From: an uncultured cyanobacterium
Lineage (GTDB): Bacteria > Cyanobacteriota > Cyanobacteriia > Cyanobacteriales > CAWCAG01
Direction of reading: 5' to 3'
DNA length: 64,000 nt
Assembly: GCA_963803805.1 (NCBI GenBank)
Contig: CAWDOD010000006.1
Location: forward strand, 64,001 to 128,000
In this document: one piece after another, positions 1 through 64,000 of the stretch
Layout of the letters: each line of letters starts with the position of its first letter
Position numbering within the stretch: the first letter of the stretch is position 1
The notes under the pieces: generated by a model
Database searches by the model: none
What the model saw: only the letters and a program-made list of their open reading frames with translations
What the model was told of the DNA's origin: nothing
Made by a program: the position numbers and the translations under genes

Positions 1-542
1 TTTTGGGGGGATTAACTGTAACCCAAATGCTGCGGTTTGATATCGTTACGGCTCATTTAGGGACAGCTTTATTATTCTTCAGCACTTTGATTGTGATTGG
101 TGGAAGTCTTAGCCCCTATGAAAGTACCTCTGCTGTAGGAAAGTTACCTTGGGTAGGTTTAACGGCTACTGTTCTAGTTTACTTACAAAGTTTATTGGGA
201 GGGTTAGTGGGTTCCCGTTGGGCTTTACACCAATGCTTTGGTACATCTCAATTATGTGCTGTGATGAATAGCCACATTATCGGTGTTTTTCCAGCTACCA
301 TTGCTACTCTTACTTTAGTGATTATTTCCTGGCGTACCTCTGGCTTAAGTCCTCTGCTGGGGCAACTGGCAAATTGGTCTGGAGTTTTAGTCTTGTTACA
401 AATTATCCTTGGTGTGGCAACTTTCAAGTTACACCTTCAAGTCGAACCTCTAACAGTAACTCATCAAGCTATTGGTGCTGCTTTACTAGGAACTTTACTC
501 GCCTTTACCGTATTTAGTATCAGGGATCGGCAATCGGCATAG
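1..542 (+). CDS. ctaA: Heme A synthase (COX15/CtaA), 5'-truncated by window edge
   Basis: Multi-TM protein with conserved His motifs (TAHLG, NSH, THQ) and a Cys pair; directly upstream of ctaB. Confidence 0.9.
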   Translation, partial: LGGLTVTQMLRFDIVTAHLGTALLFFSTLIVIGGSLSPYESTSAVGKLPWVGLTATVLVYLQSLLGGLVGSRWALHQCFGTSQLCAVMNSHIIGVFPATIATLTLVIISWRTSGLSPLLGQLANWSGVLVLLQIILGVATFKLHLQVEPLTVTHQAIGAALLGTLLAFTVFSIRDRQSA

Positions 543-590
543 ACCTTAAGTATCAACAAACAACTCAAAAACTTATTTGGTGTGAATAGT

Positions 591-1544
591 ATGATTGGGA
601 CAAGTATTTCCCGCCGCAACGAAAACTTCTGGGAAGTTATCCACAGCTATTATCAATTAACTAAGCCTCGTATCATCCCTCTGCTACTAATTACCACTGC
701 AGCAGCAGTATGGCTAGCCTCAGAAGGTGAAGTAGACCCTTTATTATTGTTCGTAACTTTAGCTGGGGGAACCTTAGCTGCTGCTTCTGCTCAAACCTTA
801 AACTGTATTTATGACCGAGATATTGACTACGAAATGAAGCGGACTCGTCATCGCCCTATCCCTTCTGGGCGAGTTAGTCCCAGGGATGCGGCTATTTTTG
901 CTTCAGTGTTGGCTTTTATTTCCTTTACCCTTTTAGCTGTTTTTGCCAATCTCCTCAGTGCTTTGCTAGCCATGTCTGGCATTGTTTTCTATATGTTCAT
1001 TTATACCCACCTACTCAAACGCCATAGCACCCAAAATATTGTCATCGGTGGTGCTGCCGGTTCCATTCCTCCTCTGGTAGGTTGGGCTGCGGTGACGGGT
1101 AATCTAAGTTGGGCCGCAGGATTATTATTTGCGATTATTTTCCTTTGGACACCGCCCCATTTTTGGGCCTTAGCTTTAATGATTCGCGATGATTATGCCC
1201 AGGTTAATGTACCGATGTTACCCGTGGTAGCTGGGGAGGAAGCCACCGTTAAACAAATTTGGCTTTATAGTCTGTTAGTTGTTCCTGCCACTTTCGGTTT
1301 AATTTATCCTTTTGGGGGGCTAGGACTCATTTATGGCATCGCGGCTATAGGTTTGGGCTATATTTTTCTACGTAAAGCATGGCAGTTAAAACAAGCACCG
1401 ACAGATAAGCAGTTAGCGAAATCTTTGTTTAAGTATTCCATACTCTACATGATGCTGTTATGTACTGCTATTGTGGTTGATTGTTTGCCTTTAACCCAAC
1501 ATTTAATCGATATTGTTATTAGCAATATGTCTAATTTTACTTGA
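591..1544 (+). CDS. ctaB: Protoheme IX farnesyltransferase (heme O synthase)
   Basis: LTKPRII, DRDIDxxMxRTxxRP and [11 protein letters not shown] motifs; ATG 591 preferred over GTG 582. Confidence 0.95.
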
Positions 1545-1805
1545 CGGGTAAGGGGTGAAGGGTAGTATGTTTGTTTTTTAAAACTATCTCTTTACCCCCA
1601 AAATTTTAAGCTACCTAAGTGGGGTTGCAGATGGGCTTCAGGGTAGTAAATCCGCAACTACTAGCTGGATTAAAGTCAAAGATAATACCTCTTTATCCTC
1701 CTATTTGCCCAATGTGAAGCTTCAGAAATTATCACATCCCTTGAGAAAATAGCTACTTGATCATCCACAATCAAAAAAATAGCTTCATTGAGGAAATCAA
1801 GAAAT

Positions 1806-2576
1806 ATGTTAGTACCTTATTTCGGTTATAGTTTTGGTTTAGGAATTTTTACTCTATTCATATTTGGTATTTTACAATGGTTGCATATTCCTGCTGGCAA
1901 CTTAGTAGATTGGTTAATTGGTATTGCTAGTTTTTGGTGGCTGATAGCAATTGTGACTATACCTTGGAATATTTATTTTGAAGCGAGGGAAGTATTAGTA
2001 GAAGCAGACACTTCCAGAGAAAGAGGTTTAACCGTAGAACAACCAAAACTAAACTATGTAAAAAAGCTTGCCCGTTGGTCATTAGTCGGTGCGATCGCTC
2101 TTCATTTTCTTTCTGCTGTGACACTTTATATTCTCGCTGCTACAGGTATAAGTGTAGTTGGTTATATTAGTTCAGCAGCCACTTTATTATTAACAGTCTT
2201 ACGCCCTGCTATACGAGGATATCAATATTTAGCAGCTAGGTTGGTAATGATTCGTAGAGAAATAAAATATCCCAGAGAAGATGTTTTAGAACTACGCCAA
2301 CGTTTCACAATTATAGAAGAAACAATCAAAAATCTTATCAGAAAAACAGACCTCGAACAAACAAATTCTCCCCTTTCTATAATTAAAAGTGATAGCCAAG
2401 AAAATCGTCACAACCTAGCTAATTTAAGGGCCACATTAGAACAATTAGAAGCTCGTAATGAACTAGAACATCAGCGTATTTTAAGAGAATCTCAAAATGC
2501 GATCGCCCAGTTAACTGAAGATAGTCAAGTTCTCAATCATGTTAGAGAAATAATTCATTTCTTCAAAGCTGCTTAA
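1806..2576 (+). CDS. Hypothetical membrane protein with C-terminal coiled coil
   Basis: Long ORF, about 4 hydrophobic helices then a heptad-rich tail. Confidence 0.7.
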   Translation: MLVPYFGYSFGLGIFTLFIFGILQWLHIPAGNLVDWLIGIASFWWLIAIVTIPWNIYFEAREVLVEADTSRERGLTVEQPKLNYVKKLARWSLVGAIALHFLSAVTLYILAATGISVVGYISSAATLLLTVLRPAIRGYQYLAARLVMIRREIKYPREDVLELRQRFTIIEETIKNLIRKTDLEQTNSPLSIIKSDSQENRHNLANLRATLEQLEARNELEHQRILRESQNAIAQLTEDSQVLNHVREIIHFFKAA

Positions 2577-2587
2577 TTCTCTTTTAC

Positions 2588-5311
2588 TCAATCAAGAGCT
2601 TCTCGTACCAAAATCACCGTCGCCCCTACAGTTTTAGCAATTCTTTCCGGTATGCTACCACGAAGGTTTTGTTGCAACATTCCCTTTTGAGTTGCTCCTA
2701 AAACAATCACATCGCACTGATTTTCTTGTACCCAATTAACTACTCCTTCCACAATAGAAGGGGCGCAAATACTAATAGCCATAACTTGAGCATTGAGATG
2801 ATGATTGAGAGAGTTAGCTGTACGTTGCAAACTTAACAAATCTGGTTCGGTTTCATGGGGATAATAAACTTGGCAAAGCCAAATTTGAGGAGCCGGAATG
2901 CCTGTTGTGAGGCTTTCTAAGAGGCGAATTGCTTTTTGGGAATGGGGACCGCCAGCTACCAAAACTAACCAGCAAGAGGAATAGATACTGCTCAATCCTA
3001 GGGAACCAGAATCACTAAGCAGCGCTGGAGTATTGTGAAGGGGAGTTCTTTTCAAACGGAGAGGAAATCGCCGATTACGAACTTTTAAATCTTGACCCAA
3101 TTTGATTAAAAGAAGATCACAGGAAGCTAATTGGACAAGACGATCAGCTACAGTACTAAGAATACTTCCAGGGGTAGAATTATAACCTTTCCAACCCATA
3201 ATCACTAGATCAATCTGTCGCTCATTAATAGTTTCGGCAATGGCTGAAGGTACATTACGAGCAATCCTAATTTGTTCATGTATGGGGACTTGCCACTTCT
3301 GGGCAACTTTTTTTGCTTCTGCAAGTAATTTATGACTAGCTTGAGAATTAACTTCCGTTTGAGCCGGAAAATTGTGACGAGGAATACAGATAATGGCTAA
3401 GCATTGTAACTCATACTTGCGTTGAGAGGCGATCGCTACAGCCATTTCGATAAGTGCCGAAGCAGTATGAGGATTAGCTAAAGGTAAAAGAATACGTCCT
3501 TTACCTAATGCAGGGGAGCGAGTTTGATAGATTAAATAGGAAGGTTCTGGTTTATTTTCTACTCCTTCAGTACCCGCAAAACTCTTGCTTCCTTGCAAAC
3601 GTTCTGCTTCAACTCGGATAATATCACCACGGGTAATAACACCAATTAACTTGCTCCCTTCGGTAACGGGTAAATGGGAAAGTTTGTATCTATCTAGCAA
3701 GTAAAGAACATCACAGAGAGGAGTGTTAGTATTTACGGTAATCGGTTTGGGAGTCATGAATTCCCTCAAAGGTGTGTCTTCTTTGCGATTAGAAAGTTTC
3801 GATAGATCAGTTTGGGTAACGATTCCTACTAACTTGTTATTTTCAAGAACCGGGAAACCTTGATAAGAGGAGCGAGAAAAAGCTTGAATTGTGTCTTCTA
3901 GGGAAGTATCAACTGATAGAGTTTCTACCCGGCGTTGCATCACTTCAGAAGCGATCAACCTCTCGAATAGAGAATAATTAATAGTTTCATCTTGAAGTTC
4001 AATGCCGTTATGTTCCAAAAGATGTTGATAGAGAGAACCCTTAAATACTGTTTCCCCTACCAAATAAGCAACGGCAGAACAAACCATCAAAGGTAGTACC
4101 AGGCGGAAATCAGCGGTAATTTCAAAAACAATCACAATGGCTGTCACCGGAACTCTTGCTACGGCGGTGAAAAAAGCTCCCATTCCAACTAAGGCATAGG
4201 TTTGAGGATAACCGATTCCTAAAATAGCCATCTCCGCATTACCGCAGAGGTAACCTAAAGCCGTTCCCAAAACCAAAGCAGGGGCAAAGATTCCTCCTGG
4301 CGCACCTGAACCGTAGGCTATAAGAGTAAGGAAAAATTGGGCTACAAAAACCTCGGCGGTGGTTTGCCAATCTCCTGTCTCGCTAGTGACTAAGAATTCC
4401 CTTAAGCCAGCGTTATTTTGAAAAAAAGGAGGCAGCAAGGCGACAATAATACCAGAGATCAAACCAGCTAAACCAATTCTGATCGGCATCGGCAAACTGA
4501 GGCGACGGTTATAATCTAAGCTAAATAGGATGCCACGATTAAACAACGCTCCCAAAACCCCAGCTAAAATCCCCAAAACGAGGTAAAAAGGAATTTCTGA
4601 GGGGGCAATAGTGTTTGGTATCGATTCATTAAAAATGGTTTTAGGTATATTAAGTTCTCCAGAACCCAACCACCTAGAAACTACAGCCCCAGTAAAAGAA
4701 GCAAGGATAGCTGTTTCTAAGGTTAAGCTAGAAACATCCCGCATCAACTCTTCCACCACAAAAAGAACCCCAGCTAAGGGGGTATTAAAGCCTGCGGCTA
4801 AACCCGCAGCAGCCCCCGCAGCAATAAGTTGGCGACGATGTTCTGGGGAATTGGGAACCCAACTACTCAATTGTGCTGCCAAAGCTGCACCAATATGTAC
4901 CGTGGGGCCACGCCTACCCAAGGTTAACCCTGCCCCCAAAACGAGGATAGTACCAACTAATTTAACCAAGGCTACCCGCAGAGATAAGGGAATTGAAAAC
5001 TGGGCTAATACAGCCTTAACTTGAGGAATGCCCCCTCCTGCGGCGGCTGGGGATAATTGTTCTATAACTAAACCGGCTAAGTACCCAAAAACTAAACCGG
5101 CTATGGGTAAAACCCAAATTGCTCCAAACCTTTCTGCTGCTTGGAGGCGATACAATCCTAACCAACCAATCCCTTGTTTAAGTAATAAAGCCGAAAGAGC
5201 AGATACTAAACCAATGACACAAGCTTCAGCTAGGGCATAGCGACTATCTAGGGAGCGATTTCGTGAAAGTCGCGACTGGAACCAATTGACAATTGTTTTG
5301 ATCTTGGTCAT
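2588..5311 (-). CDS. ClC-family chloride channel/transporter with CBS pair and two USP-like domains
   Basis: GGGIP, GRRGP, GFNTPLAG and GGIFAP ClC motifs; CBS repeats; USP-like C-terminus. Confidence 0.92.
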   Translation of the reverse strand: MTKIKTIVNWFQSRLSRNRSLDSRYALAEACVIGLVSALSALLLKQGIGWLGLYRLQAAERFGAIWVLPIAGLVFGYLAGLVIEQLSPAAAGGGIPQVKAVLAQFSIPLSLRVALVKLVGTILVLGAGLTLGRRGPTVHIGAALAAQLSSWVPNSPEHRRQLIAAGAAAGLAAGFNTPLAGVLFVVEELMRDVSSLTLETAILASFTGAVVSRWLGSGELNIPKTIFNESIPNTIAPSEIPFYLVLGILAGVLGALFNRGILFSLDYNRRLSLPMPIRIGLAGLISGIIVALLPPFFQNNAGLREFLVTSETGDWQTTAEVFVAQFFLTLIAYGSGAPGGIFAPALVLGTALGYLCGNAEMAILGIGYPQTYALVGMGAFFTAVARVPVTAIVIVFEITADFRLVLPLMVCSAVAYLVGETVFKGSLYQHLLEHNGIELQDETINYSLFERLIASEVMQRRVETLSVDTSLEDTIQAFSRSSYQGFPVLENNKLVGIVTQTDLSKLSNRKEDTPLREFMTPKPITVNTNTPLCDVLYLLDRYKLSHLPVTEGSKLIGVITRGDIIRVEAERLQGSKSFAGTEGVENKPEPSYLIYQTRSPALGKGRILLPLANPHTASALIEMAVAIASQRKYELQCLAIICIPRHNFPAQTEVNSQASHKLLAEAKKVAQKWQVPIHEQIRIARNVPSAIAETINERQIDLVIMGWKGYNSTPGSILSTVADRLVQLASCDLLLIKLGQDLKVRNRRFPLRLKRTPLHNTPALLSDSGSLGLSSIYSSCWLVLVAGGPHSQKAIRLLESLTTGIPAPQIWLCQVYYPHETEPDLLSLQRTANSLNHHLNAQVMAISICAPSIVEGVVNWVQENQCDVIVLGATQKGMLQQNLRGSIPERIAKTVGATVILVREALD

Positions 5312-5438
5312 TGATCAATGATGAGTCATCATTGCTCGTTGGTGGCTAGAAAACTTATGATTCAATATTATCCTTAAATTTAAAGATACCTTGTTAATTT
5401 GTGATTAGTTCGGGTTCATTTACTAGGCTCAAATATAT

Positions 5439-6890
5439 ATGAATAAGCAAGCTTTTCTACGTCAGTGGTTTCCCCTTGGTTTAATACTATTATTGGCAGG
5501 GGGACTTTATCTCTACCAACTTGGGGCTGAAAGCCTGTGGAGTGATGAAATCATTAGTATTCTTGATGCAGAAGCTTTACCAAAAATTGTTAAAAAGGAA
5601 CGCCCCCTTTACTATCCCCTCCTACGCTTATGGATGTTCTTCGGTACTAGTGATGTTTGGTTAAGGGGATTATCGGTTTTATTCGGCTTAGGTAGCGTTT
5701 TAACAATTTATCTTTTGGGGAAGAAACTTTTTAGTAAATCAACGGGTTTGTTAGCTGCCTTGTTGTTAGCTTTGTCTCCTTTATTTATTTTCCACTTCCA
5801 AGAAGTACGGATGTATGGGTTGAGTGCTTTACTAAGCCTATGTGGTACTTTAGCACTAGCTTCAGCCCTAGAAACTCCCACTACTTTGTCTACTAATTTA
5901 TGGACTTTGGGGCGGGTTTTGATGCTCTATAATACTCCCCTCACTGCTCCTTTACTACTTCCTGATACTTTACTGATCGGGTGGCGTTTTCGCCAGCAAC
6001 CCAAGGTTCTATTTAAGTTTGGTATCCGTTTAACTTTTATTGTGGTTGCCTTATTGCCATTGCTTTACGCACTAAGTCGCAAGCCAGGGGAAAAAGGGCC
6101 AGATCAAGGAATTAGTAACTTGCCTAACTTCAGTGATTTTCTAGGAAGTTTGGTTAGCTACACAGTTTATTTTCATAAAATCCCCTTTCCTTCAAACACC
6201 ATTGAGTTACTCTATAAAGCCTTTGCTATTCTTCTGTTGGTTTTGTTAGGGTTTGTACTGTTCAAACTCAAAAAATTACCGAAGCTAGCTTGGGTAGCAA
6301 TGTGGGCTATTTTTCCCATGATGGTTTTATTTTTAGCAACTCCTATATCTATTAGACTTTGGCAACCTCGCCATTCTATGTTTGCCCTTCCTTATCTTCT
6401 CTTATTACTGGCCGTAGCCCTAGTGCAACTCTGGAATCGTCAAAAGGTGGTCGCAGTTTTCGCCTCCCTTATCTACGGTGTTGCAGTGCTAGGAGGGCTT
6501 ACTAACTACTACAAAGTACAGGATCGCATCGATTGGCGTGGTGTAGCCGATAAGATTGAAACCGAAGAACAACCTGGTGATGAAATTGCCATCTCCGCAG
6601 AAGTTTTTGGGCGGCTTTTTGCTTACTATTATGATGGTTCTGCACCTATTGTTGCTGTTTGGAAACCTGGCCCTCCTCAACCTCGCCCCCTATCTAAGTC
6701 TGTTATCAAAGAAGCAATTGACGATTTACCACCTTTTTCTTCCCGTCTCTGGTTTATTTATAAACACATTACTAGCACAGGAGAACAACAACATCAACTT
6801 ATTCAAGAAGTGATCGAAGAAGAATTTCAGGTAAGACAAGAACAGCACTTTGAGGAGATAGATTTGTATTTAGTGACTCCAAAAAACTAA
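5439..6890 (+). CDS. GT-C fold glycosyltransferase (family 39/PMT-like)
   Basis: SLWSDE, PLYY and EVRMY motifs; many TM helices. Confidence 0.8.
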   Translation: MNKQAFLRQWFPLGLILLLAGGLYLYQLGAESLWSDEIISILDAEALPKIVKKERPLYYPLLRLWMFFGTSDVWLRGLSVLFGLGSVLTIYLLGKKLFSKSTGLLAALLLALSPLFIFHFQEVRMYGLSALLSLCGTLALASALETPTTLSTNLWTLGRVLMLYNTPLTAPLLLPDTLLIGWRFRQQPKVLFKFGIRLTFIVVALLPLLYALSRKPGEKGPDQGISNLPNFSDFLGSLVSYTVYFHKIPFPSNTIELLYKAFAILLLVLLGFVLFKLKKLPKLAWVAMWAIFPMMVLFLATPISIRLWQPRHSMFALPYLLLLLAVALVQLWNRQKVVAVFASLIYGVAVLGGLTNYYKVQDRIDWRGVADKIETEEQPGDEIAISAEVFGRLFAYYYDGSAPIVAVWKPGPPQPRPLSKSVIKEAIDDLPPFSSRLWFIYKHITSTGEQQHQLIQEVIEEEFQVRQEQHFEEIDLYLVTPKN

Positions 6891-6966
6891 ATGTTTCACT
6901 TTTATTAAAAATTGATTATCTTCTTTCCACAGTTCTCAATATGTCTGTGTATCTTTCATCTATTAC

Positions 6967-7839
6967 TTAAACTTCCTTAAGCAACCAAAATCCTGCAAAG
7001 GATTCTGAGTCGGGATGAGATTGAATAGCTAGAAAGTGAATCCCTTGTGCTTGTGCTTTAGTTTTTTCAAATCCTTTAGCTTCAGCTACAGTTTGACTAG
7101 CTGTTAAATCAGCCAGAATCCAACTATCACTTAAGCCTGTTTCTAACAGTAATTTCGCTTTTTCTTCCCCATCAAATTGCAAAGAAGCCATTTCTAAACC
7201 TGACAACCAACCAGCTAGGGGCAAGGCACGAGGGGAGAAAATAATTAAGCCGGGAATTTTAGTTTCAGGATTAATTCCCATAGCATTTAGGGGCAAATTT
7301 TCCCCGAAAGCAATGTCCCATTCTGCCATATCTTGGAAACTACCCGCTTCCAAGGTAACAAAAGCCCATTTGTCTCCTTTGTCACCGCGAGTAGCATCGG
7401 GTAAAGGGCTAGGGGGTTGGGTAGGATATTGCACTGCTGCAACATTGGCTAATGCAGGGTCAAAACCCGGTTGAGTTGGGTAAATTTCCTTCATCCGCTT
7501 TTCTAACAACTGTTGCAATCCATAGGTACGACGACTAGGAACAGCCATGATTCCTAATTCTTCTGCTGCTTTAACAATCATATTATTCATTTGGCGACGG
7601 AAGAAGCGAATTTTTTTTGGCGGTACTGTTGAAGAGGCGATCGCTTCTTCTAAAGCTTCTCGCAACCAAATTGAATTTACAGTTTTGTTACTACAAAATT
7701 TTGAATATTGAAAGAGTTTTTCAGGGGAACTATAAATACTACTAGGACTTTCGCAAATAAGAACTTCCCAGAGCTTTTTTCGCTGCTCATCTAGTATTGG
7801 TCGAGAATAAAAGTCTAATTCCCAAATTTGATTTTCCAT
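6967..7839 (-). CDS. Tab2/ATAB2 family RNA-binding protein
   Basis: WELDFYSRPILDE..KKLWEVLICE start and FAGFWLL end. Confidence 0.9.
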   Translation of the reverse strand: MENQIWELDFYSRPILDEQRKKLWEVLICESPSSIYSSPEKLFQYSKFCSNKTVNSIWLREALEEAIASSTVPPKKIRFFRRQMNNMIVKAAEELGIMAVPSRRTYGLQQLLEKRMKEIYPTQPGFDPALANVAAVQYPTQPPSPLPDATRGDKGDKWAFVTLEAGSFQDMAEWDIAFGENLPLNAMGINPETKIPGLIIFSPRALPLAGWLSGLEMASLQFDGEEKAKLLLETGLSDSWILADLTASQTVAEAKGFEKTKAQAQGIHFLAIQSHPDSESFAGFWLLKEV

Positions 7840-7872
7840 ATAAATTTTCAATTATAATTGGCTTATTGCTCT

Positions 7873-9343
7873 TTAACTTACCAGAAAATAAGTCTTCATC
7901 TGCCCCATACCTTTAATATAAATTTCACCACGCTCTTCTAATAAATATTGGTCTTGTAAAAGTTTATAAGTTACTTCACTCAATTGAATTTTACCCGGTA
8001 AACCATGGGATTCCATACGACTAGCAATATTAACTGTATCTCCCCACAAATCATAACTAAACTTTTTCTTGCCTATAACCCCTGCAACCACTGGCCCTGT
8101 ATGAATGCCAATGCGAAGGGAGAAGTCCTGTTGTGTTCTGGTACTTACTTGAGAAATAGCTGCTTGCATATCTAAGGCCATTTGAGCAATAGAATTGGCA
8201 TGGTCATCTCTTGGCAAAGGTAAACCTCCCACAACCATGTAAGCATCACCAATAGTTTTAATTTTTTCCAAATCATGTTTCCCTACTAACTGGTCAAATT
8301 CAGAGAAAATTAAATTGAGAATTTCTACTAACTTAGAAGGAGTAATACTAGCTGCTATTTTCGTAAAACCAACGATATCAGCAAATAAAACTGTGACTTC
8401 TGTGAAATTTTCAGCAATAGTGGATTTTTGTGCTTTTAGTTGTTCAGCAATGCTTGATGGCAAAATGTTTAGTAACAGCTTCTCTGCTTTTTCTTGTTCG
8501 ATGCGTAAAGCTTTTTCTACTCGCAATCTTTCCGTTATATCTCGACCAATATAAATTCTGTCTTCCTCAAAGTTTTGATTTTTCGAGCTGTTTTCTAAAT
8601 AGTTGTTAATAATAGAGCAAGAAAAAGATACAGGAACGCGCTGTCCTGATTTTTTCAAACAAAGTGTTTCTACATCTTGAAACAGAATCACCTGACAAAG
8701 TAAGAGATTTTTTGCTTACTTTACTGAGCAGATTGTTACCAATAATAATCTGAGAAATATGCTGACCGATTAATTCTAATTCTGTATAACCTAAGAGGTC
8801 TTTGGTTGCTTGATTGACAGCTTTAATTATCCCTTTGTCATTAGTAACAAACAAAGCATCAGCTAAAGAATCTACTAGTCTATCAATATAAGCTTTAGAG
8901 GCAGTTAGAGCATCAAGTAAGAGACTTGTTTCATTGCTTGCTTGTACTAAAGATTGTTCTAAACGCATTCTTGGGGTAACATCTTCACAAAAGATCACTA
9001 ACTCTCCATCACTGTTGTCCTCGTCCTGTTTCAAAATAGATAAATCAAAATAAAAATCTGTTCTATCTTCTTTAATCCTGCTCATTCCTTCAAGGTAAAA
9101 ATGAGCTTGTCTTCCTGCTATAATCTCTGTCAAAATGGCTTCCATGCCAATTAATTCAGGAAAGTATTCTTCTATATTCTTTCCTAATTCTACCTCAGTA
9201 AAACCTTCAGAAAAATTATGTACACCTGAAGAGACTTCTTTGATTTTGAAAGCCGAATTTATCTTGACATATTCTAAACTACGTAAAGATATAAATTTCT
9301 GAACGAAGGAATTCATCGAAGATTCTTCCATTTTCACAAGCAA
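7873..9343 (-). pseudogene. PAS-domain adenylate/guanylate cyclase split by a frameshift near 8680-8715
   Basis: ORF 8606-9343 holds the first part of a PAS domain; overlapping ORF 7873-8691 continues with the PAC motif and a class III cyclase (VLFADIVGFT, KIKTIGDAYM, YDLWGDTVNIASRMES). Confidence 0.85.
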
Positions 9344-9483
9344 CCCAAGCTGTAATCTTTGTCATTTTCATAACAAAGAGAGTGATAATCTAGGATTATG
9401 GCTACCGATAAGATGCTTCCATTGATACCACAAAAATGGGACGTACCCGTTAAACTGTTCAGAAGTGGTTTACTTAAACATCT

Positions 9484-10575
9484 ATGTCAGAAAGGCGCGT
9501 TATCGTCTCTACCTCTACTCTAGTCTTAACTGTAGTTATAGGACTACTCCTAGTATTGCTATGGCAACTCAGAAGCTTATTAGTGGTGTTGATGATTGCT
9601 TTAGTATTGGCTGCGGCTTTAGCCCCAATTATTGAGCAGGCAGAAAAATTAAATACCCCTCGCTGGTTAGCTGTTTTACTAGTATATTTAGGGTTAATTG
9701 CTGGTTTAACGGGAGTTGGTGTTTTAATTGGTCCTGCTGTAGTAGAACAAATTCAAAATCTTTTCCGCAGATTACCAGCTTATTTAGCCGTTTTAGAATC
9801 CTTAGCCGATGGTTTAGAACAACGTTTAGGATTAACGGACTCTTTCTTAGGAGATTTATTTGATACCCAAACTGTTCTCAATTGGTTTATTGGTTCTAGT
9901 CAACAGTTGTTGGTACGTTCCTACGGAGTAACTAGGGGGATTATTGGGGGTGCTATTAATGTCTTTCTTGTTCTCCTAATTTCTGGTTATATGTTATTAG
10001 GAGCTAACAAATTAATTGATAGTTTGGTTAGCCTTTTTCCTCATCCTTGGAATAGACGATTAAAAGCACAAGTCACCCCTGTTAGCCAACGTATGGGAGG
10101 TTATATTCAAGGAAGAGTATTAGTCTCAATTATTTTAGGTATTGCTGTTAGTATTGGCTTAAGAATTTTAGGGCTTTCAGAATTTGCTTTAGGTTTGGGA
10201 GCTATTGCCGCTATGACTAACTTAATTCCTTTCTTCGGACCTATTTTAGGAGCAATTCCGGCTTTGATTGTGGCCATTGGTCAAGGTGGTTGGCTCTTCC
10301 TTTGGGTTTTGTTATTGTTTGTAATTATCCAAAACTTAGAAACCTATCTTCTAGATCCTCTCCTTGTTGGTAACACTGTTAAGGTTTATCCCCTTTATCA
10401 ACTTTTGGCTGTTTTAGGAGGAGTACAAGTTCTTGGCATTGTGGGGGCGGTGATTGTTCCTCCTTGGGTAGCAGGTGCTTCTGTACTATTGAGTAATCTT
10501 TACCTCAGACCCAAAAAAATTGCTGAACAACAAACTACTAAAATTGATGATTCAGAAACCCTCAACGATTCGTAG
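9484..10575 (+). CDS. AI-2E family transporter
   Basis: Multi-TM; NLIPFFGPILG and IQNLE motifs. Confidence 0.88.
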   Translation: MSERRVIVSTSTLVLTVVIGLLLVLLWQLRSLLVVLMIALVLAAALAPIIEQAEKLNTPRWLAVLLVYLGLIAGLTGVGVLIGPAVVEQIQNLFRRLPAYLAVLESLADGLEQRLGLTDSFLGDLFDTQTVLNWFIGSSQQLLVRSYGVTRGIIGGAINVFLVLLISGYMLLGANKLIDSLVSLFPHPWNRRLKAQVTPVSQRMGGYIQGRVLVSIILGIAVSIGLRILGLSEFALGLGAIAAMTNLIPFFGPILGAIPALIVAIGQGGWLFLWVLLLFVIIQNLETYLLDPLLVGNTVKVYPLYQLLAVLGGVQVLGIVGAVIVPPWVAGASVLLSNLYLRPKKIAEQQTTKIDDSETLNDS

Positions 10576-10590
10576 TGGAGAAAGTTTTTA

Positions 10591-10974
10591 CTAAACTTTA
10601 TTTGACTTTCTTAACTCTGGCTGTTGAGCTAAAACAGCAATAGTCCCGCTTCTACCACTTTCTAATTCAGTATCCATTAACAAATCCACTACTTCTACTT
10701 CCACAATTTTCTCAATAAGTTCTCTTAAATCTTGCTCAATAGCTAGGTCTAAATCCGAACGCACCTGTTGAGTTAAGCTATTTTTTCCTTGATCTACCAG
10801 TAATTGTTCCGGTTGAGTAAGGGCGTTTTCAACAATAATTGTAATCTTTTCTTTCAAAAGATTACAGGCTACCTTCTTAGGCTTGCTACCGATTTTGTCG
10901 CGGTATAATTTCTGAATTTGCTGGGAAAGAGTTCTTTCTAGTTGTCCACTTGTGGGTAGGGATTGATCTGGCAT
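10591..10974 (-). CDS. DUF2294 (MpsC-like) protein
   Basis: GQLERTLSQ..Y...G.KP and LTQPEQLL motifs; ATG 10974 likely start. Confidence 0.8.
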   Translation of the reverse strand: MPDQSLPTSGQLERTLSQQIQKLYRDKIGSKPKKVACNLLKEKITIIVENALTQPEQLLVDQGKNSLTQQVRSDLDLAIEQDLRELIEKIVEVEVVDLLMDTELESGRSGTIAVLAQQPELRKSNKV

Positions 10975-11115
10975 AAGTAATTGAATTGGTAGATATAAAA
11001 AGGATGCTATCAAGCTATAGGTTAATAAATATACAACAAACAAACTATAAATGTATAAGAGAGGGAATTATTAGCAGTATATTAATATTTAACTACTTCC
11101 GTAATACAGAGTAAA

Positions 11116-12297
11116 ATGCCATCTAATTCCCAGCAGCCTAAAAAATATGATGTTGTATTAGGAGGAAAAAAACCTCTACATTCTCACCATGCAGTAATTT
11201 TAGGTGGTTTATCAGGAGTTAAGCATCGCCTTAGTAGTAATATCGTTGCTCAGCGAGTTGCTGCGGTTACAGAAGCAGTAAATTATGGTCAAGAAGGATT
11301 TTCTCTAGTATTAAAAGCGCTCCAAGATTCGCATTTATCAGTACGTTACGCTGCCTACCTACTGCTACCGAAATTAGACGCAACAAACTTAAAAGACATT
11401 TTAGCCGATCACAATCCTTATCAGAAATTTAGCTGCTTATATCGCTATCCTACAGCCCCCTCAACTGCTTATGCCTTAGCAATTAGTCCTGATGGTCAAC
11501 TCCTGGCTAGTGGCGGTAGTGATAGAAATATAACAGTGCGATCGCTGGTTAATGGTAAAGTTATTCGTACTTTAGCAGGACATTGGAATTCTGTATCTAG
11601 TATAGTTTTTCACCCCCATAAACAGGTAGTAATTAGTGGTAGCTGGGATAGTACAGTTAAAGTTTGGCGCAAAGAAGCATTAATTAGAAACTTAACAGGA
11701 CACCAAACTAAAATTAATGTTGTAACTATTAGTGCTGACGGTCAATTTATTGCTAGTGCTTCCCAAGACGGTAAGATCAGAATTTGGCACATCAACCAAC
11801 TTAAGGCAATTTATGCTTGGCAAGCCCATGAAAATTGGATCAATGCCTTGATTTTCACCCCTGATGGTAAGAGTTTAATTAGTGGTAGCTCTGATTGCAC
11901 AATTAAGGTTTGGGATTGGCAAACTAAAGACCTTCGTAACACATTCACTCAACCTCATTGGGTTAAATGTCTTGCTCTTAGTTGTGATGGCAAATTTCTC
12001 GCTAGTGGCTCTCAAGATCAAAGTATTTCTATTATTAATTTAAACACTCAAGAATTGTTGTACACCTTAAAAGGACATTGGGGAGAAATCCATAGCCTTG
12101 CTATTAGCCAAGAGGGACAAACTTTAGTAAGCGCTAGTTGGGACGAAACTATTAATATCTGGCACATACCTACAGGAGTCTGTTTACATAGTTTAACTGG
12201 TCATCAAGGAGCAATTTTATCTTTGGCACTTAGTCCCGATGGGAAAAGAATCGTTAGTGCGGGTAAAGATAAGACAATTCGAGTTTGGGGAGGGTGA
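11116..12297 (+). CDS. WD40-repeat protein with N-terminal HEAT-like module
   Basis: About 7 GH..WD repeats. Confidence 0.9.
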   Translation: MPSNSQQPKKYDVVLGGKKPLHSHHAVILGGLSGVKHRLSSNIVAQRVAAVTEAVNYGQEGFSLVLKALQDSHLSVRYAAYLLLPKLDATNLKDILADHNPYQKFSCLYRYPTAPSTAYALAISPDGQLLASGGSDRNITVRSLVNGKVIRTLAGHWNSVSSIVFHPHKQVVISGSWDSTVKVWRKEALIRNLTGHQTKINVVTISADGQFIASASQDGKIRIWHINQLKAIYAWQAHENWINALIFTPDGKSLISGSSDCTIKVWDWQTKDLRNTFTQPHWVKCLALSCDGKFLASGSQDQSISIINLNTQELLYTLKGHWGEIHSLAISQEGQTLVSASWDETINIWHIPTGVCLHSLTGHQGAILSLALSPDGKRIVSAGKDKTIRVWGG

Positions 12298-12604
12298 ATT
12301 TGGGTGTATTTCAAAATAAAAACAAAAATATCCTAACGAAAGCATTTTCTCATTATTGCTATCTAATAGCAATAATGCTAGTACTAGCATTATTTTTCGA
12401 TAGGCTTTTGAGCAACAAATTGACACTGAGTGCGTAAGTTATGGGTATCTGTAATTAATTCTCTGTTTCTATTAGCCTACAGTAACCATAAGCCAAGCAA
12501 GAACTCGATAGCTACTATAGCTGATTTTTGTTTCACTGCGTAAGCTCTAGATCGAGCATTTTTCTCAACCTGAGCAAAGATCGGGCAGTCTTAACACAAA
12601 ACTT

Positions 12605-12671
12605 AATATCATATTATTGAAAATAATGTAGATTAGCTATTGAAGCTTATTGAGAATTAAGTTCAATAGCT
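12605..12671 (+). promoter_or_regulatory. Putative Fur-box region and inverted repeat upstream of isiA
   Basis: AT-rich ATTGAAAATAAT and ATTGAGAATTAA motifs; inverted repeat AGCTATTGAA...TTCAATAGCT at 12635-12671; isiA is a known Fur target. Confidence 0.55.
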
Positions 12672-12697
12672 TTTGTACTTTTATGGACTTGTAAATC

Positions 12698-13726
12698 ATG
12701 CAGACTTACAGTAGCCCAGAAGTTAAGTATGACTGGTGGGCGGGCAATGCTCGCTTTGCTGAACTTTCTGGCTTATTCATCGCTGCCCATGTTGCCCAAG
12801 CAGCCCTAATCACCTTTTGGGCTGGTGCATTCACCTTGTTTGAAATCTCTTGGTTTGATCCGACTCAACCAATGGGAGAACAGGGTCTAATTTTGTTACC
12901 CCACCTAGCAACCCTTGGCTTGGGAATCGGTGACGGTGGGCAAGTTGTGGATACCTATCCTTACTTTGTTGTGGGTACAGTACATCTAATTTCCTCAGCA
13001 GTTTTGGGGGCAGGGGCTTTATTCCATACCTTCAAAGCACCTGACGACTTGAAAAATGCTCAAGGTCGTGCCAGGATGTTCGATTTTGATTGGGACGACC
13101 CTAAAAAATTGGGCATAATTTTAGGACATCATCTCCTTTTCTTAGGTATAGGAGCTTTTTTGCTGGTGTTCAAAGCCATGTATTGGGGTGGACTTTATGA
13201 CGTGGCAACTCAAACTGTTCGCCTTGTGACTCAACCAACCCTCGATCCTTTAGTTATCTATGGTTATCAAACTCACTTCGCTAGTGTTGATAACTTAGAA
13301 GATTTGGTAGGTGGGCATATCTATGTAGGAATTATGCTCATTGGTGGCGGAATTTGGCATATTCTTGTTCCTCCCTTAAACTGGGCCAAGAAAGTATTGA
13401 CCTTTTCCGGTGAAGCGATTTTATCCTATTCCCTTGGTGGCATCGCCTTAGCTGGTTTTGTCGCCGCCTATTTCTGTGCTGTCAATACCCTTGCCTATCC
13501 CCCTGAATTTTATGGCCCTCCCTTAGAAGTAAAGTTAGGTATTACTCCTTACTTTGCTGATACCATCAAACTTCCTTTTGGCGCTCATACTTCCAGATGC
13601 TGGCTAGCAAATGCTCACTTTTTCTTAGCCTTCTTCTTTTTGCAAGGACATCTATGGCACGCACTACGAGCAATTGGTTTTGATTTCCGTCGCGTTGAGA
13701 AAGCATTGGATTCAATGGAAGCTTAA
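12698..13726 (+). CDS. isiA: Iron-stress-induced chlorophyll-binding protein CP43'
   Basis: MQTY...[10 protein letters not shown] start, 342 aa, lacks the large lumenal loop of CP43. Confidence 0.95.
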
Positions 13727-13747
13727 TTCTTGATCACTATTTTTGTT

Positions 13748-13779
13748 AAGGGGTTTCTGAAAATATAGAAACCCCTCTT
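13748..13779 (+). terminator. Stem-loop after isiA
   Basis: AGGGGTTTCT-loop-AGAAACCCCT. Confidence 0.6.
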
Positions 13780-13914
13780 ATTCTAGCCTTGAGTGCATTG
13801 AGAGTAATTTAATTATCTAGAGACAGCTTAATCTTTTGATTACCCTGGTTTTACCTAAGTAGTTTAGATTACATTTAAACCGCAACATTACCCAACTGCA
13901 ACCCTTTCTCAACT

Positions 13915-14529
13915 ATGCCCTTAGCTTACCAAGAGACACCAAGAAGAACTATTAAAGAATCCGGTGAAGAACGCAGATTATATTTTTATGAAAAGGGAGA
14001 AGAAATACCTTTAGCTGCCCAAGGTGTATGGCAAATTTATCGAGGTTTGGTGCAGTTCAGCACTTTTTATCCTAATGGAGAAGAAGTACTTTTAGGTTGG
14101 GCGCAACCTGCTAACTTTTTTGGGGCATGGCTAACTAGCTTGCAAACTTATCAAGCAACAGCTTTATCTGATGTTTACCTACGTTGGTACTCCCTAATTG
14201 AAATAGAAACTTCTCCTCGCTTAGCTCAAACTATGTTAAGACAAATGGGACAGAGAATTCGCCATGGAGAAATGTTGCTAGCGATCGCAGGACAAAGAAA
14301 AGTAGAAGATCGTTTGCGCCAATTGTTACTTTTTCTACAAAAAGAAATGAGCGAACCTACTGAAGAAGGGGATCGTCTCTTGTTACGTTTAACCCATCAA
14401 AACATTGCTAATGCTATTGGTACAACTAGGGTGACAGTAACTAGATTGCTGGGAGATTTTCAGCGTCAAGCCCTAATTAAATTAGATCGCGATCGCCATA
14501 TAATTGTTAAGCACCATAAGGTGAGTTAA
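13915..14529 (+). CDS. Crp/Fnr family transcriptional regulator
   Basis: HTH LTHQNIANAIGTTRVTVTRLL. Confidence 0.9.
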   Translation: MPLAYQETPRRTIKESGEERRLYFYEKGEEIPLAAQGVWQIYRGLVQFSTFYPNGEEVLLGWAQPANFFGAWLTSLQTYQATALSDVYLRWYSLIEIETSPRLAQTMLRQMGQRIRHGEMLLAIAGQRKVEDRLRQLLLFLQKEMSEPTEEGDRLLLRLTHQNIANAIGTTRVTVTRLLGDFQRQALIKLDRDRHIIVKHHKVS

Positions 14530-14631
14530 AAGCAAGTTAACTAATTTAGTCTACGACAACGGCAAAGCCGTACCATTGGCCTTTGATAACAAGCTATAAC
14601 TAAAACAACTCTTGTTCGTCAAGGTCAACCT

Positions 14632-15786
14632 ATGACTAGTTTCCCAGTTAAGAAGCTTGCTATTTTGATTAATCCTCAAGGAAGTAGTGGAGTTCCAGGA
14701 GGTATCTGTGTTGTTGTCACCAAGCTACTTCAGGAACTAGCAGCTAGAAATTTTGAGCTTGATTTAGTTGTACAATCTGATGAGGCAACAAAATTATTCC
14801 CTGATCTACCTCCACAAATTAGAGTTATTAACTTAAACACACCGTTTCAAGTCAGGTTTAAAAGTGCAATTAAAATAATTCCTCCTTTATTGAAGTATTT
14901 GAGAACAGAAAAGCCTGATGTTTTAATTTGTCACTTGACCTTAGTTAATTATTTGACAGTTATAGCTCGTTTTTTAGCTAGAGTTCCTACCTGTTTAGTC
15001 TTAGTAGAACATTTCCCTTTTCTCGAACTGCAAAAGGATCGGGATGTTACAAAATCTCATCACTTAATGAAAGCACCACTTCAGACTGTTCAACGTTGGC
15101 TTTATCTCCAAGCTGATGCTATTGTTGCTGTTTCTGAAGGTGTAGCTAAATCTTTTAAAGCTGGTTTAAACTTAAAACCTGGTTCTGTGCAAGTAATTTA
15201 TAATCCAGTGGTGGATACAACGTTACGGCAGAAGGCTCAAAGTCCTCTACAGCATCCTTGGTTTGCAGAACATCAGCCTCCTGTTATATTAGCGGTGGGA
15301 AGATTGTTACCACCGAAAGACTTTGATACCCTGATCCAAGCTTTTGCTAAATTAAGAGAAAAACGTCCTCTACGACTTTTGATTTTAGGTGAAGGCCACT
15401 TGCGCTCAGAATTAGAATCTTTAATTACTAACTTGGGCATAAGCGCAGATGTTTCTTTGCCTGGTTACACTAACAATCCTTATGCTTATATGGCGCAAGC
15501 ATCAGTACTTGTTCTCTCTTCACATTTTGAAGGACTGCCAACAGTTATCATTGAAGCCCTGGCTTGTAACTGTCAGGTAGTTGCTACCAATTGTCCCTAT
15601 GGCCCCCAAGAAATTTTAGCTGATGGTAAGTTTGGCCGTTTAGTACCCGTAGGAGATGTAGCAGCTTTAGCTAAAGCCATAGAGTTAGCTTTGGATCAAC
15701 CAATCAATGTCGAAAAGTTGCAGCACAGAAGTGAAAATTTCAGCGTAGTAAGTTCAGTTGATTCTTACTTAAAGTTGTTTACTTAA
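14632..15786 (+). CDS. Glycosyltransferase family 4
   Basis: VGRL..KD and EGLPTVIIEALA motifs. Confidence 0.9.
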   Translation: MTSFPVKKLAILINPQGSSGVPGGICVVVTKLLQELAARNFELDLVVQSDEATKLFPDLPPQIRVINLNTPFQVRFKSAIKIIPPLLKYLRTEKPDVLICHLTLVNYLTVIARFLARVPTCLVLVEHFPFLELQKDRDVTKSHHLMKAPLQTVQRWLYLQADAIVAVSEGVAKSFKAGLNLKPGSVQVIYNPVVDTTLRQKAQSPLQHPWFAEHQPPVILAVGRLLPPKDFDTLIQAFAKLREKRPLRLLILGEGHLRSELESLITNLGISADVSLPGYTNNPYAYMAQASVLVLSSHFEGLPTVIIEALACNCQVVATNCPYGPQEILADGKFGRLVPVGDVAALAKAIELALDQPINVEKLQHRSENFSVVSSVDSYLKLFT

Positions 15787-15787
15787 T

Positions 15788-15820
15788 AAAAAAAAGAGAG
15801 AGAAGATTTCCTTCTCTCTC
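15788..15820 (-). terminator. Intrinsic terminator between convergent genes
   Basis: GAGAGAGAAG/CTTCTCTCTC stem with A-run on + (U-tract on -). Confidence 0.7.
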
Positions 15821-15877
15821 AACAACTTCCTTTATTACTACTTGTTTAACCAGACTAAGTAATCTGCAACATAATTG

Positions 15878-16636
15878 TTAGTTAGCTTGCTTGTTTTTGC
15901 CGCGACGGGTAGCAGCTAATGCAGCAACGAAGCCTAATGCACCAAGAGTAGCAGGCTCAGGGACATCTTTGCTATCTGCTGCTACTAAAGCGTAGTCATG
16001 TCCAGCGTGAGTATCACCAGGTGTTCCTGCTGCTGTGAACTTAACGCTACTAACTTTTGCATCACCGAAAGGATTGAGGATTTTGTAGTAGCCACCACCT
16101 TTTTTAGTGGAATCGCTTATGGCATCTACGATTGTTGTGCTGCCGCCAAAAGAATACTCAGCTTGGGTGTCATTGATAACTTTCAAACTGCCTATTCCTA
16201 AAGCAGTTTCTAGCTGAGCAATTTCAAAAACCTTATCAGCGAACACACCGGGCTGATACAAGAAAGCTAACTCAATAGACTTAAAGACGTTGTTGCTATC
16301 CTTAGCTTCGAGGAGAATGAATTCACCGGCATCAAGTTCACCAGGAACCCCTTCATTATCACCACCCTCATCACCATCATGGGTTACACCAATTCCTGTA
16401 ACACCATTAACGGTTTTATCAATTAGGACAGGATTAGCACTGGCATCTCCGTCAAGCCCAGCAGTAATTGTGAAGCCGTCATCTGTCATGCAGCTATCGG
16501 TGGGGAGAGAAGCGATCGCGCAGTCTCCTAAATCGCTAGGGGTTTGGAAGCTGAAAGCTTGGGCAGAAGCGGAGGAGAAGGCTAGGGTTGTTCCAGCGAT
16601 GAAGCCAGCAGCGAGAAGGTTGGATTTGATATTCAT
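15878..16636 (-). CDS. PEP-CTERM sorting-domain protein
   Basis: Signal peptide (ASAQA-F); C-terminal VPEP, TM helix and basic tail. Confidence 0.9.
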   Translation of the reverse strand: MNIKSNLLAAGFIAGTTLAFSSASAQAFSFQTPSDLGDCAIASLPTDSCMTDDGFTITAGLDGDASANPVLIDKTVNGVTGIGVTHDGDEGGDNEGVPGELDAGEFILLEAKDSNNVFKSIELAFLYQPGVFADKVFEIAQLETALGIGSLKVINDTQAEYSFGGSTTIVDAISDSTKKGGGYYKILNPFGDAKVSSVKFTAAGTPGDTHAGHDYALVAADSKDVPEPATLGALGFVAALAATRRGKNKQAN

Positions 16637-17308
16637 GAAATTCACCTTGGTTGAGGAGCAGTTGTTAGGAAATGTTATAAATTATTAGACTTAATGAAGC
16701 CTGTCAAGTATCTCTAGACTAGTCACTTTATAGTTGGTTGAGTTTAGAGTTCATAAGACCCAGGAACATAGAGGTTATTTTTAAAACCTTGGTGTAAGGT
16801 TGCTTTGTGGGCGGGATGTTGTTTGCATCTTTTGCCTTACACTTATACATTCTATGTGGCTTAAGAACAGCCTGCATCAGTATTTATATAGATTTTTTTC
16901 CTGAAAGAATAGTGTTGAACTGTCCAACTGCAATTCTAGTCGGACGTAGACAATTTTTTGTAGCCTTTGAAACTAAATTGGATTTTATCTAAGCTTTATA
17001 TAGGTAAACTTTTTTATGAAGTACAAATGAAGCGCACTAAACTCACTTTGCGTATATACACTTAAGTAATTCTTTGCTTCTGCAATTAGCTAGATAAACA
17101 GCTAGCTTCTCCGGTTATTTACTTAAACTGCTGAACAAGCTTCTTTAAAGATCGCTATTTTTGGCATCAAACACGGGCATTAGCAATTAACTAATTTGCT
17201 TGATTCTCTTAAGAGTTTATGTGGAGAATTTGATCTAGCTCTTAAGGAGGATGAAACACAAGCCTTTTAATTATGTTTTCTGGACTCAATTAACAGCAGT
17301 GATTAAGA

Positions 17309-18961
17309 TCACAATTCTTTTTCTAATCGAGGTGCAGCTTGTAAGAGGCTTTTAGTATAGGAATTTTGGGGATTAGCAAAAAGCTGGTGGGTGCTACCCA
17401 TCTCGACAATTTTACCTTTATTCATAACTGCAATGCGATCGCATAAAAATCTGGCTACCCATAGATCATGGGTGATAAATAAATAGGTGAGGTTAAATTC
17501 CGTTTGTAATGATTGCATCAACTCCAATACTTGAGTCTGGACACTAGCATCAAGCATACTAACGGGTTCATCACAAATAAGTAACTTTGGTTGAGTAATT
17601 AAAGCCCTGGCGATCGCAACTCTTTGTTGTTGTCCTCCTGATAGATCAGCGGGATAGCGATAATAATAATCTGCCACTGGGGTTAAGCCCACTCGTGTAA
17701 GCATTTGTTCTACTTTAATTTTTGCTTCAGCCGGAGTGGCTAATTTATGGATAAAGAGAGGATCAGCGATAGATGCCCCTACTTTCATGAGGGGATTGAG
17801 GCAGGCATGGGGATCTTGAAATACCATTTGTATTTCCCGTCGTCTTTGTCTTACCTCTGCTTCTGAGAGTTGGGTTAAGTCAACTCCTTGGAAGTTGACA
17901 CTACCGGAAGTAGGGCGCATCAGTTGTAGGATGGTTCGCGAGAGGGTACTTTTACCACAACCTGATTCTCCTACCAAACCAAAAATCTCCCCTGGATAAA
18001 GCTGAAAGCTAACGTCATCAACAGCTTTAATCAAAGGGGTTTCTTTTTTGAATAATTGCTGAAACAGGTTACTTTCTAAGGTGAAATGCTGTTTAAGGTC
18101 TTTAACTTCTAATAGATATGGTTGAGGATTATCTTCTTGTTGGGTATCCTGAGTTTCTACTCCTTGGATTTTTAAAGCTGCTTGGAGTAAAGATTGGCTA
18201 TATTCGTGTTGAGGTGCTTTTAAGATGGATTTCGCTACACCAGTTTCTACCATCTTGCCTTGATACATCACCGCAAGGCGATCGCAATATTCCCCCACCA
18301 TAGCTAAGTCATGGGAAATCAAGAGTAAAGCAAGGCCTCTTTCTTCGCATAGGCGAGTTAATTCGTCTAATATCTCGGCGGAGATGGTGACATCTAAACT
18401 AGTGGTAGGTTCGTCTGCCACAATTAGTTTAGGTTCTAATAATAAAGCTAAAGCGATGGCTACCCTTTGGCGCATTCCACCACTAAATTCATGGGGATAT
18501 TGTGACCAGCGATTCCTAGGTATTTTAACGGCTTCTAAAGTTGTTAAGGCTTTTTGTTTTGCTTCTGAGCGAGATAAATTAGGTTGATGGGCTTTTAAGG
18601 TTTCTAAGCAATGCCTGCCAATGGTCATGAGAGGATCAAGACGAGTCATCGGATCTTGAAAGACAAGGGAAACAGCTTCACCACGAAATCTACGCAGTTG
18701 AGTTTTATTAAAATCTAAAACTGACTGACCAGCAAAACTCACTTTCCCCGTAACTTGGCTAGTTGGTGGTAACAAGCGCATCGCCGCCCTACCCAAGGTC
18801 GATTTTCCGCACCCAGATTCTCCTACTAACCCTAATTTTTCCCCTGGATTAAGGGTAAAGGAAACATCATCAACAGCCCAATCAATTTTTCCTGATGATT
18901 GGCTATTAGGGTAAGCAACTTGTAAGTTTTCGACATTTAATAAAGGGTTGGTTGTGGTCAT
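17309..18961 (-). CDS. Fused double-domain ABC ATPase (dipeptide/oligopeptide type)
   Basis: Two GESGCGKST Walker A motifs; SGG signatures. Confidence 0.93.
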   Translation of the reverse strand: MTTTNPLLNVENLQVAYPNSQSSGKIDWAVDDVSFTLNPGEKLGLVGESGCGKSTLGRAAMRLLPPTSQVTGKVSFAGQSVLDFNKTQLRRFRGEAVSLVFQDPMTRLDPLMTIGRHCLETLKAHQPNLSRSEAKQKALTTLEAVKIPRNRWSQYPHEFSGGMRQRVAIALALLLEPKLIVADEPTTSLDVTISAEILDELTRLCEERGLALLLISHDLAMVGEYCDRLAVMYQGKMVETGVAKSILKAPQHEYSQSLLQAALKIQGVETQDTQQEDNPQPYLLEVKDLKQHFTLESNLFQQLFKKETPLIKAVDDVSFQLYPGEIFGLVGESGCGKSTLSRTILQLMRPTSGSVNFQGVDLTQLSEAEVRQRRREIQMVFQDPHACLNPLMKVGASIADPLFIHKLATPAEAKIKVEQMLTRVGLTPVADYYYRYPADLSGGQQQRVAIARALITQPKLLICDEPVSMLDASVQTQVLELMQSLQTEFNLTYLFITHDLWVARFLCDRIAVMNKGKIVEMGSTHQLFANPQNSYTKSLLQAAPRLEKEL

Positions 18962-19030
18962 TGATTATTGATTATTAAATACCGTGGGTACTCCCTTACT
19001 TCTAAGAGTCTCGCCATTATCAACTGGCCC

Positions 19031-19381
19031 TTAGCTTTTTGGGTGATTGTTTTCATCTACTAAAACCACTGTTGGTTGATGATTTTCTGCTTCTTCTGGA
19101 CTCAATTGACCATAGGTCATAATAATTAAGCGATCGCCTCCTACTCCTAAACGGGCAGCAGCACCATTAAGTTCAATGATGCCAGAGTTAGGTGCTGCTT
19201 CAATAGCATAGGTGATTAGTCTTTCTCCATTGGCAATATTAACTACTTGCACCTGTTCATAAACAGAGATTCCTGCTTTATCTAACAAGGTTTTATCAAC
19301 ACTAATACTACCAACATAGTTGATATTAGTAGATGTTAAGGTGCAGTTATGAATTTTGGCTAATAAAAATATACGTTGCAT
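19031..19381 (-). CDS. panD: Aspartate 1-decarboxylase
   Basis: KIH, YVG/SI autocleavage site, [15 protein letters not shown]. Confidence 0.95.
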
Positions 19382-19439
19382 AAATTAGTGATTAGTTAAG
19401 AATTAAGCGTTTTTATTCTATAGCAGTTCTCACTTCCGC

Positions 19440-20093
19440 TTATGATCTCTCCAAGATCCCCAAACTCTCAATCAACTGGGGTTGTTCCTCCAAAGCAATC
19501 CTGGCAATAACCACAAAATCACTCAACCAAACATTAAGCTCCTCAATCACTGCATCCCTCACCTTCGTCGCATCCTGGGCTTCTCCCATCTCCTTCTTCT
19601 GGGCCAAATTAGCAGCCTCCACAGCCTCCACCTCTGCCTGTGCCGCCTCCAACTTTGCAGGGGTAATGCCATACTCAGCAATTGCATCCAGAAAACCTTG
19701 ATTACTAAGGATATTTTGATAAAACTGCTTTGCCTCCAACAACCAAGCAGAAAGAGCGCGTTTGCGGATGCCATTGAGGGCTAACTCTGCTGCTGCACCG
19801 GGATTATCCTTAAAGGTAATGCGGGCAATCTTCAGGTGGCGATTGTAACTTGCTTTCGCCACTTCCCAAGTTTCGTTAAGGGTTGCGGTAGCGCTGTACT
19901 GTTCTCCGTATTCTTTAGTTTGCTTTTGCTGTGCGGCTAAAGCTTGATCATAAAGGGCTTTACCTTTTTGGAGTTTTTCTGGGGTGTAACCGTATTCTGT
20001 TAAGTAAGCCTGAATTTGAGGTTGACTGAGGGCGTTATCAATGGCAACGCGAGCATCATTAAGGAAACTGTCAAGGGTTTGATTAATTGCCAC
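19440..20093 (-). CDS. Hypothetical all-helical protein of two ~105-aa internal repeats
   Basis: EYGYTPEKL...KEYGEQYSAT...IARITFKDNP aligns with EYGITPAKL...KEMGEAQDAT...IARIALEEQP. Confidence 0.85.
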   Translation of the reverse strand: MAINQTLDSFLNDARVAIDNALSQPQIQAYLTEYGYTPEKLQKGKALYDQALAAQQKQTKEYGEQYSATATLNETWEVAKASYNRHLKIARITFKDNPGAAAELALNGIRKRALSAWLLEAKQFYQNILSNQGFLDAIAEYGITPAKLEAAQAEVEAVEAANLAQKKEMGEAQDATKVRDAVIEELNVWLSDFVVIARIALEEQPQLIESLGILERS

Positions 20094-20220
20094 GGTGATT
20101 AATTTAGTAAATTGTTGTTGTTCGGCTATACATAGCTACGAAGGAATGAGCAGTTGTTAGAGAAAAGTCAGGGAAAATGTCATAAAAATTAAAGAGTTAG
20201 TCCGAGGAATGGCAAAGTAA

Positions 20221-20367
20221 GCTTACGGAACGATTTATTTGACTTACTCAATGACTTATTCGACTTACGGAACGATTCATTTAGCTTACTCAACGACTTA
20301 TTCAACTTACGGAACGATTTATTTGGCTTACTCAACGACTTATTTAACTTACGGAACCATTTATTTG
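20221..20367. repeat. Tandem array of seven 21-bp units in alternating A/B pattern (42-bp period)
   Basis: A consensus RCTTACGGAACGATTTATTTG x4; B consensus RCTTACTCAAYGACTTATTYR x3. Confidence 0.95.
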
Positions 20368-20380
20368 GCTTATTACTTAT

Positions 20381-20442
20381 TAGGGCGACCCAATTTCAAC
20401 TCTGGTTGGTTGGAAATACGAGTGAAAACGGGTCGCCCCTAC
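20381..20442. repeat. REP-like inverted repeat (GTAGGGGCG family)
   Basis: TAGGGCGACCC...GGGTCGCCCCTAC. Confidence 0.7.
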
Positions 20443-20450
20443 ACTACTAC

Positions 20451-21188
20451 TTACTTCCCCAATTTCCCAACTTCCTCAACAGACAAACTCAAAGCCGCCG
20501 CTACCTGTTCCACACTCAAACCCAACGCTAATAAACGGGGAACAGCTTCCCTTTGTGCCTGTTCAGCTTCTCGCCTAGCTTGTTCAGTTTCTTGATAACT
20601 CAGTAATTTTTCACCTGTTCGAGGGTCATAGAAACGTAATTCTTTCTCAATTAACCTTAAATCTAACCCCAATGTCTCAGAATACATCGACATCACTCCC
20701 CCATTCGCCACACTCCTAGCTATGGGTTGGTAAACCCCCTCTACTAGTCTCACCCCCTTGAGTTGCTGCTTGAGGTAATCTCCTGTGGGGTCATATTGAA
20801 AATACTCTTCTACTCCCAGGTTTTGGTAGGTAATGGGCTTTTGTTCTTCGTCTACTTTTTTGGTTGTGTTTGAAGTGATTTCTAAGACAAAGCTGGGGAC
20901 TTTTCCCCCTTCTTCCCATACTTTGTAGGTTTTACGTTTCTTCTTCTCTACACCGAAGACAACAAAGACATCTGGGGCTACTACTGATTTTGGTACACCT
21001 TTTTGGTAGTAGATAAATAAGTTACCGGAGATATAAACATCTTGCCGGTTTTGAAAGTAGATGCTGAGGGCCTCTACACCATAAACTAAATAATCCCTAG
21101 TAGGATCACTTTCTGCCATTGGTTCGCCGTCACTATAGGGATAGAGGTCATCTTCTGTTTCAATGAGTTGTTCTGATGAAAGAGTCAT
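20451..21188 (-). CDS. Uma2 family PD-(D/E)XK endonuclease-like protein
   Basis: YPYSDGEPMAES, APDVFVVFG, FVLEITS and EYFQYDP motifs. Confidence 0.93.
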   Translation of the reverse strand: MTLSSEQLIETEDDLYPYSDGEPMAESDPTRDYLVYGVEALSIYFQNRQDVYISGNLFIYYQKGVPKSVVAPDVFVVFGVEKKKRKTYKVWEEGGKVPSFVLEITSNTTKKVDEEQKPITYQNLGVEEYFQYDPTGDYLKQQLKGVRLVEGVYQPIARSVANGGVMSMYSETLGLDLRLIEKELRFYDPRTGEKLLSYQETEQARREAEQAQREAVPRLLALGLSVEQVAAALSLSVEEVGKLGK

Positions 21189-21257
21189 GATTTGGTAGAC
21201 CTCTTACTCAATGGCAGTTAATTTTAAGATAACACTGTACTTGTGTCTAGGAGTGAA

Positions 21258-21788
21258 TTAACTTTGCTTGGGGATGACTGTTAATCTCGTGATTTCTGAA
21301 GAATCAAGCTTAAATTCTATTTCCTCAATTGCATAAAAGTCTGCCTCAGTTTTTGAAGGATTGAGAAGTTTTTTCACCGCCTCTCGTTTTAATTCTGCAC
21401 CCTCTCCCGTAGCATTCAGGGGTAACTCCGTAATAGGTTTAACGGACCAAATTTCTTCCCCGTCGCGGATAGTTCCTATCTCACCTTTAGGAATATCTTC
21501 CTCTGTAAAAGTTAACTTCTCAATATCAGCCATTGCCACCACTTCAGAAATACCATTGGACTCTAGGGCGATGTTTTTGTCTCCTTCGTTAATAGCTGCT
21601 AACTGCCCAGCTTTCTTATTACCATCTTTGAGTTCAACTGTAGCAACAGGGGGTAAAGTAATACAGACTATTTCCTCAGTTGCCTGACATTGGGATCGAG
21701 GGTTTTCTTGGGTTTCCCTACTGCAACCGCTTAAGCTAATGAAGGTAAGCAATAAGGTGGCAATCCATCCTGAGTAAATAGTCTTCAT
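21258..21788 (-). CDS. Hypothetical lipoprotein
   Basis: Signal peptide with lipobox LSG-C. Confidence 0.7.
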   Translation of the reverse strand: MKTIYSGWIATLLLTFISLSGCSRETQENPRSQCQATEEIVCITLPPVATVELKDGNKKAGQLAAINEGDKNIALESNGISEVVAMADIEKLTFTEEDIPKGEIGTIRDGEEIWSVKPITELPLNATGEGAELKREAVKKLLNPSKTEADFYAIEEIEFKLDSSEITRLTVIPKQS

Positions 21789-21929
21789 CTTACTTAATCT
21801 CTAAAATTCAAGTATAAATAAAAACTTAATGCAGGCTTAGTAATGGTTTCAGGTTGATTTATGAATATGTTTAGCAATCAATAGTGAATCTTTCTTGTAG
21901 TTAATTTGTTAGGCAGCATTAGTTTTATT

Positions 21930-21990
21930 GGGGGACTAGCCCCCCAAACCCCCCAGCAGGGAAACAAGTGTTTCCCTACAACCCTTCCTA
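21930..21990. repeat. GC-rich double-hairpin element
   Basis: GGGGG-ACTAG-CCCCC then AGGGAAACA-AG-TGTTTCCCT. Confidence 0.5.
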
Positions 21991-22302
21991 ACCGCTTCGC
22001 TCTTTTGTTGGTTATATTTAACTGACTAATTCTGAGTTGGCCTGTCGTCGGAAATAGACCTCGTGGTAGGGCGTATCTATATTTGGGATCGTTGTTTAAG
22101 AAGTTACTTGCCACTGGCACAGAGGAAATACCTTGATTCAATTTATCTGTAACAAACATAATAGTATTTCATATTAGATATCTTTATTGATGAAAACTTA
22201 CCTCCTCTTTATCAAAAACAATTACTACGTTATCAACCTAAACTAATTGCCTTTTGCCTTTTGCCTGCCCTAACAGACAACCTGTGCCACCAAACCTTAT
22301 TT

Positions 22303-23196
22303 ATGTCAAACTCCAACCAAAACACTATCCTGGGTAAATTCGCTAGCGTTGTTGCTCTTTTAGGTAGCGCTCTTTATTTTACAGGCTGGATTTATCGTTG
22401 GTCTTATTTTGGCTTTTTTCAACTGGAAGTTACTACCCTCAATTTTCCCTTTGAGTCGTTTCTCTTTGTTCCTCTCCAGGTGTTTTTAGGTAGCTTTGCA
22501 CTCAATAACCTGGGCAAAGCGATTCTGCAAACTCTCTTTACTATTGCAGTTACTTTAATAATCATTCAAATCACCGTCAGCATTCTGCAACTAATCAGCT
22601 TAACCATTACCGCTACCCTCAACTGGTTAACTCAAAAGTTAAGAAAAAGGCTGCAAACTTGGCGCAATAAAAAACCCTTTACCCACAAAACTCGTTCCTT
22701 AATCAACTCAGTTTTAATCAGACTAAATCGCCACCGCTTCACTCCCCTAAAAATTCGCCACACTCTCCTTTATGAACTAATCATTGTCCTCCACATCATC
22801 ATCGCCCTCTTTTTCCTCGCCAGATACCAAGGCATAGTCGATGCCAGACAAGACGCAGGTATAAACTCTAGCCTTTCTGTTGTCACCTTAGTTATTCCAG
22901 AAAATAAACTAGGTTTTGGACAAAAACAAAACAGTTTGGATCAACCTACGGGGTTGCAAATAATTGGCGATCGCCGACGTTACGAAGATATCATTAAAAG
23001 CCCCACCAATGATCCCAATAATCAAAGGGTGTGGCGCATTGTCATTGATCAAGGAGGTTACTTTTACATTTTCAGAAGCCTACCACCTAATTCTCCTCCC
23101 GAAGCACGTCCGGTAATTTTAGCAGTACAAGGCAGTCTCACTGGCGATCAATTATGGATTTTCAGCCCTGAAGCAATTCCTAGTCAGGGCAGTTAG
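22303..23196 (+). CDS. Hypothetical membrane protein
   Basis: ORF with 3-4 hydrophobic helices and soluble C-terminus. Confidence 0.7.
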   Translation: MSNSNQNTILGKFASVVALLGSALYFTGWIYRWSYFGFFQLEVTTLNFPFESFLFVPLQVFLGSFALNNLGKAILQTLFTIAVTLIIIQITVSILQLISLTITATLNWLTQKLRKRLQTWRNKKPFTHKTRSLINSVLIRLNRHRFTPLKIRHTLLYELIIVLHIIIALFFLARYQGIVDARQDAGINSSLSVVTLVIPENKLGFGQKQNSLDQPTGLQIIGDRRRYEDIIKSPTNDPNNQRVWRIVIDQGGYFYIFRSLPPNSPPEARPVILAVQGSLTGDQLWIFSPEAIPSQGS

Positions 23197-23987
23197 GGGG
23201 ATAATATCAATTCTCCTCGCAAAACTGTCACGGCTTGCCCACTTAAAAAGACGCGATCGCCCCCGTCGTAATTTACTTTAACTGTGCCACCTCGTTGAGA
23301 TGCTTGATAAGCTAAAAATTCGTCTTTTAAAAGGCGATCGCGCCAAAAAGGAGCTAAGCAACAATGGGCGGCTCCCGTCACCGGATCTTCGTTAATGCCT
23401 AATCCTGGGGCAAAGAAGCGGGAAACAAAGTCATATTCTGAACCGGCGCTGGTAACAATGATTTGCCCGAAAGAAAGCTTCTTTAATAGGGAAAAATCCG
23501 GTTGCATTTGCTTTACTAATTCTGCTGATTCTACTTCCACTAAATAACCCAAAGAATTTTGCCAAACTGATTTGCAAGGTACTCCTAAAGCTTGAGATAA
23601 TTCGGGAGGTGTAGGAATACTTTGAGAAGGATTTGCAGGAAAGTTTAATTCAAGCCAATCACCCTGCCGACGCGCAGTTAAGTCCCCACTTTTAGTATAA
23701 AAATAAGCTACTTCTTCTAGGGGTAAATGTCCTTCTGTCCAGAGGACATGGGCGCTAGCCAAAGTAGCATGACCACACAAAGGAACTTCCACCGTTGGGG
23801 TAAACCAACGCAGATTATAACCTTTATTTTGGGGTAGTAAAAATGCGGTTTCCGACAGGTTCATTTCCTGGGCCACTTGTTGCATCCACCCTTGCTCTTT
23901 GGCACTAGCTAAAACACACACAGCCGCAGGATTGCCAGCAAAAGGCTGATTGGTAAAAGCATCCACTTGAATAATAGTTTGTTTCAA
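23193..23987 (-). CDS. PhzF family isomerase
   Basis: VDAF...GNPAAV, EMNLSETAF, LCGHATLA, EDPVTG. Confidence 0.93.
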   Translation of the reverse strand: MKQTIIQVDAFTNQPFAGNPAAVCVLASAKEQGWMQQVAQEMNLSETAFLLPQNKGYNLRWFTPTVEVPLCGHATLASAHVLWTEGHLPLEEVAYFYTKSGDLTARRQGDWLELNFPANPSQSIPTPPELSQALGVPCKSVWQNSLGYLVEVESAELVKQMQPDFSLLKKLSFGQIIVTSAGSEYDFVSRFFAPGLGINEDPVTGAAHCCLAPFWRDRLLKDEFLAYQASQRGGTVKVNYDGGDRVFLSGQAVTVLRGELILSP

Positions 23988-24020
23988 AATATTTCCCTAA
24001 TTTAAGCAAATTGCAGGAGA

Positions 24021-24755
24021 TCAGTATCTGCGAGATAGTAATGTAGATAAACGATAAATATGAGGTCTAATAGGACGAGAAACAAAAGCAGGTAATTGCC
24101 CCCAAGGAGCATCTGAATTCCATTTTAAGTAAGCATAATTAACCCATTTACCTTGTACTCTCCAACCGACGTGATCGCTAAATTTTTCGTAATCTTCTCC
24201 TACCTGTTCATAAATTTGCTTTTGCACCCCAAAGCCAAAGCGCCCTTGACTATATTTACTCCAAAGTTGGTTGATATTAAGCAAGTCACGCCAAGGTATA
24301 TTGTTGATATCTTCATCATTAAGCCAGGCTTTTTCTGCTTGTCCCGCAGCTTGAATCATAATTTTACTTGTTTCTTTGTCTGCTTCTTGCCACCTTTCTT
24401 GAGAGAGAAAATCAGACAAATTTCTATAATTTGCCCCTGTTTGGGAATGTAGAAATATTAAATGTTTTTGTAATTGTTGCTTTTCTTCTTCCTTAACTCT
24501 AGAAGCTAGCAATTCATAGGCCCTCCATTGTACTAGTCCAATTTCCATCTTCAGTACATATAGAAGCAGTTCCAAACCCTCCTGTCCATATTCGAGAGCC
24601 TCATTCAGGGCGATTATCCTCTTCTGTTCAGAATTGCTAGCTAATTTTTGTTTAACCCCTTCTAAGCCCCCTAAAATTGCATCATTCATTCCTGATAAAT
24701 GTTTTCCTCCCAAAACTGCGTCATCGGCTTGAGGATATTTAGGGTTGTGGTTCAT
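24021..24755 (-). CDS. GUN4-domain protein with N-terminal HEAT-like module
   Basis: WQEADKET and LWSKYSQGRFGFGVQ GUN4 motifs. Confidence 0.88.
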   Translation of the reverse strand: MNHNPKYPQADDAVLGGKHLSGMNDAILGGLEGVKQKLASNSEQKRIIALNEALEYGQEGLELLLYVLKMEIGLVQWRAYELLASRVKEEEKQQLQKHLIFLHSQTGANYRNLSDFLSQERWQEADKETSKIMIQAAGQAEKAWLNDEDINNIPWRDLLNINQLWSKYSQGRFGFGVQKQIYEQVGEDYEKFSDHVGWRVQGKWVNYAYLKWNSDAPWGQLPAFVSRPIRPHIYRLSTLLSRRY

Positions 24756-24980
24756 CGTAGGAAAAATGGTAATGAGCTAGTACTCTGTCAATTAAAAATT
24801 GACAGGTAAGGGGGAAAGGACAATCTTTAACGGTAAAAACCATTCCTCAATATAAACTGGACGTAGCACTAGGAACAGAGTTAATAAATCCTGGAGCTTA
24901 TAATTATCGTTAAATCGTCCAAGAACAACCATCTGCCTAATTGTATAAAGAAATAGACTTGACGAATTTGCAGTAATAGG

Positions 24981-26612
24981 TTGAAAAAGATTTTTGCTTT
25001 TACTGTTCAAAGTTCCCTAACTTGCCAAAAAATAGAAAAACTCACCTTTAATATCAGAACTCAACCTCCATCTTTAGGTATAGTAGATGGCAAGTCTATA
25101 TACGACCCTAACTCCATTAATTATGCGCGTACTCGCGTTTATGGATTTTCTCAAGCATTCCGCTACGCTATATACAAAATGAGTAAGTTCAAAAATCCCA
25201 AAGAAGAGTTTGTTTATCATGGGCAACCGGGTAAAGATTTACCCCGTTTTGACTTTAATAAGAAGTTGCCTAAACGGGTAGATGTAACCGAAAAATATAA
25301 AGCCCAGGTAGGTTTAAATCTTCTCCCTGCTATGACACTTTTCGATGTAAGTGAAAAATATAAGGCAGAGGTGGGTTTAAACTTTCTCCCTGCTCTGAAA
25401 TTTCTCAAATTTATTCCCCTGTTAGGAATTGTGGGTAGCGAGAAAATGATGGGGGCAAAAGCACCCCAATGGATGCCTACAAATTTAACTCGCTGTCGTT
25501 TAGATCGAGATAGTGATGAATTTTTTGTTGAACGCCGCCTTAATGGTTTTAACCCCGGCAAAATTAATGTGGAGAAGGATGTCAGCAAAGAGTGGCAATA
25601 TTACGTTAGGTACGACTGTAGCAAGTATGAAGTTGAAGAGGCGGGAGTTTTACCCCAGGTAACAGAAGCCCGCTTTCGGTTAATAGATGAAGAGTTAAAA
25701 GTTCACTCCATTGAATACACTTTGCGAAAGGAAACGAAGACAGTTTTCCCCGGAGAAAAAGATTGGAGTTTTGTCAAACGCCTTTTCCGTAGTGCAGAGT
25801 TTGTTTTTCAAGAAATTCAATCCCATTTAGGGCGTACCCATATGAATATGGATCAGTACGCTATGGCTTTTTATCGCAACATTATTAATAATCCGATCAA
25901 GTCCCTTTTAGAGCCTCATTTTGAAGGTTTAATTGACATTGATAAAAATGGTGCAACTTCAATTCTTGGTTATGAAGGGTTTATTCCGCAAGTTTCTGTT
26001 CTTACTAGTGATGATGTGGATCGTCTCTTAATTGAAGAGGTGAGTCAGCTACATTATAAATGGACACCGGAAGTTATTGAACTTCCAGATTACATCAAGA
26101 ACAACTATTTCGATCCTGCTGCTAAGGCGATGTGGAGCATTATTGAAGAGTATGTAGGAGAGTTTTTCGGTCAAAATGAACAGGCCATTAACCATTATTG
26201 GTCAGAAATTGTAGGAATGTCTGATGACTTAGTTAAGCATTCTATCCTCAAATCCACCTTAGAAACCTTGGCAGTGGAAAATATAGCTGAACTTAAGCAA
26301 TTATGTGTTTACGTCATTTACCACAATACCTTTGTCCATTCCTGGGTTAACAACAAACAATACGATGATGGCGGAGATGTAGAGTATACACCTTTCGGTT
26401 TGTGGGATGAAAGTCATCCTAGCTATGATGTCAAAACTGAAGCAAAAAGACAGGCAAAACAAACTATCTTGATGTGGACTCTTTCTAATGTCCGTTACAA
26501 CCCGATAATGGATGTGGGACCAGGAAATTTAAAAGAATTACTTTGGCAACACCGTCAAGAAATTGAACCAGGTATTGCCCTTGCTGATTTGATGATGAGT
26601 ATTCATATTTAG
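24981..26612 (+). CDS. Cyanobacterial mini-lipoxygenase with N-terminal remnant of a catalase-related domain; start uncertain (TTG 24981 or ATG 25179)
   Basis: ERRLNGFNPG, iron ligands in HLGRTH and HSWVN, C-terminal MSIHI. Confidence 0.88.
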   Translation: MKKIFAFTVQSSLTCQKIEKLTFNIRTQPPSLGIVDGKSIYDPNSINYARTRVYGFSQAFRYAIYKMSKFKNPKEEFVYHGQPGKDLPRFDFNKKLPKRVDVTEKYKAQVGLNLLPAMTLFDVSEKYKAEVGLNFLPALKFLKFIPLLGIVGSEKMMGAKAPQWMPTNLTRCRLDRDSDEFFVERRLNGFNPGKINVEKDVSKEWQYYVRYDCSKYEVEEAGVLPQVTEARFRLIDEELKVHSIEYTLRKETKTVFPGEKDWSFVKRLFRSAEFVFQEIQSHLGRTHMNMDQYAMAFYRNIINNPIKSLLEPHFEGLIDIDKNGATSILGYEGFIPQVSVLTSDDVDRLLIEEVSQLHYKWTPEVIELPDYIKNNYFDPAAKAMWSIIEEYVGEFFGQNEQAINHYWSEIVGMSDDLVKHSILKSTLETLAVENIAELKQLCVYVIYHNTFVHSWVNNKQYDDGGDVEYTPFGLWDESHPSYDVKTEAKRQAKQTILMWTLSNVRYNPIMDVGPGNLKELLWQHRQEIEPGIALADLMMSIHI

Positions 26613-26670
26613 TAATGGTTTCAAGTTAATCTACTCACTGGTTGACAAATAGACCAACTAGCTACCTAGC

Positions 26671-27621
26671 TTAAATAATTTTAAAAGTTGTACCAATAAA
26701 CCAAGCATAAATAATTAAAAATAACCATCCTTCCCAAATAGTTAACTGCTTGTCTTGAGTAGCAAAAAATATTAATAAAGTACCGGCTAATAAAGCAGGA
26801 ATGCCTCCTGTTAAAACTGTTGTAGGAATTTCTAAATCTCCGACTAACCTAGGTATGCCCATAACCATAAAAGCATTGAAGATATTAGAGCCTAAAACGT
26901 TTCCTACAGCTACTTCTTCTTGGCCTTTTTTAGCAGCATTAATTGTCACAACCAACTCAGGCAAAGATGTACCTAAAGCAACAGCACTTACAGCAATAAT
27001 TTCTTTACCAATACCGATGATTTCAGAAATTTTGACTAAAGAATCAATGGTGTATTTAGCTCCCAAATAAATAAATATTACGCTTAAAGTAATGATTAAA
27101 AGTTGCCTTAATACATAACTAGAGCTTTCCCTAGGTGTTACCGATTCTTCTTGTTCAGTTTCTTCACTATCTCTTACGGTATAAAATAAATACATAATAT
27201 AAGCGATAATAAAAATTATTGCTTCTCCTGAAGAGAATTTTTGATCCCAAACCGCTAGAACCAAGAGAAATGCAGAGCCAACAAATAAAGGTAAATCTAC
27301 ACTAACTAAATCATAGGTAATACTAAGACCTTTACTGCCGACAATACAAGCTACACCAATAATCAAAAAGATATTAGCAATATTAGAGCCAACAACATTC
27401 GCTACGACTATTTCTGAAGAGCCTTCTGTGACTGCAATAATAGAAGAGATTAGTTCCGGTAAAGATGTACCAATAGAAACGATTGTCACCCCAATAATAA
27501 AAGGTGGCAAACCAATATATAGACCAACTTTTTCTGCGGAATCAGTGAAAAAGTCAGAAGCTTTAACTAAAACCAATAAGCTAGCAACAAAAATCAAAGA
27601 AGAAATGAACAATTCCGACAT
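26671..27621 (-). CDS. Calcium/sodium antiporter (YrbG-like, CaCA family)
   Basis: Two GTSLPE...GSNI alpha-repeats. Confidence 0.92.
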   Translation of the reverse strand: MSELFISSLIFVASLLVLVKASDFFTDSAEKVGLYIGLPPFIIGVTIVSIGTSLPELISSIIAVTEGSSEIVVANVVGSNIANIFLIIGVACIVGSKGLSITYDLVSVDLPLFVGSAFLLVLAVWDQKFSSGEAIIFIIAYIMYLFYTVRDSEETEQEESVTPRESSSYVLRQLLIITLSVIFIYLGAKYTIDSLVKISEIIGIGKEIIAVSAVALGTSLPELVVTINAAKKGQEEVAVGNVLGSNIFNAFMVMGIPRLVGDLEIPTTVLTGGIPALLAGTLLIFFATQDKQLTIWEGWLFLIIYAWFIGTTFKII

Positions 27622-27704
27622 CTGTTATAAAACACCATAATCAATTATTAAATAATATATTTAAAGTTAAAGGTTATTCAAGATATTAATTTTTACCTCT
27701 TATC

Positions 27705-28781
27705 TTAAATATGCTTAGGCAATCTTGGCCAAGCAGAATTAATGGGATCGAGAATACTATTGAGGGTTCTTAGTTGTTCAGCAGTTCCCAGACAAATGAG
27801 TAAATCTCCTGACAGTAAATAAGTATCTCCTGTAGGACCAACAATTAAAATTCCATCAGTTCGCCGAATTGCTAATATTAAAGCACCGGACTTTTTTCTT
27901 AATTTGGCTTGACTTAAAGTTTGATCTATATAAGGACAAGTCTCTGAATCTAGACGCAATTCTTCCATATAAAAAGACTTATCAGAACCAGCTAAAATAC
28001 CATCAACAAAGTCCATCACTTGGGGACGTAAAGCGGCTGCGGCTAAACGTCTTCCTCCGGTAATATGGGGAGAAACAACTCCATCTGCCCCCGCCCTTTG
28101 CAACTTTTGTTCCGCTTCTTCAGTGCTAGCACGGGCGATCGCCCGAATATCAGGATTAAAAGTTTTGGCAGAAAGTACTGTGTAGAGATTTTCTGCATCG
28201 GAAGGAAGTACTGTGACAAGACAAAGGGCTTTGTCGATATTAGCTTTCTGTAATGATTCATCTAGGGTTGCATCACCATGAACAGCTATGCAACCCAATT
28301 GTTGAGCTTGTTCTATTTTATCAAGACGAGAATCAATAACAATAAAAGGTATACCTTCAGCTTGAAATTCTAAAGCAACCTGTTTTCCTGTCCTACCAAA
28401 ACCGCAGACTATATAATGCTTTTTTAAAGAGTCTATCAAGAGCTTTTGCTGTCTCATTTTGATTCCTTCTTGAAAGTAGCCTTGAATAAGTGCTTCTGTA
28501 AATCGATTAGCAATGTAGCCGAAGCTAAATAAACCCATGAAAATCAAGCAAATAGTAAAAATGCGAGTTCTATTTTCTAAAGGATGTACTTCTGCAAAGC
28601 CTACAGTAGAAAGAGTAATTGCTGTCATGTAAACAGCTTCAATAAATTCCCACCCTTCAACTAACCAATACCAGAGAGTGCCAACTAAGAAAACACCCGT
28701 TAGGGCAGCGATACCGAAAATCATCTCCTGTTGTAGGCGTTTATATTTTTGTCTGAAGGAAAATACAGGAGGTTGGTTCAT
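27705..28781 (-). CDS. Potassium channel with TrkA-N/TrkA-C (RCK) domains
   Basis: TLSTVGF pore motif, GFGRTG, GDAT. Confidence 0.9.
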   Translation of the reverse strand: MNQPPVFSFRQKYKRLQQEMIFGIAALTGVFLVGTLWYWLVEGWEFIEAVYMTAITLSTVGFAEVHPLENRTRIFTICLIFMGLFSFGYIANRFTEALIQGYFQEGIKMRQQKLLIDSLKKHYIVCGFGRTGKQVALEFQAEGIPFIVIDSRLDKIEQAQQLGCIAVHGDATLDESLQKANIDKALCLVTVLPSDAENLYTVLSAKTFNPDIRAIARASTEEAEQKLQRAGADGVVSPHITGGRRLAAAALRPQVMDFVDGILAGSDKSFYMEELRLDSETCPYIDQTLSQAKLRKKSGALILAIRRTDGILIVGPTGDTYLLSGDLLICLGTAEQLRTLNSILDPINSAWPRLPKHI

Positions 28782-28850
28782 TGAGAGAATTACAGATGGT
28801 TTTTGCTCAATATAGCTTGGGCAGAGAAAAATTTGCTGCACAATTATACT

Positions 28851-28887
28851 TTTTAGCTACCTGAACTAAATGTTCAGGTAGCTAAAA
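28851..28887. terminator. Perfect hairpin downstream of gap
   Basis: TTTTAGCTACCTGAAC-TAAAT-GTTCAGGTAGCTAAAA. Confidence 0.7.
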
Positions 28888-28993
28888 TTTCGCCCAAGAT
28901 TAATTGCAAAAACAATTAATACATTTAGATTTAAGTGAGGGATAATTCCTCGCCTTTATCCCCTTCACCCGTCAACTTTTAATTGACAAAACA

Positions 28994-30043
<1,050 letters not shown>

Positions 30044-30212
30044 TCATTTCTTCCAATTAGATTAGAGGCATCTAAGGGAATGCCCCCCTATCTCTAGAGT
30101 TTCTTTAACTTCTTCATGTTAAATGCGTAGCAACTTTATTCCCTAGAAAAATAAATAAGCGATCGCCTTTTTCAAGCTGGTTGGTAAAATATCCTCACAA
30201 AGTATAAGATTT

Positions 30213-30240
30213 TAGCAACTAGCAACTAGCAACTAGCAAA
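30213..30240. repeat. Heptamer tandem repeat (TAGCAAC), 3 perfect plus 1 imperfect copy
   Basis: Read directly; reverse complement of the repeat at 47839. Confidence 0.85.
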
Positions 30241-30242
30241 AC

Positions 30243-31958
30243 CTAAAGCAAAAAAGTTGCCATATTGCCCTTCCCTTTAACCCGAATAATTCCCCTAGCT
30301 TCAAGGCGATACTTATTCTTCAACTGTTCGTAGGTAGCCTTAGAAAGATGAATACGTCCGGGGATGCCGTGGGACTCCATGCGACTGGCGGTGTTTACTG
30401 TATCTCCCCAGAGATCGTAAACAAACTTCTTCAAACCAATCACTCCAGCAACAACAGAACCAGTGTTAAGACCAATCCGTATGGCAAACTCTTGATCCTG
30501 TTCAAAATTAAACTTCTCAATTTCTGTTAACATCTCCAACGCCATTTCTGCTACTGCTTCTGCATGATCGGGGCGTTCTATGGGTAAGCCCCCAACTACC
30601 ATATAACAATCGCCAATAGTCTTAATTTTTTCTAAACCGTGCTTTTCTAATAAACGATCAAAGCGAGAAAAAATGTCATTGAGGAGACGAACTAATTTAG
30701 CAGGAGGCATTTGTTCAGAAAGAGTTGTAAAACCGACTATATCAGCAAACATTACCGTCACTTCAGCAAAATTATCGGCAATAGTCCCTTCTTTTTCTTT
30801 TAATCTTTCTGCGATAGGTTCAGGAAGAATATTAAGGAGTAAAGCCTCAGTTTTATCTCTTTCTACAGCTAGTTCTTTATTACTGGTTTCTAATTTTTGT
30901 ACCATACTATTAATGGTAGTAGCAAGGCTAGTTAATTCATCTTCACCAAGAGCTTTTACTCGCAAAGAAAGGTCGCCGGTACTACCAATTTTCTGAACAT
31001 CTTTACTTAAGTTAGCTAGGCGAGAGAGGACAAGCTTTTCTAACAAAAACAAACTTCCTGCTCCAAAAACCAAACTGACCAAAAGAAGAGAAATCATTAA
31101 GTAGCCAAAACTATTCAGACCTTGCTGATAAATTTCTCTTGGTAATTCAACTTGTAATAATATTTTCGGCTGACCCGAAATATCTGGTAGTAAAGCATAG
31201 CCAAAAATAGTTTTTTTGTTGAGAGGTTCTACTAAAATTGGCGCTTCTAAGATATTGCCAGAAAATTCTTCTTCTGTTGGTTTTAGTTGGGCGGCTACTT
31301 CTTTTAATTGCTTATTAATTTGAGGGCTATCTAATTTGTGTAAACTTAGGGATAGTTGAGTTTGTTGTTCTAGGGATTTGATTGTACTTTCATTTAAGTA
31401 CTGACCCATAATTAAGCTGCCGCGAATAGGACCTTTATTTTCACTAGTAACAATGGGGTGAGAAGCAATTAAAAGTAGACCTTCTTCGAGAACAATAATT
31501 CCTTTGCTAATGTCGTGAGTATCAACGTGTTGCAATAAGATACTATTAGCAGTAAGCTTGTTTCTCAAACTAGTAGGAATTCCTGTATACTGCTCTTGAG
31601 CAAGGTTGAAACCTTGACCATAAATCTGTTGAATATTCCTATTAAATAAAATTAAATAATTAATTTGTAAATTGGAGAAAGTTGTCTGGGTTAAGTTGCC
31701 TTGGACAAACCTTTCATTTCTATCCTCAATAAATTCATAGGTATCATTCCAAGCTGCCCAATCTTCTGTTAAGTTACCTAATTCTTGGGTCTTATCATAT
31801 AGTGCTTCTTTGACTCTTTGAACATTGCGACGGGTATTTTTCTCTTCTAGCCTTATGAAACTGTTTAGTAAAATAGTCGAAAGGCTAGCAGATAAAACAG
31901 CCATCAAGCTAATTAAGATAATGCTAGTAAGCAGTAGGGTTTTCTGACGAAGACTCAT
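30243..31958 (-). CDS. CHASE4-HAMP adenylate/guanylate cyclase
   Basis: TM-DWAAWNDTY (CHASE4)-TM-HAMP (DEL..LA)-class III cyclase. Confidence 0.92.
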   Translation of the reverse strand: MSLRQKTLLLTSIILISLMAVLSASLSTILLNSFIRLEEKNTRRNVQRVKEALYDKTQELGNLTEDWAAWNDTYEFIEDRNERFVQGNLTQTTFSNLQINYLILFNRNIQQIYGQGFNLAQEQYTGIPTSLRNKLTANSILLQHVDTHDISKGIIVLEEGLLLIASHPIVTSENKGPIRGSLIMGQYLNESTIKSLEQQTQLSLSLHKLDSPQINKQLKEVAAQLKPTEEEFSGNILEAPILVEPLNKKTIFGYALLPDISGQPKILLQVELPREIYQQGLNSFGYLMISLLLVSLVFGAGSLFLLEKLVLSRLANLSKDVQKIGSTGDLSLRVKALGEDELTSLATTINSMVQKLETSNKELAVERDKTEALLLNILPEPIAERLKEKEGTIADNFAEVTVMFADIVGFTTLSEQMPPAKLVRLLNDIFSRFDRLLEKHGLEKIKTIGDCYMVVGGLPIERPDHAEAVAEMALEMLTEIEKFNFEQDQEFAIRIGLNTGSVVAGVIGLKKFVYDLWGDTVNTASRMESHGIPGRIHLSKATYEQLKNKYRLEARGIIRVKGKGNMATFLL

Positions 31959-31967
31959 TAGAAAATC

Positions 31968-32005
31968 AAGTAATAAGTAATAAGTAATAAGTATTAAGTA
32001 ACAAG
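31968..32005. repeat. Heptamer tandem repeat (AAGTAAT) about 5 copies
   Basis: Read directly. Confidence 0.75.
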
Positions 32006-32042
32006 CTATATCACTTTATCACTTCAAAGGTATGTTTTACTT

Positions 32043-32936
32043 TTATATTGATATTACCCATTGCCTAATTAAACTATTAACTTGTTCTGGTACTTCATCG
32101 TGGGGGCAATGACCTGCTTGTAAATAATATTCGGTTAAATTAGGATAATATTGGCGGAATGTAGCACTTCTTTCTCGACAGTTCATCCAAGGATCTCCTT
32201 CTCCCCATAATATTAATAAAGGACATTGCAACTGTTGTAATAAAACGTCATTCTTTTCCCCTTCGGGAGTTTTAAATACAGAAGCAAAGACATCCACAGC
32301 ACCTTGATCTAAGGAAGGACGATAGATTTCTTCTACTAAACGATCTGTTACCGCACTTTTATCTAAATAAACCTTTTCTAGAGTTTTGCGAATAGTTGCA
32401 GGGCGTTGTACATATTTAAAAAGTAGATAATTAGCCCAAGGTTGTAGCAAAATAAAACGACTAAACTTGCTAATCAATTCACGGGCAAAGCTCGATTTAG
32501 CGGGAATTTTGCTATTAGTAAAAGAACCAGCACTATTGAGTAAAATTAACCCTTGAGCAGATTTAGGACATTGAGATGCGACACACAAAGCGGTATAACC
32601 GCCGATGGAATTTCCCACTAAAATAACTGGTTGACCAATAACTTCTTGAATAAAATCATTGAGTTGCTCTCGCCATAAATCTCCAGTGTAAGGAATATCA
32701 GGTTTAGCAGAACGTCCAAAACCTAAAAGATCGATTGCCCAGACTGCAAAATCTTCTTTAAGTTCAGTAATATTTTTGCGCCAATGGTCAGTAGAAGCAC
32801 CGAAACCATGAATCAATAATAAGGGAGGATAGTTGTTTTTTTGTTTTCCAGCTTTAACATAATAAATAGTATGACCTTGCCATTGCCAATAGTGACCAGG
32901 AATTGCGGGGCTTAAGTTACCTTGTTCTGTTTGCAT
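32043..32936 (-). CDS. Alpha/beta hydrolase
   Basis: HGFGAS, GNSIGG nucleophile elbow, GHCPHDE. Confidence 0.92.
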   Translation of the reverse strand: MQTEQGNLSPAIPGHYWQWQGHTIYYVKAGKQKNNYPPLLLIHGFGASTDHWRKNITELKEDFAVWAIDLLGFGRSAKPDIPYTGDLWREQLNDFIQEVIGQPVILVGNSIGGYTALCVASQCPKSAQGLILLNSAGSFTNSKIPAKSSFARELISKFSRFILLQPWANYLLFKYVQRPATIRKTLEKVYLDKSAVTDRLVEEIYRPSLDQGAVDVFASVFKTPEGEKNDVLLQQLQCPLLILWGEGDPWMNCRERSATFRQYYPNLTEYYLQAGHCPHDEVPEQVNSLIRQWVISI

Positions 32937-33064
32937 AATGATAGTTTTGTTAATTAAAGTTAATATTAAGTATTTTATCGCTATTCCTTGGTGAACTTTC
33001 CTCAATATTTTTCAAAATTAAGGTATAAGAAAGCAACGGTATTTATTTGCACCCTCTCCTCCCT

Positions 33065-36000
33065 ATGCGAACTACTAGACAAATTAAGGCGGAGATTGAA
33101 GCTCAACTGGGGCTTTTTCCTCCTTTCTTTGCTCCAGCCCTAGACAATCCAGAAATTTTGGCTAGTTTAAGGCAGCAAACTTTATCTGCTTATGTTGAGA
33201 ATCCTTTACCAGATTTGTTGAAGGAGAAATTTTGTACTTATTTGTCTCGTTATTGTTCTGTTTCTTCTTGTTTGATTTTCCACTGTAGTGTTCTTAATTC
33301 CTTGGGTATGTCTCCCCAAGAGATTCTCCAGTTTATCTTAGAACCTGCTCCCAGTAATTTAGCTACCTTACAAGCCAATTTGCTTCTACTCGAAAAATAT
33401 TCCCCTTCTCAACTCCCTGAAACTAATTCTGAGTGGGAAAGTAGCTTACTACGGGTAGGCATATTTATGTTTCTTTATCCTTACCAAGGTTCAGAATGTG
33501 CCAGTGCTTTGCGTCGCTCTTTAGGAGAAGAGAAGTATCTTCATTTGGTTAACCTTTTTGCTTTTATTAAACTTTGCCATCAATGGGCTAGCAACTATCC
33601 TGAATTAGCTTCAGAGATGAAAAACCATCCTCAAATTAGTTCAGCCCGCCGGCAATTGCTCCAAGAGGAGCCTCAATTAGGAGAGTTTTGGGAGAGTTAT
33701 CAACAAATAGTATTAGAAGAGTTATATCCTACTCAAAATAATACTGAATTAGAACAGCAACTACAACACAGAACAGCCAATCTTGCTGCTGCTAACCAAC
33801 TATTAAGAGAAGAAATTGAACATCGGTTTGATGCCGAAGCTTCCCTGAAAGAGAGTCAAAGAGTTTTAAGCACTCTGATGAGTAACCTTCCTGGTATGGC
33901 TTACCGTTGTCGTAATGATCAAGAATTGACTATGGAGTTTGTCAGTGATGGTTGTTTAGCACTAACAGGCTATCAACCAGAAGATTTTGTTGATCATAAA
34001 ATCAGGTCTTATCAACAAGTAATTCACCCTGAAGATAGAGACTCAATTCAGCGAGAAATACGAGGGGCGATCGCAAGCAAAAAACAATATCAACTTACCT
34101 ATCGCTTAATTACTTTTTCTGGGGAAGAAAAATGGGTTTGGGAACAAGGGCAAGGAGTCTTTACTTCTCAAGGTGAATTGATGAGAGTAGAAGGTTTAAT
34201 TACTGATATTACTGAACGCAAACGGGTAGAGGAAGAATTAAGAACTAATGAGAAAAAATATCGTACCTTAATAGAAATTATGAACGAAGGGCTATCTTTG
34301 AGCAATCAACAAGGAAAGCTCTATTTTGTTAACAGACGTTATTGTGAAATTCTTGGTTACTTTTCAGAAGAATTAATTGGCAAACAGGAAGAAGATTTAT
34401 TAGCTAACCCAGAAGATAGCAACCTCGTTAAGCAGAAAAGACAACAATCACAATTGGGCATCTCACAACAGTACGAAATCCAAGTTAAGCGCAAATCAGG
34501 AACCAAGTTGTGGTGGCTAGTTAGTCGAACCCCCACCAATGATGGCTCCATGGAAATCATCACCGACATTACCCAACGCAAACAAGCAGAAGAGGCCCTA
34601 CAAGAAAGCCAACAACGCCTACATAGTATTCTCGCTTCCTTAGAAGATGTGGTTTGGTCAGCTTCAGCCCAAACTTTCCAACTCCTTTACCTTAACCCTG
34701 CTGCTGAGGAAGTCTACGGTAGGCCTATTGCTGATTTAGTTAACAACGCCAATTTAGGTATAGAGATAGTTTACCAAGAAGATAGACAAGCCGTTAGAAC
34801 CGCTTTGCAATCTTTGCACCAACAAGGCAGCATGAACGTAGAATACAGAATTGTACGTCCCAATGGAGAAATACGTTGGCTTCGTGATCGCACTCATTTG
34901 ATTTATAGCAATGATGGTACTCCAGTGCGAATCGACGGTATCGCCACAGATATTACTGAACACAAGCAAACAGGGCAAGCTTTAAGGGAGGCAGAAGAAA
35001 AGTATCGTAGTATTTTTGAAAATGCTATTGAAGGGATTTTCCGTACCACTCCCGATGGTTTTTATCTTGATGTCAATCCTGCTTTTGCTCGGATGTTAGG
35101 CTATACTTCCCCTCAAGAACTAATGACAACAATTAAAAATATTGGCCGTCAACTTTATGTTAATCCTCAAAAACGAGAGGAATTTATCGCTTTGATGGCG
35201 AAAAATGATTCCATTACCAATTTTGAGTTTGAAGCCTATTGTCGAGATGGTAGTAAAATTTGGATCTCAGAAAATGTTCGCAACGTTAAGGATAGTGAGG
35301 GAAATCTCCTTTATTACGAAGGCACTTTTGAAGATATTACTAACCGCAAAGAGATAGAAGAACAGTTACTACGCAATGCTTTTTATGATCCCCTCACTGG
35401 TATTGCTAATCGTTCTTTATTCCTTGATAGACTACAAAGTAAGCTAATTCATTCTCAACGTAAGGCAGGTACAATCTTTGCTGTACTCTTTATTGATCTA
35501 GACCATTTTAAAGCTGTCAATGATAGTTTAGGGCATTTAGTGGGAGATCAGCTCTTAATCGGTATTAGTCAACGCCTAGAAGCCTGTATCGATAGTAAAG
35601 ATACCGTTGCTCGCTTAAGTGGAGATGAATTCGCCATTCTCTTAGACAAAATCTCTCAAGTAGAAGATGCTACTCAGGTGGCTGATCGTATTCAAAAACA
35701 GTTGAGTTTACCTTTTCATTTACAAGGAAACGAGGTTTTTGCTAGTGCCAGTATTGGTATTGCCCTCAGTCAAAATAGTGCAACAGGTAAGCCCTATAAA
35801 GAACCAAAAGATTTACTCAAAGACGCGGATCGGGCGATGTACCAAGCTAAACACTTAGGCAAAGCTCGTTACGAAATTTTTGATAATTCCATGGAAACAA
35901 ATCTCCTTAGTAGCTTAGAGTTAGAAACAGATTTGCGCAGAGCCATTGATAGGCAGGAGTTACAACTACATTATCAGCCGATTGTTTCTTTGAAATCAGG

Positions 36001-36694
36001 TAAAGTTACTAGCCTGGAAGTTTTAGTGCGCTGGCAACATAGTCAGAGGGGTTTAATTTATCCCCAGGATTTTCTTCCTCTAGCAGAAGATACAGGCTTA
36101 ATTATCAAGATTGATAATTGGGTATTATGGTCAGCTTGTCAACAAATGTATCTTTGGCAACGCCAGGGGTTATTAGATGAACAGGTAACTATTAGCGTTA
36201 ATGTAACAGGCAAACAATTTGCTCAAAAAAACTTTGTCGAAGAGATTGAGCAAGCCCTACAAAGTTCTGGCTTAAAAGCCCATAATTTATGTTTGGAAAT
36301 TACGGAAAGCTTGATTATGGAAAATTTAGAATCTATTACTGCCAAACTTTTTTTGCTACAAAAATTAGGGGTGCAATTATCCATTGATGATTTTGGGACT
36401 GGCTATTCTAGCCTCAGTCGATTGAAGATTTTTCCGATTAATGCTCTTAAAATTGACCGTTCTTTTATCTCTCAATTACAGATAAGCTTGGAAAACAAAG
36501 AAATTGTTAAAACCATTATTAATCTGGGCTTAAATTTAAGTATGAAGGTGATAGCTGAGGGTATAGAAACTGAAGCACAACAGCAGCAATTGAAAGCTTT
36601 AGGTTGCCATTTTGGCCAAGGTTACTTATACTCTCAACCGACCGATAGTGAAGGAATTGCTAATTGGCTACAAAAACAAGGGGCGAGGGTTTGA
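33065..36694 (+). CDS. Multi-PAS GGDEF-EAL c-di-GMP enzyme with N-terminal AhpD/CMD-like domain
   Basis: Four PAS/PAC units, SGDEF, EVL and DDFGTGYSS. Confidence 0.93.
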   Translation: MRTTRQIKAEIEAQLGLFPPFFAPALDNPEILASLRQQTLSAYVENPLPDLLKEKFCTYLSRYCSVSSCLIFHCSVLNSLGMSPQEILQFILEPAPSNLATLQANLLLLEKYSPSQLPETNSEWESSLLRVGIFMFLYPYQGSECASALRRSLGEEKYLHLVNLFAFIKLCHQWASNYPELASEMKNHPQISSARRQLLQEEPQLGEFWESYQQIVLEELYPTQNNTELEQQLQHRTANLAAANQLLREEIEHRFDAEASLKESQRVLSTLMSNLPGMAYRCRNDQELTMEFVSDGCLALTGYQPEDFVDHKIRSYQQVIHPEDRDSIQREIRGAIASKKQYQLTYRLITFSGEEKWVWEQGQGVFTSQGELMRVEGLITDITERKRVEEELRTNEKKYRTLIEIMNEGLSLSNQQGKLYFVNRRYCEILGYFSEELIGKQEEDLLANPEDSNLVKQKRQQSQLGISQQYEIQVKRKSGTKLWWLVSRTPTNDGSMEIITDITQRKQAEEALQESQQRLHSILASLEDVVWSASAQTFQLLYLNPAAEEVYGRPIADLVNNANLGIEIVYQEDRQAVRTALQSLHQQGSMNVEYRIVRPNGEIRWLRDRTHLIYSNDGTPVRIDGIATDITEHKQTGQALREAEEKYRSIFENAIEGIFRTTPDGFYLDVNPAFARMLGYTSPQELMTTIKNIGRQLYVNPQKREEFIALMAKNDSITNFEFEAYCRDGSKIWISENVRNVKDSEGNLLYYEGTFEDITNRKEIEEQLLRNAFYDPLTGIANRSLFLDRLQSKLIHSQRKAGTIFAVLFIDLDHFKAVNDSLGHLVGDQLLIGISQRLEACIDSKDTVARLSGDEFAILLDKISQVEDATQVADRIQKQLSLPFHLQGNEVFASASIGIALSQNSATGKPYKEPKDLLKDADRAMYQAKHLGKARYEIFDNSMETNLLSSLELETDLRRAIDRQELQLHYQPIVSLKSGKVTSLEVLVRWQHSQRGLIYPQDFLPLAEDTGLIIKIDNWVLWSACQQMYLWQRQGLLDEQVTISVNVTGKQFAQKNFVEEIEQALQSSGLKAHNLCLEITESLIMENLESITAKLFLLQKLGVQLSIDDFGTGYSSLSRLKIFPINALKIDRSFISQLQISLENKEIVKTIINLGLNLSMKVIAEGIETEAQQQQLKALGCHFGQGYLYSQPTDSEGIANWLQKQGARV

Positions 36695-36803
36695 TTTATC
36701 TTTTTTTGGCATACTAAAATATTAAGTAACATAAAAGTCAGAATCTTGACTTTTAGTCACCGAGTAATACAGTAACAAAAATAACTACTATAAGGAGAAA
36801 AAA

Positions 36804-37109
36804 GTGTCCACAGAAACTATTGAGAAGCCTTCTACAACAACGGTAGAAAAAAATTCCACAGTTCGCAAACCGGCCCCACGCTATAAAGTATTACTCCATA
36901 ACGATGATTTTAATAGTATGGAACACGTAGTACAAACTCTGATCACAACTGTCGGAGGCATGACTCAGCCCCAAGCCGTAGATATTATGATGGAAGCTCA
37001 TACTAATGGTATAGCTTTGGTCATTACTTGTGCTTTAGAGCCGGCTGAATTTTATTGCGAAACTCTCAAAAATAGTGGCTTAATAAGCACTATTGAACCG
37101 GATGAATAA
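36804..37109 (+). CDS. clpS: Clp protease adaptor ClpS
   Basis: YKVLLHNDDFNSMEHVV. Confidence 0.95.
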   Translation: MSTETIEKPSTTTVEKNSTVRKPAPRYKVLLHNDDFNSMEHVVQTLITTVGGMTQPQAVDIMMEAHTNGIALVITCALEPAEFYCETLKNSGLISTIEPDE

Positions 37110-37118
37110 GTGATTGCC

Positions 37119-37176
37119 TTAAAGGTTGCAAAGTTGGTTTTTCTACATCCCTAAAGAAAACAACTTTCAACCTTAA
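37119..37176. terminator. Long imperfect hairpin after clpS
   Basis: AAGGTTGCAAAGTTG...CAACTTTCAACCTT. Confidence 0.5.
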
Positions 37177-37285
37177 ATTGGCGAAAGAAGAAGCCGGAAG
37201 TAAGGAAAAGAGATACTAATTTTTTGTTGTAAAAAACAACTACAGCGATCAACTATTAGCAATTAGTAATTAGCAACTATCAATT

Positions 37286-38113
37286 TTGTCTTTCAAATTA
37301 AACACTATTACCACCTACCCAGCACCAGTTAGGCTCATTCTTTTTCTCTTAACTTTACTAGTAATTTGGCTTCCTCTAGTTATACCTATTTACTTTACTC
37401 TAAACAGCGACCCCAACTTACTTACCATCGTAACAATGGCACTCTTGTTTATAGAATTTATTTTCTTGTTACGTTGGTGGGGGAAAAGGGTTTACCAGCG
37501 ATCGCAAATAATTAAAAGCTATGGTTTAGAGTTTACTAGAAGCAGCAGCATTCGTTTCCTTAAGGGCTTAAGTTTGGGCTTACTTTTAACCCTTAGTTTA
37601 TTTATATTAGAAGGAATATTCGGTTGGCTTAGGTTTAGCAATCCTACAGTATTTTTGTTGCGTATAGTTGCTGAAGGATTTTTAAGTGCTTTGGGAGTTG
37701 CTATAGCTGAAGAATTGGTTTTTCGAGGTTGGCTTTTAGGAGAGTTAGAGCAAGATTATAGCCCCCAACTTTCTCTTTGGCTTAATAGCATTCTCTTTGC
37801 TATCTTGCACTTTATCAAACCAATTCCAGAGGTTATTAGGACTTTCCCTCAATTTCCAGCCTTAATTTTATTGGGTTTAATTTTAGTTTGGGCAAAGCGA
37901 TCCCAAAAGGGCAAGTTAGGTTTGTCTATAGGGATTCATTCAGGTTTAATTTGGGGTTACTACATTATTAATGTTGGGGAATTAATTACCTACACTAATC
38001 AAGTTTCTCCTTGGATTACTGGAGTAGATAAAAACCCTCTCGCTGGGGGAATGGGCCTACTATTTCTAAGCATTCTGGCTTGGTATATCAGGAATAAAAA
38101 AATTAGAGAATAG
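37286..38113 (+). CDS. CPBP family intramembrane metalloprotease (CAAX/Abi)
   Basis: EELVFRG, FAILH and GIHSG motifs. Confidence 0.9.
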   Translation: MSFKLNTITTYPAPVRLILFLLTLLVIWLPLVIPIYFTLNSDPNLLTIVTMALLFIEFIFLLRWWGKRVYQRSQIIKSYGLEFTRSSSIRFLKGLSLGLLLTLSLFILEGIFGWLRFSNPTVFLLRIVAEGFLSALGVAIAEELVFRGWLLGELEQDYSPQLSLWLNSILFAILHFIKPIPEVIRTFPQFPALILLGLILVWAKRSQKGKLGLSIGIHSGLIWGYYIINVGELITYTNQVSPWITGVDKNPLAGGMGLLFLSILAWYIRNKKIRE

Positions 38114-38186
38114 TACTATTCTCTAATTAAGGCAGGTGGGAGATGCCCAGCTTTATTAAATATTCTGTTTCTGCAATTCCTACTTT

Positions 38187-38594
38187 CTAAGATTGGGGAG
38201 GTAGAGAATCTGTAGTTGTTTGACTTGTACCACCAAGATTTAACTGAGGATTTTTTTCGGCGAAATAAGTAAGAATGAAAGTATTAACAAAAGAAAGAAT
38301 AACTGGCCCAAGAACAATCCCTAAGATACCATGAACGGCAAAGCCTGGTACAAACAAAGAAGCTAGCCAAAAACAGATACCATTAACTACTAATGTGAAC
38401 GCACCAAAGCTAACAAAATTAAGGGGAAGGGATAGAGTTGATAATACTGGTTTAACTACAGCGTTAACTGCGCCCAAAGAAGCGGCGGCAATTAATGCTG
38501 CTGCGAAAGTCGCTATATTAACCCCTGGGACTGCCAAATCTACTACTAGTAAACTTAGGGCTGTAGCTAATAAAGTTAGAAAAGCTGCTAACAT
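38187..38594 (-). CDS. Phage holin family (YvlD-like, 4 TMS) membrane protein
   Basis: GAVNAVVKPVL..LSLPL...GAFTLVVN. Confidence 0.85.
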   Translation of the reverse strand: MLAAFLTLLATALSLLVVDLAVPGVNIATFAAALIAAASLGAVNAVVKPVLSTLSLPLNFVSFGAFTLVVNGICFWLASLFVPGFAVHGILGIVLGPVILSFVNTFILTYFAEKNPQLNLGGTSQTTTDSLPPQS

Positions 38595-38885
38595 ATAATT
38601 TTTCCTCAATGAATATTTTTTTATAGGTTACAAACGTAAACAGATAGATTTAAGCTTAACTATCATGCTTTTCGTTGTTTTTTCTATTTATCTTCAATTT
38701 TAATAGCTAAAAAAACAACCTACCTCTCCAAGAAGAAAGATTTTTTTCCTTATTAATCTACTTCTTTCGTGAAATATACCTTTAAGTTTTAAGTTGATAA
38801 AATATTTCTCTAGAAAGAAGTCAATTAAGGTAGTTTAGAAGACAATAAAAGGTAAATGAAAGTTAGGATGAAATAAAATAATCTT

Positions 38886-39083
38886 ATGCCACTAATACTA
38901 CGAATTGTTTTAGGTATTCTTTTACCCCCTTTAGGTGTTTTCCTAACCACAGGAGTTAGTACACCTCTATTTATAAATATCTTATTAACTATACTTGGTT
39001 GGCTTCCCGGTTCTATCCACGCTGTCTGGGTTATTGTTAAGCAGGAAGAAAAAATGGCTCAAGATCCAAAGCCATATACATAA
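38886..39083 (+). CDS. YqaE/Pmp3 family membrane protein
   Basis: LLPPLGVF...INILLTILGWLPGSIHA. Confidence 0.92.
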   Translation: MPLILRIVLGILLPPLGVFLTTGVSTPLFINILLTILGWLPGSIHAVWVIVKQEEKMAQDPKPYT

Positions 39084-39096
39084 CCAAAACAGATAC

Positions 39097-39132
39097 TTGA
39101 TATCCTCCCCGCTCTGAAGAGACGGGGATTCC
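39097..39132 (+). mobile_element. Orphan IS200/IS605-like end hairpin
   Basis: TTGAT followed by ATCCTCCCCGCTCTGAAGAGACGGGGATTCC; no tnpA/tnpB nearby. Confidence 0.55.
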
Positions 39133-39177
39133 TAATCTACCCAAACAACAACAGTTGAACAGGTTTGTAGAGAAAAG

Positions 39178-39207
39178 AAGGACAATCTTGAGAAGATTGT
39201 CCTTTTT
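39178..39207. terminator. Hairpin between convergent genes
   Basis: AAGGACAATCTT-GAG-AAGATTGTCCTT followed by T-run. Confidence 0.7.
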
Positions 39208-39223
39208 AAATTAGGTTGAAAAA

Positions 39224-39997
39224 CTACTTCTTCATCTGATCAGTTTCTGTTTCGGTAACTGAGCGCCAAAGTTCCTTTAAAATAATTTTAAGACGACGCT
39301 CCTTTTGTGCCAAAGCTGTACCTGCTTCTGCTAACTTACTTTCAAACTCGACACTTTTATCTTTCACTTTACCAGTGACTTCTTCAGCTTTAGGCTTGGC
39401 CTTTTCGTACCAACCTTTAGCTTCATCCAAATATTTTTTAACATCCTCATAACGTTCTCCATACCTAGCTGATAAATTAGCCTGTACAATCGCTAACTGA
39501 GCCTTGAGTTGAGCATAACGCTTCTGCATCAAAGCTACTTCTTCAGTATCTTTAACGCTATCAACAGCAAATTCTACAGCAGATTTAACCCCAGAAAGGT
39601 TGTCCTTTCCTGTCTCTTCTACCTCTGCTAAAGCACCATCAATTTCTGATTGCAACTCTTTTTCTTCAGCATCAACTTTTGCTTGTAGTTGTTCAATTTC
39701 TACTTGAGTTTTAGTAATAATTTCTCTTCTTTTGCTACTAACTCCTTCAATTGCCCCTTCTAAAGAAGCTGTGACATCTTCTTTAAGATCTTCTCCTTTG
39801 TCCTGTACATTTTCAATTACTGTAGCTACGGCATCTTTAACAAGAATACGAATCTCGCTTGCCCCTTCTTTAAGTTCAGAAGCAGCTTGAGAAACAGCCA
39901 TTTTGACAATTTCTCGAATACGTTCTGTTCTTAAAGTTCCTTCTTCTTTCGCTTGTTTCAAATCCTTAGTGATTTGGTCTTTAACAGAATTTGACAT
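39224..39997 (-). CDS. Hypothetical coiled-coil protein
   Basis: Highly charged helical ORF, no catalytic motifs. Confidence 0.75.
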   Translation of the reverse strand: MSNSVKDQITKDLKQAKEEGTLRTERIREIVKMAVSQAASELKEGASEIRILVKDAVATVIENVQDKGEDLKEDVTASLEGAIEGVSSKRREIITKTQVEIEQLQAKVDAEEKELQSEIDGALAEVEETGKDNLSGVKSAVEFAVDSVKDTEEVALMQKRYAQLKAQLAIVQANLSARYGERYEDVKKYLDEAKGWYEKAKPKAEEVTGKVKDKSVEFESKLAEAGTALAQKERRLKIILKELWRSVTETETDQMKK

Positions 39998-40026
39998 GAT
40001 TATTTCCTATGTAAAAATTTTAACTT

Positions 40027-41106
40027 TTATGATGGCAAACTAAAAACATCAGCAAAAGTTTCCCGTTTCCTGGGTTTTCTTGTTTAATCCGGGGAATCAT
40101 AAACTACAAAAAGGGCATCTTTTTCTCCTAAACAAGAATAAAGAGCTAACCCTTCTGCATGGTCAGAACCAATAGTAAAAGGAAGATTAAATAATAACTC
40201 TAACCTATCTGATTTTTGATGATGAATGCTATCTTCAGTGAGACTTAAAACTTCTTTTAAACGGAAAACTTCCATAACTCCTTCTAAGTCCATTGTCGGT
40301 CCCGCTAAAATAATTAAGTCTTCATTTTTAAAACATAATTCCCTAATCCCTAAACTATTAAGATAAACAAAGTGTTTTTTGTATTTTCTCCCCTCATTCC
40401 CAATTTCTTTAAGGACTAAAGTATCAGCTTCACTCTCTTCAACTTCGATTTCTAAAATAATGGCCCAACCTCTTAAAACTGGCCCTCGCAAACCCAAAAA
40501 TATTTTATCTCCTCGGACAGCCAAACCTTCTATATCCAAACCGTTATCTTTTGAAGGTATAGACGTAGCAATAAAAGGAGCTAAGTGAGGATCTTCTTTG
40601 AGTGCTTCGATGAGTAAGTTGCTATCACCAACCTTTTGCAAAGAAGCGGCTGAAACTTTCTCTTTTGAGTCATCTGATAGGCAATAAGACTTGACTAATT
40701 CGCCACCGATAACGGGGATACGACCTAATAAAAAGCGGTTAATATCCGTTTTAACTTGGGTTAATTTTTGAATATCTTTCTCAGGACTTTTATCTTTAGG
40801 TTTTTTACGTTTGTAACTATGAGAACCGGTAAACCAAAGATAGTCATTGGCATAGTCCATTCCTTCAATATCAATTTCATCCTCTGAGTTAAAAAGGTCA
40901 ATAAAGTCTCCTAAATGGAAATGTTTACCATCGCCATAAATATGAGAACCAATGGCAGAAAGACGTTCAACTCCAAGCAATTCATCTGAACCTACCCATA
41001 AACTACCATCAGGAGTGAAAGCTGCTGCTGATAATTCATCAATCAAGTCCTCATCTTCTTTGTTGAAACGAAGTAAAATACGACTGAGTAAAAATCCTTC
41101 CGGCAT
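40027..41106 (-). CDS. DUF3616-like protein with a premature in-frame TAA at 40084-40086
   Basis: DIEG, TGSHS, KDNGLDIEGLA, LGLRGPVLRG, HAEG motifs; frame stays open past the stop to ...TFADVFSLPS*. Confidence 0.8.
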
Positions 41107-41462
41107 AACTTTTGTTAGGTTTGTTAGGTCTGATAGCAATGGTTCTAACTTCAATTGTGAAGAATATTACTCAATTCTGCCTCTACCCTGAAGTAATGAT
41201 TTTTTCAGCCTTGAGAATGAGATTACCAAGCAAAACTGAAGGTTATAGAGGATATCTTATCTATCTTGGGAAGCGGTTGAAGCTAGCTTCTATTTCAGCC
41301 AAATGATATAAATATTCCTAAAACTTAAGTTATTTGGCTGAGAAACATCATTTTTTAAGCAAATACACAGTGAATATCAAAATAAATCGACTATACTAAT
41401 AGAGATTCTACTGAGTCAGCAAATCAGTAACCAAACTTAAGTTAATCTCTAGTATCAAAACT

Positions 41463-41981
41463 ATGAATACTCAAATTAGTTATGCAGTATTTCCGGAGCA
41501 AACAAGTATTCGCGGTATTGTACACAAAGCACTAGACACAGGGTATCTCAGCGTGGAAGCAGAAAATAATTTACGGGAACTCTTAAAACAGAATTACGAG
41601 CAAGAAGACTTTAATGCCTTCTTGAGGTTGCAGCAAGCAGCTATGGAAGGAGGTGTCAAACAAGAGTCCCGTGAATTAACGAAAACCCCTGCTTCTATTT
41701 ACTGTAATGCTTTAGAACCTCTGGTTAGGGAAGAAGTAGAAGAGCAAATCCAGAAGCTACCTGCTAAATTAGCTTTTTATATTAATCCTCATCAAGCCAT
41801 TGCCTATGCTCTCAATCGCTTGCCAGCGTTTTATGCTACTAGTGAAGAGGGTTGGCAGCGACAACAGCAGAAGGCGAAAGAAGAACTTGGTGATAAGATT
41901 CCCCTCGCAGCACGTTGGGGTATAAATGCTGTAATGCAAGATCCTTTGAGAGTTTTTACTCCCCTAAAGCTTTCTTCATAA
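41463..41981 (+). CDS. ComFB-domain protein with extra N-terminal small helical domain
   Basis: NALEPLV...AIAYALNRLPAFYATS ComFB motif. Confidence 0.85.
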   Translation: MNTQISYAVFPEQTSIRGIVHKALDTGYLSVEAENNLRELLKQNYEQEDFNAFLRLQQAAMEGGVKQESRELTKTPASIYCNALEPLVREEVEEQIQKLPAKLAFYINPHQAIAYALNRLPAFYATSEEGWQRQQQKAKEELGDKIPLAARWGINAVMQDPLRVFTPLKLSS

Positions 41982-42041
41982 AGGTCGATTCCAAATATCT
42001 AAAAAGGTATTTTCCATAACAACCAAATAGTTTTACCTGAT

Positions 42042-42287
42042 TTATGAAGCGACTGGCATTGGCTGGCGACTACCAAGCTTTCCCAAGGGATTGAGGCGGT
42101 TATAGGCTAACTCACGTGATTCCTGCTTGACTTTGCCTTCCATAGCTGCTTGCTGGAGAGACATAAAAGCAAGAAAATCTTGGTAGTCGTACTTCTGAGC
42201 TAAAAACTGTCTTAATCTATTCTCATCTTCTATGGTCAAATAACCGCTTTTTAGTGCTTTTTGGATTATTTCGCTCATTACACCCAT
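42042..42287 (-). CDS. Small hypothetical protein paralogous to the N-terminus of the adjacent ComFB protein
   Basis: KALKSGYLTIEDEN.LR...LQQAAMEGKVKQESREL. Confidence 0.8.
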   Translation of the reverse strand: MGVMSEIIQKALKSGYLTIEDENRLRQFLAQKYDYQDFLAFMSLQQAAMEGKVKQESRELAYNRLNPLGKLGSRQPMPVAS

Positions 42288-42661
42288 TACAATAAGGTCT
42301 CCTCAGTTGAAAGTTAAACAATTTTCCTACAGCACAAAGAAAGAAAAAACAAAATAGTCTTTAAGGATTCTAAAGATTTGAACCGTTTTTATCCTCTATC
42401 AAAGGAAATAAGTGCTGTACAGTTACAAATTATTAGAGATGACAGCCTTCACAGACTAGCTCAGAATCTTCTTTGTTCCGAGACTATTTTTCCAAGTTAA
42501 AGGTAGATTTGCTGCTACAATAATTAATCGCGATTTTCCGGAAAACTTTCTACTCTATGTAGCAAATACAGTTTTTTGCTCTGGATCGTATTTAATCGTA
42601 TAAGTTCAATTATTAAAAAAATTTTCTAAGCTGTCTGTAGCACTTGGGCATCTATAAAAAT

Positions 42662-43474
42662 ATGAAATCTTATTTAGCCGCCGCCATTCAAATGACAAGT
42701 AAACCAGATTTAGACAAAAATTTGGTTCAGGCAGAAGAATTAATAGAACTCGCTGTACGCCGTGGTGCTGAGTTGGTTGGTTTACCAGAAAATTTCTCTT
42801 TTCTCGGTACAGAAGCAAGTAAAATTGCTCAAGCACAGACGATCGCAGAAGCTACTGAGAAATTTCTCAAAACTATGGCTCAGCGTTTCCAAATCACTCT
42901 TCTCGGTGGTGGTTTCCCTGTCCCTGTGAATAGCAGCAAAGTTTACAATACCGCTTTGTTAATAGACTCTAGCGGTACAGAGTTGGCACGTTACGAAAAA
43001 GTCCATCTCTTTGATGTTAATTTACCCGACGGTAACACTTACCAAGAATCTAGTACCGTCATGGCTGGTAGTAAGCTACCTCCGGTATACCATTCCCCAG
43101 AGTTAGGTAACATTGGACTTTCTGTTTGCTACGATGTGCGCTTCCCCATGTTATATAGCCATTTAGCGAGCAAAGGTGCAGACTTAATGTTTATTCCTGC
43201 GGCTTTCACTGCCTACACTGGCAAAGATCACTGGCAAGTACTTCTCCAAGCAAGAGCAATTGAAAACACCTGTTATATAATCGCTCCAGCCCAAACTGGC
43301 ATCCACTACCAAATGCGCCAAACCCATGGTCATGCTCTGATTGTTGATCCCTGGGGTACTATTTTAGCCGATGCAGGGGAAAAACCAGGAGCGGCGATCG
43401 CCGAAATCAATCCTGAACGACTTCAACAAGTGAGGCGACAAATGCCTTGTTTAAACCATAGAGTATTTGCTTGA
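42662..43474 (+). CDS. Carbon-nitrogen hydrolase (Nit1-like deaminated glutathione amidase)
   Basis: LPEN, KVHLFD, VCYDVRFP triad; ARAIENTC. Confidence 0.9.
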   Translation: MKSYLAAAIQMTSKPDLDKNLVQAEELIELAVRRGAELVGLPENFSFLGTEASKIAQAQTIAEATEKFLKTMAQRFQITLLGGGFPVPVNSSKVYNTALLIDSSGTELARYEKVHLFDVNLPDGNTYQESSTVMAGSKLPPVYHSPELGNIGLSVCYDVRFPMLYSHLASKGADLMFIPAAFTAYTGKDHWQVLLQARAIENTCYIIAPAQTGIHYQMRQTHGHALIVDPWGTILADAGEKPGAAIAEINPERLQQVRRQMPCLNHRVFA

Positions 43475-43687
43475 ATTTAATGTCTATGTTGCTATATGTA
43501 AAGTTATACCTAGAGATGTCCAAAGTTTTGTAACTATCTCTAGACTAAGTTGTTGCTATTTTTATATATCTAAACTTCCTTTAAGGGCGAGGCCATAGTC
43601 CCTAAAAAATCGTTTTTAATGCCTACAAAGAGATTGGTTCACTTATTCAGTATCTTTTATACCTTAAGGTAGACAGGCATAATCTAA

Positions 43688-43948
43688 ATGGATAACGACC
43701 CAGAAACAGGCATTTTAACAAAAGCATTTCGTCAAGAGCGTTCCGTACGCCGTACTATGTCGCTTCTAGAAACAAAACGGCAGCGAATGCGAGACGACTT
43801 ACGACAAATGCTTTTACATATGAGTTTACTGATTCCTTCTGCCACAGCAGGAGAAATTGACTGGGAAGTATTGCAAGAAGCCTTGGGAAGGCTAGGTGAT
43901 GAACCTTTTGCTCAGTTGGCTTTACAGATTTTGCAAGAAATTCATTAA
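43688..43948 (+). CDS. Small hypothetical protein
   Basis: 86-aa ATG ORF with helical composition. Confidence 0.65.
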   Translation: MDNDPETGILTKAFRQERSVRRTMSLLETKRQRMRDDLRQMLLHMSLLIPSATAGEIDWEVLQEALGRLGDEPFAQLALQILQEIH

Positions 43949-44125
43949 TGTTTTTAGCTATTAGTTTTACTCTGTTGACTTGTTACGGTTCCTTTTTCTG
44001 TCAACCAACGTATCTACGACACAACTAAAGAAGAACAGTATTGGGTATATCTTGGCTTACCATTTCTCTCTTCATTTGTTTTTTAGAATGGGGAACCAAG
44101 ATTTTTTAAACAAATAATTATTTTC

Positions 44126-44141
44126 TGTATCTAAATATACA
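44126..44141. promoter_or_regulatory. Putative NtcA-binding site
   Basis: TGTA-TCTAAATA-TACA matches GTA-N8-TAC; near-match GTC-N8-TAC at 44293-44306. Confidence 0.55.
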
Positions 44142-44397
44142 TTTTTGCTGGCTCAAGTTAAGCTTTCTTGATAAATTAGTATCAGGTGAATAAACATAAA
44201 TCAACTCAATTCCCTGTCATGAAAAGGTTTTGAGGTTTGCCTACTCGCAAATGCTCAAATTTTCTAATTAGTTGCAGCTTTTTTGTAAAAATGTCACAAT
44301 AGATACAGAAATAAATTACGACAACAAGTAAAGAGCTTCTGGATTTACAAAAAGAAAAGAAAGCATTCCACAACAATAATATTTTTGGAGGGTACAA

Positions 44398-44577
44398 ATG
44401 AAACTTACTTATCGTGGTATCAATTATGAATCTCATCCCCATGACTTAGAAGTTGCAGAAGGGGAAATCGGGGGAAAATACCGTGGACGTGAATGGAGAG
44501 TACACCGCGTCAAAGGTGCTACTCGCAGTAAACCATCAGGTAAATTTACTTATCGCGGCATTACCTATACTCATTAA
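44398..44577 (+). CDS. DUF4278-like small protein (59 aa; not in ORF track)
   Basis: MKLTYRGINYE...GGKYRGREW...FTYRGITYTH; GGAGG RBS upstream; paralog of next gene. Confidence 0.88.
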   Translation: MKLTYRGINYESHPHDLEVAEGEIGGKYRGREWRVHRVKGATRSKPSGKFTYRGITYTH

Positions 44578-44613
44578 ATAAGCTTAATATCTATAGCATT
44601 TGGAGGTGAAGAA

Positions 44614-45027
44614 ATGAAATATTGCTATCGCGGTGTTAGTTATGAACGCGAACCTTTATCTTTGGAAGTAACTGAAGGAGAAATTGGCGGCAAGTATCGC
44701 GGCAAGGAATGGAAGCATCACTATCCCAAACACATTCCTCAACTCGCCCCTAAATCAAATTTGCAGTATCGTGGCATTCGCTACAACCGTTATCCTGCAA
44801 TCCAAACAGAAGCACGGAAAGCATTTGAATTAGCAGAACTTAGCCGTCAACAAATCAGAAGAAGAAAGAAGCCAACTCAAAGAACGGCTCAAGAATTAAC
44901 CAAAGCCCATTTAAAAAATATTCGCCATAACCTGGAACACAGGATTCAAGTTGCCAAATCTAATGGCGATGAAAACCTGGTTCGTATATTAGAAGAAGAA
45001 GGTAAGGAATTGACTTTATCCATGTAA
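44614..45027 (+). CDS. DUF4278-like protein with C-terminal PirA-like domain
   Basis: Three YRG motifs then HLKNIRHNLEHRIQVAKSNGDENLVRILEEE; GGAGG RBS. Confidence 0.8.
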   Translation: MKYCYRGVSYEREPLSLEVTEGEIGGKYRGKEWKHHYPKHIPQLAPKSNLQYRGIRYNRYPAIQTEARKAFELAELSRQQIRRRKKPTQRTAQELTKAHLKNIRHNLEHRIQVAKSNGDENLVRILEEEGKELTLSM

Positions 45028-45182
45028 GATTTAAAGTTAATAAAAGTTAGCCAAAAAGGAAAGGAGCGACTCTTTAGATAAGTTTCGCTCTTTTTTAGTT
45101 TCCGATGAACAGCAAAATAGTGCCAAATTTCGTAAATTGAGATATTTAAGCTGAAACCAGGTTTTAGAGGAGACAGAATTTA

Positions 45183-47786
45183 ATGCTCGAAAAATATCGC
45201 CAACAGGTTGCGGAAAGGGGTGCATTAGGAATTCCCCCTCTCCCTTTAGATGCTGAACAAACTGCCCAGTTATGCGAATTACTTAAAGATCCTCCGGCAA
45301 CAGAAGAGGAGGCACTTTTAGCTATGTTGCGCGATCGCGTTCCCCCTGGGGTGGATCAGGCAGCTTATGTTAAGGCTAGTTTCCTAACTTCTGTGGCTAA
45401 AGGGGAGGTGAAATGTCCTCTCATTGCTCCAACGGAAGCTGTGGAACTTTTAGGAACGATGGTAGGAGGTTATAATGTACAATCTTTGGTAGATTTACTT
45501 TCTGCTGAGGCTGAATTAGCGACGGTTGCGGCTCAAGCTTTGAGTAAAACTCTCTTAGTTTACGACTCTTTTCATGATGTTCTTGAACTGGCTGAAACTA
45601 ACTCCTATGCAAAACAGGTAGTTGATGCTTGGGCAAACGCGGAGTGGTTTACTACTCGCCCGGAACTACCAGAAGCAATTACTATCACAGTATTTAAAGT
45701 ACCTGGGGAAACCAACACCGATGATTTATCTCCTGCACCCCACGCCACTACCCGCCCGGATATTCCTCTTCATGCTTTGGTGATGCTGGAATCTAGTATG
45801 CCAGAAGGTCTTAACACCATTGCTAAATTAAAAGAAAAAGGACATCCTGTGGCTTATGTTGGGGATGTGGTTGGTACGGGTTCTTCTCGTAAATCTGCCA
45901 TTAACTCCGTACTTTGGCACTTAGGAGAGGATATTCCCTTTGTCCCTAATAAAAGGGCTGGAGGTTATATCTTAGGTGGTGCGATCGCGCCGATTTTTTT
46001 CAACACTGCTGAAGATTCTGGGGCTTTGCCCATTGAGTGCGATGTTACCAAGATGAATACCGGGGATGTAATTACTATTCATCCTTACAAAGGGGAAATC
46101 ACCAACGAAGCAGGGGAAGTTATTTCTACCTTTAAACTAAAACCGGAAACTATCACCGATGAAGTCAGGGCGGGAGGGCGCATTCCTCTATTAATTGGCC
46201 GTGGTTTAACAGATAAAACCCGCGCTGCATTAGGTTTAGAACCTAGCCCCCTCTTCATTCGCCCCACCCCTCCCCAAGACACAGGCAAAGGCTTCACCTT
46301 AGCACAAAAAATGGTTGGCAAAGCTTGTGGTGTTGCTGGGGTGCGTCCAGGACAAAGTTGTGAACCACTCATGACAACCGTTGGTTCCCAAGATACCACA
46401 GGACCGATGACTCGTGATGAATTGAAGGAGTTAGCCTGTTTAGGTTTCAGTGCCGATTTAGTCTTGCAAACCTTCTGTCATACTGCTGCTTATCCTAAAC
46501 CTGTTGATGTCACCACCCACAAAAACTTACCAGATTTCTTTGCTGTAAGGGGTGGAGTTGCTTTGCGTCCTGGAGATGGTATCATTCACTCTTGGTTAAA
46601 CCGGATGCTTTTACCAGACACTGTAGGTACTGGCGGAGATTCCCACACTCGCTTCCCCTTGGGTATTTCTTTCCCGGCTGGTTCTGGTTTAGTAGCTTTC
46701 GCTGCGGCATTGGGGGCTATGCCTTTGGATATGCCGGAGTCAGTGTTAGTACGCTTCACCGGGGATTTACAACCAGGAGTCACTTTACGGGACATTGTTA
46801 ACGCCATTCCCTATGTGGCCATGCAAGAAGGTAAATTAACCGTTGCTAAGGAGAACAAAAAAAATGTCTTCTCCGGCAGGGTAATGGAAATGGAAGGTTT
46901 GCCGGATCTCAAAGTAGAACAAGCTTTTGAACTTACTGATGCCACCGCCGAACGTTCCTGTTCTGGTTCTACTATTAAGTTAGGAGAAGAGACAGTGAAA
47001 GAGTATTTGCATTCTAACATTGCCCTCTTGAAAAACATGGCAGCGAGGGGTTACTCAGATGCCCGTACTTTAATGCGTCGGGTTGCCAAAATGGAACAAT
47101 GGCTAGCCAACCCTGAATTAATGTCTGCTGATGAGGATGCAGAGTATGCAGATGTAGTTGAAGTTAACTTAAATGAAATTAAAGAACCCATTGTTGCTGC
47201 CCCCAATGATCCCGACAATATTAAGTTAATGTCCGAATGCAGCGGAGATAAGATTGATGAAGTTTTCATCGGTTCTTGCATGACTAATATCGGTCATTAC
47301 CGCGCTGCTGCTAAGGTATTAGAAGCCGGTAAGGTTAAGGTACGCTTGTGGGTTTGTCCTCCTACCCGCATGGATGAGAAGCAGTTGCGAGAAGAAGGGA
47401 TTTATGGCGTGTTTGCTGCTGCTGGGGCCAGGACAGAAATGCCAGGTTGTTCTTTGTGTATGGGGAACCAAGCTAGGGTTGAAGACGGGGCTACAGTCTT
47501 TTCTACCTCCACCCGCAACTTCAACAACCGCATGGGTAAAGGGGCAAGGGTATACCTGGGTTCAGCGGAGTTGGCGGCTGTGTGTGCTTTGTTGGGGCGC
47601 ATCCCTTCTGTTGAGGAGTATTTAGAGATTGTCAAGGAAAAAATCGACCCCTTTGCCGGAGAGTTATACCGCTATCTTAACTTTGACCAAATTTCTGGCT
47701 TTGAAGATGAAGGTAGGGTAATTGCTTTAGAAGATATGCCTAAGATTGAAGATATTTTAGGTATGCCTGTGGGGAGTGGGAAGTAA
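45183..47786 (+). CDS. acnB: Aconitate hydratase B
   Basis: [26 protein letters not shown] and GCSLCMGNQ Fe-S ligands. Confidence 0.98.
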
Positions 47787-47795
47787 GATTATTTA

Positions 47796-47832
47796 ACCTC
47801 TCTCCCAGCCCCTCTCCTGACAGGAGAGGGGC
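47796..47832. repeat. CCCCTCTCC/GGAGAGGGG hairpin (dispersed repeat or terminator)
   Basis: GCCCCTCTCCTG-A-CAGGAGAGGGGC. Confidence 0.7.
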
Positions 47833-47838
47833 GTTAGA

Positions 47839-47915
47839 GTTGCTAGTTGCTAGTTGCTAGTTGCTAGTTGCTAGTTGCTAGTTGCTAGTTGCTAGTTGCT
47901 AGTTGCTAGTTGCTA
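47839..47915. repeat. Heptamer tandem repeat (GTTGCTA)x11
   Basis: Eleven perfect copies counted. Confidence 0.97.
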
Positions 47916-47986
47916 ATGGCTAGTCGCTTGCCTATTGCCTTCAGGTTAATATTAATTACCCTACAGAGGACGGATTTGGTATAAGT

Positions 47987-50483
47987 ATGAAGCGAGATGA
48001 GTTGCTGCGGGTAATTGAAGAGGCGGCTAAGACGGGGGCCAAGGAGTTGGATCTGGCGGGGCATGATCTGACGGAGTTGCCAGCAGAAATAGTCCAACTC
48101 ACTAACCTCACTTCCCTTAACCTGACGAGTAACCAGCTAGGGGAACTACCAGCGGAAATAGGGCAACTCACTAACCTCACTTCCCTTTACCTGAGTTATA
48201 ACCAGCTAGGGGAACTACCAGCAGAAATAGTCCAACTCACTAACCTCACTTCCCTTTACCTGAGTGATAATCAGCTAGGGGAACTACCAGCAGAAATAGG
48301 GCAACTCACTAACCTCACCTCCCTTAACCTGAGTTATAACCAGCTAGGGGAACTACCAGCAGAAATAGGGCAACTCACTAACCTCACCTCCCTTAACCTG
48401 AGTTATAACCAGCTAGGGGAACTACCAGCAGAAATAGGGCAACTCACTAACCTCACCTCCCTTAACCTGAGTTATAACCAGCTAGGGGAACTACCAGCAG
48501 AAATAGTCCAACTCACTAACCTCACTTCCCTTTACCTGAGAAATAATCAGCTAGGGGAACTACCAGCAGAAATAGTCCAACTCACTAACCTCACTTCCCT
48601 TTACCTGAGAAATAATCAGCTAGGGGAACTACCAGCAGAAATTCGCCAACTGCCACAACTCGAAACACTCGACCTACGGGGCAATCCCTTGCCCATTGCT
48701 CCAGAAATACTTGGCCCCAAAGAAATATATAAAGATCCTGGCGACATCAACGCCATCCTTGACTTCTACTTCGCCACCCAAGACCCCAAGGCCACAGAAA
48801 AACTCTACGAAGCTAAATTTCTCATCGTTGGGGAAGGGGGGGCAGGGAAAACCTCCCTGGCTAAAAAGATCCAAGAATCCTGAATACCAACTCGACCCCG
48901 AAGAAGACTCTACCCACGGCATAGAAGTAATTGAGTGGCGCTTTCCCCTTGATGAGGGGCAAGAATTTCGTGCTAACCTCTGGGACTTTGGGGGGCAGGA
49001 AATTTACCACCAAACTCACCAGTTTTTCCTTACTGAACGCTCTCTCTATGCCCTGGTGGCGGACACTCGTAAGGAAAATACTGACTTTCCCTACTGGCTT
49101 AATTCCATTGAACTATTCGGGGGGGATAGCCCGGTACTTTTAATTAAAAACGAAAAAAATGACCGACCCTGCAATGTTAATGAGGGAAGGCTGCAAAGGG
49201 ACTTTCATTACATTAAAGAAATCTTACCCACCAACCTTAAAGATGGTCGCGGTTTAGAAGAGATTAAAACCGCCATCCGCTATCACATTAGCCGCCTGGA
49301 ATATGTGGGTACTCCCTTACCTAAAAAATGGGCGCGGGTGCGTTATGCCCTGGAAAATGATGCCCGCAACTATATTGAACAGAGTGATTACTTTGCCCTC
49401 TGCCTCCGTAATGGAGTGAGGGAGAGAGAAGAAATGCTGCAAATTAGTGACTTCCTCCATAAACTGGGCATCTGTCTCCACTTCCAACAAGACTCCACCC
49501 TGAAACATATCGTCATTCTCCGCCCAGAGTGGGCCACCAATGCCGTTTATGCGGTGGTTAAAAACAACAAAGTTGCGGCTGCAAAAGGTTTGTTTACTCG
49601 TTCTGACCTTAAAGAAATTTGGCAAGAGAGGCAATACGCCTACATGGAAGATGAACTGCTGCAACTAATGCAGAATTTCAAACTCTGTTACCCCATCCCC
49701 GGTTTACCACAACATTACATCGCCCCGCAATTACTGGAATTTGAACCACCGGATTATGATTGGGAAGAGAAAAACAATTTAATGCTGCGCTATGAATATG
49801 AGTTCATGCCCAAGGGCGTCATTACCCAACTTATCGTCCGGCTTTATCGCTGGATTGAACAACAGCAACTAGTTTGGCGTAGCGGTGTCGTCCTTAACAA
49901 TAGTCGCGCCCGCGCCGAAGTCATCGAAACCTACCGCCCCTACAAAGGGGAAATCTGCCTCCAGGTTTCCGGTATCCATAATAAAGAACTTCTCAGCGTG
50001 GTGGCTAACGAAATTGACCAAATAAATAGTTCTTTTGAAAGAATAGATGTTAGTAAAAAGATTCCCTGTAACTGTAAAGAATGCCAAAATGAGCCAGAAC
50101 CCTATTTCTTTAAGTTAGAAACCCTCTATCGCGCCCTTGATAAAAAGCGTTATATAATCGATTGCCACAAAAGCTTTGAAGATGTCAATGTTCGCAGCTT
50201 AACGGCTGTGGTAGAAGGTGATTTATTTTCAGGGGAAGAGAAAAAACAATTCCAGCAAGCAAGGTTTGAACGCTTAAAAGAGCGGCATACTGAATATTAT
50301 CAACCTAATTCTAAAACCATGAGTTCTAAATTCCACATCAGCGCCGATAATGTGCAAATTGTTGAAAATATCGCTCAGGGGGATGCTGTCATTCACAAAT
50401 ACGCTAACAACCCCGAAGTCAAGACAGCCCTCGATGACTTATTAAAATTCCTCAAAGACTTACAACAGAATCCCTTCCCTTAA
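47987..50483 (+). pseudogene. Roco protein (LRR-Roc-COR) split by a single-base frameshift at about 48869-48878
   Basis: LRRs and P-loop GEGGAGKTS in first ORF; STHGI, WDFGGQEIY..THQFFLT, KNEK and COR in second ORF. Confidence 0.9.
48068..48640 (+). repeat. Eight near-identical 69-bp tandem repeats encoding 23-aa LRRs
   Basis: Units start at 48068, 48137, 48206, 48275, 48344, 48413, 48482, 48551, plus a partial at 48620. Confidence 0.95.
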
Positions 50484-50870
50484 GCAATAACGTTCAATTA
50501 ATAAAATCGCCACAATATCATCTACCGGACGAGGAGGCAAGCGCATCCCTTGGGGAATCAAGCGTTTTAGCCCTTGGGGAGGATACATTTCCCAATAGCG
50601 ATCGCGGGCTTCCAAGGTAGAGTACCTCTCATCTACCATCACTATTGATACATCAGTAGTTAGTTTTTCTGCTAGTTTTTGTTTCCATTGTTTAGAAGTG
50701 GTTTGATTCCCCATAACTAAAAGCTTCACACCATATTTATGACACAAAGTATTAATAGAAGTGATCGCTTCTGATGAGGCGACAACCTCATGGTAAAGTA
50801 ATTCGCCGGGTTCTTTTTTAACAGCAACACCACATTTATCTTTTCCTGGATCAAAACCTAAAATAGCCAC
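50460..50870 (-). CDS. YqgF/RuvX-like RNase H-fold nuclease
   Basis: LGFDPG, VDERYST and DDIVAILL motifs. Confidence 0.88.
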   Translation of the reverse strand: MAILGFDPGKDKCGVAVKKEPGELLYHEVVASSEAITSINTLCHKYGVKLLVMGNQTTSKQWKQKLAEKLTTDVSIVMVDERYSTLEARDRYWEMYPPQGLKRLIPQGMRLPPRPVDDIVAILLIERYCLREGILL

Positions 50871-51190
50871 GACTTAATTATTCATATAATTGTTTATACC
50901 CAATGTACCTAATGTAATCGGGGTTGCGATCGCCGTCTTATTCTCTTCAAAATAAATCCCTAAATTGCCTAAGTACTTCGGTTTAATAAGGGCGATCGCC
51001 TAATAATACAAGTTTCGTTATGAGGTTTAATCACCTGAAACCAATAAATATGTACTAATAAAAAACAGTTTTAATCAGAAACAAACCAGCAATTACTATG
51101 CTTTAGGTATTAGGCTTCCCGAAACATCCGGTGCTAGGATGAAATGACTTTTAATAGCTATTATCTAATTGGCTTAGAGTTAATTTAAGA

Positions 51191-51706
51191 ATGTCTTTTG
51201 TACCCCATTCCTTTGACGATCGTCCTCGTCGTAAACTACAGCAAGTACCGACGAATTATCGGGACACTAATAGTCCTTTAAAAAAGGAAACTCCTTCGGA
51301 TCGTCTTGCCACAAACTCCAGAGTAGAAAAACTCCCCCTTCGAGTTAACAAAGTTCCTGGTTGGTTAAAAGCGCTATTTTTTATTCAGAAAAGCTCTTCC
51401 CTAACCGCTTTTGCCTTAGTAAGCTTAACCTTAGTTGTTTATGCTTGGACTGTATACACTCAACAACTTTGGAGTAAGGAATACAAAAAACTAGAATATT
51501 TGCAAAGCATAGAAAGACAATTAGTCAAAGCCTTAACAGGCATGGAAAACTATCATGCTCAACAAGCAGAAAAACCTGAAAGTGGTTTAAGACATTCTCG
51601 CCCCTTAGTGTTGCCTCCATCTTCAGAAGAACCAACTATCCGCCCCTCCGAAGAGCCTATTTCTCAACAAGTACTGCAAGATAATACGCCACCTTTGGGA
51701 TACTAA
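51191..51706 (+). CDS. FtsL-like bitopic membrane protein
   Basis: Single TM followed by coiled coil; directly upstream of ftsI. Confidence 0.65.
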   Translation: MSFVPHSFDDRPRRKLQQVPTNYRDTNSPLKKETPSDRLATNSRVEKLPLRVNKVPGWLKALFFIQKSSSLTAFALVSLTLVVYAWTVYTQQLWSKEYKKLEYLQSIERQLVKALTGMENYHAQQAEKPESGLRHSRPLVLPPSSEEPTIRPSEEPISQQVLQDNTPPLGY

Positions 51707-51728
51707 AAACAATTCCTCAGTTTACTTA

Positions 51729-53557
51729 ATGGCTAACTCCAAATTGCGTAGTTTCCCCCCAGAAAAAAGCGCCAACCTCAACCAGAATCACCTTCGGCTA
51801 ATCGAGAAACTACGCCAACCCCAGAAAAATCCCGTCTTTTCTCTAGCCAAAAAACTCGGTTACTAATGGTCTGGGGATTTCTTTGTGCTGGCGCTATCGG
51901 ATTGGGCTTAAATTTGTATCGGCTGCAAATTCTTCGCGCCCTGAGTTTAGCAGGAAAAGCCCAACAACAACAGATGGTTTATCTGCGCCCTTACATACCC
52001 AGGCGGGAAATAATTGACCGCACAGGTAAGGTTTTGGCGACAGATCAACTAGTCTATAATCTTTATGTTCACCCCAAATTATTTACTACTTCTAAAGAGG
52101 ATGTTGCTAGTAAATTAGCGGAAGTTTTACCAAATACAACCCCAGAAGGGTTGCTAGAAAAGTTTAACCAAAAAGACACAGGGATTCGCCTCTCCAACTC
52201 TTTAAGCGAGGATGTTGCTGACCGCATTTTTGCTTTATCCACCGACGGTTTAGAATTAATTCGCCAATATTCTCGCCTCTACCCCCACAAAGAAATGGCC
52301 TCGGAGGTAGTGGGTTATACAGATTTAGACCATCAAGGGCAAGCCGGAATTGAATATAGTCAACAAAAACTTTTAGAAAGATCTGTACGCACTCTACGTC
52401 TTAGTCGGGCTGGTAACGGCGCACTTATGCCTTCCTATGTACCAGAAGGATTTCTCCATTTTGATGATTTGGAATTGCGGTTAACCATCGATTTACGCTT
52501 ACAAAGGGCAGCCCGTTTAGCCCTTAAACAAAAGATGGAGCAGTTTAATGCTAAAAGGGGTACTGTTATTGTTATGGATGCCCGTGATGGTTCCCTGTTG
52601 TCCTTAGTTTGCGAACCTACCTACGACCCTAATAAGTATTACAACTTTGATGTCCAACTATTTAAAAATTGGGCGGTTACAGATCTTTATGAACCAGGTT
52701 CTACTTTTAAGCCCATTAATGTCGCTGTGGCTTTAGAAGCTAATGCTATTGAAGCCGATAGTTCTTTTAATGATCCTGGTTTAATTTACGTTGATACTTG
52801 GCCTATTTCCAACTTTGATTACGAAAGTCGAGGAGGGCGGGGCTATGTTAGCGTGACAGAAATTTTACGAGATTCTAGTAATGTGGGCATGGTGCAAATC
52901 ATTCGCCAAATGTCCCCTAGAGCTTATTATGGGGCTTTGGAAAGATTGGGGATGGGAGAAAGGGTTGGGGTAGATTTGATGGGGGAAGCCAAAGGACAAC
53001 TGAAGAATGAAAAGGAGTTTTTGGGTTCTCCGGTGGAAGCAGCAACCACATCTTTTGGTCAAGGTTTTTCCCTGACTCCAATTAAATTGGCACAACTCAA
53101 CGCCTTACTGGCCAATGGTGGTAAGTTGGTAACACCCCATGTGGTGAGGGGATTGGTTGATAGGGAAGGACAATATCATTGGCGACCTCGTTTTGCTGAA
53201 TCCCGTGTTTTCTCTCCAGAAACTAGCCGAGAGGTTTTGGAGATGATGGAAACTGTGGTGTCAGAAGGGACAGGAAGAAATGCGCAAATTCCCGGTTATC
53301 GCATTGCTGGGAAGACAGGTACGGCACAAAAAGCTAGTCCCACCGGGGGATATTATGCCAATGCCAAGATAACAAGTTTTGTAGGGATTTTTCCTGTTGA
53401 TAATCCTCGTTATGTGGTTTTGGCAGTGGTTGATGAACCTAAAGGTGATGCTTTTGGTTCAACTGTGGCAGCTCCTGTGGTTAAGTCAGTGATGGAAGCT
53501 TTGATTTCTATCGAGAATATTCCCCCCTCTGAGACGGATGATGAAGTTACCAGGTAA
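51729..53557 (+). CDS. ftsI: Class B penicillin-binding protein (FtsI-like); apparent frameshift in the C-run at 51755-51760
   Basis: EPGSTFK, SSN and KTGTAQ motifs; the frame upstream of ATG 51866 is open and joins ATG 51729 if one C is added. Confidence 0.85.
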
Positions 53558-53633
53558 TTAAGGCGGTTGAAAAAGAATAACCTTCACCAGGAAAGAAAAG
53601 AAGGCAGGAGGAGTAGCCAAGAATTGCTCTATT

Positions 53634-54038
53634 TCATTTCTTTTGAGCGCAACCTACAGGATAAGCAGATTGATAAGTAGAAGAACGCTTACCAAAGCAA
53701 CTATAACGATTATCCCGCACCTGTTCATAAGCGCGATCGCCTAAAGATTTCATCCCAGGAAGAGAACGATAAGCATTAATAAATAACTCTCCTGCGGGTA
53801 AAAGATTAGCGATTTCTTCGGCGGCGTTGCTACCTTGCCAGCGTCGAGAAAGATTGTTGCCATCAACCAGAATCATACCCATTTCACAGTCTTGAGAAGT
53901 AACATTAAACTCCCTTAAACCCACTTCATCTTGCATAGGTAAATAATCAAATATTTTTCCTTGATCCAACTTTTCTAAAACCTGCACTAAGTTGCTACAA
54001 AGGTTACAGTTGCCATCATAAATTACGTGATATTTCAT
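53634..54038 (-). CDS. DCC family thiol-disulfide oxidoreductase
   Basis: YDGNCNLC (DxxCxxC). Confidence 0.88.
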   Translation of the reverse strand: MKYHVIYDGNCNLCSNLVQVLEKLDQGKIFDYLPMQDEVGLREFNVTSQDCEMGMILVDGNNLSRRWQGSNAAEEIANLLPAGELFINAYRSLPGMKSLGDRAYEQVRDNRYSCFGKRSSTYQSAYPVGCAQKK

Positions 54039-54071
54039 AAGCTGTTTACTATCTAAATCATTTATTATTAC

Positions 54072-55844
54072 TTAATTCCTAATTCCGGTTTGTACTCGCC
54101 AGAAATTAGCATAAATACCTTGATATTGTAACAACTCCTCATGGTGTCCTTGTTCTACAAGTTTGCCTTTTTCCATCACATAAATAGTATCGGCGTTACG
54201 TATGGTGGAAAGACGGTGGGCGATCGCAATAGTTGTGCGGTTTTGAGTGATCTTTTCTAAGGAACGTTGAATGGCGGCTTCGGTTTCGTTATCTACCGCA
54301 GATGTGGCTTCATCAAGGATAAGAATGGGGGGATTTTTTAAGACGGCACGGGCGATGGCAATTCTCTGCCTTTGTCCCCCCGATAGCTTTTGTCCCCTTT
54401 CACCAACGATGGTGTCGTAGCCTTGGGGTAATTGTTGGATAAATTCTTCTGCTTCAGCAATTTTAGCTGCGGCGACAACTTCTTCTAAAGTGGCCTCTCC
54501 GAAGCCATAGGCGATGTTTTCCCTAACCGTGCCGTGGAAAAGAAAGACATCCTGACTTACTAAACCAATGGCGCGACGTAAGTCCTTTAAACGCAAGTCT
54601 TTAACATCAATGCCATCTAAAGTAATTTTTCCCTTTTGCACTTCGTACAGTCGCAACAAAAGCTTAACTAGAGTACTTTTACCCGAACCTGTAGCCCCTA
54701 CAATAGCAATGGTTTTCCCGGCGGGAATCAAGAGGGAAAGATGGGCAATAACAGCTTCTCTTTCGTGATAGGCGAAGGTAATATCTTCTAATTCTACTTC
54801 TCCTTTTACCAAACTAATGGGTAAAGCAATGTTACCGGAGGGAATGTTAATGGGAGTATCAAGAAGATTCATAATTCTATTAGTAGAAGCCATGGCCCTT
54901 TGATATAAATCTAAGGTTCTACCCAAGTAAGTAAGGGGCCAAAGTAAGCGTTGTGTCATGAAGACTAAAACACTATAGGTTCCTACCGCTAAAGCACCAT
55001 TAACAGCAGCTACCCCACCAAAAAGTAAGGTAGTAATAAAACCAATTAAAATAACCAAACGAATCAAAGGAATAAAAGCTGCACTAACTGCGATTGCTTG
55101 ACGATTACTTTGGCGATAAGCTTCACTATCCTGTCGCAAGCGCTCAATTTCATAGTCTTCGGTGGTAAAACTTTTAATGGTAGTAATGCCACTCAAATTG
55201 TTAGCTAAACGGCTATTAAGAGAACCAACTTTTTCTCGCACGTTGGCATAAAGAGGTTCTAAACGCTTTTGAAAATAAATTGAACCCCAAACAATTAAAG
55301 GAATGGGGATCATGGCCATCCAAGCAATACTAGGGGCGAGAATAAAGAAGACAATACTAATAATAATTACAGCAGTACTAACTTGAATGATATCGTTTGC
55401 GCCAACATCAAGAAATCTTTCTAGTTGGTTAACATCATCGTTAATAATTGCTAGTAAATCTCCCGTACTCCTTTCTTCAAAGTAAGCCAATTCCAAGTCT
55501 TGAACATGGCTATAGGCATCTAAACGCATTTCGTGCTGCATATTTTGCGCTAAGTTGCGCCATAACTGGGCATAAGCATATTCAAAAACAGATTCTAAAC
55601 TCCAAACAATGAAACTTAAGATAGAAAGAATTAATAGTTGTGCAAAAGTACCCTTGATGCCAAAACTAGCTACCAGAGAATCTTGTTGTTCCACCACTAC
55701 GTCTACCGCCATACCAATTAATACTGGCGGTGTGAGATCAAAAAGTTTATTAAGTATGGAACAAATAGCAGCTTGCCAAATTAAAGGGCGATGTTTACGG
55801 CTATATTTTAATAAGCGTTGCAGAGGTGGTTTAGGCATTTTCAT
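54072..55844 (-). CDS. ABC exporter, fused permease/ATPase (MsbA-like)
   Basis: TM domain plus [24 protein letters not shown]. Confidence 0.93.
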
Positions 55845-55998
55845 TTATCATTTCTCATCAGACATTTACCTGTAGGGACAACCCGTTTACCAAATATTAG
55901 CAACGAGCAAGGGTTTAGATTGGTTAGCCCACTTATTATCTAGCAGTGTTATAACTCGACAATGCTAACTATAATAGTTTAGTTCGTTTGTAAAAGGA

Positions 55999-56116
55999 CT
56001 ACAGCAATTCTACGACTTATGAGCTAGAGCATAGATTCTGGTTTTTGCTAATAGCTAGTGGTTGGTAGAAATATGGAAATAGACTAAATGTACCTCATGA
56101 ATTTGAGAACTTCTAT
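55999..56116. repeat. Degenerate MITE-like element
   Basis: Imperfect terminal inverted repeats: TACAGCAATTCT...ATGAGCTA vs TGTACCTCATG...GAGAACTTCTAT. Confidence 0.4.
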
Positions 56117-56249
56117 CTAACAAATAAAGAGATTAACAAAATTCATAAAAAAGTTATTTTTCTAATAGGAAAGAAAGCTTGAGATGTGGTTTTGAGATAT
56201 ATAGTTTATATTACTATGAAGTTTAGCGAATCTCTCTTATTTTAAGGCA

Positions 56250-56612
56250 ATGAAAGCAGAAAAAAAAGAAGTTTTCCTCGAACTAAAAAAGATATTACAA
56301 ACCTATGAATCAAAACTACAACTAATTGAAGATACTGAAGAAGAATATTATTTAGATACTGATTACATTATGAAAAATAAAAAGCGCCTCTCTTTCGGCT
56401 CAGTATCCATTAAAAAAAGTTACGTCAGCTTCCATTTAATGCCTGTATATGAAAATCCAACCTTATTAAACAATCTTTCTCCTCAACTACAAAGAAGAAT
56501 GCAAGGAAAATCCTGCTTTAACTTCTTGGAAATTAACCAGCCTCTGTTTGAAGAATTAAAAACCTTGACTCAAATAGGTTTTGAATCTTACCAATCTAAA
56601 GGCTACCTATAG
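56250..56612 (+). CDS. Hypothetical protein (DUF1801/YdhG-like)
   Basis: KSYVSFHLMPVY...RMQGKSCFNF. Confidence 0.65.
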   Translation: MKAEKKEVFLELKKILQTYESKLQLIEDTEEEYYLDTDYIMKNKKRLSFGSVSIKKSYVSFHLMPVYENPTLLNNLSPQLQRRMQGKSCFNFLEINQPLFEELKTLTQIGFESYQSKGYL

Positions 56613-56619
56613 TGATTAA

Positions 56620-56786
56620 GTATGGTGTGTTAGCAGATGATAATACTTGTCAAAAATACTTTAATTTTGTTTCTGCATAACGCATCATCCCTAGACATTG
56701 AATTGACAGAAGTCGGTGCGTTACGGCGGTATTAAACATTTTTATTAAGCTACTATTTTGATAATATCCGCCTAACAACACCCTAC
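56620..56786. repeat. REP-like doublet (GTAGGGTGCGTTA family)
   Basis: GTATGGTGTGTTAGCAGA..TCTGCATAACGCATC and GGTGCGTTACGGCGG..CCGCCTAACAACACCCTAC in inverted arrangement. Confidence 0.6.
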
Positions 56787-56868
56787 TATAACGACTTATT
56801 GCCATTACCCCTTTCCGGCTGTTGGAAGATGCTTAAAAAGGGTTGCTAATCAACCTAAGCATATTACT

Positions 56869-57636
56869 TTAGTTGAATAAATTAAATCTTTTTAGCAAAC
56901 TTTCTAAAGTAGTTGGTAGAGTTTGGCTTAACTCTTGACTATCTCGAAAGGTTAATTGCTGGCGATTAGGTAAATCAAAAGGATAATTACCAGAAAATTC
57001 TGGACGTTGTTGTTGGCTTAAAAGAACTTGGCCCGATTTTTTACTGTGAATAGCATAGCCAATTTCTATGCAAACATTAGCACTAGGAATCAATTGCTGG
57101 TTCTTTTCCCCACCTTTAGTAATAATAGTTCCGTCAGCAACAAAAAGTAAGCTTTTACGAATTTTACGTAACTGCGTACTACTTAATCTTACAGGACCTT
57201 CTGAGGGAAATAGAGACTCTTCTAAACGTAAAGGAAGGCGCGATCGCTCATTCAATTTATCCAATGCAGCGATTAAGTTTTCTCGTAGGATAGCACTAGA
57301 ATGGGGATATTCTTTTTGGCAACTAAAATAAATAATCGGTTCTAGGTTAGCACTTAGGTCTTGTTTCGTAAAATAGATTTCTTGGGAAATAAGATCAATA
57401 TTAGAAATGCCATAGCCGCCACTACCTTCAATATAAAATTCTACAGTTTCTCCTTCTAAATAGCGCTCGAACCAATCAGAAGTTTGCACCTCTTGAGTCT
57501 CGTTCAAGAAATCTGCCCGCAATCCTGATTTAAGCAGGCTATTTCTACTCAAACGCAAATCATGAGGTCGTTTAATTACCTGTTTAATCGGTTCGTAGTC
57601 TTCAATATACCAAGCTTTCAAAGCTATAATCGCCAT
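56869..57636 (-). CDS. Conserved cyanobacterial hypothetical protein
   Basis: MAIIALKAWY start preceded by GAGGGGAAGG RBS; long ORF. Confidence 0.8.
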   Translation of the reverse strand: MAIIALKAWYIEDYEPIKQVIKRPHDLRLSRNSLLKSGLRADFLNETQEVQTSDWFERYLEGETVEFYIEGSGGYGISNIDLISQEIYFTKQDLSANLEPIIYFSCQKEYPHSSAILRENLIAALDKLNERSRLPLRLEESLFPSEGPVRLSSTQLRKIRKSLLFVADGTIITKGGEKNQQLIPSANVCIEIGYAIHSKKSGQVLLSQQQRPEFSGNYPFDLPNRQQLTFRDSQELSQTLPTTLESLLKRFNLFN

Positions 57637-57696
57637 GATACCTTCCCCTCTTTGTTTCAAGTTATTATTATGACTTAACCAATTTTTGACCACCAA

Positions 57697-58329
57697 ATGC
57701 TCTATCTTGATTCAGCACTAATCGAAGAAGCGAAGACAGCTACAGAAATGGGCTGGGTAAAAGGAATTACCACAAACCCCACTCTTTTAGCTAAAAGCAG
57801 TTTGGGAGTAGCAGAAACCCTCACTGAATTAGCGACAATTAGCCCTGGGGAACTTTATTATCAGCTTACGGCTTCAGACTTCTCAAACATGGTGGCAGAA
57901 GGGAGGAAAGCATTTGAGATTATTGGACAAAAAACTGTTTTAAAAATTCCTGCCACAGAAGTTGGTTTTCGCGTTGCAGCTTATTTAGCCCCAGAAATTA
58001 CCTGTTCTGTCACTGCTATTTATAGCCCAGCCCAAGCTGCTGTTGCAAGAGAAGCAGGTGTAAAATATGCAATCGCCTATGTTAATCGGGCGACGCGATT
58101 GTTGGGTGATGGTTTAGCTTTAGTTACAGGAATGGCTAAGGTATTGCAGGGTAGCAAAACAGAGATTTTAGCTGCTAGCATCAAATCCCCAGAAGAAGCT
58201 GTCGCTGCCTTACAAGCCGGGGCCCATCATCTTACTCTTCCTTTACCAATTTTACAGTCTTTAACCACCCATGAACTATCAGAACAAACGGTAACTGAAT
58301 TTGCTGAAAATGGTTGGGGTTTGTTATAG
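57697..58329 (+). CDS. Transaldolase / FSA-type (TalC-like)
   Basis: YLDSA, GITTNPTLL, LKIP, ILAAS. Confidence 0.9.
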   Translation: MLYLDSALIEEAKTATEMGWVKGITTNPTLLAKSSLGVAETLTELATISPGELYYQLTASDFSNMVAEGRKAFEIIGQKTVLKIPATEVGFRVAAYLAPEITCSVTAIYSPAQAAVAREAGVKYAIAYVNRATRLLGDGLALVTGMAKVLQGSKTEILAASIKSPEEAVAALQAGAHHLTLPLPILQSLTTHELSEQTVTEFAENGWGLL

Positions 58330-58473
58330 CAACATTATGGTTTCTATACCAATGCGAGAGTTTTTGATTCTAATGTCATTAGGACTTAGAAAGTCGAAAT
58401 AATCTTCAAGTTGCATAAGGCAATTTTCCTACTAATAACTAATGCCTAATGGCCAAGGCCAGCTATACATTGC

Positions 58474-60147
58474 TCATTGTTCGGCTTTGCCGTTGCCGCT
58501 AGGCATCATTGACAAGCGTGCGTGTTGCAAACGCAACGCCAACATATGTTCGCATGGTCCTTTATAAAGTTTGTTTTGTTGATACCAGTTGCAACTACAT
58601 TCTGCTTGTAACAACCGTTCGTCACCATCTATAGTTAAAGAAGGACTGTGAATTTTATCACCATCTTCAACTCTACCTTGCAGAAGATAAGTTCCTTTGG
58701 CATCCTCAGTAACAGAAGCAATCCTTGCTGCATTGTTAGTTAAAAAACGATTTGCTTGTTCTTCCCTTTCATTAGCGAAGCGCAACCTCTCTAAAGGTAA
58801 GGGTTCTTGGGTCAATTCCCTAACTCGATAAACTTGCTTATTCAAGTCGTAAATTGCCCTTCCTGCTTGAGTATAAGCGCTTAAAGCCCCTAACACAACA
58901 GCCCGGTCAAGATTGAGACGTTGTGCTAAAGAGTCGGGGGTTTCTGCCCAATTTTTCTTCAGTTCATCAAAAATATGGCGCTTCGTCCAACGGTCAATGT
59001 CGGCACGGGGGGCCATCAAATCAAAGTTACCAGATTGTGACCAGTCATTGGCTGTCCAACCTGATAAACCAAGGGTAAAAGACATATCTCCTAAGTCTGC
59101 CACATAAAAAGAAGGCATTCCTGTACCCAAAAGATGAACAGTAAATTTCTTGGCTACAGGGATAAGGCGTTCTAAAATATGGAGGCGGCGACGACCCCAA
59201 ACCCGAATTACTTCTGCTGTTGAACCTGTATAAAGGGAACGAGGACAAATAAGTTCCTGTTCCCACGGTTCAAATACTACCTTAATTGGTTCCCCTGGTT
59301 TGAGATGATAACGCATTCCCCTGGGCCCTTTCTTTTCCTTACGGCGACGTAGAATGAAGCAGATGTTTTGAATATCGACAGGATGCAACTCAAACCGGGT
59401 TGCAGGAAGAGACATAGCTGAACTAACTTGCAAAAAGCCTCTCACCCAACTGTCAGGGAGATCGATTTTAACTTCTTTATAAACCTCTTCGTGACTAGTT
59501 TCTACTTCAAAACCGGAAGGATCAATTTGGAATTGGGTTGTTTTGTAACTGCGGATTTTTTGAAATTCGTTATAAAGAGAAGCAGAATAGTCAATGTTGG
59601 TTGTGCCGCAAGAAAATTCGTTGATGTCTCTGAAGACTTCATAACTAGCCCCTAACCTGCCATAACTCGACTCATCTTGGCTGAAACATTCAAAAAACAC
59701 TTCGTCAGGATGAACAGTAATTACCGGATCAAGGACATACCAAAGGTCGTGGTTTTTTTTATACAGATAACTAAAATAGTTTCTTTGTGCCTGATAAAAA
59801 GGGCGGCGACGTTGATAACTATCGTTATTAAGGGCTTGAAGTTCTTTCTGTAACTGTTGCATTCTCGCAGCAACTTCCTGTTTTTCTACCGCAACCATTT
59901 GCCAATCAATGTCTAGTTGTTTAGCAGCCCATTCTTTATATTCCGTTTTATCTTTCGGCTGGAAACGCAAGTCAGAAACGACGACATTGTGTAAGGCACT
60001 GATAGCTTCACGAAAAGCAATGTGTTTACGAAGTTCACCAATAAAATAGGTAGGTTGACGCTTCGTATCAGGAGAAAAGGACATTTGGGTGTTGTTCCCC
60101 TTCTCCTGTACGGCGGTACTACCTTGATAGGCGTAATTAAATTCCAT
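58474..60147 (-). CDS. SWIM zinc-finger protein
   Basis: C-terminal CSC-x11-CEH; LDPVITVHPD..FFECFS.DESSY. Confidence 0.85.
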   Translation of the reverse strand: MEFNYAYQGSTAVQEKGNNTQMSFSPDTKRQPTYFIGELRKHIAFREAISALHNVVVSDLRFQPKDKTEYKEWAAKQLDIDWQMVAVEKQEVAARMQQLQKELQALNNDSYQRRRPFYQAQRNYFSYLYKKNHDLWYVLDPVITVHPDEVFFECFSQDESSYGRLGASYEVFRDINEFSCGTTNIDYSASLYNEFQKIRSYKTTQFQIDPSGFEVETSHEEVYKEVKIDLPDSWVRGFLQVSSAMSLPATRFELHPVDIQNICFILRRRKEKKGPRGMRYHLKPGEPIKVVFEPWEQELICPRSLYTGSTAEVIRVWGRRRLHILERLIPVAKKFTVHLLGTGMPSFYVADLGDMSFTLGLSGWTANDWSQSGNFDLMAPRADIDRWTKRHIFDELKKNWAETPDSLAQRLNLDRAVVLGALSAYTQAGRAIYDLNKQVYRVRELTQEPLPLERLRFANEREEQANRFLTNNAARIASVTEDAKGTYLLQGRVEDGDKIHSPSLTIDGDERLLQAECSCNWYQQNKLYKGPCEHMLALRLQHARLSMMPSGNGKAEQ

Positions 60148-60338
60148 AGAACTTTACCGAGTTGTTGGTAAGAGGCTAGTAATTTATTTTATTATAGTAT
60201 TTATGTACTATTGAATTTGTTTATTAATCTTTAATATTAAAACTGCGATCGCAGTTGATTCTTTTCATGAGGGAAAAGGGAACAGGCAACAGGCAATACA
60301 ATATATTCTTTACCTATTGCCTATTGCCCAATTCTCAA

Positions 60339-60893
60339 CTATTTAGAACCATTTTGGACAAAACCTAGAGTTAAACTATCAGCAACTAAGAAGTGTTGGA
60401 GATGGTAGGCTCTTTCTTCGGTTTTTAGTAAAATCTGCTCATAAAGATAACGGGTAGCGCGATCGCCTAAACTTTCAGCTTGGGCGGCTTGACGGCGTAA
60501 GACTTTAATTACTTCCTGCTCAGCAGCTAAATCATGTTCTACCATGGAGCGGCAATCAAAAACTCCTTCTGATTCTGGTGCAAAGCAACACAACTCACCT
60601 AGTTTAGCAAAACCAGCCGCCGGAATACCCCCTAAGCCATTTAAACGCTCCCCTAATTCGTGGACGTGTCCTTGCACTTCGTCGTAGCCTTCTTGGAAAA
60701 ATTCGTGCAGAGAATAAAATTCTGAACCCTCAACTACAAAGTGATGCTTTTGGTACTGCAAGTATAAACCCTGAAAACTTGCTAGTAGTACATTCATACC
60801 TTCACAAACTGGCTCAGTTACGCTCTTCTCAAGCAAGATTGGATTATCTTCTACTTCACCGAAAGCTCTTAGTAAACCCTGAGTAATAGACAT
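60339..60893 (-). CDS. dps: Dps family ferritin-like protein
   Basis: [24 protein letters not shown]. Confidence 0.92.
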
Positions 60894-60919
60894 TTAGTGT
60901 ATCCCCTTTCATTAAAGAA

Positions 60920-61191
60920 GTCTTATTGATAATACTAACTTTAGCAGAAATTAACCGATTGGAAACAAGTTTTATTATAAATTTTCCAAAACCTTCTAAT
61001 TCGCCTAGCCCTTATGAATTGTGGCTTTTAGCGTTTTCTTTTTAGTGAACTCTAGCCTTTTTTGTCAGGGTTAGTTGAGAATATTTAGCATTTAGAGTGT
61101 ATACTGATGATAATAAAATGAGCAGCTAAACCTTTAGGGTTTAGGCATTGCTTGTAAATCTAGAAAATCAAACTTTTCAATAGTATTGAAA
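60920..61191. promoter_or_regulatory. Divergent promoter region with Fur/PerR-like AT-rich boxes
   Basis: ATTGATAATA, TTGAGAATAT, ATGATAATAA and palindrome TTTCAATA-G-TATTGAAA at 61175-61191. Confidence 0.45.
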
Positions 61192-61214
61192 CTCTTTTTT
61201 GTTTGTGTGAGTGG

Positions 61215-61478
61215 ATGAATCCCCCAAATCAGAAAACAAAAACCAGCACCGTTGTAGAGGTAAACTGGGCCGATCGCTGGCAAGTTTATCATCGCTTACA
61301 AGAACTCCAAGTTCCCTGCCAATGCCTTACCAATCAGCCTTTACGAGTAGAAATTAATACTCCCTTGGCGACTATGCAACTATGGGGCATTTTGAGAAGA
61401 CTAAGGGCTTCTCGCTCAGAATCAGTTAATTGGTTAGAATGCTGTTGGCGAACAAAGAACTGTTCCCAAGGAAATTAA
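61215..61478 (+). CDS. Asr1405/Asl0597-like small protein
   Basis: DRWQVYHRLQELQVPCQC...WLECCW. Confidence 0.8.
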   Translation: MNPPNQKTKTSTVVEVNWADRWQVYHRLQELQVPCQCLTNQPLRVEINTPLATMQLWGILRRLRASRSESVNWLECCWRTKNCSQGN

Positions 61479-61496
61479 ATATAGGAAAAATTGATA

Positions 61497-62084
61497 ATGT
61501 CAAAATCCAAGCGCCGAGTTGAAGATTTTAATCTTGCCGGACAATTACTTGGTTTTGTAATTAAAGATGGTTATAAAGTAAAATACCTGCGGATGATTGT
61601 TAACGAGGTGGAATACTGGATTAAATTATCCAAAGAAATCCGCCGCAGTCTTGATCCGCGCATCTTTCCTGGCTGTTGGCTGGAGATAGAAGGAACTAAG
61701 GAGCTTAATGGCAAAAACGGCAAGGTTAAATATAAAGCAGATTCAGTTATCTTAAAAATAGAAACTGACACTGCCAAAGAAGCTATTGTCCCTATCAAAA
61801 CCAAGAAAGCTAAAAGTAAAGCCAAAGTTTTAATTTGTCAAAAATCAAGCTGTAAAAAAAGAGGGGCCAAAAAAGTTTGCGAAGCCCTAGAAAAGAATTT
61901 GCGAGATCGCGGCATCGCAGAAGAAGTCACGATTAAATCAGTAGGCTGTCTCAAAGAATGCAAAAAAGGCCCCAACTTGGTATTGATGCCTGATAAAGTC
62001 CGCTACAGTAAGGTAAATGCTCAAAAAGTACCTGATTTAATCGAAAAGCACTTAGCATCGCCGGTTAAGGACAATCAATCTTAA
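61497..62084 (+). CDS. Thioredoxin-like [2Fe-2S] ferredoxin-domain protein
   Basis: CQKSSC...GCLKECKKGP. Confidence 0.85.
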   Translation: MSKSKRRVEDFNLAGQLLGFVIKDGYKVKYLRMIVNEVEYWIKLSKEIRRSLDPRIFPGCWLEIEGTKELNGKNGKVKYKADSVILKIETDTAKEAIVPIKTKKAKSKAKVLICQKSSCKKRGAKKVCEALEKNLRDRGIAEEVTIKSVGCLKECKKGPNLVLMPDKVRYSKVNAQKVPDLIEKHLASPVKDNQS

Positions 62085-62110
62085 AGTAGATCCTAGATCC
62101 TCTGCGAATA

Positions 62111-62494
62111 TTAAGGTAAAAAGCGGTCTAGAGCCGCTTTTAACTCTTCAATTTCCAGATCAATATTGCCATCTTCCACAGCGCGAGTAATACATTCTGA
62201 TAAATGTTCGTCGAAAATTATTCTCGCCACCCGATCCAAAGCACCTCTAACAGCAGCAATTTGAATTAGTACTTCCGGACAAGGGCTACTTTCACTAACC
62301 ATAGTTTTCACCCCACGAATATGCCCTTCAATACGAGAGAGCCGATTAACAATTTTGCGGAGAGACTCTTCGCTATGAACGTGTTTATGGAGATGGGGCT
62401 TAGGTTCAGATTCTCTTAATTCAGAAGAGTCTCCAGGATGCTGTTTATTTTGTCTACGGACATTTTCGCTAGTAAAACTTTCAACTCTAGTCAT
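62111..62494 (-). CDS. CsoR/RcnR family metal-sensing repressor (InrS-like)
   Basis: His-rich N-terminus, RLSRIEGH, C..VLIQ, EHLSEC. Confidence 0.9.
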   Translation of the reverse strand: MTRVESFTSENVRRQNKQHPGDSSELRESEPKPHLHKHVHSEESLRKIVNRLSRIEGHIRGVKTMVSESSPCPEVLIQIAAVRGALDRVARIIFDEHLSECITRAVEDGNIDLEIEELKAALDRFLP

Positions 62495-62549
62495 TTGGTC
62501 AACTAAGACAATGTATCTACTATATCTTAGTCTAATCCTTTCAAAAGAA

Positions 62550-62605
62550 GGGGCGGGTTGATTGAGATTTTGGATAATGATATTGATTTAGCCAAGACCC
62601 GCCCA
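62550..62605. repeat. REP-like inverted repeat
   Basis: GGGCGGGT...ACCCGCCC. Confidence 0.5.
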
Positions 62606-62616
62606 TAAGCAACGCT

Positions 62617-62940
62617 TTACGATGCTAAAGCGATTTGCACCTTTTCTTGCAATTCTCCGCTTTGATACATTTCAATGAGGATATCAGAACCGCCTAAAAA
62701 CTCACCATCAATATAAACTTGGGGAATAGTTGGCCAGTCAGAATATTCCTTAACTCCTTGACGAATTTCTGGATCAGAAAGTACATCAAAAGTTTCGTAA
62801 GGAACCCCCAAAGTGTTAATAATTTGAACAACATTATTAGAAAAACCACACTGAGGCATCAGTTTATTGCCCTTCATGAAAATAAAAATCTTGCTGCTAT
62901 TGACTAGTTCTTCAATTCGTTGTTTAGCTTCTGTACTCAT
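62617..62940 (-). CDS. grxD: Monothiol glutaredoxin (Grx4)
   Basis: PQCGFS, WPTIPQ, GGSDI. Confidence 0.96.
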   Translation of the reverse strand: MSTEAKQRIEELVNSSKIFIFMKGNKLMPQCGFSNNVVQIINTLGVPYETFDVLSDPEIRQGVKEYSDWPTIPQVYIDGEFLGGSDILIEMYQSGELQEKVQIALAS

Positions 62941-62998
62941 GAATTAATTCTCCCTATGGTTTTGCTAATTTTTTGACTGAAAAGTGGAAACTAATCGC

Positions 62999-63250
62999 CT
63001 ATGTTTGAGTTTCCCAAGCTTCAGGGGTATAAGTTTTCAACGCTAAGGCATGAATTGCTTCAGAAGCCATTGCTTCTTTTAAAGCGCCATAGACAAGCTG
63101 ATGCTGCTTGACTCTATTTTTACCAGCGAACTCAGAAGATACTACAGTAGCTTGGAGGTGATCACCGCCCCCTGTTAAATCTTCAACCATTACCTGAGCA
63201 TCAGGTATTTTCGCTTTGATCATTGCTTGAACTTGCTCTTGGCTAACCAT
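62999..63250 (-). CDS. bolA: BolA family protein
   Basis: GGGDH, QHQLVY, IHAL; adjacent to grxD. Confidence 0.93.
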
Positions 63251-63323
63251 GAAAGCTTCCCCAATATTCGCACTTTATCATCCACTCTTAATATAAGCCT
63301 TCTCATTGCCCTGTTAAAACTGA

Positions 63324-64000
63324 TCATTGCTCATTGATAACTGAATCATTGATAGGTGGATAAGGAGCATCAACAAAACCTAACTCTAACAATTGCTGAT
63401 AAGCATCTTGTCCCAATTGAGATGTAGGATTTTGGGAACGGACAATTTGGATAAACAAAGGAACCGCTAATTCTGGTTGCTGGTTGCTTTTATGTGCCAA
63501 AGCTAATCTATAAGTAGCATCGTCACGTTTTTGGGCTGCCCTAAAAGCTTTAGCCCTCAAACTATCAGAAACTTCTGTATCAATGCCAGTAAAGCCACTA
63601 GATAACTGCTGATAGAAATTAGTAAGCTGGTTGAATACTTGGCGAGATTCTTGGAATTTTTTGGTAGCGAGGCTATAGTCTTGGCTGTTTGAAGCGTTGA
63701 TTGCTTCGGACATTAAGCGATCGCCTCCCAACAAACTCAAAAAACTATCGGATTGTTTCAGGGGACGGAGTTCATTATTTAAACTAGGATCACCCGCAGG
63801 AAAAGCTATATCTACAAACCCTAATTCATATAGCTGTCGATAAGCTTTAGAACCTAATTCTGTAGTAGGATTTTGGGAGCGAATAATCTGGGCAAGCAAA
63901 GGTACAGCTAATTCTGGTTGGTTATTAGAACGATGTACTAAAGCTAATTTGTAGGTAGCTTCGTCCCGTTTTTGGGCAGCAGCTAGGGCGCTACCTTTTT
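63324..64000 (-). CDS. Hypothetical TPR-like protein with tandemly duplicated domain, 5'-truncated by window edge
   Basis: Frame open to the edge; RDxATYxLALxH..QPELAVPL..I.RSQNPT..LG..AY.QL.ELGFVD occurs twice. Confidence 0.85.
   Translation of the reverse strand, partial: KGSALAAAQKRDEATYKLALVHRSNNQPELAVPLLAQIIRSQNPTTELGSKAYRQLYELGFVDIAFPAGDPSLNNELRPLKQSDSFLSLLGGDRLMSEAINASNSQDYSLATKKFQESRQVFNQLTNFYQQLSSGFTGIDTEVSDSLRAKAFRAAQKRDDATYRLALAHKSNQQPELAVPLFIQIVRSQNPTSQLGQDAYQQLLELGFVDAPYPPINDSVINEQ

Follow-up and report, generated by a model that had tools for sequence, protein, structure and literature searches.

The recurring pairing of a PQLLE family gene with an array of 21-bp units points to an undescribed protein-and-repeat module

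The gene, its array and their flanks in a cyanobacterial contig

The window analysed here, a stretch of 64,000 nucleotides from a contig of an uncultured cyanobacterium, carries a gene for a 217-aa protein that lies between panD and a Uma2 gene and is preceded by a tandem array of short units. The features of the locus are the following:

19440..20093, minus strand: gene of the PQLLE family (NCBIfam NF052641), 217 aa, from open reading frame, HMM match and AF2 model
20094..20221, minus strand: stretch of 128 nt between array and start codon, presumed promoter and 5' leader, read from the sequence
20217..20226, no strand assigned: palindrome GTAAGCTTAC, made of GTAAG of the last unit and its inverted copy, adjoining the candidate -35 element
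20222..20372, minus strand: array made up of seven 21-bp units (order A-B-A-B-A-B-A) and 4 further nt, from Tandem Repeats Finder (TRF), repeat families and motif counts against shuffles
20383..20438, minus strand: hairpin with arms 20383-20398 and 20423-20438 (inverted repeat I3)
20451-21188, minus strand: Uma2 gene, upstream (Pfam, E 5.1e-16)

We judge the 217-aa open reading frame to be real, and its homologues share its start position. The product is a full-length member of the NF052641 'PQLLE family' (E 1.2e-76, 257.1 bits for a cut-off of 80), its residues 4-213 covering positions 2-211 of the 211 in the profile. Its C-terminal PQLLE-like motif reads EEQPQLIESLGILERS, and P205, Q206 and E209 are invariant or nearly so in the family, the members of which are mostly 202-239 aa long among the matches listed. 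The two halves of the protein align with 31% identity over 94 residues (E 8e-11) and its AF2 model (pLDDT 94) is all-helical, with two helices of 56 residues each (38-93 and 145-200), so that the helical protein with a two-fold internal duplication, as the preliminary description had it, is indeed what the gene encodes. The protein is acidic (pI 4.86, the family median being 5.09). In metagenomes the family amounts to 3598 representative clusters (50% identity, E <= 0.001), and the nearest relatives of the window protein are P0001 (95%) and P0002 (86%); fused forms are absent at 381-2000 aa, and entries of 258-341 aa are reading frames continued through the array or unrelated N-terminal extensions.

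No DNA-binding domain is recognisable in the protein with Pfam or NCBIfam, Pfam and PHROG contain no relatives of it, and the PADLOC defence models return 0 families for the window protein and three of its relatives. The structure search proposed for this 'uncharacterised' protein agrees with that label: Foldseek found no structural neighbour in PDB and BFVD at E <= 0.001, either for the whole model or for the N-terminal 66 residues, which were modelled separately (pLDDT 85.7) for the PDB search. Because such neighbours are missing for both, a resemblance of the conserved YG[YI]T..K loops to helix-hairpin-helix motifs was not borne out and the idea was dropped (best PDB match at E 5.4). The ESM Atlas (0.87) and a DUF6261 gene next to one relative locus (L065) had hinted at kinship with DUF6261, which was likewise dropped, with an hhalign probability of 0.3%. 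A literature search at the level of listings and abstracts found no paper on the PQLLE family or its array, in keeping with the earlier view that the pair is undescribed.

The array is detected by TRF at 20222-20372 with a period of 21 (7.2 copies, 72% matches) and with a period of 42 (3.6 copies, 91% matches); correspondingly, its identity is 0.92 at lag 42 versus 0.72 at lag 21. Its units start at 20222, 20243, 20264, 20285, 20306, 20327 and 20348, those of type A (CTTACGGAACGATTTATTTGA-like) occupying positions 1, 3, 5 and 7 and those of type B (CTTACTCAACGACTTATTCAA-like) positions 2, 4 and 6, which bears out the strict alternation reported previously. Read along the gene strand, the units are AAATCGTTCCGTAAG(YYR)AAT and AAGTCGTTGAGTAAGTTGAAT. 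The core that they had been said to share is equally real: its pattern matches seven times in the array, with 0-1 mismatches each, and only three times in the rest of the 64 kb, with 3 mismatches each, making a total of 10 versus 1.96 expected, which none of 100 shuffles reached. The array lies 128 nt upstream of the GTG start (20093), close to the 130 bp estimated before. Since unique spacers are absent and the 42-bp unit is repeated at 91% without unique inserts, a CRISPR or guide array is rejected, as CRISPR was in the preliminary description. Heptamer arrays are also numerous in the window according to TRF.

On the distal side, the Uma2 stop and the array are 78 nt apart, and most of this interval is occupied by the hairpin (-31.1 kcal/mol, z -5.66, none of 200 shuffles being equally stable), which has no U tract and lies immediately 3' of that stop. 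It delimits the array distally, and it possibly represents the 3' end or the terminator of Uma2. Its presence had been noted correctly; the label 'REP-like' given to it was not confirmed, because its arm GGGCGACCC is not repeated elsewhere in the 64-kb window, where two matches with 1 mismatch are at chance level. On the proximal side, the palindrome at 20217-20226 is present as previously reported. Next to it, a candidate promoter can be recognised by eye, with TTGCCA (20215-20210) as -35 and TAATTT (20191-20186) as -10 element, separated by a spacer of 18 nt; a scan of the window for the sigma-70 consensus gave no promoter meeting its criteria and is uninformative on the start site. There is no Shine-Dalgarno sequence upstream of the window GTG.

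Recurrence and conservation of the pairing

We gathered 80 relative loci, among them some of cultivable species such as Draconibacterium sediminis, Carboxylicivirga marina, Ekhidna lutea and Marinoscillum furvescens, and applied the array test to the 73 that have at least 300 nt of upstream DNA. An array phased at 21 bp lies upstream of the PQLLE gene in 62 of these 73, which are labelled as eight named phyla plus unplaced bins; besides Cyanobacteriota, the phyla with arrays include Bacteroidota, Calditrichota, Chloroflexota and others. The preliminary description had mentioned such arrays beside relatives in Bacteroidota, and they are found at 26 of 32 loci there. Several of the 11 loci that fail the test show degenerate or inverted units by eye. 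When upstream windows were compared with 1037 control windows, 60 of 74 lay above the 99th percentile of the controls, and the top lag was 42, 21 or 63 in 61 of 74 (66 of 74 if the near-multiples 20, 41, 61 and 62 are included), while lag 21 is on top in 7 of 200 controls. Chains of the unit motif number 48 in 53.2 kb of upstream zones versus 1 in 687 kb of other flanking DNA. The enrichment of 21/42-bp arrays beside homologues, which had been put forward as a check, is therefore strong, and the gene at 19440-20093 (minus strand) and the array at 20222-20372 are one conserved module.

The arrays also resemble each other in detail. The window array aligns in register, and in identical orientation, with those of its relatives; the shared core of the unit is AAT-S-r-TTC...ACC, and 50 of 54 arrays are oriented as their gene, with the consensus aAATcatTCccnaCCAcnnAG. 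There are 2.5 to 18 phased sites per array, the unit spacing is 20-22, and periods of 20, 41, 61 and 82 are also seen; of 37 arrays, 13 show clear A/B alternation and 7 are homogeneous. Paralogues within the same genome (e.g. L002/L007, L014/L027, L034/L038) differ in unit sequence outside the AAT-S-ATT core.

Comparison of orthologue pairs indicates that the arrays are under purifying selection, for both they and the proximal stretch are better conserved than the synonymous sites of the adjoining gene. Identity is 0.86 in the array and 0.86 in the proximal stretch versus 0.58 at 4-fold sites for L013-L017, 0.75 and 0.68 versus 0.31 for L013-L015, and 0.83 and 0.70 versus 0.59 for L006-L011. 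These values weigh against a functionless minisatellite hitch-hiking with the gene, an explanation that would account for the changes of unit number between orthologues, in steps of 21, 42 or 63 nt, and for the frequent breaks of assembly on the array side (19 of 80 loci have a contig end within 1 kb upstream, versus 5 of 80 downstream). However, period, core and orientation are kept across phyla and the motif is almost absent elsewhere, which leaves this explanation extremely improbable.

The period is a multiple of three (21 nt = 7 codons), and the array might then encode a heptad-repeat peptide or an upstream reading frame, with translation either independent or coupled to that of the gene. 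One register-frame is indeed open in 29 of 40 arrays, at 10 of 80 loci the array is spanned by reading frames of at least 100 aa that overlap the gene start or stop no more than about 90 nt from it, and database proteins with 7- or 14-aa repeat extensions exist. However, no frame is open in all arrays and 5 of 40 are closed in all three frames of the gene strand; in the window the majority frame is closed by 15 stops while another is open, and the window reading frame, of 48 aa, has its stop 95 nt before the gene. Moreover, periods of 20, 41, 61 and 82 and the spacing of 20-22 would break any frame, and in the frame that is mostly open, the best-conserved unit positions (2, 8 and 15) do not fall on codon positions 1-2. 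Coding heptad repeats are thus rejected as a general feature, and a coding array is scarcely credible as an explanation.

The surroundings of the gene are much less constant than its array. A scan of 138 of 140 neighbour ORFs (two of L023, the same contig as L022, were omitted) reveals no conserved partner gene, no transposase or integrase as a regular neighbour and, in this set and the window, no NTPase gene of ParA, ParM or TubZ type; cas or tas genes are absent beside the window array and those of relatives, except for one Cas4-like neighbour (L078). Accessory, toxin-antitoxin and defence genes abound around the loci, and integrase, DDE or IS200-like genes turn up now and then; genomes may hold several PQLLE copies, and the contigs that carry the loci reach 5.4 Mb. 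A tblastn search with the PQLLE protein against 72,556 plasmid and 50,697 phage records gave no match, and the branching of the protein tree mostly agrees with phyla, Cyanobacteriota forming one clade and label changes numbering 10 versus a minimum of 8. Given these results and the lack of regular transposase or integrase neighbours, the 'mobile' character that had been suggested for the module is not supported.

DNA, RNA and the protein that reads the array

The repetitive non-coding RNA suggested earlier does not hold in its structured form. The window array folds no better than shuffles (z +0.78 and +0.82; median -0.52 over 41 arrays), Rfam gives no relevant match in window positions 18000-22500 at E <= 10 and none in 12 loci at gathering score, and neither consensus pairs nor RNA structure are predicted for the proximal region of relatives, so that a structured RNA is rejected. 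Transcription could still turn the array into a long 5' leader with no structure, or into an independent repeat RNA, which would provide binding sites for the PQLLE protein (in translational autoregulation or as a sponge) or act as a ribosome-recruiting enhancer. The almost invariant orientation, the position directly upstream of the gene and the reading frames that gene callers extend through arrays into the gene would suit such an RNA, as would the unusual lack of structure of the gene strand at several loci, including the window (z +0.78) and, above all, L007 (-11 kcal/mol for 218 nt, z +3.5). We nevertheless consider it unlikely. The unit core is dyad-symmetric about an interchangeable C or G, and this centre of 1 nt cannot be an RNA loop, which favours DNA; moreover, complementarity within the core is what column frequencies predict, hence there is no covariation. 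Inverted units or head-to-head halves occur in some arrays (L061, L043, L057), which, together with folding no better than shuffles, again argues for DNA rather than RNA. The AATGATT cores, which contain ATG and are common on the gene strand, would strew a leader with upstream start codons, and Rfam holds no matching family. Finally, the hairpin-filled 78 nt in the window and the 9 nt that separate the upstream gene from the array in L021 can hardly accommodate a promoter ahead of the array.

If the array is read as DNA, the reader could be a host factor (a response regulator, a dimer like Fur or CRP, or RNA polymerase) with PQLLE as the product under regulation, perhaps a structural or stress protein of high abundance. 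This cis-regulatory explanation fits the acidic protein with no DNA-binding domain, the palindromic core resembling the sites of dimeric regulators, the place of the last unit, in the cyanobacterial clade, where a -35 element would be, and the strong Shine-Dalgarno sequences (e.g. AAGGAGG) at many loci, which suggest high expression. However, it would require one specificity across eight named phyla; the arrays of paralogues in the same genome differ outside AAT-S-ATT; a motif chain away from a PQLLE gene was seen only once in the 687 kb of flanks, hence the array is not a regulon-wide site; and 2.5 to 18 phased sites far exceed the use of ordinary regulators. We therefore regard a host factor as rather improbable.

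The reading that we prefer, tentatively but as quite possible, is that the array constitutes a double-stranded DNA platform of phased promoter sites, in line with the iteron-like platform that the preliminary description had suggested, putatively bound by the PQLLE protein itself in the manner of iterons or centromeres. The array would be a row of binding sites, one per two helical turns and consequently all on one face of the DNA, which ends at the promoter of the gene and to which the protein would bind cooperatively. Judging from the topology of the model, the protein may be a rod of two antiparallel 56-residue helices with a small helical head at each end; its length of about 84 A would be near the 71 A of 21 bp, and its two pseudo-symmetric heads might each read the unit core AAT-S-ATT, one protein thereby bridging adjacent units. 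The inverted partial unit next to the gene (GTAAGCTTAC in the window) would then be the operator by which the protein adjusts its own amount, and the whole would form a nucleoprotein array that is self-specified and works by autoregulation or titration, as in iterons/Rep or parC/ParR. Action at the DNA level, self-binding, bridging geometry and autoregulation are what we infer here.

Several observations suggest the PQLLE protein as the partner of the array: there is no other conserved neighbour gene, paralogues in one genome have differing units, the protein has a two-fold repeat and two 56-residue helices, and GTAAGCTTAC recurs. This palindrome is found twice, 42 bp apart (9027-9036 and 9069-9078), before a divergent, 33%-identical paralogue in L079, from another phylum. 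Gene-proximal inverted partial units are also present in L078, L077 and L013/L017/L018, and in 28 of 51 loci, versus 18.4 expected, the proximal region contains inverted 7-mers of the array. Against the DNA platform stand the modest size of this last enrichment, the 11 of 73 loci that fail the array test and the acidic protein with no DNA-binding domain or structural neighbour. The dyad symmetry, moreover, is only partial, as AAT-S-ATT is partly palindromic and only pairs 2-8, 3-7 and 4-6 carry it, and the strict orientation would fit a transcribed element equally well. The bridging picture favours A/B alternation, which is clear in just the 13 of 37 arrays. As to promoters, no consensus promoter was found in the window, and 27 of the 33 Bacteroidota loci examined lack TAnnTTTG, the promoter motif of that phylum, in their 700 upstream nt, a result uninformative on the start site.

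It is possible, though more doubtful, that PQLLE proteins and their arrays represent a new class of self-specified nucleoprotein device. A pseudo-dimer rod, its length matching two turns of DNA, would polymerise head to tail on its own array phased at 21 bp, every paralogue recognising its own unit sequence. Once loaded, the array would serve as a sensor, or as a switch for titration or memory. Such a device would be set in the variable, defence-rich chromosome parts of Cyanobacteriota, the FCB group and Chloroflexota, and if it were real, the protein would possess a DNA-reading fold that has no solved relative.

Comparison with known systems and significance

The closest parallels to the module are found in plasmids. 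In the iteron/Rep systems of theta-replicating plasmids such as F, R6K and pPS10, direct repeats of about 17-22 bp, phased at two helical turns, lie upstream of a gene; similarly, phased direct repeats are immediately upstream of the PQLLE gene (seven 21-bp units here); as in those plasmids, an inverted partial repeat at the promoter, here a candidate one, could give autorepression, and sequences differ between paralogues. In contrast, the PQLLE module is chromosomal, with no match in the plasmid or phage collections, its protein is an acidic helical rod that matches neither a winged helix nor any Rep family (Pfam, NCBIfam), and a replication function is not indicated for this family of 3598 metagenome clusters. 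Partition centromeres, namely parC/ParR of R1 and pSK41, the heptad arrays that bind omega and the 43-bp repeats of sopC/SopB, offer a second parallel: the array lies beside the gene of its coating protein and doubles as operator, as we propose for PQLLE, and sopC has direct repeats of about 42-43 bp with an internal inverted repeat in each. The difference from partition systems of Type Ib, II and III is that no NTPase of ParM, ParA or TubZ type exists among the 138 neighbours and that the PQLLE protein matches neither ribbon-helix-helix nor helix-turn-helix domains. Hence, the module belongs to neither the iteron/Rep nor the parC/ParR systems.

These parallels raise the question of whether the module could be the origin (iterons with initiator) or the centromere (parC-like with adaptor) of an integrated or defunct mobile replicon. 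The layout of phased 21-bp direct repeats with a candidate inverted partial repeat at the promoter would agree with this, as would the accessory, toxin-antitoxin and defence genes of the neighbourhoods, their occasional integrase, DDE or IS200-like genes and the several copies that a genome may contain. We deem it most unlikely nonetheless, given the lack of matches in plasmid and phage collections, the absence of a partition NTPase, helicase loader or replication gene as regular neighbour, a fold unlike winged-helix Rep or ribbon-helix-helix adaptors and with no Foldseek match, a largely vertical tree and the contigs of up to 5.4 Mb.

Two other kinds of repeats share superficial features with the array. 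CRISPR and other guide arrays, including the guide-RNA arrays of TIGR-Tas, are regular short repeats in non-coding DNA, often in defence-rich neighbourhoods, but here the whole period repeats, variable spacers are absent and so are cas/tas and Rfam matches. The short tandem repeats of cyanobacteria, such as the heptamer STRR, and REP elements are likewise non-coding repeats of intergenic DNA; the PQLLE array differs in its period of 21, its conserved core and its bond to one gene family in many phyla, and its flanking hairpin, unlike REP, is not repeated within the 64-kb window.

In practical terms, the arrays break assemblies and mislead gene callers into N-terminal repeat extensions. In biological terms, their recurring association with the PQLLE gene points to an undescribed module of protein and repeats. 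The family is large and extends over many phyla with no function or structural relative assigned, yet it carries a built-in clue, of a kind rare among unknown proteins, in the adjoining array, which, being conserved, sequence-specific, phased and beside the gene, makes the family directly testable. Its study may yield a new fold for the recognition of nucleic acids and a novel form of coupling between a bacterial protein and its private repeat array.

Tandem arrays beside PQLLE genes

In the window, the 217-aa ORF of the PQLLE family is preceded by the alternating 21/42-bp array that had been read from the sequence, now confirmed both by Tandem Repeats Finder (TRF) and by the order of its units. 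The features of the locus are as follows.

20451–21188, minus strand: Uma2-family gene, on the same strand as the PQLLE gene
20383–20438: hairpin on the distal side of the array, directly after the Uma2 stop codon (-31.1 kcal/mol, z -5.66)
20222–20372, minus strand: tandem array (TRF period 21, 7.2 copies, 72% matches; period 42, 3.6 copies, 91% matches)
20217–20226: palindrome GTAAGCTTAC at the gene-proximal array end
20093, minus strand: GTG start of the 217-aa ORF, with the array end 128 nt upstream
downstream of the 217-aa ORF: panD

The seven units start from 20222 to 20348 at 21-bp steps and belong to two types in strict alternation. When the 64 kb were scanned with their core motif, seven matches at 0–1 mismatches fell inside the array and only three, with 3 mismatches each, outside it, the total of 10 comparing with 1.96 expected and being reached in 0 of 100 shuffles. 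A CRISPR is rejected, as it already was in the preliminary description, because the array is without spacers. The distal hairpin described there as REP-like is a genuine hairpin, but the epithet was not borne out, since its arm has no further copy within the 64-kb window. A scan for consensus promoters in the window found none; by eye, a weak candidate is visible at 20215–20186 (TTGCCA, 18 nt, TAATTT).

Heptamer tandem repeats are also numerous in the window (47838–47928, 31968–32005, 30213–30239, 37255–37285 and others, e.g. AGTTGCT x13 and AAGTAAT x5.4); we take them to be the short tandem repeats that characterise filamentous cyanobacteria, and as such they agree with the cyanobacterial position of the window protein in the protein tree. 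Inside the ORF at 47987–48883 lies a 69-bp tandem repeat (48080–48651, 8.3 copies, 94% matches), corresponding to a 23-residue protein repeat which, judged from its period, is probably leucine-rich-repeat-like.

The pairing of gene and array is real, widespread and undescribed. TRF was applied to the loci of the best 80 of 122 relatives, one genome per species (loci labelled L001 onwards), and in 50 of them an array with a period of 20/21, 41/42, 61–63 or 82–84 ends at most 750 nt upstream of the gene. Periods 21, 42 and 63 account for 60, 28 and 8 TRF rows in the upstream zones, versus 6, 1 and 1 in the remaining flanking DNA, of which there is more than 10 times as much. In an autocorrelation test applied uniformly to 74 upstream regions (those of 73 loci and that of the window), 60 scored above the 99th percentile of the 1037 control windows; the lag peaked at 42 in 35 regions, at 21 in 17 and at 63 in 9, and among 200 control windows only 7 had their peak at lag 21. 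Both criteria combined, 62 are array-positive among the 73 loci that offer 300 nt or more of upstream sequence, which substantiates the enrichment beside homologues that had been supposed. By phylum label, the positive loci are 26/32 in Bacteroidota, where such repeats had been suggested beforehand, 24/27 in Cyanobacteriota, 3/3 in Calditrichota, 2/2 in Chloroflexota, 1/2 in Ignavibacteriota, one each in Planctomycetota, Cloacimonadota and Bacillota, 3/3 among unplaced genomes and 0/1 in Myxococcota. Among the 11 negative loci, L040, L041, L056, L057 and L064 have degenerate or inverted units by eye or motif scan, and L068 is a copy with an in-frame stop; L025, L030, L058, L076 and L079 gave no sign of an array. 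In 19/80 loci the contig breaks off within 1 kb on the upstream side of the gene, versus 5/80 on the downstream side, the usual effect of repeats on assemblies. Titles and abstract openings in the literature contained no paper on the PQLLE family or the array, in keeping with the earlier view that the pair is undescribed.

Array anatomy and constraint

Arrays have 2.5 to 18 units (median 7.2), and the distance from array end to start codon is 39–532 nt (median 105). Cyclic alignment showed 50 of 54 arrays to have the orientation of the gene, with the common consensus aAATcatTCccnaCCAcnnAG; the window units fit the same register (AAATCGTTCCGTAAG...). In some clades the period is 20, 41, 61 or 82, with units spaced 20–22 apart. 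Of 37 longer arrays, 13, spread over several clades, clearly alternate between A and B units as the window array does; 7 are homogeneous, and in another the pattern repeats every three units. A position matrix computed from 256 units in 41 loci (most informative positions A2, T8 and C15) detects 48 motif chains, i.e. at least three matches at 20–22 nt spacing, in 53.2 kb of upstream zones versus one in 687 kb elsewhere, a comparison in which only the near-absence elsewhere is informative, since the matrix derives from the same arrays. That sole outside chain, in locus L016 (8338–8463), is a six-unit orphan array adjoining a Uma2-like gene, with no PQLLE ORF behind it; it may be what is left of a second copy since lost, given that the related locus L020 has a PQLLE fragment (residues 98–144) at the corresponding place.

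Comparisons of sequence identity indicate that the arrays are under constraint. In the orthologue pair L013–L017, identity is 0.86 in the array, 0.86 in the non-repetitive proximal stretch between array and gene start and 0.58 at 4-fold degenerate gene sites; the respective values in two further orthologue pairs are 0.75, 0.68 and 0.31 for L013–L015 and 0.83, 0.70 and 0.59 for L006–L011, of which those for arrays may be inflated by repeat alignment, a problem from which the proximal stretch is free. In the L006–L028 group, a block YGGGCAnnCTGAAG (GGGAACGCT in the L013 group) is conserved about 60–75 nt before the start, after TGTGTAC...TACAGAC; kept throughout the cyanobacterial clade and with no RNA structure predicted, it could belong to the promoter or to the transcript start. 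In L038 and L042, from a Bacteroidetes-labelled and a Melioribacteraceae MAG, the array-to-gene stretch of 160–170 nt is 80% identical and contains a small hairpin (GAACTAT-AAGGG-ATAGTTC in L038) followed by a GGGAG ribosome-binding site.

The PQLLE protein and its ancestry

The window protein belongs, over its full length, to NCBIfam NF052641 ('PQLLE family protein'; E 1.2e-76, 257 bits versus a cut-off of 80), whose name comes from a C-terminal motif, PQLIE in the window protein, and implies no function; Pfam has no family for it. Its halves share 31% identity (E 8e-11), and the two-fold internal duplication noted at first sight is thus upheld. A word-indexed search returned 265 relatives of very uniform length, and an exhaustive profile search 3598 representative clusters at E <= 0.001, 1240 of these at E <= 1e-30; the closest relatives share 95% and 86% identity with the window protein. 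Fused forms were not found in the range of 381–2000 aa; the few longer database entries are gene-caller ORFs running through the upstream array or have unrelated N-terminal extensions, and two have extensions made of 14-aa and 7-aa repeats. In L001 (810–1463) an in-frame stop takes the place of the Trp conserved in the first long helix, and L068 (6001–6636), which is also without array, has an in-frame stop too; these two could be pseudogenes or assembly errors.

Structural comparison, advised in the preliminary description, yielded a confident AlphaFold2 model (pLDDT 94, pTM 0.79) and no relative, Foldseek finding none at E <= 0.001 in the PDB (best 0.091) or in BFVD. The model is all-helical, each repeat beginning with a helix of 17 residues and a short one, followed by the conserved YG[YI]T loop and a long helix of 56 residues; from the chain topology, the two long helices would run antiparallel and make the protein an approximately 84-Å rod bearing a small head at either end. 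A supposed resemblance to helix-hairpin-helix proteins was rejected (Foldseek on the N-terminal 66-residue model, best E 5.4). A PDB sequence search found nothing similar, PADLOC and PHROGs had no match, and the ESM Atlas returned 'hypothetical' clusters only.

The 138 neighbour ORFs are heterogeneous but of kinds typical of variable regions. Uma2 genes, found in the window too, account for 10/138; others are nucleotidyltransferase, PIN, MazF and DUF559 genes, GmrSD, NACHT, ThsA-Macro, SIR2, OLD-like, HsdR-like and Cas4 genes, an integrase, a DDE transposase and three IS200-like genes. In evolutionary terms, the mobility initially suggested for the module found no support: plasmid and phage collections contained no PQLLE match, and the protein tree, from which L001 and L068 (in-frame stops) and L062 and L073 (short) were left out, has Cyanobacteriota in one clade and 10 phylum changes versus a minimum of 8. 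Several genomes have two or three copies. On this evidence the module is old, mostly vertically inherited and locally duplicated, and not demonstrably mobile. Binning artefacts may account for the few near-identities between phyla (L037/L051, L038/L042 and L022 = L023); L022 and L023 are an identical 14,255-bp contig in two MAGs of different phyla, candidate division KSB1 and Phycisphaerae, and phylum labels of single MAG contigs are to be taken with caution on this account.

The array as DNA or RNA and its binding partner

A structured RNA is rejected, a repetitive non-coding RNA having been one of the possibilities raised at the outset: the window array with its leader folds worse than its shuffles whichever strand is taken (z +0.78 and +0.82), and Rfam has nothing relevant for 18000–22500 of the window or for 12 loci of relatives. 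Over 41 arrays, the folding z has a median of -0.52 for the gene strand and -1.13 for its complement, and 17 cyanobacterial proximal regions have no consensus base pairs. Near locus L053, a group II intron domain lies at 9545–9620 (RF00029, 68.8 bits). A general coding role is rejected as well, no register-frame being open in all arrays; the majority frame is open in 29/40, the window being closed in it, and 5/40 are closed in all three gene-strand frames. The clades with periods of 20, 41, 61 or 82 likewise speak against coding.

The strict orientation of the arrays fits a transcribed leader equally well, and we lean towards double-stranded DNA from several observations on core symmetry, inverted units and promoter room. 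The unit core is partly dyad-symmetric about position 5, where C and G are almost interchangeable. Complementarity of pairs 2-8, 3-7 and 4-6 equals the value predicted from column frequencies, which signifies symmetric conservation and not base-pair covariation, and a centre of one base is too short for an RNA loop. Inverted units or head-to-head half-arrays are present in some loci (L061, L043, L057), and the array ends on the gene side in an inverted partial unit in the window (GTAAG|CTTAC), L078, L077 and L013/17/18; overall this occurs in 28/51 loci versus 18.4 expected, a modest excess. The window palindrome GTAAGCTTAC recurs as an identical 10-mer, twice and 42 bp apart, before a 33%-identical paralogue in locus L079, from a Myxococcota-labelled MAG. 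Lastly, 78 nt, most of them taken up by the strong hairpin, separate the Uma2 stop from the array in the window, and in L021 only 9 nt lie between the upstream gene and the array, leaving little room for a dedicated promoter there, unlike the array-to-gene interval of usually 40–150 nt.

The orientation switches inside Bacteroidota arrays lie at 5621–5826 in L061, about 5840–5880 in L043, and in L057, the halves meeting at a palindrome (GATGACCGGGTCATC in L061). The L079 region (8960–9130) precedes a divergent second PQLLE paralogue (9203–9802), and around its GTAAGCTTAC pair are GTAA[GC]/GTTAC motifs, roughly 21-bp-phased, and a long inverted repeat, GTTGTAACAGTGCAA...TTGCACTGTTACAA.

The PQLLE protein itself would be the most economical binding partner of the array, given that none of the 138 neighbour ORFs represents a conserved neighbour gene, that arrays of paralogues within one genome differ in unit sequence, and that the protein is a pseudo-dimer, the predicted length of which matches one unit. 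Against it count its acidity (pI 4.86; family median 5.09) and the lack of a known DNA-binding motif. Phased direct repeats beside a gene, with an inverted element at the promoter, are the arrangement of iterons with their Rep proteins and of partition centromeres with their adaptors, and the PQLLE module resembles both in its phased repeats and, in the window and some other loci, perhaps in an inverted element too. It differs from iteron/Rep systems in having no replicon and no replication partner genes, from partition systems in having no partition partner genes, and from both in its fold, and tests of membership in either class were negative. We tentatively propose, as a reasoned possibility somewhat short of probable, that the array would provide phased double-stranded DNA sites at the promoter, bound by the PQLLE protein.
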